Source of the DNA: Oikopleura dioica
Taxonomy: Eukaryota; Animalia; Chordata
Assembly (NCBI GenBank): GCA_907165135.1
Contig: OU015569.1
Span: 3,348,001-3,412,000, forward strand
Length of the DNA: 64,000 bases
Direction: 5' to 3'
The notes below the pieces were generated by a model, which saw only the letters and a program-made list of their open reading frames with translations, was not told where the DNA came from and did not search any database. Shown here piece after piece: positions 1 through 64,000 of this stretch. The stretch's first letter is position 1. The number at the start of each line of letters is the position of its first letter. Made by a program: the position numbers and the translations under genes.

Positions 1-1436
1 TCGCTCTTACAGCTCTTACTGTACTTTCGACTCAAGCTTTTCATAGGGACTATATTTTCATTTTCATGAATATTTTGACAGTAACTAAACTTCATTTCCT
101 CTTTTTAAAGCGTCCAGTTAAATTTTTATATCTTGTAGCAACGCTGTATTATGCCGTAAACTTGATAGTGTGACTTTATATGTACATTTTTACTCAAAAT
201 AGTCGGATCTTCATGTTGAAAATGGTTCCAGAGTTGTAAATTTGCTGAGCTGAGTGAGCTGAGCTGGCTGAGTGAGCTGAGCAGTCGCTCAGCTCAGCTC
301 AGCTCAGTGATTTTGGAAAATGATCTGATCTGCTCAGCTCAGCTCAGCTCAGACAATTTTCACTCAGCTCAGCTCAGACGATTATCACTTAGCTAAGCTC
401 AGCTCAGCTCAATGATTTGAATACAATTTTACTGTAAACCCTTTAAACAGTAAAAAACAGCTCAGCTCAGCTCAATCAGCTCAGCTCAGCTCTAATTAGG
501 GTCCGCTCAGCTCAGCTCAGCTCAACTCTCTTTAACAAAAGGTCTGCTCAGCTCAGCTCAGCTCAGAAACCTCCGAAGTAGCCCAGCTCAGCTCAGAGAA
601 ATTTTTCTCGGGTCAGCTCAGCTCAGCTCAGAAAAATTAATCAAAATTTGCAACTCTGACTGGTTCTTTTAACAAACGCCGCGAAAATCCCCCCAAACGT
701 ATCTATTATTTCACTCTAGCGTTCTATGTACTGTGGATTGAGCGGGTAGTGTAACCCTGCAATTTTCAAAACAGTAATTTGAACACTATTTTTCCCATAT
801 ACAAAATGACTACGTGATAATTTCATTTCTTCTGTCAAAAACAAATAATCTCACCTGACCCGAAAGATATGAATATGATTTTGAGGTGAAAAATAGGGAT
901 ACACTATTAACCTAGATTTATCCGTCAATTCTTTCGAGAAATCTCAATAAATGAATTTTGAGGAAAAAGGCATTTGATTTTTCATAAAAAAAGTCTCAAA
1001 GTTTCAATCTTAGTATTTCGAGTACTTATGTTTACTTAAAATGGAGTGTCCAAATTTCTTCTTATTAAGAAGATATGAAAATTTGACAAAGTGGGCGTGA
1101 AAGAGCATAAAAAGATAAGTTTGCTTGGAAAAAATCATGAAAATCAAAGTTAAAAAGCCTTTTAAAAGTGAAAAAGAAAATGAGCTACGCGTCATAAAGC
1201 TTCAAGGGGCTTCAAGAGCGAACAAGGGATAAATGACGGAGAAATGCGGGCGAGCAAAGGTGCGCCGTCGAAACCAAGGAGAGCGAACAAGGGGTCGTAG
1301 AATGCAAAAGAAGGAAAGCGACCAACGGATCTTGGTAACAAAAAGCGAGCGACCAAGGGGGGTCTTGTTGGAGTTTAACTAAGCGAGTAAGGGAAAAATG
1401 TTCACAAAATGTGAGCGAGCTAGGGGGGGGGTACGT
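1..1436 (-). mobile_element. Non-autonomous TIR element, copy 1 (truncated by window start), inverted relative to copy 2
   Basis: 1-1439 is the reverse complement of 3105-4546; the differences I saw are homopolymer lengths. Ends GGGGTACGT followed by TA (1437-1438). Lies in a cadherin intron (donor GTAAGC after 1488 on minus). Confidence 0.85.
229..658. mobile_element. Nested hAT-like MITE filled with GCTCA/TGAGC pentamer repeats
   Basis: 15-bp TIR CAGAGTTGTAAATTT (229-243) / AAATTTGCAACTCTG (644-658). Flanking 8-mers AATGGTTC (221-228) and ACTGGTTC (659-666) match 7/8, consistent with an 8-bp TSD (hAT hallmark). Confidence 0.7.
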
Positions 1437-1487
1437 TATACTGATTGACGTAGGAAAGTATTTTAGTCATCTTTCGATTTCGCTTAC

Positions 1488-4400
1488 TTATTTCTTTTCC
1501 CTGACTATCTTCATCGACTGCCAAGATCATCTGATTATCAACTCGTTGCCCTACTTGTGTTTGACAATTTTCAATGACAGCTGGAAATCCTTCGCCACTT
1601 CTAGTCATGAATGATCGGAATCGTAATGGGTCATTGACATCTCTTACGCGCATCGTACAAACTGTCTCAACTGGCTTTGCATCTTTTGCCTTTGAGTTGT
1701 GAAGACGGACATTGAGATTGACGATTCTAGCAGCGACGGAGCCGCGGGTTTCAATCTGTGCTCCAGGAAGTTCGTAGTTGTATGGTTTGAGAATGTTGAC
1801 TTTTCCTGAAGTCACCCAAACTCCATCAACTCGCTCGATAGTAGGAACAATTTCAAGCGAACCGTCAAGAGGATCTTCACTGTCCAGTACTTCAATCTCA
1901 ACAAACCCGTTTCTTTCGTCGGCGTCACGATCAACAATTCGAATGTTAGCAGCTTCAGGAGCGTCCATGCTATTTTCATCAATTATTCCAAGGTCACAAC
2001 TCTCAACTTCTGGTGGTTGATTGCACATGTAAATAATTACTTTTTGAGGATTACGATTAATTTCAATCCGAAAAAATCCCCAAAAGGACCGGAGAATTCC
2101 TGGTATTATAAATACCTCTTCTAGGAATAAAGATATGTGAGGCAGAACATACTTGTCGCATATGTGCGCAGATATGAAAAAGATTATCTCAATTGACTGA
2201 TCCTCTCCTTGAGCTGAACGCGACCCGTAAATTGGATTGCCTGGATGATCACGTACGCCGACTTCGATGGATAATTCGCGAACCTTATTGTTTATTCTTG
2301 GATCGAAAGCACTGACACTTATGGTTCCATCCGCATCCAGTCGGAAAATATTTTGAATCTCTTCCACTCTACCGTCGTAGTAACGAACAAGGACCGGCGA
2401 TCCAAAGGGCTTTCGATGAGTGAAGAAAAATTCAACTTTTCCATAAGCTCCAATGTCCATATCTGAGCCCGATAGTTTTCCAATTTTGGTACCCACTTTC
2501 ATATCCGGACAGTAAGTCATGCTCAGACTGTGGGGATCAAGCCAGGGGATGTGATCGTTGATATCACAGACGTCGATTTTTATATTTCGCGAAGCAATTT
2601 CATCTCCGGCGCAATTAAAAGCTCGGACTGTAATTTCATGAACATCTTCTTTTTCTCTGTCAAGAAATTTCTTCAGAGCAATCTGTGCGCGTTTTCCAGC
2701 AACAGTATCTGCATTCGAAATCCCAAAGAGTTCATTTTCATCAATACTATATGAGCAAGTTTGATCTGTGTCGAAATAAACTTCAGGTAGGTCGCCTTTG
2801 TAGAATCGATCTTCGAGGGAAACCCCTTCGCAGATTCGAATGGGCTGACAGTTGTGCCACTCGCCGACGACCGGGCGCACTGCTGGCCGGATGGTAACGC
2901 GAGGAACAGGCGCTTCTTCATGTCTCACCGGTGCATAGATTTGGTTAGCCTAAAGAGGTAGTTAATTGCTGTCTATGCAGAGCGTTCGAAGAATAGAAAT
3001 GTCAGTGGTAATCTAGCTTTGTCAAAACCATGGGTTGAAATATGAGTTTTTACGGAGCGATCGTTTCCCTAACGATCGATATTATGCTAAAACATTCGAT
3101 AGAAATAACGTACCCCCCCCCCCTAGCTCGCTCACATTTTGTGAACATTTTTCCCTTACTCGCTTAGTTAAACTCCAACAAGACCCCCCTTGGTCGCTCG
3201 CTTTTTGTTACCAAGATCCGTTGGTCGCTTTCCTTCTTTTGCATTCTACGACCCCTTGTTCGCTCTCCTTGGTTTCGACGGCGCACCTTTGCTCGCCCGC
3301 ATTTCTCCGTCATTTATCCCTTGTTCGCTCTTGAAGCCCCTTGAAGCTTTATGACGCGTAGCTCATTTTCTTTTTCACTTTTAAAAGGCTTTTTAACTTT
3401 GATTTTCATGATTTTTTCCAAGCAAACTTATCTTTTTATGCTCTTTCACGCCCACTTTGTCAAATTTTCATATCTTCTTAATAAGAAGAAATTTGGACAC
3501 TCCATTTTAAGTAAACATAAGTACTCGAAATACTAAGATTGAAACTTTGAGACTTTTTTTATGAAAAATCAAATGCCTTTTTCCTCAAAATTCATTTATT
3601 GAGATTTCTCGAAAGAATTGACGGATAAATCTAGGTTAATAGTGTATCCCTATTTTTCACCTCAAAATCATATTCATATCTTTCGGGTCAGGTGAGATTA
3701 TTTGTTTTTGACAGAAGAAATGAAATTATCACGTAGTCATTTTGTATATGGGAAAAATAGTGTTCAAATTACTGTTTTGAAAATTGCAGGGTTACACTAC
3801 CCGCTCAATCCACAGTACATAGAACGCTAGAGTGAAATAATAGATACGTTTGGGGGGATTTTCGCGGCGTTTGTTAAAAGAACCAGTCAGAGTTGCAAAT
3901 TTTGATTAATTTTTCTGAGCTGAGCTGAGCTGACCCGAGAAAAAATTTCTCTGAGCTGAGCTGGGCTACTTCGGAGGTTTCTGAGCTGAGCTGAGCTGAG
4001 CAGACCTTTTGTTAAAGAGAGTTGAGCTGAGCTGAGCTGAGCGGACCCTAATTAGAGCTGAGCTGAGCTGATTGAGCTGAGCTGAGCTGTTTTTTACTGT
4101 TTAAAGGGTTTACAGTAAAATTGTATTCAAATCATTGAGCTGAGCTGAGCTTAGCTAAGTGATAATCGTCTGAGCTGAGCTGAGTGAAAATTGTCTGAGC
4201 TGAGCTGAGCTGAGCAGATCAGATCATTTTCCAAAATCACTGAGCTGAGCTGAGCTGAGCGACTGCTCAGCTCACTCAGCCAGCTCAGCTCACTCAGCTC
4301 AGCAAATTTACAACTCTGGAACCATTTTCAACATGAAGATCCGACTATTTTGAGTAAAAATGTACATATAAAGTCACACTATCAAGTTTACGGCATAATA

Positions 4401-5055
4401 CAGCGTTGCTACAAGATATAAAAATTTAACTGGACGCTTTAAAAAGAGGAAATGAAGTTTAGTTACTGTCAAAATATTCATGAAAATGAAAATATAGTCC
4501 CTATGAAAAGCTTGAGTCGAAAGTACAGTAAGAGCTGTAAGAGCGACCCAAGCCGAGCTAGGCTTTGGCGGTCTCGCGGCGAACAAGGGATAAATGGGTG
4601 AGGAGGAGCGAACAAGGGCGCGCGAGGTAAAAAGAAGGATGGCGACTAATGGAGCGCGCTGAAACAAGAATGGGAGCGAGCAAGGGGACTTTGATAAAAT
4701 TTAACTAAGCGAGCAAGGGAAAAATGTTCACAAAATGTGAGCGAGCTAGGGGGGGGGGTACGTTATCAAACAGGGGAACACAGTCCCATGGATACTGTCC
4801 CATGGATACAGTCCCCCATGCATACAGTCCCATGGATACAGTCCCATGGTGTACTCACTACCGTCTCATCTATGGTTTTCCAAACGATGAATGACAAACT
4901 GATTAATGAATTATTAACCGCTTATCAAGCAAATTAACTTCTTTTTTCGAAACGATAATTTATACTTTACTGAGCGTGCAATGAGTGTGCAAGTAACAGT
5001 TTTCTGATCTTATTACCTGTATCAAGGCAAGGCCCGTGGCGAGCCACAATTTCAT
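1488..5055 (-). CDS. Cadherin-family protein, 5' part (signal-peptide exon plus 3-4 EC repeats); continues left of the window
   Basis: Exon 1 5017-5055 MKLWLATGLALIQ, donor GTAAT, phase 0. Joins acceptor at 2949 (ANQIYAPVRHEEAP...). Ca-binding motifs LDRE, DINDHIP, DMDIG, NQPP, DRDAD, DVNDP, AVDED. Donor after 1488. An internal in-frame intron near 2040-2150 is likely but unresolved. Confidence 0.85.
3108..4763 (+). mobile_element. Non-autonomous TIR element, copy 2 (complete, ~1.66 kb), TA-flanked
   Basis: ~65-bp TIRs at 3108-3172 and 4700-4763 (ACGTACCCCCCCCCCTAGCTCGCTCACATTTTGTGAAC...). TA at 3106-3107 and 4764-4765. Subterminal GCGA(A/G/C)CAAGG repeats at both ends. No transposase ORF. 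Confidence 0.85.
3888..4318. mobile_element. Nested hAT-like MITE, mirror copy of 229-658
   Basis: Reverse complement of 229-658 with one homopolymer indel; same TIRs. Confidence 0.7.
4781..4849. repeat. Tandem 14-mer CAGTCCCATGGATA, about 5 units
   Basis: Units start at 4781, 4795, 4809, 4825 and 4839, each with a palindromic CCATGG-type core. Confidence 0.8.
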
Positions 5056-5191
5056 TTTTTTATCAGGAAATCTTCTTCAAGCTCTTACTTATTGTTGGAA
5101 CGCGTGTCTCTCTAGTTTTATACTATAATCTGGCTTTTTTCAATAATTTGAATCATGCAGCGGTGATTCGAATAAAACGAAAAGGTCGAAT

Positions 5192-6330
5192 TTACGACCT
5201 TGAGGCTTGCGAAGTACCGAGAGAGAGGTCGTTTTCAGAGGCTCTCTTTTGCTCAGGCCCCGGCTCTATCCGAGCCCATGAGTAGTCAAGTAGTAATCTC
5301 GTAAAAATGAAAAGAAACAATTAGCCGCTCAGTCTATTTTATTTTTTCTTCTTCGTAATCTTGCTGATAGTAAACCGATGCATGATAATAAAAATGCAGA
5401 ATACAGATTTGCTAATTCGTTCTGTTCGTTGAATCTGACTTCTCGGAGCTCTGCTGAATCAGTAGTTTTCTCAATTCACTCAGCTCTATAAAAGAAGTTA
5501 AATGACCTTTTTAGGCATATTTTTGATATTTTTTAATATTGAGATTTTCTCATGGAAAACCGGCAATTGACGTAAAATGATTATATAAACTTAATAACAA
5601 CATATATTTTTTAGTTATTCAAGCCAAAAAGATACGGAGATAGTACGTTAATTCAATCGGATTATTCTTACAATTTCATTTATATAAGGTGATCTCCTTA
5701 TTTCAACTTTAATTACCAAGAAATACGGATTAATTTCATAGTATTTTAATGAATTGAAAAACCCATTTGAACAAAACAGTTTTGATTTGTGCGTAATAAG
5801 AATCATTATATTACCATCTTGAACTTGAGTTTGTTGGCGGCTTATTGAGTGGATTACGCTGGCAAGCGAGCTGGTGTCAGAGGAGCGCGGAACTGGAGGA
5901 AGTGGTAAGGAGTTTTTACGCTTGTCGACTAAAATTGTAAAAATAGCAATAAATAGCGGAGGATTAACGACTGGATCTGAAATTAAACGCTTGCCTGTGT
6001 TTTTATAAAGCAATGCCTTGTCTGTTTGCGCCAGAGGAGGGTCCACAGCGTAATCTACGGATTTCACCCGGTGGAGACGACGTGTCACAGCTGTCCTCTT
6101 CAAAAATCTTTATTTCCTTCCAGATTCATGGAAGTTACATTTTGGGCTGGGAAATACGGTATTTCAGGCAAACCAGCTGCCATTGTGTTCAACCTTCCAA
6201 TCGAGCCTACAGAGGGGCGTTTTGGACAGCCACCAGGGTCAGAATTGTTCTCCGATTGACGACGCTTTAAAAGGCTGTCAAATTTCAAATAGACGTTGAC
6301 AATGTCACGTTGATTAGTAAGTATATTCAT
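5192..6330 (-). CDS. Possible multi-exon low-complexity protein (independent gene or 3' tail of the channel gene)
   Basis: Open Pro/Ser-rich segments (RRQSENNSD...PEIPY; SVDYAV; LPLPPVPR; YSWARIEPGPE...SRS*) separated by intron-like gaps; no recognisable domain. Confidence 0.3.
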
Positions 6331-6949
6331 GCTGTGTTATGTCTTGGCCCCAGACTCTGGGGTCAGCTGAGCTTATGACTTCTTTGCGGTCGAATAAAGT
6401 GTATTTATGCGCATAAACTATCGATGATTAATTATAATCCACATTCTCAATTCTCAATGAAAAACCTTGTCCTGTAAAGAGGGAGATGCTCTAGTTGTGA
6501 CTAGTGTAGTCCGGCGCCGTGAAAGTGAATTCGTTCTTAGATTAAAGTTTAATCATTAAACTCTAAAATTTGAGAATATCATTTCAAACCTTCTTCCTGA
6601 GGATCTGGTGGAATATCGAGAGGGCCTGAATCTGCTCAATCCGCTTTGAAAGAAATTCGAAGCCCAAGACTGATGATGTCCACCCTCTAAATCCACTTGT
6701 GAATCTTAACTGGGTTAGTTCTCATGTTTTATTTCAAATAAAACACATCTGATCGTTATAAGAATCGTCATATTTAACCCCTGTCCTTTTGGGTAATTTG
6801 GTTCGTCGCAATCGGAGTGTTCGGCTTCATTTACGAGCTTGATGGCGTTCGTAAGCCAGCTCTTAAATCAAGGACAATTAATTGCCTTAAAAATTACATT
6901 TGTTTGTTTTACCACTTCTTGCAATAAATATACTTTACGGGCAGATGGA

Positions 6950-8740
6950 TCTCTCTTCGAAGCTAGGGAAAGATCCGCGAAAATGTACCTGTGAAGATTT
7001 TTTACGAAGAAATTGGCCACCTCTTCTGACAAGATTCTCCAATGAATCGAGTTTTCGCGAAATGTGTGTCGTTGTTATTGCAGTTTCATCTACTTGAAAT
7101 TCTTTCTCCAACCTAAATCCATGTTCTTCAAAATGTTCTTTGAGTAATTTATCTTACGATAATTCAGCAGTTTCCGTGCTCTTTTTAACCTGTCGCCACT
7201 GCCAAAGAGCCTCTAAAAGGAAAGATTAATCTGGTAAGCCACTCAAACTAGTACCAGAGGTTGCCTTAGCAAGTTTCATCCGTTCACGACGTCTTCCCAA
7301 TTTGGCAATAAATTCTTCCGTTTCATCTTTTTTCGCCATTTGCTCCATCAACATTCGACACTTGTATTGGCGCCAAACGAATTGAATCAGACGAGCAGCG
7401 CATTTTCTTCTGATAACATGTGCTCGTTGTCGCTCAACAGATGCCATGAGACGTTTTTCTTCTGGTCCTATAAGGAGAGACTCGGACAGAACACCAACGA
7501 TCAGCGCTGTCTAACAATTTTATTATAGGTATTTATTGCCACACATAATTGTGTCAAGTAGACTAGCTAGTGAAACTTGCAAAATAAAGATAATTAGCGG
7601 GATTAGTTAAATATGCTTTCGCCGTAAATTTTCGCACCTGGAATAATCCGAAAAGCGACAACACAGCCACAATGCTCCTTGAGACCCAAAAGTTGGAGTA
7701 AACTCGCCGTACCCGAGATTAGTGAGAGTCACGGCCATGAGCCAAACCACGTCTAAAATAATAATTTTGAAGTATTGAAAGCAATTGCGAACCTGAATAT
7801 TCCATACACGTGCCATATGATCGCTCTAGTGCGTAGATTACATACCCCATCGCAAAAACATTGAAGAAATATACACCCGCCAGCATCGTGAGCGGACGTT
7901 TCTAAATTATTTTCGGGGACCGGTTTTATTTATGACGGTAATCAGGAGTAACAATTGTAAGCCCGCTGAGGAAGAGTAACGAACCAGAAAATGCGATTTG
8001 AGCAAGAAACTCGAAGACATTGTCACACTGCCGAGATTCTTCAGAATCTCCGTCATTCTGTTGTAACGCATCGGATGGTGCTCACGCATGTACTTGATCA
8101 GATGATACAACCGGAGAAAAGTCATTAGTTGCATTTCTTTTGGCAATCCGACATCTAAGAAGTTATAAAATTAAAAATAGGCTTTCTAGCTTACTGAAAA
8201 TCGGAACATGAACGGAGCTGATTGCGAGTTCGAGGTAGAACCAAAAAGCCAACGGAGAAAATGACAAGATCGTTGATTCCGAAGGGAGCTGTCGACGAAG
8301 CACGAGGAGTCTCCGCTCAAGCTCAGAATACCACCAAATCAGAATCAGAGTCATTATCGTCATTAAGCTGTAATTAAGATCAGTTCTCACCTCAACTTGA
8401 CTACTTACGTTATTGCCGCTTTATATCCCTGAGCATAAAACTTCAACAGAAACTTCAATCTTTCTTGACTACCGTCGCCTCCAGTCGCATTTCCGAAGTT
8501 CAATTGTGAGTTTTCCCACTTGTATTCGCAGATTTCTGCCTTTCCCGAATAATGTTTCTGAGGCGGAGTCATTTCCCCGGCTGAATCGAACTCAAGCTCG
8601 ATGAATGTCACTGTAGCCACAACTGTAGCGACGCCAGAGCACGCCAAAGCTCTGCTTGCATGCCTCAAAGAACGGTGAATCCTCACTTTGGCTAGTTCGT
8701 TCTGTTCGAAAGCCGCTACGTCTTGCCATTGCTTCAGTTA
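6950..8740 (-). CDS. KCNN: Small/intermediate-conductance Ca-activated K+ channel-like protein (6TM plus CaM-binding helix), divergent; ends approximate
   Basis: Exons align in order with SK motifs: S1 ALACSGVATVVATVTFIELE; S2-S3 ...LELAISSVHVP; S4 MTFLRLYHLIK; pore WLMAVTLTNLGYGEFTP; CaMBD RRKCAARLIQFVWRQYK. Confidence 0.75.
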
Positions 8741-9399
8741 ATTTTTAATTTTGGCGATTCTGGACGAATCATCTAAATCTTAAAATCTCAAAAATCCTCC
8801 TCTTTCCTTGGCTCTGTTATTGAATTCGTGGTCGACTGTCACCATTCTGTTCAGTTCGCCGATCTGGATCTTGTCTTGATTCACCATCGCCGCGAGTTCT
8901 CTCCAGTTCTATTTCTGGTTCCCTCTCTTTGTCCGTTCAAAACAAAACCGGCTAAAGCGCACCTGTGGAAGAAAGGAGTGCAAGTCCGACAATCCTCACA
9001 AATAATTCATGCGCGCTATCCCTCATTTTTGGATCTACAGGAGAGCCAGTACTAGTGCATCGATCTTTAATGTTGCCGTAATTTTGAAACCGCAAAGGGT
9101 TCAGCTGAAATTAAAACTGAATATATGATGATACTGTACTTGGAAAAATAATCATGGAAACTTGTTTCGAATGAAATTTATTGCGCAAATGAAAGAGGGA
9201 AAACTTTCCCTTCTTGGCGCGTAAAACGGTTGTTCAGTGTAAAGTTGATGAATCTGGAAAGATGGCGGAGCCCTAGAGTACTTCTTGCACATACTTATTG
9301 GTTGACAATGGCTCAAAAATTATCCACGCAATTTTGAGGGTATAAAAAGACGACAGCTTACGAATGCAGCTCACTCCTGAAGTCAACTTCCTATAGAAG

Positions 9400-10650
9400 A
9401 GATGGCGGCGCGAAACGACACCAACCAAGATTGGTGTAGTCAACTTGCCGAACCCCAACGCTTTCCGAAACTGGATTTGCGGGGTACCCAAAATCCCTGA
9501 GGAATCTCCTAGAGATATCAAGGAATTCTACTTCATGGACAGCCCTTCTTTTGACACGGCCAATTTCATCAAAATCGAAGAGAATACACCCAATTTCATT
9601 CTCTTCGACACCAAGGTCGGCGATCGCTCCCTCGAGGTGAGTTATCTGAACTCATAATTCTATGTTGATAATTTTTTAGAACCCCGACCATGAAGATGCT
9701 ATTTTGGGCTTCATTCGAGGCTGCCAAGACCAATTCAAGATCCAGAAAAGGGTGAGTCGTAAACCAATGCGTTCGTTTCTTTACTAACTGAAATCAAGGA
9801 GAGGGTCGTTCCATGGCGCGATATCCCATGCCGCTTGAACATCTTCGAGCAGGCCAAGGTCACAGACCAGTGGTGCCAAAGCATGTTCAGCTGGATCTCG
9901 CCGAAGTGCAACAAATGTGGCTTTCACTGCCAGGCTCACGCCCTTCGACAAAAAACCGAATTCGTGACCACGGTCGAAGTAAGTAACAATGCTCGTCATG
10001 ATGATTGTATCACACTAGTCTAACAAATTTTGAGTAATAACTTACATGATCTGGCTTTAAAAATGACTTTAGAATTCGCGTATCGGACGCCTAAGAAAAC
10101 TGCTCTGGGCTGATGAGTTTCGTCTATCCATCGCCGCCATCTTCATTCCATTTGGCTTTTTCACTGCTGATTCTCTTCTGCTACTGGTAGATTGAAGTAA
10201 AAGTAAATTGAATAAATTGATATCGAAGATGAAAAGATCTTGGCTTGTTTGCATTCACATTTACAGTCGATTATCTTTGCAATAGACTTTGCGTTTTTTG
10301 AGCTTTGAATAGAGGATTCTCTAGAATTCTCGCCGGCAAGAGAGATGTTTATTCTTTAGTTGTCACTTCAATTTATGAAGTTAAAAAGTCCGAAAAGAGC
10401 ATAAATCCAGGTAAGATTTTGTCAAACTCAGAATAACAGTCGACACTTTTTGGGCAAATGTTGAAATACCACTAACCTCTTTAATTTTAGGACTTTTACG
10501 AGGAATCTTCACATTGAAGAACGTCCAAGACACTGAAATACCCTCAATCTCAGTCGAAAAACGAGGGAGCGATAAGAAGACATCCAAGAAATCGGGTATC
10601 TTCACCTTGAATCCAAAAAGGATGTCTTGATCGAAAAATATGAAACCTGA
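9400..10650 (+). CDS. Hypothetical multi-exon protein; 3' part paralogous to 60230-60570
   Basis: Open exons with GT donors at about 9400-9636, 9680-9750 and 9790-9979 (Cys/His-rich KCNKCGFHCQAH). Terminal exon has repeated SGIFTL. Confidence 0.4.
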
Positions 10651-11549
10651 ATAAAATCAATTTTCCTTCAATCTATCAAATCCAAAAGCTCTCAAATCCT
10701 TTGAATTTCAAAGTTTGAAAGTTTTTGCAAGTTTCCCATTTTATTTTGAACAAACCCTTGTTTTATCTTGGCACAATAGCATAATGCAATATTGTATAGT
10801 ATACACAGTATATTGCATCTATTATATATACAATATAACTTATATTATATAAGGGGGTTCCCTTATAACAATATATATATTTATAATTTTTTGTATATTT
10901 TCGAGTCTAAATATCAAACAACTTTGGAAACTCAATTTGGTTCGATCCTCCTTTTTCCTGCGCCCTGGCCAATCAGGACAAACAGAGAAAGTCATTATCG
11001 TACCTTCCATAAAATAATTTTAAAAATAACTAAACGCGAAAGTTCCACAACAATAAGAAAACCGAGAAGAAAACAATCAAGAGTAGATTCGTCGTATCGT
11101 TAGAAAAGATACGTTAATTGGTGCATCTTTTGAAGTTTTAAAAGTCTTTCGAGGCCGCGTTAAAAACACTTCGCTTGAAACAATTTCCAAATTTGGCGAT
11201 TCCAACCGACGAAAATTTTTTTCGAGAGAGTTCACGGCAGCTGCAAAGATATCATCTCGCGAGTCGCTGTCCCTCACCCTCACCTCCGATGGTGCGAGCT
11301 TTCATTCGGCCGTTTGCAGTCCTAGAGGTAAGTCGCAAAGATAATTTTTCCTAATTTCCGGCCCTTCCCTTTTTTCCTCGTCCAGCGCTGCTTTTGTCCC
11401 ACAAGTTCAAGAGCTCCTCCATTATTCATTACAAAATCAATATTTTGATTCCGCGCGTTGAAAATTGAATCCGGTTACAGCCAAAAAACTGACCATTGTC
11501 TTTTTCTTGGAAGATTTTCAAAGTGAATAATGAGTTGACTAAAGTAATA

Positions 11550-14387
11550 ATGAGTTTTGAAGAACCACGAATTCGGAGAATGGAGAAGATGGAGCTACGA
11601 GCGGTAAATGGAGTGACGGTCACAGGACCGACCAGGATTTCCAGCACCCACGGCACTTTTTGCTGGACTTCCGGTCCGTTCGTGACAATCGTCGAGGGAG
11701 AGAAAGGGCTTGACAATGCGGAGTATGTTTCAGTCAAGGTAAGAGCTATTTTTTTTATCTTTGCCACTTTTTAATATTTTCTAGCGCTCTATCTCCTGCC
11801 TGGCGCTCTCCGCGGACAAGAAGAGAGTCGTCACCGGCGAGGCGGGCAAAGACCCCTGCGTGCGAGGTATTATTATTATTATTTGATCTTCATAATCTTC
11901 ATTATCATACAGTGTGGTGCCGCGAGTCGAAGAAATACACGGCGAAATTTAGCGGCCACCGATTTGAGATCATCAACGTCGCCTGGCATCCAGAAGGAAA
12001 GCATGTCCTCTCGTGCGGCGACCAGCATGACCGGCAAATTTTCATCTGGTGCCTGCGGACTGGCGAGAAGATGGCGACGAGTAGACTGCAGCAGGAGCCC
12101 TCGTTTTCGTTGTTTTTCAGCGCCAAAACGTTCATCACCGTTGGCAAAGGTAACGCACAGTCGTTCGTTATTGATCTTAATCTTTCCGTTGTAGGTCTGA
12201 TTCGCTTCTGGACCTTTCCAGCGCAGCGAACCCGTGTGGCAGTTCAAACGCTCACGGGGCGCAACGCGCCGCTGAAACAACGAAGAGATCACACATTTAT
12301 CGATGCCTGCGCGACATCTACTAATGTCTTCGCTGTTGCGGAAGAAGGCATCGCTAAATTGAGTGGTACGCGCTCCCTGCAGTCGTGGTTTGACTACTCC
12401 AAGTGCCAGTGTATCAGCACGAATGGAGAGCACCTCTTCCTCGGAGTAAACACAGACTATGGAGGATGTGTTCTAGGTAAACTCGACTCTTTCAACTTCA
12501 GAAACTAAGTTTTTTCAGTTCTAACCACAAGCTTCGAGAGATTGTGCGAAATGGCTCTCGGCGATATCGACGTTCCGCCAAATCCAGTAGCGATAGCGCC
12601 CATCAAGGAGAATGAGGTGTTCGTCGTGTACAAAGATCGCTCGTGCACCCTCTGGAACAGCGATCCCGAAACGCCCAAGATTGTGGAAGAGTACGCAGGC
12701 ATCCGGGGCCCTGTGAATTCAGTGACTGCTTTTGAGCGGAATACTGTCATTTCAGGATCAACTGATGGTACTTGTCGCGTTTGGGAGTTGGGAGCTCGTG
12801 ATATGTTCCAGGTAAGAAGCGATTCTTTAGACAATTTTTTACATTAATTTTAGCTTGAGATTTACGCCACCATGGATGAAAAATCCATTCGTGTGGTGTC
12901 TTTGAACGAGGCGAAAGATACACTCGCCGTTGGTCTCTCGAATGGGAACCTCGAGCTGTACAGACGAATGCCATGCGAAGAGACGGATCAAATGATCTGG
13001 AGTCGACTTGAGAACATTGAGGCGCACAATGGAGAGGTGACATCGATCAGCTGGCGTGGCGACATGCTTGCGACAGGCGGCCGTGATCGCTTTGTTCACG
13101 TAATCTTCACGAACAGCAGAAGACCGTCGCTCACGGTGGACTATCATACTTCGTCTGTGAGTGCGGTCAACTGGATCGTCGATGAAGCGGACAACGCGAC
13201 ACTTGTCTCTGGTGGTGCGGACAAAGCCTTGTTCTTCCTTGCGCCAACAGAAGAGTCCCTTGAACGTGAGAAATGGATCAAAACTCCATCCAGCATTTGC
13301 GACATCAAGGGACGGAAGCGAGCGTACGTTGCCCAGGGAAAGCAGGTAGCATCGTACGACATCCGCGGCGAGCTGATCAAGAAGTACGAGAGCGAGAAAT
13401 GGACGAAAAACCTGGTCTCAATCTGCCTTGATGACAACGAAGAGTACCTCGCGACAAGCTGCTTGGTGAATGTTGTAGTCTTCGAAGTTGAGCGTGCGAC
13501 TGTTCTCCATGTGGTGCCAGTGCATGCAATTAGCATTGCACTTCTTGTCGCGAATTCGTCGCCGATCTTAATTGGTGGCGATTCCGAAGGAAACATCTCA
13601 ATGTGGAGAACGCCCGTGGCACAGATGATCCATCGATCTCAATCGCTACCGCTGCCATGTGTCGTGGAAGCGTCAGCACATGAGGAAATGTCAGCTTCAT
13701 CGCGCACGCCGAAGCGACAAAATGACTTCGAGGAGAAGAAAGTCCGCCGTCGATCAAAGGTAGTTTTTTCGTTATTTAGGAGTAAAATTTCCATGTACAT
13801 TTTAGTGGAGCTCGATGCCTACACCGTTCAAGATCAAAGCCGCACTGGACTGCAGTGCCGTGACGATCTACGATGAGGATGAAGAGGAAGGCGAGGAGCA
13901 AGATAACGAACTCCCCGAACTAACTCTTGAAGCTGATGAGCAAACAGTTATTGCCGCAAATAACTCCGTTTCTCCTGATGCTGACTCCAACGAGTCCCTC
14001 GAAGCTCATTTCGCCACTTGCACCAGCGAATTTCCCGAGTTCCCGGAAATTCCGAGTGAAGGTAAACCCCTTAGAAAAAAAATCATTTATTCAAATTTGT
14101 TTTAAGAGTATTCTCGTCCATCACTCTCAACAAACGCCATCAAGCGATTGACGAGTCAGCGCTCTGCTTGCGAGTTGATTCCTGAAGAAGATACGGTCAA
14201 AAACGACTCTTCCGGAATCAGCTCTGATTCCTCAAACTCGCCGAGGAAGGAAAACTGCACTCGCAAGAATATTAGTTCGCTCATCTCTGAAATTCAGGGC
14301 ATGAATGCGAACGAAGTTAAAGAGTCCGAAAAAGAGCTCTTGGAGCTGATCAGAGAGGCGAGTACTAAATTGTACTTGTCAAAATGA
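11550..14387 (+). CDS. WDR62/MAPKBP1: WD40-repeat protein, WDR62/MAPKBP1 family
   Basis: RSISCLALSADKKRVVTGEAGKDPCVRVW and GHRFEIINVAWHPEGKHVLSCGDQHDRQIFIW match the family N-terminus (TGESGHMPAVRVW; SVGYQHDMIVNVW). Further WD repeats (ATGGRDRFVHV, SGGADKAL) and an acidic low-complexity tail. Confidence 0.8.
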
Positions 14388-14763
14388 TCAGTTCTATTCA
14401 CTATTCACACTGTACAGTTCACTTTCATTCTCACTGCCCTCACTTGAATACAGCTTCCTAATCTTCAAAGTTATAAGTTTTTGTTCTGACTTTTCTGCAG
14501 GAAAGCATCAGCAATTATAATAGAATCATCACAGAAGATAGGCAAAAATACTAATACCGTTAGATCAGATTATCTGACCTATTAGGTTTTTAGTGAGATT
14601 CTTGATGACTTTAAATTAAAGTTAAATTAAACTGACAATGTGAGAAAAAAAGAAAGGAGAATGATGAAAAATGCTTAGAAAGTTTCGTCATCTCTAGAAC
14701 AGGCCTTATTATTTTGAATTTGAAGTTCGTGCTCTTCAGTTCATTTTTTGCCGAAGTCGCGAC

Positions 14764-15478
14764 ATGTTCAAAAATACGTTTCAGGTATTTAACCGGGTTT
14801 GATTTTTAGTTCAAGGAAATCTTCAGAGCGGCTTTTTGTCCATTTTGTACAGTATCGGTTCAAAGCCGCTCCAAATCTGGGACAAGAAAGTGCGAAACGG
14901 ACACATCAAGCGCATCACTGACAACGACATCCAGTCGCTTGTGCTCGAGATCGAAGGAACCAATGTCTCCACCACCTATATCACATGCCCTGCTGATCCC
15001 AAAAAGACGCTGGGAATTAAGCTACCCTTCCTTGTCATGATTATCAAAAATCTCAAGAAATACTTCACTTTCGAAGTTCAGGTACGCCTAGAGTAAACAA
15101 CGCGATTCTAGAGACTTTTGAGGTTTTGGATGATAAGAACGTGCGAAGACGATTCCGAGCTAGCAACTACCAGTCGACCACTCGAGTTAAGCCCTTCATC
15201 TGCACAATGCCGATGCGACTTGACGACGGCTGGAACCAGATCCAGTTCAACCTTTCCGACTTCACCCGAAGAGCTTATGGCACCAACTACATCGAAACTC
15301 TCCGAGTCCAGGTAATCCCCTCAGTCGCCTCTTTCAACTTACTTTCTTCGTTTTTTAGATTCACGCTAATTGCCGAATCCGACGAGTCTACTTCTCCGAC
15401 CGACTTTACTCCGAGGACGAGCTGCCCGCCGAATTCAAGCTCTACCTACCCGTACAGAACAAAGCGCAAAAGGCATAA
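14764..15478 (+). CDS. CFAP20: Cilia- and flagella-associated protein 20 (BUG22)
   Basis: join(14764-14784,14827-15081,15123-15311,15359-15478). [36 protein letters not shown]...[33 protein letters not shown], the highly conserved CFAP20 sequence; all introns GT-AG. Confidence 0.97.
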
Positions 15479-15655
15479 AATCGCACTTTTTATTAACCTG
15501 TTTATATAAGGTACTTTTTATAATAAATTTATACAAAAAATACGCCATCATCAGACTTAGATTAGACTTTTTCGAAAGGTCCAATCTAAATCCAAGTCTC
15601 ATTGCAACTTGCTTCCTTAGTTTCCAAGCATATGAATTGTTACTAAGTGAGAAAC

Positions 15656-16008
15656 ATGGCACGATGTATAGAGATCGATCAAGATATGGGAAATGATTTA
15701 TTCCGTTTCGAAACTTCTAGTTCGGTTTCTGCTGTGAAAATTCAGGATCAACATCTGCCGCCACTCGGTGTCTAGAATTCTATAAAGCTCTTCTTATTTT
15801 CCGATATTTAAATCAAACTGAAAAGAAAACATTTAACATGATTTTCAAAAAACTCTTCTGCATCAAGGATGTCGAGCATCAGATTGAAGAATCGATCATC
15901 TATGAAATTCTAGCCATTGCTTCAGAAAGTCGCCTTCTTACAAGGCATGAAAAAGTACTTGCTGAATACAACAGATTGAAATATTCCTCAGCAAAACCAC
16001 AGCAATAA
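15656..16008 (+). CDS. Small hypothetical two-exon protein
   Basis: MARCIEIDQDMGNDLF, then open exon GSTSAATRCLEFYKALLIFRYL...AKPQQ*, followed by AATAAA. Confidence 0.4.
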
Positions 16009-16211
16009 TAAAAGATCTGTTTTCATTGAATAAAAGTTTAAATAGGAAAAAAACTTCAGTTTTTGATCGGTAAACTCAAATAGAACTTCAAGGGGCGCGA
16101 GTAAGATAAATCCGATAGTCCGGATCAATACAAATACCTACATCCTACCTGCATCAAGAAAAGTGCGCCCAAGAAGCAAAAAAAAAAACAAGCGCATTCG
16201 ATTATTTTCTT

Positions 16212-17732
16212 CGATGAGCAGCAACGAAGAGAGGCAGTTGCATAGAGACATTGTTGAGTTTGTCGATGCTGCTCAAAAGGATATGCTTACAAAGTTGCAA
16301 TATGTCGACAAGATATTTGGAAATGTTAATTATTTAACTATGGTCGAGCAGGATAGCTTCTCAATTTATAAAATTCTTAATTATATGAAAAGGATATATG
16401 ATAATTTTCTCATTTCACGATTTTTTTCGAAAATACTGAAGCTTACCAGGACATTCTCGACGTTGCAGTCTCAAAAGCGCGGATGAAAACAGTCTCGAAT
16501 TTCTACGATCTAAGACTGCTTCGTGAAAGGATGAATCTGCGTGCCCACATCTCTGAAGCACTCGAGCTGAAGATAGCGCTCGACGATGTGATCGCCAAAT
16601 TTCAAAAGTGCCGTGGCCTTTGCTGTTCTGTCGTGAAAACGATTCAATATCAGCTTCTTCCGACGATGTCACTGGTTCACGTCAGTCGATCTACTATCGA
16701 CGAGATGAAACAGAAGCTCATTGCGATGAAGAGCTTTCTCACTGATGACGAGAATGAATACCAGTAAACAGTTGATAAATCATTTTTCGTTTCTAAAAAT
16801 TTTCTTCCTTGATAGCAACGAAAAAGAGATCTTGGCCCCGTTTTATGCTGAAAAGAGCGATTTCGTCAGCATAAACCGTTACCCCTTGCTCCTAATCTTT
16901 CCAACCTTTGTGTCGCTTGCTGGAAAAACAATCGCAGTAATACGCCGCTCTGGTAATTATTGATGCTCTCTGCTGTCATTGATGAATTCGTAACTTGAAA
17001 TTCTTGTAGTGGTCCAGCTAAGGCTTTCTGGAATCCTCGAAGCGCGTATTTTACTTCAGGTAGCTAACATTAATCCCCTTATTTATAAAAAATCGGTAGA
17101 GCGCGCAAGAAAAGACAGAGAAAAATTGGAGAAGCATGAGAAATCTTGCGAGGAATCTGGCGATGAAAGAAGAAATAAATAGCTCGAAGGTTATCTTTGA
17201 AAATGTGAAGGTCAGAAGAAGTTTTCACTATTTTTCGAATTTAATGATTCAGACCTCTCGGATTCCATTGCCGAGAAAAGGGTACAACGAATTGCACCAA
17301 TTGGCAATATCTCGGCACCGTCCCGAATTTAATCGAACGGATTCCTCAAAAACAGTTACTAAAGAAACCCTCGATGTAACTGACGAATACGATCTCACAG
17401 CTGAGTTCAACGAGAGACTTTCTATGGCCGATTTCCAATTCGAAAGTACCGTAGGAGAGGCTTTACTGACCAGATTTCTACGAGAAAATTACTCGATTCC
17501 TAAATGCTGACAGAGGAAAGCCCCAACAGACAAAATGAAAAAGGCTTGCAAAGAGTACGATCGAGATATCACACGAAGATCTCAAGAAATCAAAGTGAAA
17601 TTGCTTGAAATTGAAAAAGACGCTATGCGGCGAAAATTAGCGATTGTAAATTCTTATGCAAAAGAGCTCGAAGAGAATCTTGATCTTTTAGTGAAAAAAT
17701 CTGTTGAAATGGACAATATGTCTAAAATGTGA
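16212..17732 (+). CDS. Hypothetical multi-exon helical/coiled-coil protein
   Basis: Series of open exons (MSSNEERQLHRD...; RERMNLRAHISEALELK...; KKACKEYDRDITRRSQEIKVKLLEIEK...) ending before AATAAA; no family recognised. Confidence 0.5.
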
Positions 17733-18089
17733 TTAAATAAAAGTACTCATCTTTTTTTAGTTCTGTTAGACCCTCGTATATTCGTTTATTATCAATTCTC
17801 ACTCGATAAGGTATTTTCTCGAAGTTAGTTTATCTGCTGCGATTGTTGTTCGTGCGTGAGATGCGTTTTTGTTTATTTGCTATTCCGTCCTAGTGGGTTT
17901 TCAATGGACGATTTGGATCCGCTTACGTTGTAAACGGACTCTAAGACTTCCATAATCTGATCGATGACGATCTCAAGAGGCGAAAAAGCAACACGGCCAT
18001 GAACACTTATTCTTGATTCTTTTCTTTATTTCGTCAATAGGGTCGTTAATCAGGGAAAATTCAGACTTTCAATTTGCGTAAATGAAGAT

Positions 18090-18978
18090 TCATAATTCCG
18101 TACTTGCTTCTGATGCTGAGTCGAGGGACCAGTCGTCTGCGCTTCTTTTTAAAACAATGTTCAGCATTGGAAATCTTGGCCATCGTTGATCAACTAGTCT
18201 CGGTCGCCAGATGCAGAAATCTTGGTGCTCTGACACTTCTTTCCAGCTTTTGAAACTGATCTTGCAGTTCGGGCAGTCTGGCTGGTGCGTCTTCCGGATG
18301 TGTTTTACCATTGTGGAACGAGATGTTGTTTCATAATTCGTGTCGGACTGTTGACGACAGAGGATGCACTGAAGCCATTCATCTTCTGTGCATTTGAGCA
18401 GCATTGCTCCGCTGACATCTAACTTCGGGCAGATATTGATCCTCTCGTTGTACGGCTTGCAACGGCGATTTGTATGCTTGATTTTGTACCGTTTCTTGAT
18501 TTTCTTGGTTATCTTTTCAAAAGTCGACATTTTTGTTGTTTCCGGATAACATTGCCCGCAGCGTGTATAAATACCGCGAGTTCGGTCGAAAGAGGGCGCC
18601 ACAAGAGTGACTTCTCGATATTTTTCATAACCCGCAGCGATTTATCCAGAGTAATTATCCTCGAAAGATATCCAATGTTTATCCCCAGTGGCAAAGACTT
18701 TTTTTAGCTCTTTAGTTGTCTACAGCTTCTGTATCAATGCAGAGTAAAGCCACAGATAGCGAGATCAATGAGGTTGATTGTATACAAAATTGTTGATGTT
18801 TCGGAGATTGGCGATAATCGCGAGCAAAGCAAAGTGGCTCAGCAAGTAGCCCAAGTGGTCGGAATATGGAGTATCCTGTTGCCGGTCGGCCGCGGTTGAC
18901 CACATTACCGTCCGGTACCACAAGGCAACGGCCTCCCTTCTGTATTAAGAGCCTTCTGCCTTTATTATTTAAACGCAA
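18090..18978 (-). CDS. Zinc-finger protein (BED-like C2H2 plus C2HC); 5' exons uncertain
   Basis: WLQCILCRQQSDTNYETTSRSTMVKHIRKTH followed by CPNCKISFKSWKEVSEHQDFC in ORF 18090-18602. Confidence 0.55.
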
Positions 18979-20344
18979 TCAATCAGAACTCGCGAAAAGC
19001 GGTAAAAGTAAACAGAACTTCCAATTACAAGCTCGGAGAATATAAACGTACGATTATAATTTTTGTAAATATTTTAAACGCGCGCCTTGCGAAATTGCTT
19101 CTTCGGAGTAGATTATCTCCCGCCAGAGCTCCTCCCTTAGCCAAGCAAAGAATTTATTTACTAGTGGAAAATGTCAATTTGGCGAGATAGAAATAGTTAG
19201 TGTGTACTATTGTTAGTAAGCTTCTTTGGCGAGGTGCTAATCAGGCTGAGGCTCGAGTGTCGGATATTCCGGCTCTATCTTATCCGACAACCTTATTTGG
19301 GAATGGACAGCGCGTACTTGAGAATACTTCCGTTGCGGGGTGCCGTAGCGCTCTATTCTAGTTCCAAATTTTAAAGAGTTGCTCATCGCCCTTCAAAAAT
19401 ATAAATGAAGCTGATTATTTTTTTTGATTTTATTTTCACATATGATAATTGAGTGTTTGTGGTGATTGAGTGAAGTAACAATAACTGTATGTATGTGTTT
19501 AGTTATACTGTCATTTTGTTTTGTTGTGAAAATATCATTTTTTGTATGGTGGCAGAAGATTGAAACGAGCGTGATTTGGCGTCGAGATCAGAAATTTACA
19601 TAAAATTGAAATTGCATAGATTGAAAAGTTGAAAGCAGGAAAAATAATAACGATTAAAATGGATAACGGTATTGTTTTGTGAAGCTGGCCACGTGATTTG
19701 GGCACAACCGTGGTTCCGGGCAGAGAGCAGAGTTTCGATTTTTCGAAACGAGTTAAGTTCGGGCACAGAGTTAAAAATGTTCGAGCTCACACAATTGCTT
19801 AGTTAAGCGCCTCTCCAGTGTTCGGCATTTAGTTACAAATATATAAAAGTTTCAGTCAATTGGTGACAGATCAAATGGTACATCGGGCAAGAACGGCGCG
19901 GCACACGGTTTTGTACTTAGTTAAGTTAGGGTCGACAAGTTTTGGCGGTGCCACGCCGAGCTGCGACTTCAACTCAAAAAGCTAAAATCGCAAAAGGCCC
20001 ATTTTTGAGAGAGTAGTTACTGATAAGTGAGCTGGTTACTGGAGGGCTTGGACGTTTTTTTGTGTTTTAGGAACATAGTGCACCGTATTTGTAAACTTGG
20101 TTGGTTGAGGCAGAACTTGGTTCGAAGCAGACAGACTCACTTGCTGCAAAGTCGGGACTGGTAGTCGTGGTACTCTCACTGCTGCCTAAAGATGATCATA
20201 ATTTTTGCACGCGAGAAGCAAAATGGATAAGAATCATGAGATGCCACTGATTTGCGACTTGTGAATGATGAAAATTCTACTCACTTATAATGGGGAACAT
20301 TTGGATGAATAGTGGTGGTGGTTTTGTTTGTGTTGAGGTGATGT

Positions 20345-23300
20345 TCACAACAAACCTGGCTGTAACGCCGAGCTCACTGTCGATTCCTGCGAAGTGGGCG
20401 TCGTCGCCGCGGTGGGGAGCGAGGCGAGGGGGGATGCGTACGCAGAGGCGCCGTACTGCGGGTAGCCGGGATAACTCGACAGTCCACCTCTGGACGGAGA
20501 AGCACCGCCGTATGCTGCTGCAGAAGCGGCGGCAGCTCCATAAGGATATTGGTAAGGATTCACCGTTCCATAAGGCGTCGGGTAGCCACCAGTAGATGTG
20601 GGGAAGCCAGGTGGTCGAGAAGTTCCGAAGAGTCCAAGTGGGTAGCTGCCGGGGCACATTCCTTGCGTTGTGAGTTCCAAATGCTTGTCTTGCTGAAGGC
20701 GCTTCATCTTGTATCGCTTGTTCTGGAACCAGATCTTCACTTGCTGCGAAGTCAGGTTGAGCATTTGCGCGAGCTGATCACGCTCGGGTGCGGAGAGGTA
20801 TCGTTGTTGTTTGAATCGTCGCTCCAGCTCGAACACTTGCGCCTAGAAGTGCTTAATAAGCGACCGGCTTCTTTTGAGAGTTAATTAGTACCTGACTGAA
20901 GAGTACGCGCGGCTTGCGACGGTTTCGCGGCGTTTGCGATTCGGAGTCATCCCCAGAGTCGCGACCGGACTGGTTGCCTTCGGTGTCTTTGTCGTCTGAA
21001 AAGCAAGATTAGCGAAGGAATGCATGTTTGAAAGAAAGTCGGAAAGGGCATGTTAAAATGGGGAAAACAAATTTCCGAACGCGAGCACTTTACCCGTGCA
21101 TGTTAGTATCCGCAATTGCGCGAGGCGATTGAAACAAATCGCGCCACTCAGTAAACCCTAATCAACACCAGTGCTTAATTTCTAAACATGTAAAAATACT
21201 TGAAACTGTACATCTATTTCTCTTTCTCCCTGGAATTTATGAATTTGGCAGCGGCGTGAAAATGCGCTCTAATCAACGCTGGGTCAGATTCTAGGGCTAT
21301 TGTACCTGAAGTGGTCGACGGGGAGGGCTCCTTTTTCGGCTCATAGTTGTAATTTTCGGTCAAGTGTGCGAAATATGCGCTCGGGTTTACTGTGTACTGG
21401 TGGTCTAATAGGCTCATCTCTAGGTAGGTAAGGTCAGCTCACGTCAAGTGTGTTGAGAGGGAATCCCAAGTGGATCTAATGAGGCCCTAGATTGTCAGTC
21501 TGGCTCTTAGGCGAGATGCACCGAACAGCGCCTCGCGCGGCCTTACAGTATGCGCGATCCGCGGAGCGTACCGCGGCGCGCCATCACCCGACAAGCACTT
21601 AAATGCATTGCCCTAATGCAACTCCGTTAACGATACGGGAGAGTGAGTCTCAGACGATCTGACGCCCGACGATCCCGGAGGACGATAATGAAGCTAAACA
21701 ATGATTCTCGTGTTCATTCTCTAGACAGATAACACCACAATTTGTAAACAAACTCCGAACTCCCACTCATGAAAATTAAAAGCTTATCATTACTTTCTCA
21801 TTTGATAAATTGTTGTATTCGCTTGATAGATGTTGTTTGCAGAATAATAGGCCTTTCTCGATTTTCTCCTATCCTTGAGATTTGTTCTACTTACGCAAGA
21901 GAAGTAAGATGGGAGCGTAAATAAGTGGTAGTGATTCAAAATTATGAAAAATTCACTTCTTGAGGTTTATGGAACGTGCTTCACAAATTACGCAGCAGGT
22001 GATAATTAGTTCCTCAGTGAGGGTCCTTCATTCAATCGAGAGAGCTCACTTTACCCGAGCTCAGACTTTTATCTAGGGTCCTTAACATTCGTGCTCAATA
22101 CCCTTGAGAAGAGCTCAACACGTCGGATTTCCGCTGCGTACTCTTACGTGAGCCCAAATTCTACTATTAATTATAGGCAAGTCATTGAGCCGGATAAGTA
22201 CTCTATTCTGAATCCACACACAGTCCTAGATAAGGCTCGCAGGAGTCCTTGTTTCAGCTTATCTCCGTGATTGGGTTCAATTTGCCTTTCTACATTCAGA
22301 AGCTCTTTCCCGTGTCTTCCAGAATGCGTGTGTGCCCAGACTGTCGTTTCCCATGCGCGACTCACAATAATCGCATTTGGGCACAGTTTCTATTCAATCA
22401 AATTCACATTCGGGGGCACGAAAAATAGGCCCGTCGAACAAAAGCTCCACTGATAGCCCTTTTCAACACCCCTGCCGCATTACAATTTCGAATCCTTATC
22501 AGTAAACGCTAAGCACCCGCTGCGAGCAGCGTATGTGCCCAACACGGTCAAAATAGACTTAGCGCAGGCTGACAGGGGATACAGAAGCTTCAGGTCAAGA
22601 AATTATTGTTCCCTTCCAAAAGCTCTTATCTAATCATCTAGCTGTAATCCGCTGACGAATTCAGATAATTTGGGCGAGCAGGTCGAGCGCAAGTTTTAGC
22701 TCTGGGAGGCGAAAGTGTGCGATAAGGGGACTTATGGGGATTACGCTGGTCAAGTAAAACCGTGCGGCTCAACCGAGTTTTATCGAGCAAGACGATCGGC
22801 TCCACTGTGTTTAGACGAAGGCGACAGTTTACAGTTTGTTGCTCCTCGCCACGAGCGCAGTCCTGCTGATAAGAGATTACAGTCGCGATTTTGGGACTAA
22901 CGAGCTCATGTTTCTCCTCGCTATCTACTCAGAAGGCCGTGTGAAAAAGTCAACACTTCAGGAGAAAACGCCTCACAGGTTTTATTTTCGTCGTTTCACT
23001 GAGTAAGGCTAATATTTACATTCTAGTGTTTATCTGCCAGGAACGGAGTGCAAGTGCCTGCGCGCTTTCATCTTTCAGATTCGATGTTCCGGCATCTTAG
23101 TTACTAAAAATGTCTGCGGGTAAGGAGCTACCCCGCGGCCAGCAACCTTGGCAAATCGGAAGAAGGGAATGGGGAATGGTTTTACCGAGTGAGTCGGATT
23201 CAAGTGGCGGTTACTGATGCGGCCCTTGTGGCACTTGAGTGTGTCTGTTTAGGCGCTTTCCCATCAAACGAGCAATGTCGTTTTTGATTTCGCTACTCGC

Positions 23301-26300
23301 GTTTTGATTCCTCGCCCTTCCCAATCTGCTGTTGGTTTTAGCCCGGCCATAAACGTCACCAAATGCACAAACAGGTTGATCCGGAGCATGATCCTGATTT
23401 TGATCAATCGAGTGGCTGTTTACGCTGGAGACAGCAGCGCTCCAAAATTATAATCGTAAACGCGCTCTCACGCTCGTGCCACTAACACACAAACAATTAA
23501 TAAAAATTTCACGCACCGCAAAATACAAGTGATCGCAGATACTGATATCAGCAGCGAAAGTGCAGATCAAAATTCACAGATAGATGATCGTACGAAAGTC
23601 TGATGGTCAAAATTGTAATGAAAAAAGAGGGATCGCAGAGATATAAGCCAGAATTTGAATATAAACCTATGAATTGATATTAGTTCAATAACTGATAAAG
23701 GAAAGCCAAAATAGAAGACGAAGGAAATTGTTCCTCAGCGCGAGCGAAAAAAAGCGGTGAGGCCGGCTGGTGTTCTGGACGGCGGACATTAGGCGGATTA
23801 GCGTTTTTTTCCTGAGACTTAATTTTTTGAAACTGATTCTGAAAACTCAAGTACCCGACTCGGCACTGATCAATGGATCAAGTCTGTGTGCTCGACTGAG
23901 CCCATTCTTCGGTAGAACGGCGCCACAGTCGAAACACTAGAATGATAAATGCTACGACCCGGTCGGTGCGGCTCGGGTGCGCACTCGAACCTAGCGTGAG
24001 GTTTCATGATCGATGCTGGGCTCACTATCACAGGGAAGGGCACTTGAGATTTTACCATCTTTGGAGTTTCGTTTACGTTTCGACATGAGAGCATCTTTTC
24101 TAACAACTATCATTAACCCGTATTTTTCCTGTATTATAAGAGCTAAACATCGAGAAGGAAATATACCTGGCGGAGGTTCTCAAGGGAAATTAGCACAATT
24201 TTATAAAGCTTCCGTTTAGCAAAGTTTTTCAAATCGTGTCATTCAATATCTTGAGAGTCAAAAATTCGTCTCGATTACGACTGAGAACTGTGCATTTCCG
24301 CGTTTATTTTTAAACACTTTGCAACTGAGAAAGCATGCACGTTAAATCTCCCTCGCACATTTATATTGTTACGATAATAGGATGATGATATGAACAAGCA
24401 GCGAGAGTAAGTGTTTATGCTTTGTTTTTAAGATGCTGCTGGTACAAATAATTAACACTTAGCTCGGCGCAACGTTGATCAACTTTGTCGTTCGGCAGGT
24501 GAGTGCCCGGAAGTACCCACTCAGCTAGCCACTCGATACCCGATCGATGCACCGGTTGCTACCTATACCCTACCCATAGCGTTATGTTATCAATACAACT
24601 CTAAAACTGTATTCTAAAAAAGTTCTATTGTAAGAAGACGCCCTAAAAATTTTCGGCTCTTGTTTCGATAACGTCAAAATGTGTTAATTAGTATCCGGCG
24701 AGTGGCGGAATGAGCACCTTTACTATCGGTAGTCCAACTTCTTTCCTCTGCCAGACGATTTATCTCTTCTCTTGAAACTGCATTGTTCTAGCTTTTTTTT
24801 CAAAAAAAAGTGAATCATACTCTTCGAAGTGCAAAGTGAGTTGCACTTGCAAGAAGCCTCCTTGAGAGCTCTTATTCCGATAACGCTTCATTTGAGTCCT
24901 TTCTCTCTCAAACTAAGTACCTTATTCTTAAAGCACATCTCGTGTCTAAGTCGTGTAATAAGCTAAACACATTTATGAGAGCGTTATAAGATAGGTACAT
25001 CCGCTCCAGACTGACACAGTGGAACTCTTAACTTTTGCATTTCCACTTCCATAAGTCCGTCCAAAATACGCTCGCTGAGGTGGCCCGCTTTCGGAGGATC
25101 GAAATTCAGATGCAAACAATGCCAACAAGAGAACAAGAGCGCAAGTTGCTTAGCTCCTTGAATTAGGTCGTCAAAGGCTACAGCGTAATCCACATTCGAA
25201 ACGTTATTTCAAAATGTTTGACTTCAATAAGTAGCGATCAAACACTTCTTTTAATAAAATGAGCTACTCGTTATGAAACTTGGTGAATCTCAGAAAATGG
25301 CAAGGAGATAAGAGAAGAGTGCCCATTTGTATGCAAGAGGAGGGAACAGCGAATGTATATGGCTTTGATAATTGATGGGATCTGTATTTGATAGGAGAAG
25401 AGCTTGTGGATAGCGAAAGACGGCGGATAGCACCAACAGCACCAAAATAACCACTTTTACTCGGCACTTGAGTTTCAAGCAGATCAAAACAAACTGGCTA
25501 AGCGAGCGCTAGGGGCGCAATATCCTCCGACCGGTGAGCTCCAGCATCGCCGCTCTAGAAGTGCCAAGCGACCACAGAGAGATACGAAATAATCGATCGT
25601 ATCAGTCTTCGAGTGCTTATTTGACCGCAACAATTAACTGATAACGGCTTATTAATATAGGCACCTAGCTTCTTTGTGGCGCTCTACCGTAAATACACCG
25701 ATCGACCGCGATTTTCCCAGCGCGGATTAAACCCCTCCATAAACCCACAAGTGCTCCACTTGACTTATTCCACCACCCGGTTTAAAGTATCAGATATAGA
25801 AACTTTCTAGCCTCACCAGTCTCGATTCGTGAGATAGAAATCTAAGCGAACGTTGAATTTTAAAATTTTCAAACTATTCTGATTAAAGAAATGCGAAAGA
25901 ATCTCGAGTGGTCAAGAAGGAAAGCTTTGATAAAAGGATCATCTTTTGCTCATCCACAGACCTCAACATAAGGTCGAAGATTATTAGAATTTAACTTTCA
26001 GCGGGAATATAAAGGCGAATAAGCGGCCCTAAGAGAAACTTAATTACAAAGTGGGCTAGATGAAAAGTTAAAAACTCGAAAATTAAAAAATCGCCCGTTT
26101 GGTGGTGCCGTGGCGCCTCGGCTAGCTCCACCACCACGGCCGGAAAATAGTTGAAAACAGCGATAACAACGCCCCCTACGGCAGAGTCGCACCACAAATG
26201 CGCCTTCGTGTAAAAATATGTGGATTCTCAAGTGGGTACATTTTAATCGCTCCGCCAGTTTTGGCGCTCTCTCCTCGGACGCACCACCAATCAGCAGCCA

Positions 26301-29209
26301 CTCTACCACTTTAGATTCACTTCATATGCTGAATATTCACAAGTGCTCCTGACCAGCCAAGTGTATACCAACGAATAATTTTAGATGATGGCTTTGTAGC
26401 CAGCACTTAGATACACCGGTATATGCCGGTTTATTTTCATGCAGTATTCACTAAGATGCACTCTTGCCGCTTCCTGAAACAAAAAATCTGCTAACTATTT
26501 CGTTCTTGAAAACGTGATATGCCAAAAAGAGGTGCGAAGTTTTGTTAATGTTAATTCTTATAACGTGACGGTTTCATATGATTCTTCCATTACTCTTAAT
26601 TTCATGATGATAATCGTTACATTCTTCAGTGAGACTTTGGAATGTTAGGATTACGGTTATGTTAGTTCCTTTATGAATTCAGAAGAGGGGCGGCATCACT
26701 CTCGGGGCACTTAGTTCGGGTATCCTCACTTCACCTTGTATCCACCTGGGCATGAATAAAGCAAAGTAGACGGCAGCTCAACCAACGCTTTGGGCCACTT
26801 AGACGCCGTGTCAGGTCCTTAACCCTCGACCCGCCCTGTTACGATAACGTCATCGCGTAATCTCTTCACGATCTCGCTTCTAAATGCGTTTCTTTCTTCT
26901 CCGAAGGTAGCGTGTGATTTCCGGGGACTTCGTTAACCCCTTGACGTTCACGTAGCCATCTCCGCAGCTACGCCGGTTATGGCATTTTAATTGAACCGTC
27001 GAGCCCAGCGGTGATATAAGAAAGCGGCTCTAAGTAGCCGTCGTTCACTTTGCCGATTGCCAGGTCAAGTGCCACTGGAACACATCACCGCGCGCGCACG
27101 CACAGACCAACCGACACTCCCACTCATTCACCACTCACTCAATAACCAACAAATCAAGAAAATTCTAGCACCCAACTTCTAGTTCTCTATGAAACGCATA
27201 TTACGTTAGTAACAGTCCCGTTTTTATTGACCTTTCTTTAGAAAATTATCTTTCTTTTTTGAATTCAAAAACCCAACCAGTAATATTTAACTACTATTCA
27301 TAAAATGAAAAGAGGCTTCACTATGAAAATCAACATAATCTATGTGGCGTAGTGCATTTGTTGCAGAGCAACGAAAATACTTTTAGAAGTTCAATGTTCT
27401 ATAAAAAGTAAAATTCGCGAATGAGCAATGAGTGTGAATTAACCCGTTGCGCCCTCAATCGAGCAAACATTTCAAAAAAGTGTCGCGTGTTTTCTAAACT
27501 CGCTGTGTTGTCTAGTAGACAAGTTGATATATGTATAGGATGCTTGAATTATTGGTGGCTGCTTTTGGCTGCAGAATAATGAAATATGTAAACTGAGTTG
27601 TAAATAAAATAGTCAAAACAGAGATGGCTTTGGCACTAGTGTCGTTTCAAGTGGTCGGCGCTTAGGCACACTTGAGAGGCAAATTTTTAATACTCAGCCT
27701 CTCTACTCTGAATGAAGAATTAATAATTTCCAGTGAATCATTAATGCTCTTAGCAGTTATTATTTTACACTACTTTTTCTACGAACTGTTCTTCCTCTTT
27801 TGCTTTCATGGCAATTTTTCTTTCGAGTTTGTGACTCGAAAAATTCTCTCGCGAGGGAGAGTTTTTAGAAAAGATATCAAAAAGTAAGTCTGTGAGGCAC
27901 CGAGAAAGTATTAAAGTATTAATATTGAGCTTGAATAACGGAGAAAACATGGTGAAATCTACCGGCGCGACAGAAGGGATACTGTTCGTCATCAATATTG
28001 CAAGCTATCAAAAATAAAGAATTAATCTAAAACTTCTTGGAAAGGAGGATTCGCACCTCGTCTTACGTTGATTTGACATGCTCAGCGTGATCTTGTTTTA
28101 ATGAAAATTTGAAATTATCACTTTTCTTATTCCCAAAAGAGGAAAGAAAAAGTTGAGCCCCGGGTAAAACCTTAAATTTCGCCCCTGCCAAAAAGCACTT
28201 GAGAATGCGCCCTCGTGCGGATTAGAGCTTCAAAACGTCAATTCCAAAACAAATTACCCGAAAATCGGAAGCTTAAAAAACGAGCCCAGTACATAAGATG
28301 CCCAGAATGAGCGAAAAATAGAACATTCATGTAAACTAGTGAAGACATTTTTCTGATCTCTAAAAAGACGTGTTCTCGGTCTTCTAGCACTGTCTGCTCC
28401 GTCAAAATAATGTCTCCAAAGTCAAATAGAACAGTGGCAGGGCACTTGAGTCGAGTGACAGTAAGCGCACTGCTCATCCCCACCCTTGCCGACGATCTCT
28501 TTGTTATGTTCTAACACGGTTTAGCGCTTACCTCCGTTTTCAGAAAGCCTCTCTTGCTTCGTACTTTCGGACTCAACACCTTCGGCCTCTGTCTTGGTCG
28601 TTTCGTTTAGCAGAGTCATCTCTTGTATTTTCGGACTTGTGCTGGGAGCTGTACCGTTTTCCGTGTTGGTGCCGTTTTCGCCACCGCCAAACGTAGAGCT
28701 CGGCGTCGGACTTTCGAAGCTCAGAGATGTCGGAAAGTTTTCATAAGCGCCGTTTGGATACGAGCTGGGAGCGTAATTATTGTAAAAGCCCATCGAGTAG
28801 AGAGAGCTATCGCGATCTCCCTGTCCCGAAATTAGGTCCTTGACTGTAAACGGGTGTCCGGAAATGCCTTTGAGAGAAGGTTCAACGTGTAAAACTACGA
28901 GCGCATTCATCGCCCTCAGCGTCTACCACCGGGATGCGTTATTTTGGAGGGTTTCGCCTCTCTAGCTGGATTTGGAGATTTCAAACCGGAGCCGACCGCC
29001 ACCCGGTTGGATGAATTCTCAAGTGGTTAGACTACGCCCCGAAGTGAGCAACTCAACGGCCCTCAACTCAACTCTCGGCTCTAGCAACATGCTAGTAAGA
29101 GTGATAAAAGAAACAAAAGAAAGAAAGTAAGTTGAACCTTGCCTAACGTTCCCGCGGCAGCCGCCGCTGCTGCAGCAGCAGCAGCCCCAGCAGCTCCAGC
29201 CGAGAACAT
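20345..29209 (-). CDS. NK4: NK4 (Nkx2-3/5/6, tinman-type) homeobox protein, 5-exon model
   Basis: complement(join(20345-20842,20892-20995,21306-21419,28532-28867,29143-29209)) is in frame. Homeodomain [57 protein letters not shown] with Tyr54, then DKHLEL and a Tyr-rich tail. TN/eh1 motif HPFTVKDLI in the distal exon. The homeodomain exons are secure; the distal exons are inferred from phase and motif. Confidence 0.85.
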
Positions 29210-32200
29210 ACTCGGCGGGAGATCTGAGGCTATACTCTCTTCTTTGGTGGCGCTTATCGTTGCAATTTTGACGATCAGGCTTTCCTCTTCCTTCAGTTTC
29301 GTCTTCGTTACTCTCTATATTTTTCTTCGCAGCTTGAGTGATTCTTATCCTCGGATCTCTAGGTTTCTTTGAGTATCTGTGCTTGTTGCCCTTAGGGGAG
29401 TGGCTGCTTATCTCTTCCACTGATGTTGTACTGCTGTTGAAAATGAGTGATGCTCTCGTCCTTCGTATGTAACCGAGCGTTCCTTCTATCCCTGCGGCCG
29501 AGAGGGGCGACGGGGGTAGCTCAATTTGCCTAAAGCCTAGCTCTGGCGCTCCAACCGACCGGCGCTACACCGCGCTACCGCGATCCTATACACAACACCG
29601 CCGCCGCCAACACTCAGATACACTCACCTACTGTCCTTGATATAAGAAGAAAACAAGTAAATCCAATAGAAATCCATCTTTTTGACCCCTCCTTCGTTTA
29701 CTCGAGCCGTTCTCTTCGTTGATTTCAATATTGAATAAACAAGAAAGAATGGGGCCGTTTGTCATTCTTAATTATGATTATAAATATTTCTGAAAGCAAA
29801 TGGTTCTCGTATACAAGAGCTGATCCATAGATTAAGAAATCTATTTGGGGTTTGAAAATTTCAGTTCGAACAATATAAAACGCCACAGCGTTACAAAGAC
29901 ATCTTTGCAAGTAGCTGGGATGTGAATCTTCTAAAATGAAGAGTAGACCGTTCTGAGCAGTCTGTCTTCTGCAACTTTTAACCAGATAAACGAGCTCTAA
30001 CCGGTAAGACGAGTTATTTGTGATGCGCATTAGGCGATGTGTGCCACTCCAAAAAGGGCGTAATTCAAGTGAGTTCAAAGTAGAGAAGCTGCTCAATTGA
30101 ACAAAGTGCCGATATCTTCGCACCCTTATCTTCATTATTTAAGAACCAAAATAAATATCATTCTTTTTATTTAATATCAGCAATTTTTCGGCACTTCGGG
30201 ATAAACGTTGGCACATTGATCTTCTTATTCAAAATTCACGCTAGGAAAACTTCAATACCAACCAAGTATTTAATAACAGTAGTAGGAAAGGTGCAGCAAA
30301 GAAAACCTCCATCAATTGATAATTAACAAATTGCAATTAATATTGCAGCAGCGAAGATTTTGATTACAGAGTGCTTCCAAAGCTCCGAGATTCAAGAAAA
30401 TCGCTAATTTTGGGAATTATTGATAAGAAATGGTAGTGCCTGCCCTACTTCCACACAACTTTTACCGAATCACGAAAGAAAACTCCCTGAATTCTTCAGA
30501 CAATCATATTATTAGATCGCAATCCAACAAATAGAAAAATGAAAACATTACTAGTTAACAAAGGTGTTCTCATATGATACGAACAATTCACTTGTTCAGC
30601 AACTGGTTTAATGAGTTCTACGGCTATTTCTTTTTGTCCCAAGTATTGGAAGACACAAATGGCTTTGCTCATGAAATTCGGAATTAGAAAGCACAAAGGA
30701 AGCCGGCAAAGAACGAGTGCCCAATCGAACAAAATTAGAAATTTTGGAAACAGAGAAAATTTCTAGTGCAGGAGGCTCGAAATTACTAGTTGATTAGTTA
30801 GTTGATTTGGAGCTAGACGAAGTAGTGGCCAGCCCGTCGAGAGGCCCTCCAAAGAGCACTCGAAGCACGGAGCCGAGTTAAGTGCCCTGAAACGCCAAAA
30901 CAGAAATCGCAAAAACGCAACTTTCTCCTCCAGATCTACGCTCGATTCTTATCAATCAACTTCAATTTCTGCTCCTCCTTTGGCTATTTAGCAAGCAAAC
31001 AATAACCATAATATAAGCACATTTCATTAACCAGCATTTAACAAATTATGCTTCATGACTATGTAACATAGTCTATGTTTCTCTCGACTTTTTGGGAACT
31101 GAACTGACTGTAAAAGGTTTACTACGATGAATTTAGAAATCTGTTTTTTTTCTCTCTTAGGTTTCCCGTGCCAGTGGTACTATTTAGTATAGAAAGAAAA
31201 AAATGAAGAAGCCAAAGATATTGTGATGGCGACAGGGGATGATTGGTGAACGGCAGAAAGAAGAGATTGTTATAACAGAAATCGAGCCTGAGTGGGTGCT
31301 TGAGTGGGTGATGGAAGAGCGAAGTTCGATGGGAACACACGTGACAGCGAACACTCAGCCTCTTCAAGAGAAATTTACGCTGAAATCATTTTCAGGAAAT
31401 CTCGATCGCCAATGTCGCTCAACAGCGGGCGAAGAACAGATCGAGAATCTGTTCTGGGGAGGGGCTCAACTCAAGAGTGCCTCATTTATTATTCCTTTTG
31501 TTACCCTCAGGAATTTTGAAGAAAATCGAAAAAATTGCAACGAAAATTCCAGTCTCGTTTCAACTTCTTACGCGTCTCGTTCGACTTGTGCCAAGATTTG
31601 TAAATTGTTTTTTGTCTGGCGATGATTAGCTCAAATAAATGTATATTTTTTCTTTAGAATTTCTACGCTTCTTGCTAGAATTCACCTAGAGGAGAATCGT
31701 GCAAGCATCAATCTTGCGTAAAGAAACAAAATTTTAATCGAAATATTCAAGTGGCGGTGGATGTTATCATCAAGTGGATGCTCCTTCTTCTCCTTCCCAC
31801 AGACGCAGCGAGAGTCTAATCACAAACTTTCAAATTTTGTTGCTGGTTTATCCATTCTCCTTTTAAGCCGGTGAAATATAAGTCCACTTGAGACCCTTTT
31901 TAAAAATCTGGAAAAGGTGGAATTTCGCCGCTTTTTTAAATCTTTATTTTTCGAGGGTTTCAAAAGGGGATTATTTCTGTTTTTATGAGAATTTTATTAT
32001 TGAAAAACAGAATTGTTTTATTTTTAATATTTTTTTTTCTGGTCGATGCTCTTTGCTTATTCTTCTTTTGTCTCTACTTCAACTCTACTGGATGATGTTT
32101 TGGGTTAAAATAGACCTAGCCGGAGTACCGAACAGATGCAAAATTAGCACTGGAAAGTACTTGAGTCTCTGTTTTCGGTTTTCGACGTTTTGGAATAATT

Positions 32201-34000
32201 CGGGAACTATTTTGGTTTGTCCAAGTGTCTCGAGTGCCACGCTGCCTCTCAAAAAGGAACATAAAATTGATAATAGCCTGAACCTGCTTATCGAAAATTA
32301 CCTGTGCCAAGCAGATCAATTTGTTTTTACTCGCAAAGAATCATTGAATCCTTCTCTATTACATTTCATATTTCCCCTTGGCAAATAAAATTATCAAACG
32401 AAAAGTTCCACGGGACGATATCTTCTGTCTCTTTCAGTCTCCTCATTGACTGTTTCTTCCGCTATGCACTTTGTGGTGCTCTTCTTCGTTCCTGAATTTT
32501 TACAGAACCGAAACATCTGCAACTGCCGATGATCAACCAAATCAGACAACACGGAACCAACATCCCAACCAATAGCGACACATAAAGAATTACGATCAGA
32601 AAAAACGGAAGTGAAGCAGTAGAAGATCGCCTTTTGACTCGTAATTAAAAATAAATGTCATTTAGGGAATCATAGGCGATATAAGAATATTTCTATGATA
32701 TTATACTTTGAAATGGCGTTCCCAGAGTTTTTAAATTTCAACTCTAGACGGGCACTAAAACTCTTCCCATCGTTTCCGCTGCTAGGTAGATTGGGAAAGC
32801 GAGGAAACTTTGCGAAGAGGGGAAAATTTATTTCTTCGCGCAAGTGTCCTCGCTAGCACCGCCGTCGATGTTTTCATGGTGAAGTGGTGGCGGCGCGAAA
32901 TTTCGCAGCTTGGCTGCTTCGCCAATCTCAAATATTTTCTTTTCGTTTTGAAAGGCGGCTGCTCTGACGCCAACCCATCAATTAAAACCACACACACTTA
33001 GTGGCTCTAATTCTCAGCTCCTTCCAGTACATTTACCGGTTCTTCAAGTCAGTTGAAGGGAAATGCACTTGGTATCTCTTCTCGATGTGTACTACTTTTT
33101 AAAGGGTCGACGAAGCGAGAGTCCGATGTGCTTTAATCTTAGCAGTGGGTGGTTTGGAGGGAGCTTATCGTTATTTCAGTGAAGTGTTTTATCATGCTAA
33201 TGCGGATGAAGCGAGCGACAAAGCCCCAATATCGATTTTTACTCTATAATTGAGGCTAATAACACGATGTTGAGATCGAACATATCAGTATCCGTTTCGG
33301 GACAAAGGATGTTTTTTCCTACTGGAAAGGGATGTTCAAAGTCGGCGCCACTTGAAAATGGATTTTGATTGGCCGCTGCCCAGGCAGAGAGAGACACCCA
33401 GTGGCACTTGGCTTATCCGCTCGGCGGGGCACTTTTGCCTTCCCAAATATTATTACACGAATCTTTTTGATTATCAAACTCGAGTGCAATAAAATCAAAT
33501 AGAAGCAACTTTCTATTTATTATCGTGTCTACAGCGACAGCCTTGAAAAAGCAAGCCTCTCAAGAGGACTTAATGTTATTGACTTGCAATATGAATATTC
33601 GAATTTGTTCCGTGTTCGTTGCTGCTGGTGCACAATGGTGTTTGTGTGGGGGTACTTAGCCAAGTGTGCGTTTCCAAAGGCATAAAGAATGAATTTTTGA
33701 GAAATCGGCGACGACTCTCTTGAATCTCTGAATTTCGACGCCGGATGTGGCAAACCCATACCTCCCCAGAACAAAGGGCTAAATCTAAAATAGCCTCACA
33801 GATACACATTCAGTCTCTGCAATCATGAAACGCACTAGAATCATGTTGGCAGCTCCACATTTTAAAGTTGAATTTGAAAATTGCTATTTTCGTTGAAGGT
33901 GAGAATTAATCTTTCTCGAGTTTAGAGAGATAGAAATCCAAATAGCGATTCCGGTCGAGATCGACAAGTGGCTTGTTTCAAGTGGACTGCAATTTTCTCG
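21420..34000. promoter_or_regulatory. NK4 cis-regulatory landscape (long intron plus upstream region) rich in NK2-class sites
   Basis: At least 19 exact TCAAGTG/CACTTGA plus many CAAGTG/CACTT variants; largely free of recognisable genes. Confidence 0.65.
32116..32640 (-). CDS. Possible small single-pass membrane protein
   Basis: Hydrophobic open segment LPFFLIVILYVSLLVGMLVPCCLIWLIIGSCRCF followed by charged segments; start not found. Confidence 0.3.
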
Positions 34001-34527
34001 AAATTTTAAATTGGCTTAATTGACACCTCGCTAGCTATATTTTAAAAAAAGCTGGTTCAATCGTTCGCGTTCGCAGAGCTTGGCACAGATTACTGAAAAT
34101 GCAAATTCGTTCAATTTGGCAGTCCATTCGCCGTGCAACATCCTCGTCGCGGTTTTCTTCTTCTTCCAGTTTCAGCTTGCCACTGGTCAATATTAATCCG
34201 TGTTCGATATTTTTTACATTTCGTAAAATTCGACATCGTGCATAATCGCGCCGCATCATACAGTTATCCCTGCTAGACCGTGATTGAGGTAAAATTTGCG
34301 ACTTTGGAATTCCAGTTTTCTTGAGAGCAGAGCGACCCTAATCAAAACTGTCCAGGTATCTGACGAGTTTCGAAAAAGTTCATTGTCCTAGCCTCATTTT
34401 ACCTTTGGCGCTTTGTTTGACAGGGCACTTTCTGGCTTCCCAGGGGCTGTCAGATGTCCCGAGAAGATGTCGACAGGTACTTCCTCATCAGTTCCATTTC
34501 GCACATCGCCATCTAGTGGCACCTAGG

Positions 34528-35950
34528 ATGAAGGGAAAGGATGATAGTACACAAGTATCAAAACCCGCGACGAAGAAAGAGCATAATTCTAAAGAGAGTA
34601 AGCGGAAGAAAAATGCGAAGCTTCTTTATCGTGTCTTTATTGGTCAGGCTTGGCAAATATCTGAACCCCATAAGATATGATAAACTTTCCTATTCTACAC
34701 CAATATTAATCCGAGATTGAATTAATTAGATAATTTTCTTGAGAAGTATCTTCCTATAGAGATCGATAAGTTCTTATGAGCCTCTTTTGCCAAGTCAAAA
34801 CAAGCTACTTTCATGTGCAGATGGAAAAGAAAAAGAGCGAAAAAAGAAAAAGAACAATGACAAACAAACGAAAGGGGCTTGGAAGAAATGCAAGAATCTA
34901 CTGAACAATGGGGTCGTATCGAAGATACCAAATGTAAAACACTTTTAAGCGATTTTAGTTTGAAAAAATTTTAAGAACAATGATGGGGTTGTCCTCGTTG
35001 AGTGCAATACTGGATATGATCTTTTCGTCAATGGTGAAAAGGTCTTCGGCGCAAGAGAAGTGGGATGTACCAATGATGGTTTCAGAGAGACTGTTGTTTG
35101 CGTCAAAGTTTCGGTCACTAAAATTGAACAAGATTTATTCTGAATAATAAGTTCTTAATAAATGACCACGTTGAAGATGAAAATGTTCCAGTGACGACAA
35201 CAACCGCTGTGAGTACAACAACTCGAGGAACAACGAAGGCTCCCTGGAACGGAGTGTTTCCTCCGGGATGCGTCCAGCCTGAAGCCGGCGCTGTTCAAGT
35301 CAGTGTGATTGACAGATTCAAGCGAAACGGAAAGTTTGGCTTCGTGATGAACATCTTCACAACTGTGAGTCTCCCGAGCATTTTTTCAAATACCAAAACA
35401 ATTATAGTGGACTAATGAGTACTCGATTTTGCTTCGATTTTCTGGCTCACCTGGTGGTGCGAATTTTCAAACTTGGAACCTTTCTTATTGGGGCTTCTAC
35501 TTACCAGGAAATAGTTGCTTTTCTTTGCTATATATTCAAAATGCATCAGACAGTGTAACTATTACGAGACTTCATTCTCTTTCATTCCAAGGAAAAATAC
35601 GCCGATTTCGACTTTGACGATCCAAAGCAATTCGTCATTGTCGCTGAAAATATGAGCTCTGAGGAGATTCGTACGTAAAAATTAAACGTTTAAGATCGTT
35701 AAATCTTTCGTTAGCCGAAGTAATGCTTCTGAATGGCCATAATCACGCGCACACATGTTTCAGACAAGGGTAAGTCAATGGAAAAATATGAGATTTGAGG
35801 ATTTCTAGGTTCTCTCGCTCCTCCCATCAAGATTCGCACCCATCGATGATAACCGACCTGACAACATCTGTGAAGCTGAAAGCAAACGGAAATTCTGTGA
35901 AGAAAGCAAAAGGCTGGAAATCGCCCTGATGCGGTCTCTTTTTTCTTACT
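34528..35950 (+). CDS. Putative extracellular protein: CCP/sushi-like module, Thr-rich linker, Trp/Phe-rich domain
   Basis: Exons DGVVLVECNTGYDLFVNGEKVFGAREVGCTNDG; TTTTAVSTTTRGTTKAPWNGVFPPGCVQP; NFQTWNLSYWGFY; exon joins not fully resolved. Confidence 0.45.
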
Positions 35951-35996
35951 AACAATTGTTCCTTTTTTCTGATGACCCTCAACTAACTGAGGTATC

Positions 35997-36950
35997 GGAA
36001 GGTGAGTCGGCCACCCAGACCTGATTTTTAAAAATGATAACAGCTGCATGAGGAGCTTCAAAGACCAACAATGCCAAATGCTACCTGCTGAGTGATATAG
36101 ATCTGCATCGGCCAAAGAGAACACTGACTTCGAATTCGGAAATTTTTCGATGAGATCTGTTTCCCAGTCAGCAAATTGAGACCAGATTTTGAGAATATTG
36201 CTAAATTATTTAAAATATTTCGTAAATCATTTCTAAAAACAAAAACCTTTCTAGCCAATCGTCGTCCTGCCGGGATTGTTGGTCCGAGTGTTCCAACCTG
36301 TATGTTGCTTGAAATTTCCTTTTAATGATACCATTTCTGATTAGATCCGAAGATTTTCACTTATTGAAATACCGGAAATCTGATGGGCAGCGCACTCTCG
36401 GTCGAGGAAGGCGCTGAGTCGCGCTGATGGAGGAGGACAGTGCCCACCGCCAGGTGTAAACTCCTCCACGGGCTCTTCCTTTGCCCGACTCGACGCAACG
36501 CTTGTTTCAAGTTGAGCCGATGAGTTGGGGTTTCCCCAAGTTGGGTAAACGGCGATTTGAAAGAACGAAGGAAGTTCTATAGATTTTGTTCTGAGAACAG
36601 TACATATTATAGTTCGTATTTTTTCGTTGCCAAGTCCAAAAATTTGCGCTATCAGCTCGTTGCCCTGATGTGATACTATACAAGACCGGAGGAGAAGAAG
36701 AACATCGACTGTAAGTGGCAGCAACTGCAGTTATTATCTCTTGGTACGACGGATTAGAGAAAGGAGGGGCCATTGAAAACAGATTTTTATTTGCGAATGC
36801 GGCCCTTTTGCCCTGCACCGTACCGATTTCATATGCTGATTATAGTCACTTGCTCCCCTGGGCGATGATTGATAAGCCGCGTTGTGCTGAGAGAACGTTC
36901 CAGCTGTTATCATTTTTAAAAATCTGGTCTGGGTGGCCGACTCACCTTCC
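35997..36950. repeat. 50-bp inverted repeat pair (35997-36046 / 36901-36950), each containing a 42-nt GT..AG intron-like unit
   Basis: GGAAG-GTGAGTCGGCCACCCAGACC(T/A)GATTTTTAAAAATGATAACAG-CTG, 1 mismatch. Confidence 0.85.
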
Positions 36951-36952
36951 AT
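36341..36952 (-). CDS. Small hypothetical Ser/Pro/Tyr-rich protein
   Basis: ATG 36952, 42-nt intron 36904-36945, then open segments AGTFSQHNAAYQSSPRG...; MAPPFSNPSYQE...; PTWGNPNSSAQ... Confidence 0.35.
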
Positions 36953-37123
36953 TCCCCCAACTAACTTATCTATACTTGATCCATTTCAGCTCCTTTGAAA
37001 CTATTAATGAAAATATTCTCATTTTTCTATCCAATACTAATTTATTGCTTTTGTCGAAATTCGCAGGGATGACTTATTTAGGCAGAGTTTCAATAAAATT
37101 GACAGTAAGCAAAAATTTGACTA

Positions 37124-37983
37124 TCAGTCGTTGTAAAGCTTGAGGATCTTTCGTTGGGTGAATGGAGCGCGGCATGTTGGGCATTGCTTCTGAGGAAGAG
37201 AAGAGAGGCAGCCGAAGCATGCCTTGTGTCCGCATGGATAAATAGCGGCTTCTGGGTGCATCTCACCGAATTTTCCGAAGCAGATTTTGCAACTCGCCTT
37301 CTCGTCGTCCTCTTTTTCTTTTTCCTCCGGCTTGGAGGCATCCTTGGTCTTTTTCTTCTTTTCAGCAATTTCTAAATGTTTTTAATGCAATAGGAAAACG
37401 GTAAAATTCATACCGAAATCACATTCATACTCCTTCATCCCATCCTGAATGAGGAAGAAGAACCGCTTGTGAGCTTTTCTTCGCGTGTCCGTCTTGATCG
37501 TGGCTTTTTCGTGGGCATCTTTGCTAACCTCTTTCGCTTTCTCGAGGTCTAGTTTCACTTTCTCGAGTTCCTTTTGCAATTCCTCCGTCTTTTTATCGGC
37601 CTCCTTCTTGTTCTGAACAGCAACTTTTTCTTCCTCTCCGACTTCTTCGCAGATTTTACTGACCGCGTAGAGCATCTTGGGTATAGCTTAAATTCAGTAG
37701 TTAGTAGTAGTAACTTCTTAGACAGCGTCAATAAAGATTTAGAATGCTTTCTTCTTTCAATGACTCATGTCGGGAAACATTTGTACAATATCGGACTTAC
37801 AGTTTTTATCAGTCGATTTCGAAGCGTTTTTACAGCAGGCTCCAAGGATGTATTCTCGGTGGGTGAGATTTTCAGATCCACAGCTACCAGGGCACTTAAA
37901 TTTCGCATCACTCTCATCAAAAACTGCGTCCGTTTTTTGAGGAAAAAGTACGAGCATGCAAGACTTGCAATATCGTTGACCAT
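37124..37983 (-). CDS. Coiled-coil protein with C-terminal C3HC4 RING finger (probable E3 ligase)
   Basis: Last exon CKICFGKFGEMHPEAAIYPCGHKACFGCLSSLPQKQCPTCRAPF...LYND*, preceded by a coiled-coil exon (KKTEELQKELEKVKLDLEKAK) and a Cys-rich N-terminus. Confidence 0.8.
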
Positions 37984-38094
37984 TGATATCTGTAGTCGAA
38001 CCAGGAAACCTTAAAATTTGATTGATAACTTATTATGAATCATAAGTTAACATTTATCATTAAATATTTTATTCAAATCATTAATTTGATTAAG

Positions 38095-38350
38095 GACCCC
38101 CCCGTCAGCTTTTTCCTTCGAAAAGTTGAAATTTTTAAAAACACTATATTTTTGGTTCTTAATGCGTCCTAAGGTTAAACTTGCTTCAAAAAGCTTTGAG
38201 GAGGAATTTTTGACCAAGGAAAATCAATATTTCTCCCAAAATTAGGGCGAATTCGTCAATTTTTGGCGAAAAGTCCAATTTTCAAATGCGATTTTGGGGG
38301 TGAAGGAGTCGAGATAGACCCCCAAAAAATGAAGCCTCAAAATCGTTTTT
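38095..38350. mobile_element. Probable degenerate DNA-transposon fragment
   Basis: Begins TTAAGGACCCCCC; AT-rich with A/T runs resembling the other MITE interiors; no partner end found. Confidence 0.25.
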
Positions 38351-38802
38351 TGACCCGTAGAATCCATTACATAGTTGAGTTTTAGCGCTCGGAATTCTTT
38401 TCACAAAACTCAACTATTCTCCAGATTTCTTGTTTCGTCGGTCACTTTCCTCTTTTCAGAAACTTTGTCTTCTCCTGGAGTAAGTTTGGCGATTTCAATA
38501 GTGGGTTACCGAAGATAGACTTTGAACTTCGAAAGATCTATCAATAATAAATCCAGAAAACTTATCAAAACCGTCAACTTCACCGGACATAATAATAATA
38601 TTTTTACATTTTTAAAGCCATTATTTGTAGGCAAAGCATCTGCGTTTCTGTTTTGGTGAGTGAATACTGTACTGAAGCTCAAATAGATAATCGTCAATCA
38701 AAGTGCAAAGTGGAAGTAGAATAGGAGTAATTTATTAATTTGAAATTTGCGAAGAGTATATATCAGTGCTCAACTGTCTGCGGCTCTGTTTCCAGCCGCT
38801 TC

Positions 38803-39513
38803 TCATTCGATAAATCCTTCTGGACCCGTGAAAAAGCTCTCCGGACTTGACTTTTCAGCTGAAACCGTCATAATAAGGTCATTTAGAGTCTGTCTCACCA
38901 TTCTCTCAATCTTCTTCTCCAGATTTCCGAAGTCGCCATGGTCACCCATCTGCGCGCGAAATTTTCGAGAGAGCTTCTTGCTAAGATGAACTTTACATGG
39001 CTTGAAAAACGAAATCATCTTCCTTGATTTCAAAGAGTGCGATTTTTAAACCGTGCCTTCAGTTCGTTGAATCAGATCGTTGAAAACGGCATAAGCTACA
39101 AGAGGGTTGCTAGAACTTAGCTTTGAATATAATTTACTATTAAGAGAGAGAAAATTAAGTAACCCAGCCTTGGTCAATTTGGTCGGCCATTTCGTCTTTA
39201 AATCCCTTCAAGGTCTGGTTGAAGACTTCAAGTTGACGTTCCTGCTCTATCAATCATATTCAGATCTGGCTCGTGTCACTGGCTCAGAGCTTACCTTCTC
39301 GAATTAGAATGAGGCTCTCCTTGATGTCCAGCACGGGGTCCGCAAACTCGAGTTCATCGCCGGGCAGCTCGAGCTCTAATACTAGTTGAGTTTATTTTCA
39401 CTTTTGAAGAAAAGACAAAGCTAGACTCTCACCGAAAGGCTCACTCTGTGAAACGGCTTCGGCGCATGTAAAAATAGCAAAAATCCAAAATGCAAATCTA
39501 AGTGTCATTTTGA
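38803..39513 (-). CDS. Putative secreted helical protein; 3' end uncertain
   Basis: Signal-like MTLRFAFWIFAIFTCAEA, then exons LELPGDELEFADPVLDIKESLILIRE, QERQLEVFNQTLKGFK and RKFRAQMGDHGDFGNLEKK. Confidence 0.5.
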
Positions 39514-40699
39514 GACAGCGTGGCTCTGAATACTCTTGCTCAGTTAAGGACGTCGCTTCTAACCGGAAGTCAAGTTGGCTCTCTCTATTGTGGTTAAATA
39601 TCAGCAATCGACTGGAATGTCTGCATCTGCTCTCTACCTGTGTGCCCAAACGGAGTCCAACTATTTCCGAACGAAATTTGTCTTCTTTTCCCCTTTTAGC
39701 TAGTTTTTCTTAATCGTACTTTGAAATTTCTGTCGCTTTCTTTGGCGTTTTTGACTTCGGTTGCTGCTTGAACAGCTTTCTGACTCTTATGGAGCGATTA
39801 TTTGGTTGTTTATACAATTTGGATACACAGCGCGGCGCTACTTACAGGATTCTTTTTTCAACTATCACTTCCGTAATTGCTCTTTCTCGTTTGCCTCTTT
39901 TTACACAGCGAATTTATGATAAATAACTTTCATTGGCATTTTTATTGATCGTATTTATGAAGCATGAGCTTTTTTTACGTATACTGTTCTCTGTGTATTA
40001 TATCACAAAAATCACATTCCCAATTGATCTGAAGCTCTGTCATCATTACAGTCACTGGAAATTACTTCGGTTCCAGGCACTGCATTAACACACTCTCATA
40101 AAGATTTCCAGTAATGATCAGGTGTATTGATATAAGAGAAAAAAAAGTTCACGCCAATCGGAAGTGTTTGATCAGCTTCTGAAGCTTTTGCATTTCCGTT
40201 TTCCAAAAGGAATTTTTTCTCACCGGAATATTTAATCGCGATAAGCTAAGTACAGATAAAGAAAAAAATAATGTACAGGACCTGTGTTTCAAAGTCGCTA
40301 ATTTGAAAGTTTAAAAGTGCTTGAAAAAAAGGCTATATTGGAAAGACGGGATTTTCGGACTCCGTGTCGGAGCGCTTCAGGGTCGATTGTTGCTTCACCA
40401 GACTTTTGCGACTGACGCCGTTTTGGAATTGTACTGCCGGCGCTCGACCATTGGGATTAGCCATTCCGTTGACCTAGCGTTTAGTTAAAATTCCATTGCT
40501 TGAATGATTTGGAAATTATCACTGATCATTAGTATTGCTAAGTGTACTGTAAATACACTCAAAGAACGATAAATTCTGTATAAATTTAATCTATGACAGT
40601 ATCCTTTGAATGATCTTCGGGATTCCTTTAATCTAGCGAGGATATCCTTGTCTTCGGAGAGATAGATAGGGAGCTTTTAGGTGCATAATTAAAATAATA

Positions 40700-41473
40700 T
40701 ATCTCAAATGCTGAAGTTGCTATACTTACGATATTATTGCGCGGCGAGGCGAAAGGATGCGAAAACTGCACGAGGGTGAAGTTCGGGTGACAAACTGTAA
40801 TGTACACGAGCACGAGGAATAGTAAGCACAGAATCAAGCCGATGGTTGACGCAATCACTGAATGCAAAATGAAGGATGATTATTGCTGACCACCGGGGCA
40901 ACAAAAGCCTATTTTTCCCGAACGCTTTCATCGATCCGACCATGAAATATTAATGCTTTATAGTTTTATGCGATAAATTGAATAATCTCACGACCGCAGC
41001 CAATCTGCCGCATATAAATTCGGCATACTGATTAATATACTCTTTCTTGTGAAACCAGCTTAATAACAATAAAGTAGCCTATTGTAAGAGCTTTGTGGAA
41101 ACAATTTTTCATGTCTTTGACGGAGGTTTTTGATAATATCTGACGCAATTTTTAAGAATTTATTAATAATTAAGACCATTTCTTCGTCATTTCTAGGCTT
41201 CTATCAAAGATGAAATCATTTAACTTAATTACAAACTTACTTAGAAGCATTTTTTCGTCCACTTTGAAGCGTTTGTTGTATTCCAAGTCCATTTGGTCAT
41301 ATTTGTCGAGTGGTTTAATGTATCTGAACTGGTTGGAGGTATCCCTCGTCTGTCTCCCCGCATTGTTCTGTATCATCCTGTCTTCATTATTGCCCGCGCT
41401 ATCTTAATGTTTTCTCAGTTTTCACTGTTCAGAATATTGAATCGTCGAATATCTCTGCCCGCGCTACAAACAT
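40700..41473 (-). CDS. Hypothetical membrane protein
   Basis: Hydrophilic exon (NAGRQTRDTSNQFRYIKPLDKY...) and TM-like exon SVIASTIGLILCLLFLVLVYITVC. Confidence 0.35.
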
Positions 41474-43125
41474 GCCACGGGCTTGCTTGCTTGTGAGACC
41501 GATTTTATATCAATAAATAATATCAATAAATAAAACTTCAATTAGTCCAGTCGCCCATAAAGCGTCCCGCTACAGGTTAAGATTAAACAAGGAATAAATA
41601 AATTTTAATTAAAATACCCAGCTACCCGCTCACATCATCACGCTCCGGGGCAGTTCAAATGCCTCCCCGTCTAAAGCCCTCGCGATTCCTCAAACTCACT
41701 GTACTACCGTTCCGAAATTAGAAGCCTTTCTATACACTAGAAATTTAAAGAATTCTTGCCATGAGTGAAATAAACAGCGGTAGGTTATGAACCGGAAACT
41801 GACCACGAATACGTTTAAAATTGCGCAAAAGATGAGACATTAACTTTCTAATTTCTGGTGATAAGGGAGTGATAAAACGTAAATAAAATTGTGGTTCTTC
41901 AGTTTCACCTTTATATAGTTTCGCTTCTTTCGATTTTCTCTCTTTCTCTTCCTTTGGTGGAGGAATCTAATCGTAGCTAATTATATCAAGAATATTAAAG
42001 CAAGTAGCTGGATTTACATAGAGCCGGCTTGTAAGTTTTGTATGCACTGTTGAACGGTAGCGTGCATTAAGACATTACCATTTCTTTTGAATCTTTAATT
42101 TTGACGCTCAATACGGAATGAATCCTTTGGCCCCCGAGATCTATCCCTAACTAAACCAATCTAAAGCGCGGCTCTCATTTACTTACATACTCTACTCGTC
42201 TACTTTTCAGCTGCACTCAGATCAACTACAGTTGATGCTGCTTGATTTTCAATTTGATTGCCAATTATAGGAAACCAGTTAGACATTATTGTATTTTCAA
42301 TATACTATCGAGCTTCTTTCTTTTAACATTTTCGAATCCTTATAAATGTCGTATTCTATCTTAAGAAAAAATAATTTTATCTATTTAACTATTCGAATTT
42401 TTAAAAAGATAAAAAAATTCAATTGATTAGAGAAAAATTACCGTTTGATTTTCTGTTTGTCTCTATTTAATTTTTAGGCTTGCCATAAAAAGTGGTTTCA
42501 CTTTCTGATTTAAAAATGCTTCGATTTGGTGGAAGATAAAAGCCCAGCTGCCATACCTCCTAATAAGAAAACTTGAGAAATAGTAATGACGACGGGGAGA
42601 CGCGTGGAAACGCATGAAGGCGTCGGATTCGATACATAGAACTGTCAGCAGCATGTTTCCCGCGTTTATACGATATTACACTCTAACTGCAATTGAGAAT
42701 TCAATCTGGACAAGGCTACTCGATAGAAATACAATAATTGTATTATTGATTGATTATTTTTTCTTATTCTTTCAATTCTAATGTGAAGGTAGATGAATTA
42801 GAAAGTTGAAAGCTTTCTAGTGCTGAGCATTTTTATATGACTTAAATCCTCCTAGAATCTAAAGTTACCTTGGTCTGTATCCACTTGTTCTCCACCTTCT
42901 AATGCTTTTCGTCGTTTGATAATAGGCTGCTTTCTAAAAGTAAATTACCGATAATAGCTCAATTCCACTACTCAAGAAGAATCATCCTCACATTACTATT
43001 TTCGAACGCTAATCGACCTCGCTCAAAAACTAGAGAAAAAGCTTTTTTCAAGACGATTTTCTCTTGGCTCTCATTCGGGAATAAAATTAAGAAATAGAGA
43101 AAAAAAGAAGCTGAAATCACTGTAT

Positions 43126-44948
43126 ATGATACTAACGGTCGTATTTGTGACCAATATTGCATATGGCCAGAAAGTGATATTTGATAGAGTCCAACCGTTC
43201 CAGCATGAGTCTCTTAATATCGCCGACACAAACGTCGGAGAAGTAGAGGTTTGATACAGTTACTTTTCGATGATTTCAGTTTTGCCATTTCAGGTGACAT
43301 GCGCGCCGAACCTGATGTGCATTACCTTTGGAAACAACAACGAGTTCTTCGCACGGGACATCATCACCAAAGTCAGCAGAAGTTATGCTTGCTTCTAGGT
43401 CTAAAAACTTTTTAGGAAAATTATTCAGCAGAGGACTTCGCGGTGGAGAATCCATGTGCGGCAGAACGAGAGTTAACCGACGAGTCGTCGAAATACTGTG
43501 TTCATCCTGACTGCCCTTTTACAGATGGCTTTATGAAGAATGGGACCCACGCAACATTCAGAACAAAGGATTGAGTTCTCAAGACAACATGCATTACCGT
43601 ACCAACATCTTCCTTATAAATTAGCTTCAGATAGAAAGTTCTTCGCTTTCTCTTGAATCCATTGCACACTCGACAAAAGCTGCGAACATCGCAAAACTAC
43701 ACACAAGTATTATTTGAAGCTAGCCCTAAGAATCAAATCGAAATCAACTTCCAGGCGAGTCTCAGTTCGCAGTCAATTTTAAACCCTTAAGAGGCCTTAT
43801 GTCGCCTCAGCGTCGATATTATATTGATCTAGTAAAAAAATAGAGAATTAGAAAAAAGCTAAATTGAATCTTCTAAAATGACTTTCTTTGTAGTGCAGCT
43901 ATCCCTTGGAAGTTCTCCTCACAAGGGATTTCACGCTCAACTACCAAGAAATAACGATTACAGAACAGGGAAACTTTGCGGCTAGCATGTATCTTTATAC
44001 AAAAGGTAAAGCATTGAATTATAGTGAACTAGGCGAGTCCGGTCGTTATTTCAATCAATTCTGATTCTTCGTTGCTTAGACCGTTTAGTACATTTGATGA
44101 AATATTCTAGATTTCGGAAACGTCATCGTCGATACCAAACCAATCCTCCAAGGAAAAGATGAAAACGGCGCGATCAGTCGAATCTCAGCAGAAGTACAAC
44201 TGTTATCTTTGGAGAAGTCCGGCATGTTCGTAGAATTGCGAGACTGCTGGGCGACCCCAGATGCAAACTCAGCCAACATTAACCGCGTTTCTTTGATTCG
44301 TAACGGTTGCCCGGTCGAAGATAGATCGCTTAATGTCCTTATCCATAATTCAGGAATTGTTGAAACTTTTTCAAATTAGAAAAATTGATCAAAGAAATTA
44401 CAATTAGACAAAAGTAATTATCAACAAGAAAAAGCGGACGATTACTATGCCCGCTTCAGCCATGATATTTTTGCTTTTTCTTCTTCAAACGAGGTTCATT
44501 TGCATTGCTCGATTGAAGTTTGTGCGAATGATTGGTGCAACACCGTCAATGATAACTGCCAAAGCTCTTCCCTGCGGAGAAAAAGACGCGCTATTCGTGG
44601 AGAAGTTCAAAAAGGTTTATTCAAATATGCGTCTTTTTATTTTCATCGAGTCAAAATTCAGTCACTGAACTTGTGATCTCTGCCTCACCCGCCTTCACGT
44701 ACGACTACCAAGACCCTTCGCTTCGTTTCGTCGATGGACATCGCGACGATGAAGATATTATCAGAACAATTTTAGATTCTAGCGCAGGCGTCACCGCTGA
44801 TTTCTTCTCCGTCAGGTTAGTCAAACATTTTTTCTACCATAAATTATAGTCTCTCAGTCTGTTGAGCGCACTGGCAGCTATGGGTACACTCTTAATCATC
44901 CTCATCGTGCGCGTTGTTCAAAGATCAAGGCGATTCGAAAAACTGTAA
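43126..44948 (+). CDS. Zona pellucida (ZP) domain protein with signal peptide, furin site and C-terminal TM helix
   Basis: MILTVVFVTNIAYG signal; VTCAPNLMCI; CSYPL; LRDCWATP; NGCP; VHLHCSIEVC; RRKRR; TM LLSALAAMGTLLIILIV then RRFEKL*. Confidence 0.88.
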
Positions 44949-45930
44949 GAAAACTGCTGTATTTTATTGGAAACGACTCTGAAGAATGCTCGAAACATGA
45001 AAACGACATGTTCTGCCCTGAAATTCCTTCTCTTCGAGATCCAAAACTAAAATAAACATAAAATAGTGAAGCAAACTTTTGATGTATGAGGTGATAGCTG
45101 ATTATCAAGGCGAACTCTCATCTCGCGTGTCACAGTCAGACTGGCACTGGGTTCTTTCAACGATAGCGACGTGCTTTCTTTCTTCATTCTCATTGAACAC
45201 GTGTCAAACCCAGAAGAGCATGTTCACGAGCAGTCACACAACTTTTCATGCAAGAGATTGAGCCCAAGTTCCGTTTTTTTGAAGTTACAAACATGAAATC
45301 AAAATGGCCAATTTTCACTTTTACTCTTTGATCTGAGCGCCATCTTTATTGTTATGGCGTTAATAATGATACGCACTCGCATAAATGATCGTAAATAAAA
45401 ACTCTTGACAAGTGAGAGATTTCGTAGCAAGAATAAATTTTGAAATAATTATTATTTTTCTATAGTGAGAGCTCAAACGTTAAATAGTTCAGAAAGGTGA
45501 AATAATAGTGCTTTGAATCCTGGGGCAAAGTCTTCTGACTTCGGCGAAAAGAATTCGCCGCGTTCAGATATTCGCGGCTCCGCGCGGATCATCGGGCAAA
45601 CACCGTGTGTCACGTCCACGCAGAGAGCACTACGAAAATTTCACTCCCCTCTCAAGTGCCCCCATTTATTATAATTAAGCCTAAATCGGACATGGGCATT
45701 GGCAGTGGCAAAGCAACACGTGCAAATACAGAGATAGAGAGAGAAAGAGACCACAGTCGTCGCATTTTATCGTTTTTATAGAGAGAACAATGCGAGTTCA
45801 CTTCAAACATTTGCTGAAACGGATTTACTTTGAATACTTTGTTTCTCTTTTGATTATTGCAGCTTGCGCGGCATCATTGAGCGCGCTCTTGAATAAATGT
45901 TCAGAGAAAAAAATGGAATAATGGTGGACG

Positions 45931-47369
45931 ATGACGGCGAAACGACTCATCGGAAGAACGGCGATTCCCTGTATTGCCATTCTCGTTATCATCTATCTGG
46001 CCTTTCCAAAGAGCTGGTTCCAAGTAAGCGCATCTAGTATTTTAGTAATAGAAAGCAGCGAAATTATATTTTCCGGGATTTTTCCTAACGCAAATTTCAG
46101 CAGGAAGGGAAATACGAGAAACGATCTGTGGAGTGGTTTACATACGATGACCCTTCCGATCAGCCAGTTGCTTCATTCTTCGATATTCTTCCATCCAACG
46201 CGTCCCCGAAACCCTCGAGCTCCGGCAAGCCAGAGCACTCGCGGCCGACCGACACTCTCATTGATAAATTTGACTTTAACAAGCCTGTAAGTTTTTATTA
46301 TTTCAGGAAATCATACTTCGTGGCATCGACCGGAGATGAATCGATTTAGTACTCTCGCGAGAATCGTTAGATCTCAAATCGCAAGCTCAGCCTTGTTAAA
46401 ATCGACTTCCTCGAGAGCTTGACTATGATTGATGAGAGTTAATTCAGCACATTCTTGATTTCATTCTGACAGATTTTCTTTTTCAAGATATAGCATTTCA
46501 ATTTCTTTTTGCAAAAAAAAGAAAAATGAAAAAAAAAAGATTGTTTAGGTTGAACTACAGTTTGAATGGGCAAGCGTCAATCAAAATTTCACTGCCGAAG
46601 CCACCCGATTTCTTCGACTTATTCAAAGCTCAAAACCTCTATGCCCAAATATGCTGACAATCAGTGATCTAGAGGTGCTAATTGACTAACAATCAGGTCA
46701 AATGAATCTTTTAAGTTCAAAGTCTGCAATGTAATGCTGAGCAATTTCCCGGTGTACAGCTTCAACATCGATCAGAAAGATCCGTTCGAGATCGAGAAAA
46801 ACTTTTGAAACACAGCGCGGATCTTCAAATATTCGGACATAATCCCAACGCCCAATTGCCAGTACCAGATGCTTCTCACTTTTCGTTCGAGATGGTCGCT
46901 TTGGACAACGTCGACTCTGCCAAAGCGAAGAATCGCCGCTGGAGTAGGAATACTTTCGCTACTTTGCGCAAAAAGCACAATCACAACATTGTAAGTAAAA
47001 TAGATTCTTGTGTCTTTAATGAGTTTATTTGTCAAGATCAGCCTTGTGATTTTATCGATGAATTCTGCCGAGTGGAAGATCCTGCGAAATGTGCTCGAGA
47101 CAGGGGAAGTTAATCGTATCGCGCAGCTCGTTGTTCAGCTGCATCTTTCTTGGGCTGGCTTTGGCGTCTCCGGAGATGATGCTCAAGTAGTGCACAACTG
47201 GACAGAAGTCGTCAGTGGACTGGCGAAAGCGGGCTTTACGTTGATACACTCCGCTGAATTGCCAGGTCCAAAGATGTTTCTTGGTCAAACAGATACATTC
47301 AACTCGTCTAGCCGATACTATCTGACGTTTTTGAGGAAAGACCTTTTAGATTCTTCTGTTAGCCTTTAA
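45931..47369 (+). CDS. METTL24: Methyltransferase-like 24 family, N-terminal signal anchor
   Basis: Last exon SAEWKILRNVLETGEVNRIAQLVVQLHLSWAGFGVSGDDAQVVHNW...FNSSSRYYLTF matches the METTL24 C-terminus as I recall it (SAEWKVLENL...IHLHWPGFEVSGSD...FNASSCYTLSW). Confidence 0.8.
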
Positions 47370-47434
47370 ATAAAGTCACTGAAACGTAAAAACAGGATGA
47401 ATTTTTATTGATAGAATTGTGGTGCAGTTCTCTC

Positions 47435-48370
47435 TCAATAAAGATCGTACTTTACTAAGCCACTATTTCTTGCACAGTGGTAAGGATCAGGATGGCGGAA
47501 GCTTACGAATTTCCTCTCTTGAGAACACATCTTCAGATCGATGAATCTGATCGCTAAATGGTTGAGGTCGATTTCCGGCGCCATGAGACATAGATGTGCG
47601 AGTTTCTTAAAGTATTGAGGATGGAGAGCTTGAATCGCCGGGAGATCATCTTGACCGAGAATAAGGAGCGCCCAGTCCTTTCTCAATGTCCAAGTTGCAG
47701 CTTTTTCTGATATCTTTGGCAGTAGTTTTTGCACTTGCGCGAAATTGCGGCGATTAATGTTTACAAGGAGTTTTGGGTGAAGAGAGTCTACTAGCATCAG
47801 ATGAAAGGCGTCGCTCGTTGAGTTTTTGTTTTTGGTTTCTGCTCTCGCCATAAGAGTGAGTTCATCCGCGAGGAGCAGCTCCTCCGGAACGGAGTAGAGT
47901 ATTGTCCTGCTAAGTTTTAACTCTGCGTATTGGCCATGGTTGTCTGCGACTAGCGCGAAATCCTTTTTGCCCAACTTTTCTATCGCTTTGTCCAGTGTTT
48001 CCAACTCAGCTGGAATAAGACCATCGACTGAATAGACCACTCCTACTTCGCCAGATAGATTTTCAAGCTCTGCAGCATATGAAGAGTGCTCCAAAGAATA
48101 AATGAGCGTATCTCTTTGCGAGGTTAAATAAAAGGTCTGTTTTCCAAAGAAGAGTACAATCTAAATTTCAACCGCTTCCTTAGGTGCTCAGCTAAGTTGG
48201 AAATGTCATCTGTCTCGAATGTTTTGTTCTCGATCTCTGCGAGCCTGCTCTCTTCTGAACTAGTTCGCGTTGGAATCAATTCTTTGAGTTTTTACTTACA
48301 AATTTCTCAGCAGCCACAAAACTAGAGAAATATTTACTATCGGCAAAATCAGCGTTTTCAGCCCTCTCAT
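47435..48370 (-). CDS. Type II membrane protein of unknown family
   Basis: Exon 1 MRGLKTLILPIVNISLVLWLLRN, a stem exon and a 219-aa ORF; convergent with METTL24. Confidence 0.6.
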
Positions 48371-48566
48371 AATCTCGATTGGAAGAAATAAAAAATCAGG
48401 CTTGGTGTTCTATTTTTGCTAAATAGAGCGCAAATTTCGCCCCGGGCTAAGATCACCTTCAAAGGAGATATTTTTTTCTATGGCTATTCAAATATTCTTT
48501 ATTGTATTTAACGTTGAGGCGAGCGCTCGTGGTTTTATTTATTTTGGAGAATTTTAATTTATTTAT

Positions 48567-49160
48567 GATGAAATTAAAAAACTTTTTGCAGCAGAAATTT
48601 CGACTTGTCGATTTTTTTAGCTCAGTAGAAAGAGCGAGAAATTCTGAGTTGAATCCACTTTCCCATGAGGAAAATTTTCTAGAGAATGACGTCACAAATG
48701 ACGTCATAAAGTACCAAAAACCGAAAACTTTGAGTCGGTTTTTGAAAGCCTTTCCGATGGATATTTCAAGTGTTCTATGGGTCAAATAGAAGCTTAGAAG
48801 AAAATGAAGGTCCATTTTAGATGATTTTCAGAAAATTTCAAAAAAAATTGGCTCTAGAATTTTTTGAAAAAAAATTTTTTTCTAAAATAAAAAATATCAA
48901 AAATGAACCTTAAATTTTTTATAAGCTTTCATTTGAGCTATTTCACGTCGAAAATAACAAACTGAAACGCATCTAAAAAGTGACTCAAAGTTTGCCCAAA
49001 ATGACCATTTTTGCGGTCTTCTCAGGTCCTCTGTGACGTCATCGTCTGGTATTTTTCGCTCAAATTTTGACAGATCGAATCAGAATTTTCCGGGCTTTCT
49101 TTAGAGCCCAAAAAATGAATGGGTCAATTTTTTTGCTGCAAAAAGTTTTTTAATTTCATC
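48567..49160. mobile_element. Foldback/MITE-like element
   Basis: 27-bp perfect IR GATGAAATTAAAAAACTTTTTGCAGCA (48567-48593 / 49134-49160), plus inner IRs (AAACTTTGAGTC, TGACGTCA). Confidence 0.55.
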
Positions 49161-49960
49161 TATAAAAATCACGCGCTATTTTACGTGTCTATCATTGATA
49201 AATTAGTATGGGAAAGTTTAGGAAGAGGGGGATGCATTTCTTTGTTCAAAATTATGATTCGTATCCTGAAAGTTGTTTTCCTTTCTTTTGTGATTTTTAC
49301 AATCACGAGAGCTGAATTTACGGCGCAGGCGCAAGAAATGCCAAGTTAGAAATTATCAGAGAACCAAACCGGAAGTTAAATAATGTGAATATAATGCTGA
49401 TCAGAAAAATTGAGAAAGTACCTAAATCCTAATGCCTCATCGATAATCCACACTGGTAGATTCTCAAATGGATTTGAAGCTTCATTTTTGCTTGTATTGA
49501 CAAATCAACAAAGAAGTTGATGATTGCTAAAATGCAAATAAATAGCACGACTCCTTTTAAAAGAAGTTGCAGTACTTACTCCGCACATTCATCCTTTTTG
49601 AAATAGAGACGACACCGAGAATTTCCCAGAAGCCCTAGGGGTATAAAAAATTATTGACAATTGATACAATTATCCGAGTTTAAGTTCTAGTGAGTAAAAT
49701 AACCCCGCGAGGCGGACTTGTAATTGAAGCTTGACTTCCTTCCCGTTTATTTCGCTCTTGATCGAGCCGACGTACTTTTTTGCAGCAAGTTGAAACCGCG
49801 TGGTCACAGCTTCTACGAACGGGCGCACACTAATCAATTCTGCGTCAACGGTCTCCTCGGGCCTGCCCCAAAAAAAAGCCCTTTCATTCGACTCAAGGCT
49901 TATTTTCGCAAATCACGGAAAATATTTTTTTTCATTCAGAGAGAAATCGGGTCGTTGAAA

Positions 49961-52900
49961 ATGTGGGCGACCGCCTTAATATTTCTGGGCAGTGTGCATG
50001 GATATTACGGCGAATCGAGTATTAGAGCAAAAGCCTTCTTTAGAAAGAATGTTTTCGAGGGCGAAGATCTCAAGGAATGTTATTTAAAATTTAAAAATGG
50101 ATAGCCTTATCAACTGTACTTTTTTTACATAAATTTATTGTTTTGACAGGTGGTTGAATAGCATTGAACAGATTTCGATCCATAAACTCGGCTGGGACTC
50201 ATCCAAAACATCGAATTTGACTGTCTCGATCGCATTTTGCCGAGGCTGGCCAACGCCACCGCCACTTATGGAAGAAAAAATCACATTTCTACAGAACAGT
50301 GAAACCATGCTCATCGAGAAAACGTTCAATATTTATCAAGGCATTCTTGCCGCAAGAGACGATGATTACTCTGACCCATGTGTTAAATTGGTGTTGGAAT
50401 CTGAAGACGAGGAAGAAGACGACGACGCTTTGAGTTACTACGGGAGAAACGACGGAACTCTTTCGTCGGAAGAAACCTTCGAAATCAAAAAAAGGAGTCG
50501 CATTTTAGTACAGTCTGATAAGGCCAAATACAAGCCAGGGAACACCGTTCAGTTTCGTGTAATCGCAGTCGATGAAGAACTTCGAGCGCTTGATGCCAAA
50601 ATTACTTACGACATAATTTCACCTTCCAATAACAAAATGGCTTCCGTAACAAAACAGAACAACAAGAAAGTGGTTCAAGGATCATTCCAGCTCGACAAAT
50701 TCGCTGAACAGGGAACTTGGGAAGTCAAGATACAGTCGACAGCTATCGATTATGGCGAAGACCACGAGGAGACTTATACATTTGAGGTTGAAGAATATGT
50801 CCTCCCCAAATTCGAAGTCAACATCGTGAGCGAGGGTTATGTCATTGAAGGCGAAGACTTTCCCTTTGTTGTCGAAGCAGAGTACACATTTGGACAGCCG
50901 GTGCCAGGCGATGCCAAAATTGAAGTGACTGAAGTCGCATGCAACACCTGGTACTACCGCGACCCCTGTGATGACTTCGAGAACTGTTCCGAAAAGCGGC
51001 TCGACAAGTCCGTCACAAATTCAGACGGCAGTATTGGCGAGACTCTGAAATATGATGACTGGAAGGGACTCTTTGGCGAGTCTAACTACTACTGCGACAA
51101 ACAGTTCAAGATTCAGGTTTCCTGGGAAGACACCGCGTCGGGAGAAACAATCGACTTCTCCAAGATTATCAAAGTCGAAACTGAGCGTTACCAAATCGAT
51201 ATGCTCTATGAGCCGCAAGTTTATAAGAAGAAGACCGGCCTCAACTACATCGGACAAGTGAAAATGATCGATGGCAGCACCTTGGATAAAGAAGGAGAAG
51301 TGCAAATAACAGTCACATCTCAAAAATATAACTATGACAAGCGCGAATATGAGACAACTACGACTAACGATGCGATCCAACTCAGATTCGAAGATGGAGG
51401 TATTTTTCAGTATAAAATTCCGGAAGAACAATTTGAAATGCTTCTGGATCCAGAAACTAGAAGAGGTTGGAGTGTGAGTTTCGACATGTCCTTTGAGGGC
51501 GTCAAGAAATCGCAGAGCGTTTCAATTCCTGAATCAAACTATGAGCTTGAACTTGAATCTGATGCCGACGGAAAACTAACTCCCGGAACATCCATTGACT
51601 TACGAATAAGGTAATAGTCTTTCTTTATTCATTTTTGACGGTATTCCCTATTCTTAACTCATTACAAAGAGCCGATGTCGACGGTCCTGTTCTTCTTTTT
51701 GTGACAAGCAACGGAAAAGTTCTTGCCGAATATAAAGTCGAAGCGATTCAAAATGTGGAAGTTGTCCAATCGGTCGACATTACTGCTTCCATGATTCCCG
51801 AAGTGAAATTCCTTGTTGTTAGCGGAGCGGCACGTGATAACACGGACTGGGCTGCTGACAGCATCAGCTACTTTGTAGAGACAAATTTTGACAATGAAGT
51901 AGAACTCGCGGCGCCGGAAAAAGGAGAGCTCGGTGAAAACATCGAGATTGGTATTACTGCAGCTGAAAATTCGCCAGTTTATCTTCTTGGTGTTGATAAG
52001 AGCGTTCTCTTACTCAAGGTTAGAAAACCGGACCAAAGATTTTTTGTTCATGAAAAACTTCAGAGTGGAAACGATATTGGAGAAAAACGAGTTTTGGAAG
52101 CTAAACAAGGAGGCCCCGACGAAGAGCATGGCTGGCGACCTTGGCCAATTTGGGGTGGTTGTGGAATCTGGTTTCCTTGGGGTTATGGCTCAAGCGCAGA
52201 GCAAAAGATTGAAGACGCCGGCATGGCCACAATGAAACTCGGAACGGGCTACTATTTGATTTTACTTAGAGTATTCACATCCAATAACTGACTAACAGTT
52301 TAACGTTTTCAGCAATTTTGCTTTAGCAAGCGAGTCGGCACAACTCACTTTTACGTTTAAACTTATCATACTCACACGTTTTAATGCACGAATTTTTTTA
52401 TTTGCGTATCCATGAAATAGGAGAAAACCAATACATGTTCGAGGTCATGTACATGGAGGAACTTAGTGCTAGTAGTGCAGCTTCATACGATATGGCATTT
52501 GGGAATGTAGAAGCGGTCGCTGATGTTTCCGATGCTAAGGTAAAAAAGAAAATTTTGTAGAAAAATGAAATCGCGTAATAGGGGAAAAAATACTTTTTTT
52601 TTCAGATTTTTTATTGAACCTTTTTTTACGACGATATGGATATGATCACTTTTTGCCCCTAATAAGTTCCTAAAAGTAGAAGAAGAATGTACTATGCGAA
52701 ACATTCTCCGATGATGATGAGCAGACCTAGGGTAGCAATGAATATGCGGCCTAACTCGGTATTGAAGATTTTGAAACGATGATTTAATCAGTAATTTACT
52801 TATTTTGATTAAAAATGATTTTCACGTGATTTCGGGAAACACATTTCGGCGAAAGATGCAATATTGGTCCATTCAGTACGGTCTAAACGTTTGTGGGTAG

Positions 52901-55900
52901 AACTTTTACCGTAATTCTCTTTGATTTTACCTACTGTTACAGTATTAACTGTAGCCAAAACAACAATCAATACAACAAGCAATAACTAACGATATCTTAC
53001 TGTTTCATTTTTTTTTGTAGTTTTTTAGACTTTAGTTAGCGAATAGGAACAACTCACTAAATTAACCTTGCTAACACGTTTTATTGCACGAGTTTTTGAT
53101 TTGCGTATCCACGAAATAGGAGAAAACCGATACATTGTCGAGGTCATGTATGAGAGACCAGTTAGTGAAAGCTTTGCTGCAGCATCAGACGACACAGCTT
53201 TTGAGAATGTAGAAACTGATAAGGTAAAATGGAAATATCCTAGAAAAATGAAATCAATTGGATAAATTAAACGATTTTAAAAGACATAATGACCTGAAAA
53301 AGTCAAAGAAAACCACGCCAAATGGGGAAAAATTATCATAACGTAATCTAGCCTGAAATTAGAAAAAAGGAAAAAAATAGAATTCATGTATAGGTACCTA
53401 AGTCTAGGTAGAAGTATGAATTCAAGTCCCATGAGCTATGAGATGAGCTATGGGGATTATAGCTGGGAAGAAGTAAGTTTCCATCAGGTGTCTGAAAATG
53501 GTTTTCCCATTAGCGGTGTTTCATAATTCAGAAAAAGGTGCTGTGAATTAAACGTGGAAAGTTTTTTTTTGAATCCTGAGAAAGTTCTCTGAGAGGGCCG
53601 ACTCTAGCCTTGACTCTAGCCTGAAAACAGAAAAGAGGGAATTTTTACTAGGCATGCCCTTATTCTTATCGAATAGTGCTTCTATGGATGGGGGATGGAA
53701 GGGCATGGGGCGTATAATTGGCGGCGCATCTGCGCGTGTAAGTTTTCTTCGCGGTGTCTGAAAATTGGTGTGCAAAAAAAGAATAGCGTGTGTTATATAT
53801 TTTTATCGAATTACAAATGACGATTTAAAACGGTTTAAATATCAATAAATCAATTTTTTGGTGCTTACAAATGCTAAAGCCTAAATAAGATAATGCCCCG
53901 ATGATAATGTACAAAGAGATGTCATACGGTCCGGTTTATGCCGAAATGGTAACTTTCACAAAAATGTGTTGTTTGTGATTGTTTTGCTTGATTCTCATGA
54001 TCATCTACTATCTCATCATTCATGTTACGAATATTCATTTCATTTGACCGGTGTTTACTTGTGGTGTGATTACCTACTTATCGAAAACAAAGATTTAACA
54101 AATGTTTAAGATGCCTGCGCCCGGTGGATCAAGCGCTCCGGAACCAGAAACGAGAAAGAAATTCCCAGAAACCTGGATTTGGTCTTCCGTTGAAACAGAC
54201 GAAAGTGGAAAAGCTTCAGTTATGAGTTAAAAAGCAGTCTTCGAGACTCGAAATCTTATTTCGAGTTTGTCCTAATTACAAGTTGATAACTTTTTAAAAG
54301 TGAATGTCGAAGTTCCGGACACGATCACTTCATGGATAGTGACTGGATTTTCATTGTCTGGCGAAAAGGGCCTCGGGTATCAAAAGGAGCCTTCGAAAAT
54401 TGTTGCCTTCAGAGATTTTTTCGTCAAACTTGAACTGCCCTATTCAATCAAGCAAAACGAAATGTTCCTTGTCAAGGCCGTTGTCTTCAATTACCTTGGA
54501 CAGGAAGTGGAAGCCGATGTCACTCTTGACCTTGCCCCCGGAATGGATCTGCTTGCTGATGAACTAACTAAACGAGTTTCTATCAAGGCACAAAACAGAT
54601 CTCCAGTCGGCTGGCCGATCATCGTAGATTCTAGCGGTGTCGTCCCAATCAAAGTCAAAGCAGTGGTCGTTGGAAACCTCGCGGGTGATGCTCTAGAAAG
54701 ACCTCTGATTGTCAAGCCAGAGGGAATTCCTCGAACAAAAGCCTTCAATCTTCTCCTCAAAGACGACGATGCTGATGATATTGAAGTTGATTTTCCACCA
54801 AACGTTGTCGCTGACTCCGAGCGAGTGGAAATGCGTATCTTTGGAGACATTCTTTCCAACACCTTGCAAAACATTGACGGTCTGTTGAAGATGCCATACG
54901 GTTGTGGAGAACAGAACATGATTAACTTCGCCCCTGCGGTATTTATCTACGATTATTTGGAGAAAAAGATGGAACTTACTGAAGAGATAGAAGAGAAGGC
55001 TTCGCGCATCATTCAATCTGGCTACCAACGCGAGATGACCTACGAACACAGCGACGGTGGTTTTTCAGCTTTTGGCGAGAACTCATACTCAAAATCAAAG
55101 GCAGCCACGCTTTTGACCGCCTTCGTTGTCAAATGCTTTAGAGCGGCTGAGAAGTTATCTAAAAAATTCATCCCAGATGGAGTAGTCGAAAAGCAGTTAG
55201 ATTTCTTGGTCACAAGATTCAACACGGAAACAGGTCAATTTGAGGAAGACGGTAAAGTCTTCTCTAGCTACATCAAGGGTGCTCTGGATGCTGATGGAGA
55301 CAGCGCAATCACAGCATATACCCTCATTCCCTTTATTGAAGGCGGAATTCTTCCTAAATACAGTGATTTGGTAGACAAGGCACTTGACACTCTGGAAGCC
55401 GCCATTCCAACGAGTACAAATCATCACACTCTTTCGTTGATTGCTTATAACTTATTCCTTGCTGGAAGAGAAAGCGCCAGTGCAGCGATGGCTAAGTTGG
55501 AGACTTTTGCTAAGAACGAACCAGGCAGTACTTATTGGACAACTGAATCACGCTACTCCGGAGAAGAGCCATCCGTTGAAATTTCAAGTTATGCATTGAT
55601 GAGTTATGCAAGCGGCGATGAAGACTTTTTACCGGTTTTCCGGGGAATCATGTCTCAACTCTCAGAAACCGGTGGTTTTAAATCCACTCAAGATACCGTT
55701 ATTGGTCTCCAGGCTATCAGTGACCGCGCAAGCTTCTTCGTCAGTCCAGAAGACAATCTATCGATCGGAGCAATGCTCGACTCTGAGACTGATCTGTTCA
55801 GCTGGGTACCTGACGCACTCACTCCTGCAAATTCACAAGTGGTGCAGATCAAAAACGTTGAGCTCAGCGGGGAAGGACTTTTTGGAATCACGTCTTCTGG

Positions 55901-56618
55901 CAAAGGAACTGCCATGATTCAAGTTATCATTCATTACAACACCAAAGACACGTCAAACGATCCCTTCGACGTCGACTTCTTTTTCACAGAAATACCGGAT
56001 AAGCGAAAACGAAAGCGACGAAGTGCAGATATACCAGATTCCGACTTCTGCATCCAAGTTACAACAAAAGCGACAGATGTAAGTGATTGATATTTTTTGG
56101 CGATTAAAATGCTTTTGATTTCAATATCATATTTTTTCAAGAACGAACAATACCGCGTCCCCGACGGAATGAGTTTGGTCACAATAGAGCATCCATCTGG
56201 CTTCGCGCATTTGTCGGTAGAAGCAACTGACGGCTCGGATGAGCCAGAAAAAGTGGAAATTAATGCCGATCGAACTGTTCTCTACTACAACGATCTTGCG
56301 AATGCTGTCGGCGCTTCCGTTTGCCTCACAAAGATTCAGCCTGTCGAAAACCCCAAACCAGTGTACATTTCAGTCCAAGACTACTACAACCCTGACGCCG
56401 AAACAACAACTGAAGTTGTCCTGCGTGACCTTCAAAAAGTAATCTAGAATAAGAAAGCTCCACTCATGATCATTTAGGAAACTCCCCTATGCGACCTCTG
56501 TGGCGACTTCTGCGCCCTTGACTTTTGCGTTTCTGAACCTGCACCTGGTGGATCTCAGAGCTTTGGTAATATGAATATGCCTTTATTCGCGTTGGTGATT
56601 ATCTATAATTTCTGCTGA
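49961..56618 (+). CDS. CD109: CD109/TEP-type thioester protein (alpha-2-macroglobulin family), probably GPI-anchored
   Basis: Signal MWATALIFLGSVHG; QSDKAKYKPG; FEVEEYVLPKFEV; LLGVDKSVLLL; RKKFPETWIW; VPDTITSW; thioester GCGEQNM (54900-54920); GGFKSTQDTVIGLQA; polybasic KRKRKRR; terminal CDLCGDFC and hydrophobic GPI-like signal. Confidence 0.9.
52421..52539 (+). CDS. Bait cassette exon A: (G)ENQYMFEVMYMEELSASSAASYDMAFGNVEAVADVSDAK
   Basis: AG/GT bounded, 119 nt (3n+2), phase 1 to 0, open. Confidence 0.8.
52667..52758 (+). CDS. Bait cassette exon B: (V)PKSRRRMYYAKHSPMMMSRPRVAMNMRPNS
   Basis: AG/GT bounded, 92 nt, phase 1 to 0, open. Confidence 0.65.
53120..53223 (+). CDS. Bait cassette exon C: (G)ENRYIVEVMYERPVSESFAAASDDTAFENVETDK
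   Basis: AG/GT bounded, 104 nt, phase 1 to 0; paralog of exon A. Confidence 0.8.
53408..53472 (+). CDS. Bait cassette exon D: (G)RSMNSSPMSYEMSYGDYSWEE
   Basis: 65 nt, GTAAGT donor, phase 1 to 0; alternative in-frame acceptor at 53381. Confidence 0.75.
53652..53737 (+). CDS. Bait cassette exon E: (G)MPLFLSNSASMDGGWKGMGRIIGGASAR
   Basis: 86 nt, GTAAGT donor, phase 1 to 0; alternative in-frame acceptor at 53631. Confidence 0.75.
53890..53948 (+). CDS. Bait cassette exon F: (D)NAPMIMYKEMSYGPVYAEM
   Basis: 59 nt, GTAACT donor, phase 1 to 0. Confidence 0.7.
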
Positions 56619-56939
56619 TTGTGGACAGATTTTCTTTTGTCTTATTTATTTTTACTTACTTTCTTGTAAATCCCCTGTTTTCTTATTTTTCCACATTTTT
56701 TTACTGTACATATGAATCATATGATATGATCCACCGAGCTATTCCAAGAAGGTATTTTAGATATGCCGTAGATAATATGTGTTAGTTTTCTTTAAAATAA
56801 CTAATATAGAAACGAGTTAACCCGTATTTGAAAAAAGAGCAATCAAACTAGATGCATGTTTCACATTTGAAATATGAATGCAGATTTCTTGACACGAATT
56901 GACGATGTTATTTTGTAGTATCCACTCTTATCATTATTT

Positions 56940-57245
56940 CAGTTCAACCTCCTTTGCCGCCCCTCCCTTCTGAAATCGACAGTGGATGGATCAAGCCACC
57001 AAGTTTTATCCAGCTTCCGGAAGATCTGACGATCGTAATGTACCATTAAAAACCACATAAATCATCATACATTTCAGATCCGTGATGCGAACAATTGGAA
57101 CACTGACAAGTTTGCTGATTATGTTGTTAAGCTACGCAAGCGCATTCTCAAGCGTTCTCCCCATAGTTATTCAAGAAGTGTCATTAGAGAGTTGGAGGAA
57201 CATCTCAACATGTTCAAAATCATCCTCGACAAGATGCTCAATTAG
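56940..57245 (+). CDS. Small hypothetical protein (start exon uncertain)
   Basis: Exons VQPPLPPLPSEIDSGWIKPPSFIQLPEDLTI and IRDANNWNTDKFADYVVKLRKR...DKMLN*. Confidence 0.45.
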
Positions 57246-57528
57246 ACGTTTTCGAAACGATTACAAGCTTCCTATCCCAACTTACTGAAAAAAAAAACTT
57301 CCATTCAGTAAAATTCAAATAAACAACAGTTCAAATAAAATCGAGAAGTAATAAGTATTGAAAAACAATGCATAAACAGCACTGCAAGCAATTTGAACAA
57401 GTTACGTAAAAGGACTAATCCCAAACAAGAAAGATCAATATTTACGAAAAACGCCAAAATTCAAATAAATCCGGAGCAGAGTTCATCTCAAACATTTTTT
57501 ACTCGGAGAAATTTAGAGACCGCAGGAA

Positions 57529-58567
57529 ATGCTATCCAGAATCGCATTAAGATCTTTTCGACCAATCGTCCGTTTTTCCTCCGATTTTCCAAAAGAAGAG
57601 CAGCCCCTTATTGTCGAGCGCCTTCAGGGTGACGATGAAGGTACGAATGTAATTTTTGCAGGGAATAAAAAGTTCAGGCATTGTCGTGTGGGCTTTGAAC
57701 AGGCCAAAGTCTAAAAATGCATTTTCCCGACAACTTTCTGCAGAACTCGCTCAGGTACCAATGATCTCGAAGGCCAATTCACTAAGTATCAGGCTTTTGA
57801 AGAAGTGAGATTCGACAAAAACGTCCGTTGTCTGATTGTTCGATCCACTACTCCAGGCATCTTTTGCGCTGGGGCCGATCTCAAAGAACGACGCTACATT
57901 CCAGAAGAAGAAGTCGGCGCCTTCGTCGCTAGAGGCCGAAAGTTTTTCCGCGACTTTCAGGAAATGCCTATCCCTACTATTGCAGCGTTAGGTACTACTA
58001 TTGTAGCGAGATAGAAATTCAAATTTACATGCTTGATAAAGACGGCTTCGCTCTTGGAGGTGGACTTGAGTGGGCAATGGGCCACGATCTGCGCACTTCT
58101 TCGGACGAGGCGAAGATGGGAGTCACCGAGACAAAGCTCGCCATCATCCCTGGCGGCGGCGGTACTCAAAACTTGACCCGCCTCGTCGGCGTCGGCAAAG
58201 CTAAAGAACTCGCCTTCACCGCCAGAATGATCAACGGCAAAGAGGCTGAAAGAATCGGACTTGTCAATAAGTCCGTTCCTCAAAATGAGACCGGTGATGC
58301 TGCTTATCAAGCAGCCCTCGAATTGGCTCGCGAGATTAAACCAAACGGTCCAATTGCACTCCGTATGGCCAAGACGGCGATCAACTACGGCTCCGAAGTC
58401 GACTTGAGCACGGCGCTGGCGATCGAGCAAATGTGCTACGCTCAGGTATCACTTTCTGGCGGAGCTTTCTTTACAGAGCTATTCTCTAGGTTATCCCCAC
58501 CGAAGATAGAATGGAAGGACTCATGGCGTTTATGCAGAAGCGAAAGCCTGAATACACCGGAAACTAA
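57529..58567 (+). CDS. AUH: Methylglutaconyl-CoA hydratase, mitochondrial (crotonase family)
   Basis: Transit-like [11 protein letters not shown]; [10 protein letters not shown]; [10 protein letters not shown]; ALGGGLE; [14 protein letters not shown]; [15 protein letters not shown]; [29 protein letters not shown]. Confidence 0.92.
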
Positions 58568-58937
58568 TGAGGAATGCTATTAGCATTAAATTAAATTGAA
58601 ACAAATTAACGAATTGCTAATAAATTACTATCAATAAGCTATTGACTCTTTCTTCAATCGAGTGACTGTTGTTCGGGTTCGCAGAAAGCCTTACAATTAG
58701 TATTATTTAATAAACAATTTAACAATAATATACCGGTAATAACCGAATTTTTAGCACGACAGCCCATTTTGTTTGCCATTTTCTCAAGAACGCTTTTCTA
58801 ATTGTTAGGAATTTTCTATTTGCAACGAAAAATAGGTGTTTTTCATGGCCATCTGCATCGGGTCGAAGCCTTTTCTCCGTTTCAAAAATCAAATCAGACC
58901 TAAGGTCTCGATTAAAAAAAAACTAATTTTCGTAAAA

Positions 58938-59855
58938 ATGTCAGAAGAAAAAAGAGTTATACGTCTCAGAGATTTCGCTAGGGAGAATCTTTCGAAATTC
59001 CGCGAAAAAGTTGATGGAGAGCTCTTAGCTGATTGTTCAAAAGCTGCTCGTGTAGAGAAAGGACAGTGATAAAATTTCTTTAACTTATTTGAATAAATAA
59101 AATTCTTATCTTGGAAGAGAAAAGGAAGAATTTCTTCAAAAATACAAAATGTTGAAAGAAGACGAAGAAAAAGCCTTTGCACTATTTGATGTTCTTAGGC
59201 CTAAATTTGAGATTGTAGAGCAGTGCTACATTAGCGCTAGGAATGGTTGAATAAATGACTTACTCTAATCACGAATAATAATTTGAAACCCATAACAAGA
59301 CAGAAAACCTTCGCTCATATAGAAGCTCGTCCTCAGTTCGCTCATCTTGTCCCTGAGGAGGCAAAGAAGCAGTCTGCTTGTCCTCACTGGACGCCAATAA
59401 CACAAGAACCAACATTGCCTGCAAACATCCCATCGTCGCCTTGTTACAGCCCAACATCGCCATCTTATAGCCCGACATCACCTTGTTATAGCCCGACTTC
59501 ACCTTGTTATAGCCCGACTTCTCCTTCTTACAGTCCACCATCAGCTAATTACAATTCTATGTACGGTGGAGAAGCATCTACATCTCAACATCAATACGAA
59601 ACATCACCTGCCTACAGCCCAACATCACCATCTTATAGCCCGACTTCTCCCTGTTATAGCCCAACATCACCGTCCTACAGTGATTCTACGCCAGCTGCTG
59701 CTCCTCCACCATCAGGAAATCCGCCTCTCCGATCTCAATTGATAACCACTCAACAAAAACCTAAGCGAAAGCGAAAACGAAAGAATCCTCCTTCACACAA
59801 AGCAAAACGAACTGCGTTTTATCGAAAATATCTCAAAAATGGCAACAATAATTGA
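58938..59855 (+). CDS. Lineage-specific nuclear protein with internal Pol II CTD-like heptads and a basic NLS-like tail
   Basis: Exons [17 protein letters not shown]..., [17 protein letters not shown]..., and a last exon with YSPTSP(S/C) repeats and KPKRKRKRK. Confidence 0.75.
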
Positions 59856-60229
59856 AATAAAATTAGCCATCACAAAAATCTCTCTCCGATTTCAAAATCT
59901 CAACGTTATTCTTTAAATTCATACACATTTAAAGCATGTTACATAAAACGAGTGAAACAAGGGCAAGCGTGAAAATTGCGATTGTTTAGAAAAAATTGGC
60001 TGAAATTGAAATGCACTTGTTGGAAAGACGAAATTCTCACCTGACAAGAAAGTTACGATATTATGTTGCCCGTCACATTCTTCTTCCGAGGTTAAATTGC
60101 GTTACTTTAACGAAGCTCCAGCTCTCTTTTCTGGGTGGAGCGCGTTTTGAAAATCAAAATTGATAAATTTTGAGAAAAGGAGATTTTCTCTAGAACACGT
60201 GTTTCCAAGCTAGTTGTTTTCCGCGCAGT

Positions 60230-60570
60230 CCTCACTTCACTTTCACGAAGTTTGAAAGTCCGAAAAGAGCGAAAATCAAGGTAAGACTTTGTTGATAAGA
60301 ATCAATACGAAAAAAAGTTGTATTTTTTCACACGTAGTCTAAAGCATAAACATCACAGTCTGCGACAGACACTAACACTTCCCATTTAGCCGGTTGGCGA
60401 CGACCAGGTCAACGACGAGGCATCTTCACCTTGAAGAACTTCCAGGACTCCCAACGACGATCAACCGTTATCGAAAAACGAGTTTGAGGTCAGAAGACAT
60501 CCAAGAAGTCCGGCATCTTCACGTTGATCCTTAAAAAGGATGTCCTGGTCGAAAAATATGAAGCCTGAAT
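60230..60570 (+). pseudogene. Paralog of 10360-10660 with an in-frame TGA
   Basis: GIFTLKNFQDSQRRSTVIEKRV*GQKTSKKSGIFTLILKKDVLVEKYEA*; shares the donor CAAG/GTAAG and the AATAAAATCAA 3' end. Confidence 0.5.
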
Positions 60571-61149
60571 AAAATCAATTTCCATCAATCCCAATTATAA
60601 AAAAACTATTCAGGTTAAATAATACTTGATAGTTTTTATGAGTCGACTCCTTTTACTGCAGCCAGGTTACGAATCGGTTAAATATACCGGTATTCGGGAT
60701 TCAATTATATAGGTGAAAACAGCAGAACTTCACAAAACCCCTTTGAACAACTTCAAGATTTTAACCAACCATTCAATGTTTGAGGCTGAGTCCTTGTTGA
60801 TATCAATTAAAGTAAAGTCCAATTCTATGTCATTTATTTCCTTTTCTTTCGAAAAACAAACCAGCAGCAAAACTTTCTAGCTATTAACTCTTTCTTCTTC
60901 TTTCTTCATTCGATTTGCTGTTCCTCGGGCTCACAGGAAACCTAACAATTACTTATTTGAAAAGCTGTCGTTTTAACAAACCTCCATTCGTTCACCATCT
61001 TGACTTGCTTCAATCGCCGCAATTTCATCTGCAAGCACTCGTTGCTAATTCAAATCTTATCAAAAGAAATGGTAAAAGAAGATACCTTTTGAAGCTCCTT
61101 GTAAATGGGAATCTTGGTAAAGTCAGACTCCCTCTCGACCAAGCTTTTT

Positions 61150-61900
61150 TATGAATTACAAAACACTCGAAAACCCGCCATGCTTTGATTGAATTCTTTC
61201 CTGTTGCAGATACTTTTGACTTCGAATGGAGCCAACAACAAGCCTGTGAATTCAGTGTCGAGACTAAGGATAACCGTAGCGCTCAATTTTTAAAATAAAG
61301 GACTAATACCTGGCCGCTTTGTTCTTCACTTCCAAATTATTGGCGGTCATCTTGCTTTAAAAACGTTTTCGATTAGCTTTATCTTTACAAAAGTGATTCT
61401 CATCAATACTTTAAATAATACGAGTTTGAAACGCTCCTTTTATTTTCGAAGACCTGTTCGCGGTAGCCAACGAGGTTCGTTTTTGCAGCTTTGGTCTTCT
61501 TCTTCGCCTTTCTGATATCGCTCTTTATTTTTGCTCTTTCTGCCTCTAAATTTTGCGCCAGTAATAAACATTCACTGAGACATACAAGAACAACTCTATC
61601 TCTAATTAAGAATTCGGCCGAGGAACTTACCTAGTTCGCGTGTTTTTTGGAGCTTCGAAAGAAGAAGAGTTCTGTAACTTTACAGGGAAATTGAAAACAA
61701 AATTATTTTTTCTGTAGTGATATCAGTTGCATCTAATAATTAGGAAAATTTCTTTAAAAATGGTCTCTACAAATTATTCGTTTATATCAACCCGTTTCCC
61801 ATCTCGCTGCTCTTGAGTGAGTTCCATCAACTCATCCTCCCCCGACTCCTGGCTTCCGTTTTCCATCTCCCTCTTCTGCGCAACTCTCGCACTGAACCGC
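61150..61900 (-). CDS. Possible lineage-specific multi-exon coiled-coil protein
   Basis: Open exons such as LAQNLEAERAKIKSDIRKAKKKTKAAK and DELMELTQEQRDGKR; joins unresolved. Confidence 0.3.
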
Positions 61901-62119
61901 GGCATTTTCAGAGAAAAAATTCAAATTCTCGATTTTACTCTTCGTTCTGAGTGCCGGGCGTCTTTCCTGTGAACGAGAGTCGACGTTTTTCGACTCGAAA
62001 CGGAAATCCAGAAAAGTTAAAAAAAGATAAACAGAATCGCCATCCAGGGAGTTGCTGCCTTTGAAAAATAAAAATAACCGATAAAGATTGAAATTCTTGC
62101 AAGATCAAAAGAAGGGGGT

Positions 62120-62397
62120 CGGGGACTCGCAGTACCAAAGCTTTTTGGTACTGCCAGTACCAATTTTGGTACTGGGAGTACCAATTTTGGCTTTCCGAGT
62201 GATATTTTAACGAGATATTTCAATCGGAATAATAGTAGGCGGGTAAATAGAAGTGTATCCTGTCCGAATCAGTAAGTTTCTTATCACAGAACCCGCGGAG
62301 CGGGCGTTTCTGACTGACTAAAATTTTGCCTTGCCAAAATTGGTACTGGGAGTACCAAATTGGTACTGGCAGTACCAATTGGTACTGGGAGTCCCCG
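62120..62397. mobile_element. ~280-bp MITE-like element with palindromic subrepeats
   Basis: Ends CGGGGACTCGCAGTACCAA / TTGGTACTGGGAGTCCCCG; several TTGGTACT(GGG/GCC/GGC)AGTACCAA hairpin units at each end. Confidence 0.7.
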
Positions 62398-62724
62398 GTA
62401 GCCCAAAAGAAACGCTAAAATTTCTAGCGTTTGCTTTGTCTGAGTTCTGTGAAGGTGATTTTATTCATGAATCAATGGCAGTTTGATTATAGTACAAGAC
62501 ATGTTCAGGGGCTTTTTACTTTTTAGCTCGTCGTTCGATGTTTGAGGTGATTTCGTTCATCAGTCGACGGAACTTGTTTTCGTCCATTCTGATCTGGACA
62601 CTTTTTACGATCTCGCCGGCGATGTATTCGTACTGAACATCTAAGATGCTCGCTTTTTCCAACTCGAACACTTCTTTCAAAGGGTTCAACTTTTTCTAAG
62701 AAAAAACTCTTTCTTATGCTCTGA

Positions 62725-63252
62725 TCATGTGAGTACCCTTCCTTGGTTAATTGAGCCGATCGTCCATTGCGGAATCAACGAGCTTTGCCTTCCCGATATT
62801 TCCTGGCTGAGTTCTCTGATCGTACTCGCTCTGAAGAATATCTTAAGCTCCCATAGCTCAACTATTTCGACAAACCTATAGCCAGGATACAAGCGCACCA
62901 GATCGCTCAGGCTAATCGGCGGATTCTTGGGCCCTCCAGTTCGCATAAACACAATTTCCGCCAGAATCGTCCATCCGATCGCTCTAAAGAAGCCCTGTTT
63001 GGCCATTGAGGATCGAAAGCCCGCTCTGAAGAATGAATCGAGATCCTTGTTTATCGTCGGCCGCTCTTCTTCGGCCTCGACTTTCAGATCTTTGCCTTTC
63101 TTCTTCAAATAGTTCTGGATAAGAACGTTGGCTGCGTCGTCGTCGAATTTCAGATTGAAGTTGTTCAAGTTGCTCAGTATCGTGTTGACGTTTTTGACGT
63201 TTTTGGAGGGCGGGCCGTTCGGAGAGGCCTCGCGCTTTCGTTTTTCCGTCAC
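62725..63252 (-). CDS. Hypothetical nuclear protein (N-terminal KRKR, LisH-like helix); probably continues to about 62500
   Basis: 175-aa ORF MTEKRKREASPNG...DAANVLIQNYLKKKG...; start codon is an alternative start in the track. Confidence 0.5.
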   Translation of the reverse strand: MTEKRKREASPNGPPSKNVKNVNTILSNLNNFNLKFDDDAANVLIQNYLKKKGKDLKVEAEEERPTINKDLDSFFRAGFRSSMAKQGFFRAIGWTILAEIVFMRTGGPKNPPISLSDLVRLYPGYRFVEIVELWELKIFFRASTIRELSQEISGRQSSLIPQWTIGSINQGRVLT

Positions 63253-63273
63253 TAGAAACGGTTGAAAATGATT

Positions 63274-63888
63274 TCAGCGCGATATTTTACCTCTATAGAC
63301 GACATTTTTATCAAACTTGAAGGACTCGCTGCATTGCGTGGCGACGATGAGAACCGTCTTCTCGACGAGCGACGTCTTTGTCGCTTTGTCGAGCTCAACG
63401 GTGCGAAAGTTTCCGTCTTCCTGCTCTGCCATCGGCCTCAGTTCGTCCCTGACTTCGCTATTGTGGTACATTTCCGTGGCGAGGTCCTCGATTCGCAGCC
63501 CTCGATTCGGCTTGATCAGTTCTTTCATCTTCTTTCTGATGATTTCGTACAAACAGAGTTGGTTTGGAAGCAAGCAATCTCTTTCCCAGTTCCTTATTTC
63601 GTTCTTTGACCACTCTTCGTGTTTGTTGTGCAAGTATTGGACCCATAGTATGCCCGAACACGGCCGGGGCCGCTCCTCGGGGTCCTCTGGATCGTTCATT
63701 TGAAACGGCATCAGAAACCAGGACAAATTCATCGGAGGATCTTCCGGGTGATTGAGCATGATCTTCCAAAAGGCGGCTTCGATCTCGTAGCTTTTGAACT
63801 CGTTTGCATTCGGCGATCTACGAATATACTCGTGAATATAAGCAAGAAGAGAATCGTCAGCGGGTTCTTCGTCGAACTTGTGCAGTCC
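63274..63888 (-). CDS. Hypothetical protein, 3' exon(s); begins beyond the window
   Basis: Open frame from acceptor near 63890 (LHKFDEEPADDSLLAYIHEYIRR...) through ORF 63274-63759. Confidence 0.5.
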   Translation of the reverse strand, partial: GLHKFDEEPADDSLLAYIHEYIRRSPNANEFKSYEIEAAFWKIMLNHPEDPPMNLSWFLMPFQMNDPEDPEERPRPCSGILWVQYLHNKHEEWSKNEIRNWERDCLLPNQLCLYEIIRKKMKELIKPNRGLRIEDLATEMYHNSEVRDELRPMAEQEDGNFRTVELDKATKTSLVEKTVLIVATQCSESFKFDKNVVYRGKISR

Positions 63889-64000
63889 TAAAACAAGTAT
63901 TTATCGATTCTATTCGATGAGAAAGGCGCACCTATGGAAACAGGATCGTTCCGCGTTGATGGCTCAGAAAACCTGTGCTCGATCGAACAGGCAACAATTT

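Follow-up and report, generated by a model that had tools for sequence, protein, structure and literature searches.

The Nk4 locus

The window analysed here is a stretch of 64,000 nt from the genome of Oikopleura dioica. It carries on its minus strand an NK2-class homeobox gene which, by its best matches, is probably of the NK4/Nkx2-5 type (hereafter Nk4). Two orthologous appendicularian loci, both diverged from the window, are used for comparison: L006, and L001, on a contig without the 5' flank. The parts of the gene, from 5' to 3', are:

28532-28910, minus strand: exon with the TN/eh1 motif; GTAAG donor at 28531-28530, phase 1
21420-28531, minus strand: long intron of 7,112 nt (putative junction), holding 12 of the 20 sites described below
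21306-21419, minus strand: exon coding for (E) and 37 residues, first exon of the annotated model P0001
20892-20995, minus strand: exon ending in the N-terminal arm of the homeodomain
20354-20842, minus strand: exon with homeodomain residues 11-60, including Tyr54, and a Pro/Gly/Tyr-rich tail without an NK2-specific domain (NK2-SD)
20070-20156, minus strand: last coding exon, the C-terminus of P0001

The model P0001 (OKI2018_I69 g14197.t2) is identical to the window gene over the homeodomain exon, and the window is from Okinawa-lineage O. dioica, a species for which published work describes a single Nk4. From the reading frame and the GT-AG ends we infer that the TN exon, ending at 28532, is joined to 21419, which would place the TN motif in the same transcript. 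This eh1-like motif is conserved in L006, and the coding sequence of its exon in P0121-P0124 and L006; a protein search with the exon had only short contigs among its matches. One RNA run yielded 49 reads, nearly all fitting partly and apparently from another lineage, with no splice support among them.

The homeodomain (Pfam Homeodomain, 4e-17) has an NK2-type recognition helix and retains I47, Q50, N51 and Y54 as well as the N-terminal arm RRKPRVLF, the arm and helix positions being those which we take, from NK2 structures, to contact the bases. Its closest solved relatives are NKX2-5 (the best PDB match), NKX2.1 and vnd, and its best named protein matches are Nkx-2.5, Nkx2.7 and Nkx2.3, with human NKX2-5 the closest, in agreement with the NK2-class gene with Tyr54 recognised in the initial annotation. 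Neither the window ORF nor any of the appendicularian orthologues P0001-P0008 has the NK2-SD (VAVPVLVRDGKPC), which is present in the non-appendicularian matches P0012, P0015, P0017, P0024 and P0044; its absence lowers the confidence in the NK4 assignment. To our knowledge, Drosophila Tinman likewise lacks this domain.

Enrichment of the word TCAAGTG

Counting both strands, the window contains 24 exact copies of TCAAGTG/CACTTGA, whereas 100 dinucleotide shuffles average 9.3 copies and never exceed 18. Twenty of them lie within 12.7 kb (21360-33984), where 1.8 (order-1 Markov) to 2.4 (order-2) are expected (P about 1e-12 to 1e-14), and the other 51.3 kb of the window hold four (14441, 45652, 48766 and 55381) against 7.8-8.3 expected. 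Models of order 3 and 4 trained on the cluster region itself give 4.9 and 10.2 expected copies, and are unfair as a null because models trained in this way absorb the motif. The background for motif density consists of this window and six other loci. The initial annotation had listed 19 positions in the cluster, all of them correct, and three outside; the excess which it described is confirmed within the window and had been slightly understated; the copies at 21360 (inside) and 48766 (outside) had been missed.

Each 2-kb bin across 20-34 kb contains two to four copies, and every other bin of the window at most one. The extent of the cluster is exactly that of the non-coding domain of Nk4, 12.6 kb made up of about 5 kb of 5' flank and the 7.1-kb intron; besides the intronic sites, seven are upstream and one is in a coding exon. 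In an unbiased k-mer scan of the cluster against the rest of the window (8,192 words), TCAAGTG is the top-enriched 7-mer (20/4, P 4e-11), CAAGTG the top 6-mer and CCACTTGA the top 8-mer (10/0). The 8-mer TCAAGTGG occurs ten times in the cluster, where 0.5 are expected, and is absent from the other 51 kb. Enrichment is strong for the exact word only and weak for its single-mismatch variants: in the cluster, CAAGTG is preceded by T in 20 cases and by A, C or G in 5, 6 and 3. Of the 44 sites of the three lineages, 23 have G at +8 and a single one has A at -1. CAAGTG cores have seven neighbour gaps of at most 35 nt against 3.0 expected (P 0.02), and the close pairs noticed initially are real, two of them inverted (23200/23232 and 27647/27669) and one direct (31747/31770).

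As had been proposed, the word is an NK2 element: it equals both CTCAAGTGG, the high-affinity NKE of NKX2-5 (PMC4671672), and GTCAAGTG, the site for NKX2.1 in the promoter of rat thyroglobulin. The likeness includes the preferred flanks (C/T/G at -1, G/C at +8), and the 8-mer TCAAGTGG is the published high-affinity NKX2-5 element. An unrelated factor, e.g. a bHLH protein on the E-box-like CACTTG or a nuclear receptor on TCAAGG-type half-sites, is very unlikely to be the reader of the array. In favour of a bHLH protein are the formal fit of CAAGTG to CANNTG and Hand1/2, a cardiac gene which O. dioica has retained; however, the asymmetric T before CAAGTG is needed and G is favoured after it, the canonical E-boxes CATCTG, CAGCTG and CACGTG as well as YCAAGGYCA are not enriched, and in its extended form the word is exactly that of the published NK2 elements. 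The dependence on asymmetric flanks and the lack of enrichment of canonical E-boxes also led us to reject an E-box (CANNTG) cluster of bHLH sites. Words for T-box, MEF2, CArG, Ets, Smad, Fox, Tcf and TEAD factors gave no significant enrichment, and GATA words a marginal, non-significant one (46 vs 31.6 expected, window only).

The repeat search gave only chance pairs of 18-31 nt and no repeat family under the sites. The sequences flanking the sites are unrelated to one another and both strands are used, so that a repeat and a motif acting in RNA are both ruled out; the strand split (11 plus, 9 minus) and the seven sites upstream of the TN exon point to action at the level of DNA rather than RNA. 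No RNA families were found in an Rfam search of 20-35.5 kb.

Individual sites and their conservation

The sites of the cluster and the blocks aligned between lineages are:

21360-21366, plus strand: TCAAGTG in a coding exon, codons AHLT of ...YFAHLTENY; kept in L001 (8135) and L006 (9360)
21444-21450, plus strand: TCAAGTG at the 3' end of the long intron, with a second core, CCAAGTGG, 22 nt off
23200-23238, 23200 on the plus and 23232 on the minus strand: inverted pair TCAAGTGG ... GCACTTGA, long intron
24041-24047, minus strand: TCAAGTGCCC site, long intron
25465-25471, minus strand: TCAAGTGCC site, long intron
25748-25763, strong site 25757 on the minus strand: palindromic double site ACAAGTG-CTC-CACTTGA
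26228-26234, plus strand: CTCAAGTGG site, long intron
26673-26786, minus strand: non-coding block common to the window and L001 (1323-1436), with conserved CTAAGTGC
27065-27071, plus strand: TCAAGTGCC site, long intron; weak collinear match to L006 site 3565
27635-27759, minus strand: conserved non-coding block (alignment with L001) with the inverted pair 27647 (plus) and 27669 (minus)
28196-28202, minus strand: CTCAAGTGC site, long intron
28443-28449, minus strand: CTCAAGTGCCC site, 5' end of the long intron
29019-29025, plus strand: CTCAAGTGG site, 109 nt upstream of the ATG of the TN exon
30065-30071, plus strand: TCAAGTG, 5' flank
30857-30907, minus strand: upstream block common to the window and L006 (1209-1260), from alignment
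31747-31776, plus strand: direct pair TCAAGTGG ... TCAAGTGG, 23 nt apart, 5' flank
31885-31891, minus strand: CTCAAGTGG site, 5' flank
33349-33355, minus strand: TCAAGTGG site, 5' flank
33965-33984, plus strand: tandem ACAAGTGG and TCAAGTGG (site 33978), distal edge of the cluster

The L006 locus has 17 copies of TCAAGTG against 3.6 expected and eight of TCAAGTGG against 0.7, with the same layout as the window (five sites upstream, nine intronic and one exonic). For L001, where the excess of TCAAGTG is weaker, the counts are seven against 2.0 (P 0.005) and five against 0.4, and CAAGTGG is the top 7-mer. Non-coding DNA from both hardly aligns with the window; no more than about 4-6 of the 20 sites fall into blocks that can be aligned, and three are footprinted, i.e. 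the site is kept and the spacer has decayed. At the inverted pair 27647/27669, L001 retains TCTTAAGTG and CCACTTGAAA at identical spacing around a fully diverged 15-nt spacer, and in the block at 30857-30907 the window has AGTTAAGTGCCC and L006 AGTCAAGTGCCC, a T(C/T)AAGTG interchange. The loose-end consensus of reads from another lineage retains GCACTTGAGA at site 28196. Conservation of the exonic site 21360 in L001 and L006 may alternatively be explained by coding constraint, and site 29019 belongs to the 5' leader, unless translation begins near 29208, which would put the site into a short first intron.

A look-alike of the palindromic double site is found at 5793-5809 of L006, at an equal distance from the TN exon; its orthology is unproven, as the flanks do not align. 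The single metagenome match to the 21-nt core of the conserved block was discarded as a chance match to an unrelated contig of 28% GC.

Within lineages, none of 98 motif columns is variable among haplotypes L006-L011, where merely 0.7% of all columns vary, and none of the 40 variants listed, up to position 26490, from two DNA runs covering 24001-30000 (about 1.4% diverged) falls into the four motifs of that part, where only 0.45 were expected; both comparisons lack power. The TCAAGTG excess is absent from three non-appendicularian NK2.5-like loci. The excess in L006 and L001, together with the footprinted sites, indicates that the cluster is maintained over diverged appendicularian lineages.

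It is extremely improbable that the sites are functionless, as a compositional quirk, decayed repeats or chance, and we strongly disfavour this explanation. It can draw on the fact that the background comes from one window of the O. dioica genome only, but P is about 1e-12 after composition has been accounted for, the word ranks first of 8,192, no repeat family is present, an independent excess is present in lineages with unalignable non-coding DNA, and sites are kept while spacers have diverged. The excess is real, specific to the exact word and confined to the regulatory domain of Nk4.

Proposed Nk4 autoregulation and its alternatives

The loss of Mesp and Gata4/5/6 in O. dioica, which the initial annotation had mentioned, agrees with the literature, and the species turns on Nk4 without the regulators that do so in ascidians and vertebrates. 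In cell B8.12, Nk4 comes on before any other cardiac factor, and its onset there does not depend on Gata4/5/6, FoxF, FGF or BMP; the cardiac precursor shows no FoxF expression. Cardiac expression of Nk4 has faded by mid-tailbud and a second wave follows, and ventral epidermal expression persists. Published work leaves open which input activates Nk4; our literature search did not find an ATAC-seq paper on O. dioica.

The explanation we prefer, to which we give an even chance of being right, is that the high-affinity NK2 elements, (C)TCAAGTG(G/C), form a selected homotypic cluster which mediates direct autoregulation of Nk4. An NK2-class homeodomain, most likely that of Nk4 itself, would bind the sites, and Nk4 would feed back directly on its own transcription. 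We lean towards positive feedback, since a large number of strong sites, some of them paired, makes for a cooperative, switch-like response. A switch of this kind could convert a brief lineage cue into the immediate onset of Nk4 seen in the first cardiac precursor, with no need for Mesp, Gata4/5/6, FoxF, FGF or BMP. Of the functional reading made initially, the excess stands, and its retention in two diverged appendicularian lineages, with a few sites footprinted, favours function; that the binder is Nk4 itself rather than Nkx2.1 or another factor, and the direction in which it acts, are inferences, and the evidence falls short of "strong" autoregulation.

Cross-regulation is the main rival, and we regard it as rather unlikely. 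Here the elements would be read mainly by another NK2-class factor, e.g. the Nkx2.1 of the endostyle or pharynx, which would activate Nk4 in some tissue or silence it elsewhere. NK2-class homeodomains have a common specificity, TCAAGTG being the NKX2.1 thyroglobulin site as well as the NKX2-5 NKE, O. dioica has nkx2.1 expression in its endostyle, and in Drosophila heavy occupancy by Tinman is seen at the NK motifs of the paralogue vnd (PMC3542182). On the other hand, the cluster lies at the Nk4 locus itself in three lineages, an NK2 gene with dense sites of its own type is known to autoregulate (vnd, PMC3542182), and an Nkx2.1-dependent pattern of Nk4 is unreported in the O. dioica cardiac literature. 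The two modes are not exclusive. Nkx2.1, where expressed in O. dioica, should read the same word.

The sign of the feedback could also be negative, with Nk4 on the array recruiting Groucho through its TN/eh1 motif and shutting its own gene, which would give a short cardiac pulse. We judge this to be unlikely. The TN motif is present and conserved, expression in the first precursor fades before the second wave, and Tinman/NK-4 is able to repress with Groucho (reference 46 of PMC3542182); the evidence gathered here is however neutral on sign, the epidermal expression persists, and the citable NK2 self-loops are maintenance loops (vnd, PMC3542182). Counter-indications to a positive sign are this Groucho-recruiting motif and the transience of cardiac expression; a simple locking positive loop does not predict the fading by mid-tailbud.

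Positive autoregulation, towards which we lean, can be extended to a scenario which we consider rather improbable: upon loss of Mesp, Ets1/2a and Gata4/5/6, the locus would have been rewired in appendicularians from an ancestral intronic enhancer, driven by Fox and GATA in Ciona, to a locus-wide array of high-affinity NK2 elements, making Nk4 a self-igniting and self-sustaining switch for which a brief lineage cue suffices. If true, this would explain the immediate, FGF/BMP-independent onset and provide a cis-regulatory mechanism behind "cardiopharyngeal deconstruction". The conserved array of the gene's own binding word, which fills the locus, suggests a concrete hypothesis, cheap to test, of how the cardiac kernel is activated or maintained after such losses. 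The locus is also a clean example of selection preserving the number of sites while nearly all neighbouring sequence changes, in an animal genome that ranks among the most compact and the fastest-evolving.

Comparison with known NK2 systems

NK2 self-loops are found at the C. elegans ceh-22 distal enhancer, the tinman tinD enhancer and the mammalian Nkx2-1 and Nkx2-5 loci, where the factor binds a single own site or a handful of them within a compact enhancer and is not known to act on a locus-wide array. The NKX2-5 NKE and the NKX2.1 thyroglobulin site are single sites or synthetic 3x arrays in target promoters, whereas Nk4 has a natural array of at least 20 copies at its own locus. The same gene family, in the same subphylum, provides the case of Ciona Nk4/Nkx2-5, whose cardiopharyngeal (TVC) enhancer, defined by reporter assays and CRISPR deletion, is likewise intronic but is described as driven through conserved Fox and GATA sites (PMC6952182); in O. 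dioica, NK2 words dominate and Fox/GATA words are not clearly enriched.

The nearest parallel is Drosophila vnd/NK-2, which is also an NK2-class gene flanked by dense T(C/T)AAGTG sites of its own class and autoregulates via NK motifs (Saunders et al. 1998, Wang et al. 2002, cited in PMC3542182). Its region is among the most Tinman-occupied of the fly genome, which was interpreted as vnd autoregulation (PMC3542182). It differs from Nk4 in being an NK2.2-type paralogue rather than NK4, and in belonging to another phylum; the Oikopleura sites are spread evenly over the whole 12.6-kb domain, intron included. The own-site-cluster architecture is thus already known from vnd, and Nk4 would be a further case of it, the interest of which lies in the lost Mesp and Gata4/5/6 inputs.

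Enrichment of NK2 sites around Nk4

Exact matches to TCAAGTG were counted on both strands of the 64-kb window, and 24 were found, against 9.3 ± 2.8 (maximum 18) in whole-window dinucleotide shuffles. Twenty of them lie within 21360-33984 (hereafter the cluster), around the minus-strand NK2-class homeobox gene Nk4, and the other four are outside it. The initial annotation had listed 19 sites inside and three elsewhere; its 19 cluster coordinates are all correct, and the two sites it missed are 21360 (inside) and 48766 (outside). That annotation called for a test against a genome-wide Markov background; on a Markov background of its own composition, the 12.7-kb cluster is expected to hold 1.8 (order 1) or 2.4 (order 2) copies (P ~1e-14 to 1e-12), and the remaining 51.3 kb holds 4 where ~8 are expected. 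Markov orders 3-4, trained on the cluster region, give higher expectations because such a model learns the motif itself. When all k-mers inside and outside the cluster were compared without prior choice of word, CAAGTG, TCAAGTG and TCAAGTGG came out as the top 6-, 7- and 8-mer, with TCAAGTGG present 10 times in the cluster and absent from the rest of the window. Outside the cluster, k-mer statistics are dominated by CTCAGCTCAG-type tandem arrays, located at 338-566 and 3981-4209 in opposite orientation.

The sites are spread evenly: in a 2-kb binning, the bins between 20 and 34 kb have 2-4 each and all others at most one. They occur on both strands (11 plus, 9 minus). Their flanks are mutually unrelated, and a repeat search over the cluster sites found no repeat family. 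The close pairing remarked on in the initial annotation is borne out, as 7 gaps of at most 35 nt separate neighbouring CAAGTG cores where 3.0 are expected (P 0.02). The pairs are as follows.

Closely spaced NK2 sites in the cluster
23200/23232, inverted pair
25748-25763, palindromic double site
27647/27669, inverted pair
31747/31770, direct pair
33965/33978, direct pair

Gene model of Nk4

Over the exons that it includes, the annotated protein P0001 (O. dioica OKI2018_I69, XSR, g14197.t2) is identical to the window, which therefore belongs to Okinawa-lineage O. dioica. In searches run exon by exon, the closest named relatives of the protein are Nkx-2.5/2.7/2.3, and the closest solved structures to its homeodomain are those of NKX2-5, NKX2.1 and vnd.

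Exons of Nk4 and the intron within its homeodomain
28910-28532, minus, exon with the TN/eh1 motif (TN exon)
21419-21306, minus, exon
20995-20892, minus, exon whose 3' end encodes the N-terminal arm of the homeodomain (...RVLFSQ)
20892-20842, minus, 49-nt intron between homeodomain residues 10 and 11
20842-20354, minus, exon encoding homeodomain residues 11-60 with Tyr54 and a tail without the NK2-specific domain (NK2-SD)
20156-20070, minus, last coding exon

The intron between residues 10 and 11 is at the identical place in L001 and L006, two orthologous appendicularian loci. The TN exon probably joins the exon at 21419: a GTAAG donor in phase 1 and an AG acceptor that fits it are predicted, and the conserved TN-exon peptide of other lineages supports this junction. 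Further upstream, minus-strand 29208-29140 holds a poly-alanine reading frame with GCAAG after it, which may serve as a GC donor, and in L006 (~2540-2640) a poly-alanine run stands in frame with the TN motif, directly before MHPFTVKDL. The first exon of Nk4 may actually be 29208-29140, with a start codon near 29208, in which case the first intron would be ~270 nt long and would hold site 29019. All appendicularian Nk4 proteins retrieved (P0001-P0008) lack the NK2-SD and carry Lys at homeodomain position 52 (QNKRYK), which is Arg in the other NK2 proteins returned.

Placed on this model, 12 sites fall in the 7,112-nt intron, one (21360) is coding, and seven lie 5' of the TN exon, 29019 close to it and the other six farther away. 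The sites end at the limits of the Nk4 non-coding domain, the neighbouring genes being a WDR62-like WD40 gene, CFAP20 and a small zinc-finger reading frame.

Identity of the enriched word

Among the 21 single-base variants of TCAAGTG, a mild excess was seen only for TCGAGTG, CCAAGTG and TGAAGTG, and TTAAGTG showed none. When the sites of the window, L001 and L006 are taken together (44 in three lineages), the preceding base is A only once (P ~2e-6), and the following base is G in 23 (P ~3e-6). The resulting form, (C/T/G)TCAAGTG(G/C), is exactly that of CTCAAGTGG, the high-affinity NKX2-5 element of reporter constructs (PMC4671672), and of GTCAAGTG, the well-known site for NKX2.1 in the thyroglobulin promoter. 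Neither canonical E-boxes and SF-1-type half-sites nor cardiac companion motifs (GATA, T-box, MEF2, CArG, Ets, Smad, Fox, Tcf, TEAD) are significantly enriched, GATA words being marginal (46 vs 31.6 expected).

A second word, the palindrome ACCGGT, mostly as (A/G)ACCGGT(C/T), occurs 15 times in L006 1-9800, where 2.6 are expected; its copies have unrelated flanks, and L001 has the word too. In the window, 5 of 13 copies are in the cluster (24551, 25530, 26415, 30000, 33035), which is not significant. The word resembles the Grainyhead/CP2 consensus AACCGGTT, and ventral epidermis is among the places where Nk4 is expressed.

Orthologous loci in other appendicularians

A search of marine metagenome assemblies with the homeodomain exon returned appendicularian-type orthologues, whose tail ends in LQ(P/T)GLL as in the window gene and has no NK2-SD. 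Two are on long contigs, L001, with 80% amino acid identity, and L006, with 78% in the part that is conserved; L006 has near-identical haplotypes (L007-L011). The non-coding DNA of the window, L001 and L006 is almost unalignable. L006 contains 17 TCAAGTG in 15.4 kb vs 3.6 expected (P 3e-7) and 8 TCAAGTGG vs 0.7, in the same layout as the window: the 2.5 kb before its TN exon holds 5 sites, its 6.3-kb intron 9, and the orthologous coding exon one. L001, an AT-richer contig without the 5' flank, has 7 TCAAGTG vs 2.0 expected; CAAGTGG is its most over-represented 7-mer, and TCAAGTGG is found 5 times vs 0.4 (P 4e-5). The NK2 word is the top non-low-complexity k-mer common to all three. No excess was found within ±10 kb of three non-appendicularian NK2.5-like loci (3/3.6, 1/2.4 and 0/1.4 observed/expected), whose proteins retain the NK2-SD, so this carpet of sites is not general to NK4 loci.

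A few short conserved blocks can be aligned across lineages, and they contain NK2 sites. L001 keeps the inverted pair 27647/27669 (TCTTAAGTG and CCACTTGAAA) at equal spacing, with a wholly different 15-nt spacer. An upstream block has AGTTAAGTGCCC in the window where L006 has AGTCAAGTGCCC, which is the C/T alternation accepted by NK2 homeodomains, and a third block retains CTAAGTGC. Near-identical palindromic double sites, ACAAGTGCTCCACTTGA (window 25748-25763) and ACAAGTGCCCCCACTTGA (L006 5793-5809), are both ~2.76 kb from the TN exon in flanks that do not align between lineages; they represent either an old site pair or convergence.

Variation within species

The check on conservation across populations suggested in the initial annotation has no power at this low divergence, with few hits expected: none of 98 motif columns varies among L006 haplotypes, which differ at only 0.7% of all columns, and none of the 40 variants listed up to 26490 from two DNA runs (~1.4% diverged from the window, covering 24001-30000) falls in a motif, with 0.45 expected. 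In an oligo-dT RNA run with the same species label, reads were found only on 26601-27200, 27401-27800, 28201-28400 and 28601-29400, which are intronic and leader stretches of Nk4. They fit partly (88-99% alike), 48 of 49 continuing into unlike sequence, and one loose end retains GCACTTGAGA at site 28196. The run looks like another O. dioica lineage, common to the window only in conserved non-coding blocks, and its reads may be nascent RNA, enhancer RNA or DNA carry-over.

Possible autoregulation of Nk4

What is demonstrated, at the level of sequence, is selection on the non-coding domain of appendicularian Nk4 to hold many predicted high-affinity NK2 elements. An NK2-class homeodomain would bind them, and Nk4 itself is the simplest candidate. 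NK2 homeodomains contact bases through the N-terminal arm, I47, Q50, N51 and Y54; Nk4 retains all of these, and its recognition helix differs from that of human NKX2-5 only at R52K and S56M. According to the published expression study, O. dioica has only one Nk4, which precedes all other cardiac factors in B8.12, coming on at the birth of that cell with an onset independent of Gata4/5/6 (lost in O. dioica), FoxF, FGF and BMP; cardiac expression fades by mid-tailbud and later returns in the myocardium, and the ventral epidermis also expresses the gene. These data are compatible with a self-loop. With many strong sites, some of them paired, a positive loop would turn a weak cue into a rapid, switch-like onset; a negative loop acting by way of the TN/Groucho motif would account for the pulse seen. 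Either may apply, with a lean towards the positive loop. Cross-regulation within the NK2 class, also raised in the initial annotation, is a real rival, since Nkx2.1, a gene active in the O. dioica endostyle, encodes a factor that would recognise these sites too; such cross-regulation is compatible with autoregulation by Nk4.

Comparison with known systems

Neither cis-regulation nor autoregulation of Nk4 is treated in the cardiopharyngeal study of Oikopleura. Dense NK2 sites at an NK2 gene are already known in kind from Drosophila vnd, whose region is among those that Tinman occupies most in the fly genome and whose dense NK2-type sites are interpreted as autoregulation (PMC3542182); Oikopleura Nk4 adds a lineage-specific twist. 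The Ciona Nk4 cardiopharyngeal enhancer is likewise intronic, but conserved Fox and GATA sites are said to drive it (PMC6952182). In O. dioica, NK2 words prevail, and neither Fox nor GATA words show a clear enrichment. If a Fox/GATA-driven enhancer was indeed replaced by a carpet of NK2 sites at the time of losses including that of Gata4/5/6, this twist would be of real interest.

Follow-up and report, generated by a model that had tools for sequence, protein, structure and literature searches.

A gene of the appendicularian Oikopleura dioica very probably encodes a putatively secreted protein of the alpha-2-macroglobulin superfamily with six frame-locked bait exons, one of which would enter each messenger, and the cassettes would widen or tune the response of the protein to proteases. 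The gene lies in a window of 64,000 nucleotides (contig OU015569.1, positions 3,348,001 to 3,412,000 of the forward strand), and all positions given here are counted from its first letter. In low-depth RNA contigs at least three of the cassettes are seen to be used one at a time. An earlier note, made from the letters of the window, had proposed frame-locked alternative bait exons used one at a time; this core reading was right, and overall the proposal is partly supported by the evidence described below.

The gene and its product

The gene is annotated as XSR.g14204 of O. dioica OKI2018_I69. The Pfam domains encoded by its exons follow each other as MG2, MG3, A2M_BRD, A2M, TED_complement and A2M_recep, which is the order of the alpha-2-macroglobulin/TEP superfamily. 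The thioester motif GCGEQ is intact in the exon at 54300-56090 and is present in all lineage proteins compared. The closest match of known structure in the Protein Data Bank is human CD109, and insect-type TEPs are likewise near relatives by sequence. In a phylogenetic tree, the sequences from appendicularians cluster together on a long branch, apart from the A2M/A2ML1 group as well as from the CD109/insect-TEP group, and do not join CD109 firmly.

The N-terminus of the protein is hydrophobic, as judged by eye. The full-length cDNA proteins carry no GPI-type C-terminus: their last ~110 residues form a hydrophilic extension, and a hydrophobic tail is absent. A polybasic run followed by Ser is conserved in all O. 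dioica lineages and is found near the place equivalent to the furin-type site of CD109, the alignment being approximate here. The earlier note had spoken of a CD109/TEP thioester protein with alternative bait regions. The bait position is supported by alignment. The tree does not place the protein firmly in the CD109 clade, and the C-terminus is not of the CD109 type.

The position of the cassettes in the protein was obtained by alignment to relatives of known structure. Homology to CD109 and A2M breaks off before the cassette and restarts about 10 residues ahead of FPETW. The cassettes coincide with the flexible bait region that is not modelled in the structures of CD109, from Asp649 to His689, and the downstream exon aligns to CD109 and A2M immediately past their bait regions. 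By this alignment the cassettes sit at the bait region, just ahead of FPETW.

The cassette array

The array is flanked by two constant exons. The upstream exon ends on a G in phase 1 and the intron opens with a non-canonical GA at 52242. In cDNA/genomic pairs from sister lineages the exon ends at the same place, with GA next in the genomic sequence. A GC donor after 52247 was rejected as the end of this exon, because the joints to A, B and F and the sister-lineage cDNAs all use 52241. The 3' end of the downstream exon lies at about 54219, not 54226, according to an 81-nt RNA joint.

Six open AG..GT segments of 119, 92, 104, 65, 86 and 59 nt had been described between these exons. All six are present in the sequence as described, have lengths of 3n+2 and are open from phase 1, and the downstream exon is entered in phase 0. 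The boundaries of A, B and F agree with the RNA joints; those of the upstream exon, D and E had to be moved. Cassette D begins at 53363 instead of 53408, a junction inferred from a contig, and its new length is still 3n+2. Cassette E probably begins at 53631 and not at 53652, judging by the paralogy of the flanks of D and E and by the presence of this acceptor in a second haplotype. With the cassettes at 59-119 nt, as first given, the whole array spans 1.9 kb.

Several of the cassettes are related to each other. A and C are alike at 80-91% identity over the exon and flanking intron, the flanks of D and E are a 266-nt tandem duplicate, and B and F have a short motif in common. The A/C and D/E pairs thus bear the marks of an origin by tandem exon duplication. 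Ahead of the five cassette donors of the form GTAA[A/G/C], the only form taken in the scan (the donor of B, GTATT, falls outside it), the phase-0 frame is open for 213, 177, 126, 165 and 60 nt, whereas the other frames at these donors are open for 61 nt at most.

A weak seventh candidate at 52856-52896, put forward in the earlier note, was discarded: no RNA covers it, and in a second haplotype (L001) a 41-nt insertion splits it. A tally of the open AG..GT pairs, sorted into classes of phase and length, was also dropped as a test. It gave 45 pairs in the claimed class and 24-68 in the others; since it fails to set the claimed class apart, the count proves nothing. That the array stands above chance follows from the RNA joints, the long phase-0 open stretches and the conservation in relatives.

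Table 1. Positions in the window of the thioester-protein gene, the constant exons and the cassettes.
Feature	Position	Strand	Evidence
Thioester-protein gene, O. dioica OKI2018_I69 XSR.g14204	49961..57242	+	~100% match of the annotated proteins, P0269 and P0268
Upstream constitutive exon	52062..52241	+	joint 52016/52062; A, B and F each joined to 52241
Cassette A, 119 nt, acidic peptide	52421..52539	+	joints 52241>52421 and 52539>54111; conserved in L001, L002
Cassette B, 92 nt, Arg/Met-rich, unannotated	52667..52758	+	joints 52241>52667 and 52758>54111; conserved in L001, L002
Cassette C, 104 nt, paralogue of A	53120..53223	+	sequence; splice sites kept in L001
Cassette D, 110 nt, unannotated	53363..53472	+	contig with upstream-exon letters, then 53363-53470
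Cassette E, probably 107 nt, unannotated	53631..53737	+	D/E flank paralogy; acceptor kept in L001
Cassette F, 59 nt, Met/Tyr-rich, unannotated in this lineage	53890..53948	+	joints 52241>53890 and 53948>54111
Downstream constitutive exon, phase 0 entry, FPETW	54111..54219	+	A, B and F each spliced to 54111

Frame and the use of cassettes in RNA

The proposed splicing runs from the upstream exon through one of A-F to the downstream exon. The upstream exon breaks off after the first base of a codon, and a new codon starts with the downstream exon. Because every cassette is 3n+2, messengers with zero, two, three or four cassettes run into an early stop. A premature stop was indeed found in every combination tested other than a single cassette, namely none, 15 of 15 pairs, the triple ABC and the quadruple ABCD. 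Only single-cassette messengers therefore give the full protein, and the earlier statement that one cassette keeps the frame, whereas none, two or three break it, is borne out. At its bait, the product of each messenger would then show one out of six peptides, which are 20 to 40 residues long and very unlike each other.

The RNA evidence comes entirely from pooled plankton samples. The joints are those of assembled contigs from one marine metatranscriptome, taken at an identity cut-off of 90%, with a depth of 2-4x, many animals pooled and rare forms dropped. In these contigs A, B and F are each joined directly to both neighbours, at 52241 and 54111, and an allelic variant of the 3' end of B is likewise joined to 54111. 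Cassette D is seen on its 5' side through acceptor 53363 and not at its donor junction, and C and E have no depth. No joint of one cassette to another was seen in these low-depth contigs. The claim of mutually exclusive use is thus supported for A, B and F, extends to D at one junction and has no coverage for C and E. The earlier note had also allowed for the case in which a single cassette is ever spliced, which is not what the RNA contains. One joint connects 52241 directly with 54111, which may reflect genuine skipping or else a cassette in the contig that failed to align. Bulk RNA-seq under the label of the species, in three runs, yielded 0-3 reads; this probably reflects another lineage or low expression and hence is no test. 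When the bait end of one cDNA protein served as query against protein sequences, no additional isoforms came up.

The public annotation, which was built with RNA-seq hints, lacks four of the six cassettes. Transcript t1 has A as its sole cassette, and t2 joins A to a longer form of C (53047-53223, 177 nt, in frame, phase 0 to 0). Transcript t2 is a case of cassettes in tandem that keep the frame, an outcome that the earlier note had named as contrary to its reading; no such joint was seen in the metatranscriptome contigs. The longer C is open in L001 too, with an in-frame 12-nt difference. Together with the missing depth of C and E, these data leave some room for mixed use, in which A, B, D and F are spliced one at a time and C, perhaps with E, is an optional addition after A through 53047 or a decaying duplicate. 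We regard this as possible but rather unlikely. The 177-nt exon takes the AG of a stop codon for its acceptor and begins right behind it, as a gene finder would choose in order to reconcile hints for A and for C. The 104-nt C has the same acceptor context as A. Furthermore, the coverage gap at C and E is uninformative, because the animals sampled look like L001, in which the C allele, at 88%, misses the 90% cut-off and another cassette occupies the E slot.

Function of the variable loop

The bait loop is the part of these proteins that is cut by attacking proteases, and the cut triggers the thioester trap. Human CD109 is not known to have more than a single, fixed bait. Because cleavage of the bait springs the trap, alternative cassettes should widen or tune the set of proteases to which the protein answers, as far as its role can be judged from the family.

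The same splicing could serve another task. The protein might be an opsonin-like TEP, comparable to insect TEP1, that is activated at this loop, and the loop not the bait of an inhibitor; which proteases of host or microbe turn the protein on would then depend on the cassette. The tree, which puts the protein firmly with neither CD109 nor A2M, the closeness of insect-type TEPs and the description of the variable exons of snail TEP2 and CD109 as bearing the proteolytic cleavage site are all compatible with such a task. The top matches, however, are CD109, which has been characterized as a monomeric trapping inhibitor, and we consider the opsonin role a tentative alternative to that of protease bait. 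Both tasks begin with the same cleavage of the loop, and hence sequence alone cannot separate them.

Arrays in related lineages

The earlier note had suggested a comparison of cassettes among strains. Related O. dioica lineages were found to carry 3n+2 arrays of their own, with turnover. The second haplotype, L001, retains A to D with their splice sites; the sole indel in an exon is an in-frame one of 6 nt, in C, and D is identical at 108 of 110 bases. At the E slot of L001 the same acceptor and donor surround an unrelated cassette of 101 nt, also 3n+2. The cassettes of a Bergen-like contig (L005) number five and measure 101, 77, 56, 92 and 56 nt, all 3n+2. A single cassette stands between the same flanking exons in each of several cDNAs or proteins: it is A-like in L012 and F-like in L013, L014 and the Bergen protein CBY07776.1. 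Another cassette is found in the cDNA contig L006, which begins inside it, so that the upstream junction lies outside the contig. In a homologue at 46% identity (L007/L008), five exons were delimited solely through an intron motif common to them and the strong donor that comes next; all five are 3n+2, with a chance probability of ~0.004. In a further homologue, at 50% identity, the sequences (L003, L004) are too short to judge an array. By sequence comparison, the array grows through local tandem duplication, as in A/C and D/E, and turns over quickly among lineages. Since it differs among cryptic O. dioica lineages, it is a candidate site of arms races between a key grazer of the sea and microbes.

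The variation raises the question of whether the cassette is fixed by haplotype or individual, the variety in the metatranscriptome being that of many animals with one cassette each. The pooling of all RNA evidence and the differences among haplotypes, such as that between E and the unrelated cassette of L001, would fit this. It is nevertheless improbable: several cassettes, intact and with good splice sites, are present together in the one assembled genome of the window and again in each of the single contigs L001 and L005, one sample shows several cassettes of one lineage, and the well-studied snail and scallop arrays are spliced within individuals. That A alone matters and the remaining cassettes reflect noise in splicing or are functionless pseudo-exons, as its place in both annotated transcripts and the low RNA depth of the others might suggest, can be dismissed with near certainty, because B and F are as deep as A in the same sample, frame, phase and splice sites are kept by all cassettes across haplotypes and lineages, and the Bergen annotation and independent cDNAs use an F-like, not an A-like, cassette.

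A bolder reading goes beyond one frame-locked bait exon per messenger, and we offer it as speculation. It holds that this chordate has a fast-evolving bait-exon library that is polymorphic in the population and arose independently, with decoys particular to each animal, some of them imitating R-I-[I/L]-G-G, the sequence at which serine-protease zymogens are activated. If so, haplotypes would differ at the same slot, each animal would show its own decoys to microbial or prey proteases, and appendicularians would have come to the diversification of TEPs by splicing separately from insects and molluscs, a repeated convergence.

Comparison with known systems

Human CD109 (PDB 8S3O, 9FX2/9FX3) resembles the Oikopleura protein in domain order and thioester motif, perhaps also in a polybasic site in the last MG region, and differs in having a GPI-type tail where the Oikopleura protein has its hydrophilic extension.

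With regard to splicing, the IIIb and IIIc exons of FGFR2 are a frame-locked pair with known tissue-specific splicing regulators. As in the array, their lengths are not multiples of three, and double inclusion or skipping leads to a premature stop; there are two alternatives in FGFR2 and six here. Clusters of the Dscam type combine mutually exclusive exons in an immune-related gene with docking/selector RNA pairing. The Oikopleura array is likewise a multi-exon and probably exclusive cluster in an immune-related gene, but the k-mer complementarity of its first and last introns to all inter-cassette introns is no better than in shuffles. Predicted energies of long RNA duplexes are not significant either, and given these null scans the short inverted repeats of the locus are treated as chance. 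Since O. dioica can be kept in culture, completes its life cycle in a short time and has a very compact genome, the 1.9-kb array offers a small and tractable object for studying cassette choice that has no obvious RNA-pairing device, as well as how bait sequence sets protease specificity.

The earlier note had cited bait variants in Drosophila Tep2 and tick alpha-2-macroglobulin. These cases are correct, but the list was too short, as the scallop, the snail (TEP2 and CD109) and the shrimp belong to it too. Drosophila Tep2 and the alpha-2-macroglobulins of tick and shrimp have bait splice variants, and by description alternative splicing in them is limited to the bait-coding exon, as in Oikopleura. 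For the scallop Chlamys farreri, the passages on CfTEP in PMC7016707 describe six mutually exclusive exons and seven isoforms, with use that varies with sex and pathogen challenge; by that description the number of cassettes and their functional position are the same as here. In the snail Biomphalaria glabrata, BgTEP2 has 12 mutually exclusive exons and BgCD109 has 8 predicted bait variants. As in Oikopleura, tandem alternative exons of BgTEP2 code for the bait or hypervariable part, and the resulting peptides are unequal in length and in composition. By the listed coordinates every exon of the BgTEP2 array is 3n+1, and the snail array is therefore frame-locked too.

A literature search found no report of a bait-exon array in tunicates, chordates or deuterostomes, in keeping with the earlier note, which knew of none in tunicates. 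Since arrays of 6 to 12 exons have already been described in scallop and snail, the novelty is phylogenetic and not mechanistic: splicing variety in the bait loop, so far treated as a feature of protostomes, extends to chordates, in the sister group of the vertebrates. The BgTEP2 exons are 136-232 nt long, are spread over ~30 kb and include FxETW, whereas the Oikopleura cassettes are shorter and closely packed, with FPETW in a constant exon. These unlike exon boundaries argue for an independent origin, and point to the same solution having evolved repeatedly.

Gene and family placement

The array lies in one large gene on the + strand, extending from ~49.96 to 57.24 kb of the window and matched at ~100% by the two XSR.g14204 transcript proteins of O. 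dioica OKI2018_I69; the window thus represents the Okinawa lineage or a nearly identical one. Its exons encode, in order, the MG2, MG3, A2M bait-region, A2M, thioester (TED) and receptor-binding domains, and the GCGEQ thioester motif is intact. Beyond the receptor-binding domain there is a hydrophilic C-terminal extension of ~110 residues (window 56582-57242) with a Cys-rich beginning, which is also seen in full-length sister-lineage cDNA proteins. These full-length proteins lack a GPI-type tail and conserve a polybasic run followed by Ser near the position of the CD109 furin site.

The best solved-structure match is CD109, with A2M and mosquito TEP1 behind. In the tree, the long appendicularian branch falls outside the A2M/A2ML1 and CD109/insect-TEP groups alike. 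On this placement, the CD109 match and the C-terminus without a GPI-type tail, the gene is provisionally classed among the thioester proteins with the non-complement alpha-macroglobulins, as CD109-like and a possible CD109 orthologue.

The alignment of the annotated protein with solved CD109, A2M and A2ML1 ends before the cassette and restarts ~10 residues before FPETW. The bait region of native CD109 is an unmodelled stretch from Asp649 to His689, and cleavage there sets off both the change in conformation and the thioester trap (PMC12927315). Given this location and the alignment gap, the cassettes encode the bait, or cleavage, loop. Family knowledge suggests that cassette choice would alter protease specificity.

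Structure of the cassette array

The array is genuine and backed by RNA: a frame-locked cluster of alternative exons for the bait, in which four of six cassettes lack annotation. All six cassettes proposed in the earlier note are present in the sequence, each preceded by AG, followed by GT, 3n+2 in length and open if entered in phase 1. The lengths proposed for A, B, C and F hold, whereas D (taken as 65 nt) appears to be, and E probably is, longer at the 5' end, and both are still 3n+2.

Cassettes of the array (window positions) and their splice joints in contigs of the metatranscriptome X1
Cassette	Position	Length (nt)	Joint from upstream exon	Joint to downstream exon
A	52421-52539	119	52241>52421	52539>54111
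B	52667-52758	92	52241>52667	52758>54111
C	53120-53223	104		
D	53363-53472	110		
E	53631-53737	107		
F	53890-53948	59	52241>53890	53948>54111

The new start of D comes from one X1 contig, in which 17 letters of the upstream exon are followed by a match to 53354-53470. We read the first nine matched bases (53354 on) as the misaligned end of the upstream exon, and we infer the junction 52241>53363, which is not itself among the X1 joints; it would give D its full length. The start of E at 53631 is supported by the second haplotype, in which a different cassette in the E slot uses the same acceptor and has the first three residues that D and E have from their upstream acceptors.

Every single cassette keeps the reading frame. 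A premature stop results when no cassette is included, in all 15 two-cassette combinations, and in the combinations ABC and ABCD. Simply counting open AG..GT pairs does not tell whether the array exceeds chance. A donor scan limited to GTAA[A/G/C], which left out cassette B with its GTATT donor, found the phase-0-ending frame open for 213, 177, 126, 165 and 60 nt before the donors of A, C, D, E and F, respectively; neither of the other two frames stays open beyond 61 nt at these five donors. Most of the case for an array beyond chance lies in the splice joints seen in RNA and in the comparison with relatives.

Each cassette has a canonical GT donor, but the donor feeding the array is non-canonical. 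The upstream exon, for which the earlier note gave an end at ~52247 or 52241, ends at 52241 in the X1 joints, and the following intron opens with GA (window 52242-52243). Sister-lineage cDNA contigs have the same exon end and their genomic copies also read GA, so that this donor is kept in both the Okinawa and the Bergen-like lineages (3155-3156 of L005, a genomic contig that is Bergen-like and 86% identical at the protein level). The equivalent donor in L007, a homologue with 46% identity, also appears to be non-canonical.

Past the FPETW exon, X1 contigs show an 81-nt skip (window 54219-54300) whose ends are not GT..AG but read GT..AA or TT..AG. The skip yields the residues S-V-N-V, which are present in all sister lineages, whereas the public annotation has a GT..AG intron at 54227-54300 and two residues more. 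L005 is intronless at this position.

Splicing of the cassettes

The RNA evidence consists of assembled contigs of one marine plankton metatranscriptome (X1), taken at a 90% likeness cut-off. Two more metatranscriptomes, X2 and X3, also contain the gene. The paired 5' and 3' joints show that A, B and F are each directly spliced between the two constant exons, and no cassette-to-cassette joint occurs among the X1 contig joints. The proposal that the cassettes are used one at a time is thus supported for A, B and F at both junctions and, by the joint read from one contig, probably for D at its 5' junction. C and E have zero depth at this cut-off. This is weak evidence because the sampled population bears variants typical of the second haplotype (L001), in which C is only 88% alike and E is replaced. 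A low-depth joint 52241>54111, flagged as possibly having unaligned letters between its sides, could reflect genuine skipping, or else a contig whose cassette failed to align. Three species-labelled bulk RNA-seq runs of 2026 (X13-X15) gave 0-3 reads on the gene at 90% likeness, all 90-95% alike; they probably represent another cryptic lineage or material in which the gene is hardly expressed.

The XSR.g14204 annotation was built with RNA-seq hints (PMC8008620), which makes expression of cassette C in the Okinawa culture probable. The second annotated transcript splices A to 53047-53223, a phase-0 form of C of 177 nt. This form looks like a gene finder's fit of two hinted exons into one frame, as the exon begins directly behind a stop codon and takes that codon's AG as its acceptor. 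However, the longer form is open in L001 too, with an in-frame 12-nt difference, so that it may be genuine.

The frame-lock is the only device for exclusivity visible in the sequence. Crowding of splice sites is an unlikely cause because the array introns measure 127-361 nt, against only 45 and 81 nt for those adjoining the array. No docking/selector complementarity was found above shuffled controls.

Relatives and turnover of the array

Judged from the sequences compared, the array is one that evolves fast between lineages. The second haplotype, represented by Tara Oceans metagenome contigs L001 and L002 (~92% DNA identity), retains cassettes A to D, splice sites included. Its introns contain indels of 1-55 nt, whereas among the exons only C has an indel, of 6 nt and in frame. 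The E slot holds an unrelated 101-nt cassette, also 3n+2, with a similar GTAAGTT donor. Only the first ~20 nt and the donor are common to L001 2205-2305 and window 53631-53737, and the L001 cassette has no match anywhere else in the window. Cassette presence thus varies between haplotypes at the E slot.

The five cassettes of L005, from an A-like first to an F-like last, measure 101, 77, 56, 92 and 56 nt. Independent cDNA contigs of sister lineages, drawn from metatranscriptomes, each carry a single cassette between the same flanking exons, A-like in L012 and F-like in L013 and L014; L006, which begins inside its cassette and so gives the downstream junction only, has another, related to the D/E family. 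In the Bergen annotation (CBY07776.1) the cassette is the F-like one.

In the tree, the 46%-identity homologue (L007/L008) forms the sister branch of the O. dioica sequences. Its equivalent space of 1.9 kb contains five exons, defined only by the intron motif AAACTTC, the first AG after it and the next strong donor, and all five are 3n+2 (chance ~(1/3)^5). P0157, a cDNA from a related form, has a single short, Met-rich cassette in this position. The AAACTTC motif lies 2-6 nt ahead of the acceptor AG in the five candidate cassettes (L007 6338-7660; the same in L008), with six copies in the 1.9-kb stretch of L007 compared to five in its remaining 16.5 kb. The similar AAACTTCAG closes the window's constitutive 45-nt intron at 52053-52061; such a motif may therefore be a general appendicularian 3' splice signal.

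Within the window, A and C are copies lying ~700 nt from each other, and their 80-91% identity also takes in ~170 nt of the intron upstream and 30 nt of that downstream. The D and E flanks form a repeat with a spacing of 266 nt, and a short motif is common to B and F. These repeats point to tandem duplication as the origin of the array.

Cassette peptides

Cassettes of the D/E family contain the motifs R-I-I-G-G (E, window 53631-53737), R-I-L-G-G (L005 3973-4064) and M-I-V-G-G (L006 1-100), which look like the site at which zymogens of chymotrypsin-fold proteases are cleaved for activation. Speculatively, these cassettes may be decoys for zymogen-activating proteases. Met and Tyr are unusually abundant in many cassettes, e.g. 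B, F and those of L007 and P0157, and oxidation-sensitive baits are a possibility.

Comparison with known bait-exon arrays

A full-text search of incomplete coverage found no report of alternative bait exons for Oikopleura, tunicates, amphioxus or sea urchin. Several invertebrate cases are described: five isoforms from bait-exon splicing of Drosophila Tep2, six mutually exclusive exons in scallop CfTEP and an alternatively spliced bait exon in shrimp and tick A2M (PMC7016707 and papers cited there). In the snail, BgTEP2 has twelve such exons, BgCD109 has eight predicted variants and BgA2M is also alternatively spliced (PMC7016707). The twelve BgTEP2 exons, like the Oikopleura cassettes, fall into one non-zero length class modulo 3. 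However, the snail exons contain FxETW and the exon boundaries in Oikopleura differ, which favours convergence of the two arrays. The mechanism is already known in kind; new are the presence of such an array in a chordate, the very small space it takes up and the fact that it is polymorphic.

Follow-up and report, generated by a model that had tools for sequence, protein, structure and literature searches.

What is a run of RNA polymerase II (Pol II) tail heptads doing in a gene that is not RPB1? The question is raised by a locus on chromosome XSR of the Okinawa Oikopleura dioica genome, OKI2018_I69 (assembly GCA_907165135.1, OU015569.1), in which a reading made from the DNA without database searches (here called the sequence-only reading) had seen a small protein that mimics RPB1's carboxy-terminal domain (CTD). 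We analyzed the 64,000-nucleotide stretch of DNA that contains this locus, which we call the window and whose numbering is used throughout. An annotated locus, L002, agrees with the window base for base along 12,472 bases, at an offset of 51,528, and there the public OKI2018_I69 annotation places a gene for a 215-aa protein at 59149 to 59855 on the plus strand (L002:7621-8327). The genes run in the order TEP, hydratase, the 215-aa gene, a 103-aa gene, and two minus-strand genes of 175 aa and 945 aa.

Read in frame, the DNA of the array encodes 13 heptad units in a single, unbroken seven-residue register. Seven of the 13 are perfect YSPTSP[S/C] units, four at 59445 to 59528 and three at 59613 to 59675, and the other six are degenerate, YSDSTPA among them. 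Position 7 is a cysteine in three of the seven perfect units; a fourth cysteine of the array sits in a partial unit, NIPSSPC. The sequence-only reading had counted seven near-consensus heptads, three of them with Cys7, and in the reading frame all seven proved to be exact YSPTSP[SC] repeats. It had also described two separate blocks. Both perfect runs are indeed present, but they are parts of one continuous 13-unit array: the spacer between them is exactly four heptad lengths long and keeps TSP in register at positions 4 to 6, so this is one array in which the middle and the edges have decayed. The exact four-heptad length and the in-register TSP also rule out the spacer as an exonized intron.

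Pfam PF05001 (RNA_pol_Rpb1_R) matched four stretches with an E value of 3.4e-13 and a score of 49.5 bits, compared with a curated cutoff of 20.3 bits. In the PDB, phmmer found RPB1 tails, with E values down to 7e-64, together with CTD peptides from entries for the Mediator head (4gwq), capping enzyme (1p16), a CID domain (4jxt) and influenza polymerase (5m3h). A CDK7 entry (8p7l) was also matched, and the remaining matches were two weak ones, to chains named SAKe6BR and SAKeCEref. The first block of perfect heptads (28 aa) is at least as long as the CTD peptides in the solved complexes 4gwq, 1p16 and 4jxt (an RPRD-type CID), and the second (21 aa) equals the shorter CTD peptides of solved complexes. 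For each CTD-binding module whose complex has been solved, a run of four consensus heptads is long enough. The heptad array is confirmed as genuine, well past chance expectation. It is followed by ~50 further basic residues, so that the tandem heptads are present without being C-terminal.

The codons of the array bear on whether the repeats are maintained as peptide or merely as DNA. Among the seven perfect heptads, the third codon position varies at six of seven sites and the first and second positions at only one of 14 (Fisher P = 8.5e-4). Pairwise comparison of these heptads gave 68 synonymous and 15 nonsynonymous differences, and all 15 of the latter are the same Ser/Cys change (TCT/TGT) at position 7. 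Within the heptads, Ser2 is encoded by AGC, Ser5 by TCN and Ser7 by TCY. Because variation falls mostly at third codon positions, the pattern indicates selection on the heptad peptide, although the synonymous diversity could instead stem from an RPB1 segment that was already diverse. Tandem Repeats Finder recovered the 21-nt period with matches of only 80% and 67%; these values and the third-position variation rule out a DNA microsatellite, and the synonymous variation between heptads that had been noticed from the sequence is therefore real. Position 7 is the most variable position in metazoan RPB1 tails. O. dioica reportedly gains cysteines in disordered regions, a tendency that Cys7 may reflect, and the Cys7 units are nonphosphorylatable at that position.

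We then asked what gene model carries the array (Table 1). The annotated gene spans 707 nt and its coding sequence is 648 nt, which leaves a single 59-nt intron. By frame bookkeeping, no 59-nt GT-AG intron fits the annotated gene, and the fitting options have noncanonical donors. AUGUSTUS is not known to accept noncanonical splice sites unless they are backed by an RNA hint. Since the OKI2018_I69 annotation was produced by AUGUSTUS with RNA-seq hints (PMC8008620), the noncanonical annotated intron indirectly suggests that a spliced transcript exists. Noncanonical introns make up ~11% of the introns in this assembly, and GA-AG introns are notably common in O. dioica (PMC8008620, PMC7072748). 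A canonical GT donor at 59246, which fits acceptors at 59322 and 59325, was rejected: it does not give an intron of the 59 nt that the annotation requires. Frame tests turned up other candidate in-frame combinations of donor and acceptor. The plus-strand frame that contains the array is open from 59283 to 59855, over 190 codons, and the heptad region has no introns. Upstream, a candidate additional exon would connect with position 59118 by way of a GT-AG intron of 52 nt (59066 to 59117) that keeps the frame, for a product of 268 aa; alternatively, this segment may represent an upstream ORF or be untranscribed. The ~290 aa of the sequence-only reading was accordingly an overestimate, the annotated protein having 215 aa and the longest model 268 aa.

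Table 1. Features of the 215-aa heptad gene, in window coordinates
Feature	Coordinates	Strand	Remarks
Candidate extra 5′ exon, MSEEKRV...VEKG	58938-59065	+	Frame fit; outside the public annotation
First coding exon	59149-59240 (GA donor) or 59149-59244 (GG donor)	+	ATG at 59149; charged helix
59-nt intron	59241-59299 (GA-AG) or 59245-59303 (GG-AG)	+	Sole frame-keeping 59-nt options that end in AG
Last coding exon	59300-59855 (GG-AG, 59304-59855)	+	Open frame; PF05001; stop codon TGA at 59853-59855
Heptad array	59424-59696	+	13 units; matches to RPB1 tails and CTD peptides in the PDB
KPKRKRKRK, NLS-like run	59757-59783	+	Sequence reading
AATAAA, polyadenylation-type hexamer	59856-59861	+	Directly 3′ of the stop codon

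In the last exon, a linker rich in Pro and Ser precedes the heptad array, after which come a Pro-rich stretch, the NLS-like run and, finally, a basic tail. The KPKRKRKRK stretch that had been reported lies ahead of that tail and is a putative nuclear localization signal of the classical monopartite type (K-K/R-x-K/R). Single-sequence AlphaFold2 predicted one long helix for the candidate 5′ exon (pLDDT 94) and a single helix for the piece that begins at the annotated ATG (pLDDT 96.6), in agreement with the helical N terminus proposed earlier. When the three candidate exons were searched with hmmscan, PF05001 was the only family matched; the polymerase core domains RNA_pol_Rpb1_1 to RNA_pol_Rpb1_7 were absent, as were Pfam NGN, KOW and zinc-finger families, CCCH included. 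Neither Pfam nor HMMER found an RPB1 catalytic domain or the RPB1 linker, and matches to RPB1 align to the heptads alone. The description of a small protein that is not RPB1 therefore stands.

DNA contigs from two other runs, X5 and X6, cover the locus at 95 to 99% identity. X5 carries 23 substitutions between 58798 and 60072; among the 21 listed, none falls in 59317 to 59730, the segment that holds the whole array, and in X5 the heptads are to this extent conserved between strains. Five of the listed X5 differences are coding. Two of these, at 59202 and 59208 in the first exon, are synonymous, and three are nonsynonymous (H to Y at 59316, R to P at 59731 and Q to H at 59756), all outside the heptad array. 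X6 has 20 private substitutions in the gene region. Neither X5 nor X6 has an indel within 59337 to 59855; strain differences and indels cluster in the region of the 59-nt intron, at 59241 to 59303. The start of the heptad exon, at 59304 to 59360, is a tandem duplication in which TTCGCTCAT...CAG occurs twice, and X6 has a 7-nt insertion at 59329 to 59331 (+T at 59329 and +GCTCAT at 59331) that brings TTCGCTCAT to three copies. With splicing as annotated, the insertion would shift the frame 5′ of the heptads. This duplication hot spot includes candidate splice acceptors. Farther upstream, in intergenic DNA that separates the hydratase gene from the candidate 5′ exon, X6 lacks 44 bases at 58785 to 58828 and has GG in their place, and the X5 contigs break at the same site.

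Heptad-coding contigs from elsewhere in the X5 assembly match the locus only up to 59476 or only from 59628 and then diverge, which argues against the 215-aa gene being a recent copy of RPB1 or having a close paralog, so far as such contigs can tell. Contig depth at the gene is the same as at the single-copy genes on either side, in X5 as well as in X6, so the locus is single copy, and the 64-kb window contains no second copy. Given these observations and the ordinary genes upstream, the selfish gene family that had been suggested is not supported. The related suggestion of an orphan-gene neighborhood holds on one side only: the 215-aa gene and its three downstream neighbors (103, 175 and 945 aa) have no Pfam record in the annotation, but the upstream neighbors, TEP/CD109 and methylglutaconyl-CoA hydratase (OKI2018_I69.XSR.g14205), are ordinary and conserved.

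Two oligo-dT RNA runs that carry the same species label yielded only five partial reads, all 90 to 95% alike, across a 2.9-kb stretch in which the hydratase gene lies. Near-zero coverage even of a housekeeping gene makes these runs, which probably come from another cryptic lineage, uninformative about the 215-aa gene rather than a sign that it is silent.

Relatives of the gene were sought in protein collections and at the corresponding Bergen locus. With the last exon as query, HMMER was run exhaustively against 1.84 billion representatives and gave 711 matches at E ≤ 0.001. Like a length-restricted word-index search with the same exon, it returned only proteins matched through their heptads, namely, RPB1s, pieces of RPB1 and various small proteins with heptads. 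A scan of the ESM Atlas and JGI metagenomes with the last exon gave no usable relative. By BLAST, the N terminus, the spacer and the tail resembled none of the 120 proteins retrieved first, and when 220 retrieved proteins were screened for motifs, not one had repeated Cys7 units or Cys7 units together with a basic run. The annotated Okinawa protein is itself missing from these collections, so the absence of relatives there is weak evidence.

When the 12.8-kb Bergen locus L003 was aligned with the window, nothing but TEP and hydratase exons matched, with 68 to 88% nucleotide identity, and the homology ended at 58568. L003 contains no heptads, and in a tblastx comparison it had no match to window positions 58584 to 64000. 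Downstream of the hydratase gene, from L003:6780 onward, Bergen has a minus-strand C2H2 zinc-finger gene, whereas Okinawa has the four genes without a Pfam match. Synteny between Okinawa and Bergen thus breaks right after the methylglutaconyl-CoA hydratase gene, between 58568 and 58584. As far as can be seen, and given how heavily rearranged the O. dioica lineages are, the 215-aa gene appears to be lineage restricted; the lineage specificity that had been put forward is consistent with its absence from the syntenic Bergen locus and with the lack of any detected relative beyond the heptads. The Bergen hydratase itself is annotated at L003:5517-6779 (FN653027.1) as two models of 111 and 169 aa. 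Elsewhere it is a single model, of 276 aa in Okinawa and 287 aa on the Bergen allele scaffold, and the division is probably an annotation split.

Mimicry of the CTD is already known, in the form of single degenerate motifs (PIE-1 and the Trf4 NIM) and of the differing repeats of Spt5, and we compared the 215-aa protein with each. With the tail of RPB1 it shares the identical consensus, YSPTSPS, in tandem and in register, and nonsynonymous variation confined to position 7. It differs from RPB1 in having no polymerase domains, RPB1 linker or acidic tip, in having only seven perfect units, and in its Cys7 residues, unrelated helical N terminus and basic C terminus. PIE-1 of Caenorhabditis elegans is a germline transcription repressor whose CTD-like YAPMAPT motif interferes with P-TEFb. 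Like PIE-1, the 215-aa protein would be a nonpolymerase nuclear protein (its nuclear location being predicted) that is proposed to work through CTD-like heptads. PIE-1, however, has one degenerate, nonphosphorylatable heptad and CCCH zinc fingers, whereas here there are seven phosphorylatable consensus heptads in which Ser2 and Ser5 are kept, no zinc finger by Pfam and no sequence relationship. The Trf4 NIM is a CTD mimic that is bound by the CID of yeast Nrd1 in competition with Pol II (PMC4186968). It provides a precedent for a short CTD-like peptide in a nonpolymerase protein that binds a CTD-interaction domain, but it is a single, acidic 9-residue motif that imitates Ser5P rather than a tandem array of consensus heptads. 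The C-terminal repeats of Spt5 contain a CTD-like motif that is phosphorylated by CDK9 (PMC7070488); there, a repeated Ser/Thr-Pro motif outside RPB1 serves as both CTD-kinase substrate and docking platform. The Spt5 repeats have another consensus and sit on a conserved NGN/KOW elongation factor, unlike the 215-aa protein, which lacks NGN and KOW. Other eukaryotes have several uncharacterized non-RPB1 proteins with PF05001 repeats, namely, P0082 (heptads and RING), P0094 and P0103 (BTB and degenerate heptads), P0098 and P0014. These too are small proteins in which runs of CTD-type heptads are joined to unrelated parts, but nothing outside the heptads is alike, and none has Cys7 heptads or a basic tail.

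We tentatively favor the explanation that this is a genuine, lineage-restricted gene of the X-specific chromosome region, whose product is nuclear and displays heptads of the CTD type to the kinases and readers of the CTD. The 215-aa product would consist of a short helical N terminus, a disordered Ser/Pro-rich body that carries the heptads, a basic signal of the nuclear-import type and a basic tail. It would enter the nucleus, where its heptads, which cannot be told chemically from the polymerase tail, could serve as substrates of CTD kinases of the CDK7/9/12 type and as binding sites for CTD readers, phosphatases and isomerases. As a decoy, the protein would compete with Pol II for CTD factors; as a scaffold, it would bring those factors to a binding partner of its N-terminal helix. 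Nuclear location, phosphorylation, partner binding and the alternative of decoy or scaffold are what we infer for this protein from its parts.

Other origins would account for some of the same observations. The gene may be a young orphan, transcribed and perhaps also translated, that formed around a captured piece of RPB1 tail-coding sequence, with heptads that are a leftover without a CTD role in a gene that is drifting. The absence of the gene from the syntenic Bergen locus and the failure to find relatives would be expected of such an origin, as would the decayed middle and edges of the array, the fast evolution of the flanks (three of the five listed X5 coding differences are nonsynonymous, and all lie outside the array) and the X6 7-nt insertion near the exon start. 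Yet nothing besides the heptads is RPB1-like, and the X5 heptad contigs, which match for only a few dozen bases before diverging, do not point to a recent copy. Also against it are perfect heptads that differ almost only at synonymous sites and contain no listed X5 difference, and the intact frame, NLS-type run and poly(A) signal. On balance, we consider a captured and functionless RPB1 piece unlikely.

The protein might instead be a nuclear, Ser-Pro-rich disordered protein that offers generic sites for proline-directed kinases or acts through condensate stickers, a client of Pol II hubs and not a specific mimic. The whole exon is of low complexity and rich in Pro and Ser, the basic runs suggest association with nucleic acid or condensates, and other eukaryotes have many unrelated small repeat proteins, some of them fused to RING or BTB domains. 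A generic S/P-rich region, however, would not need the specificity of seven exact consensus heptads whose nonsynonymous variation keeps to position 7. We see such a role as distinctly unlikely. At the far end is the possibility that there is no function at all and that the model is an annotation artifact or a pseudogene, its frame open by chance or through recent origin. Large protein collections lack the protein, the gene table gives it no Pfam record, its intron is noncanonical and X6 carries the frameshift-type insertion. Against this, an open frame of 190 codons at 41% G+C is improbable by chance (we estimate ~2e-5 per start); an ATG, the NLS-type run, a stop codon and AATAAA follow one another in order; the codon-position pattern indicates selection at the peptide level; and AUGUSTUS was run with RNA hints. 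We regard a nonfunctional locus as very unlikely.

Returning to the favored explanation of a protein that presents CTD heptads, a more far-reaching form of it can be imagined in which the product is a soluble, X-linked Pol II tail. In particular cells, for example, the germline or the early embryo, it would soak up kinases of the CDK7/CDK9 type or CTD readers and so adjust or shut down transcription by Pol II, or RNA processing, on a global scale. Such a protein would be a consensus-heptad counterpart, independently evolved in a larvacean, of the strategy of PIE-1, Pgc and Pem. We offer this as a long shot.

In the literature, we found no description of small non-RPB1 heptad proteins like P0082, nor of a natural, free-standing protein of consensus heptads with a signal of the nuclear-import type. 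If the gene is expressed, it would amount to a natural experiment on a detached Pol II tail, on the factors that such a tail captures and on the effect of Cys7 on the CTD code, and it would illustrate how a powerful interaction module can come into a very young gene. Without expression, the gene would be no more than a curiosity of a fast-evolving genome.

Two repeats were also noted among the neighbors on the downstream side. An interspersed repeat just downstream of the 215-aa gene, at 60232 to 60590, is 81 to 85% alike to a copy at 10363 to 10673. It overlaps the annotated 103-aa gene (60011 to 60534), and contig depth rises two- to fourfold at 60122 to 60500 in X5 and X6; given this overlap and the raised depth, the 103-aa gene may be repeat derived. 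Farther on, an inverted repeat of ~70 bases (62120 to 62191 and 62333 to 62397), with arms that are 85% complementary and lie ~140 bases apart, sits just upstream of the end of the annotated 945-aa minus-strand gene.
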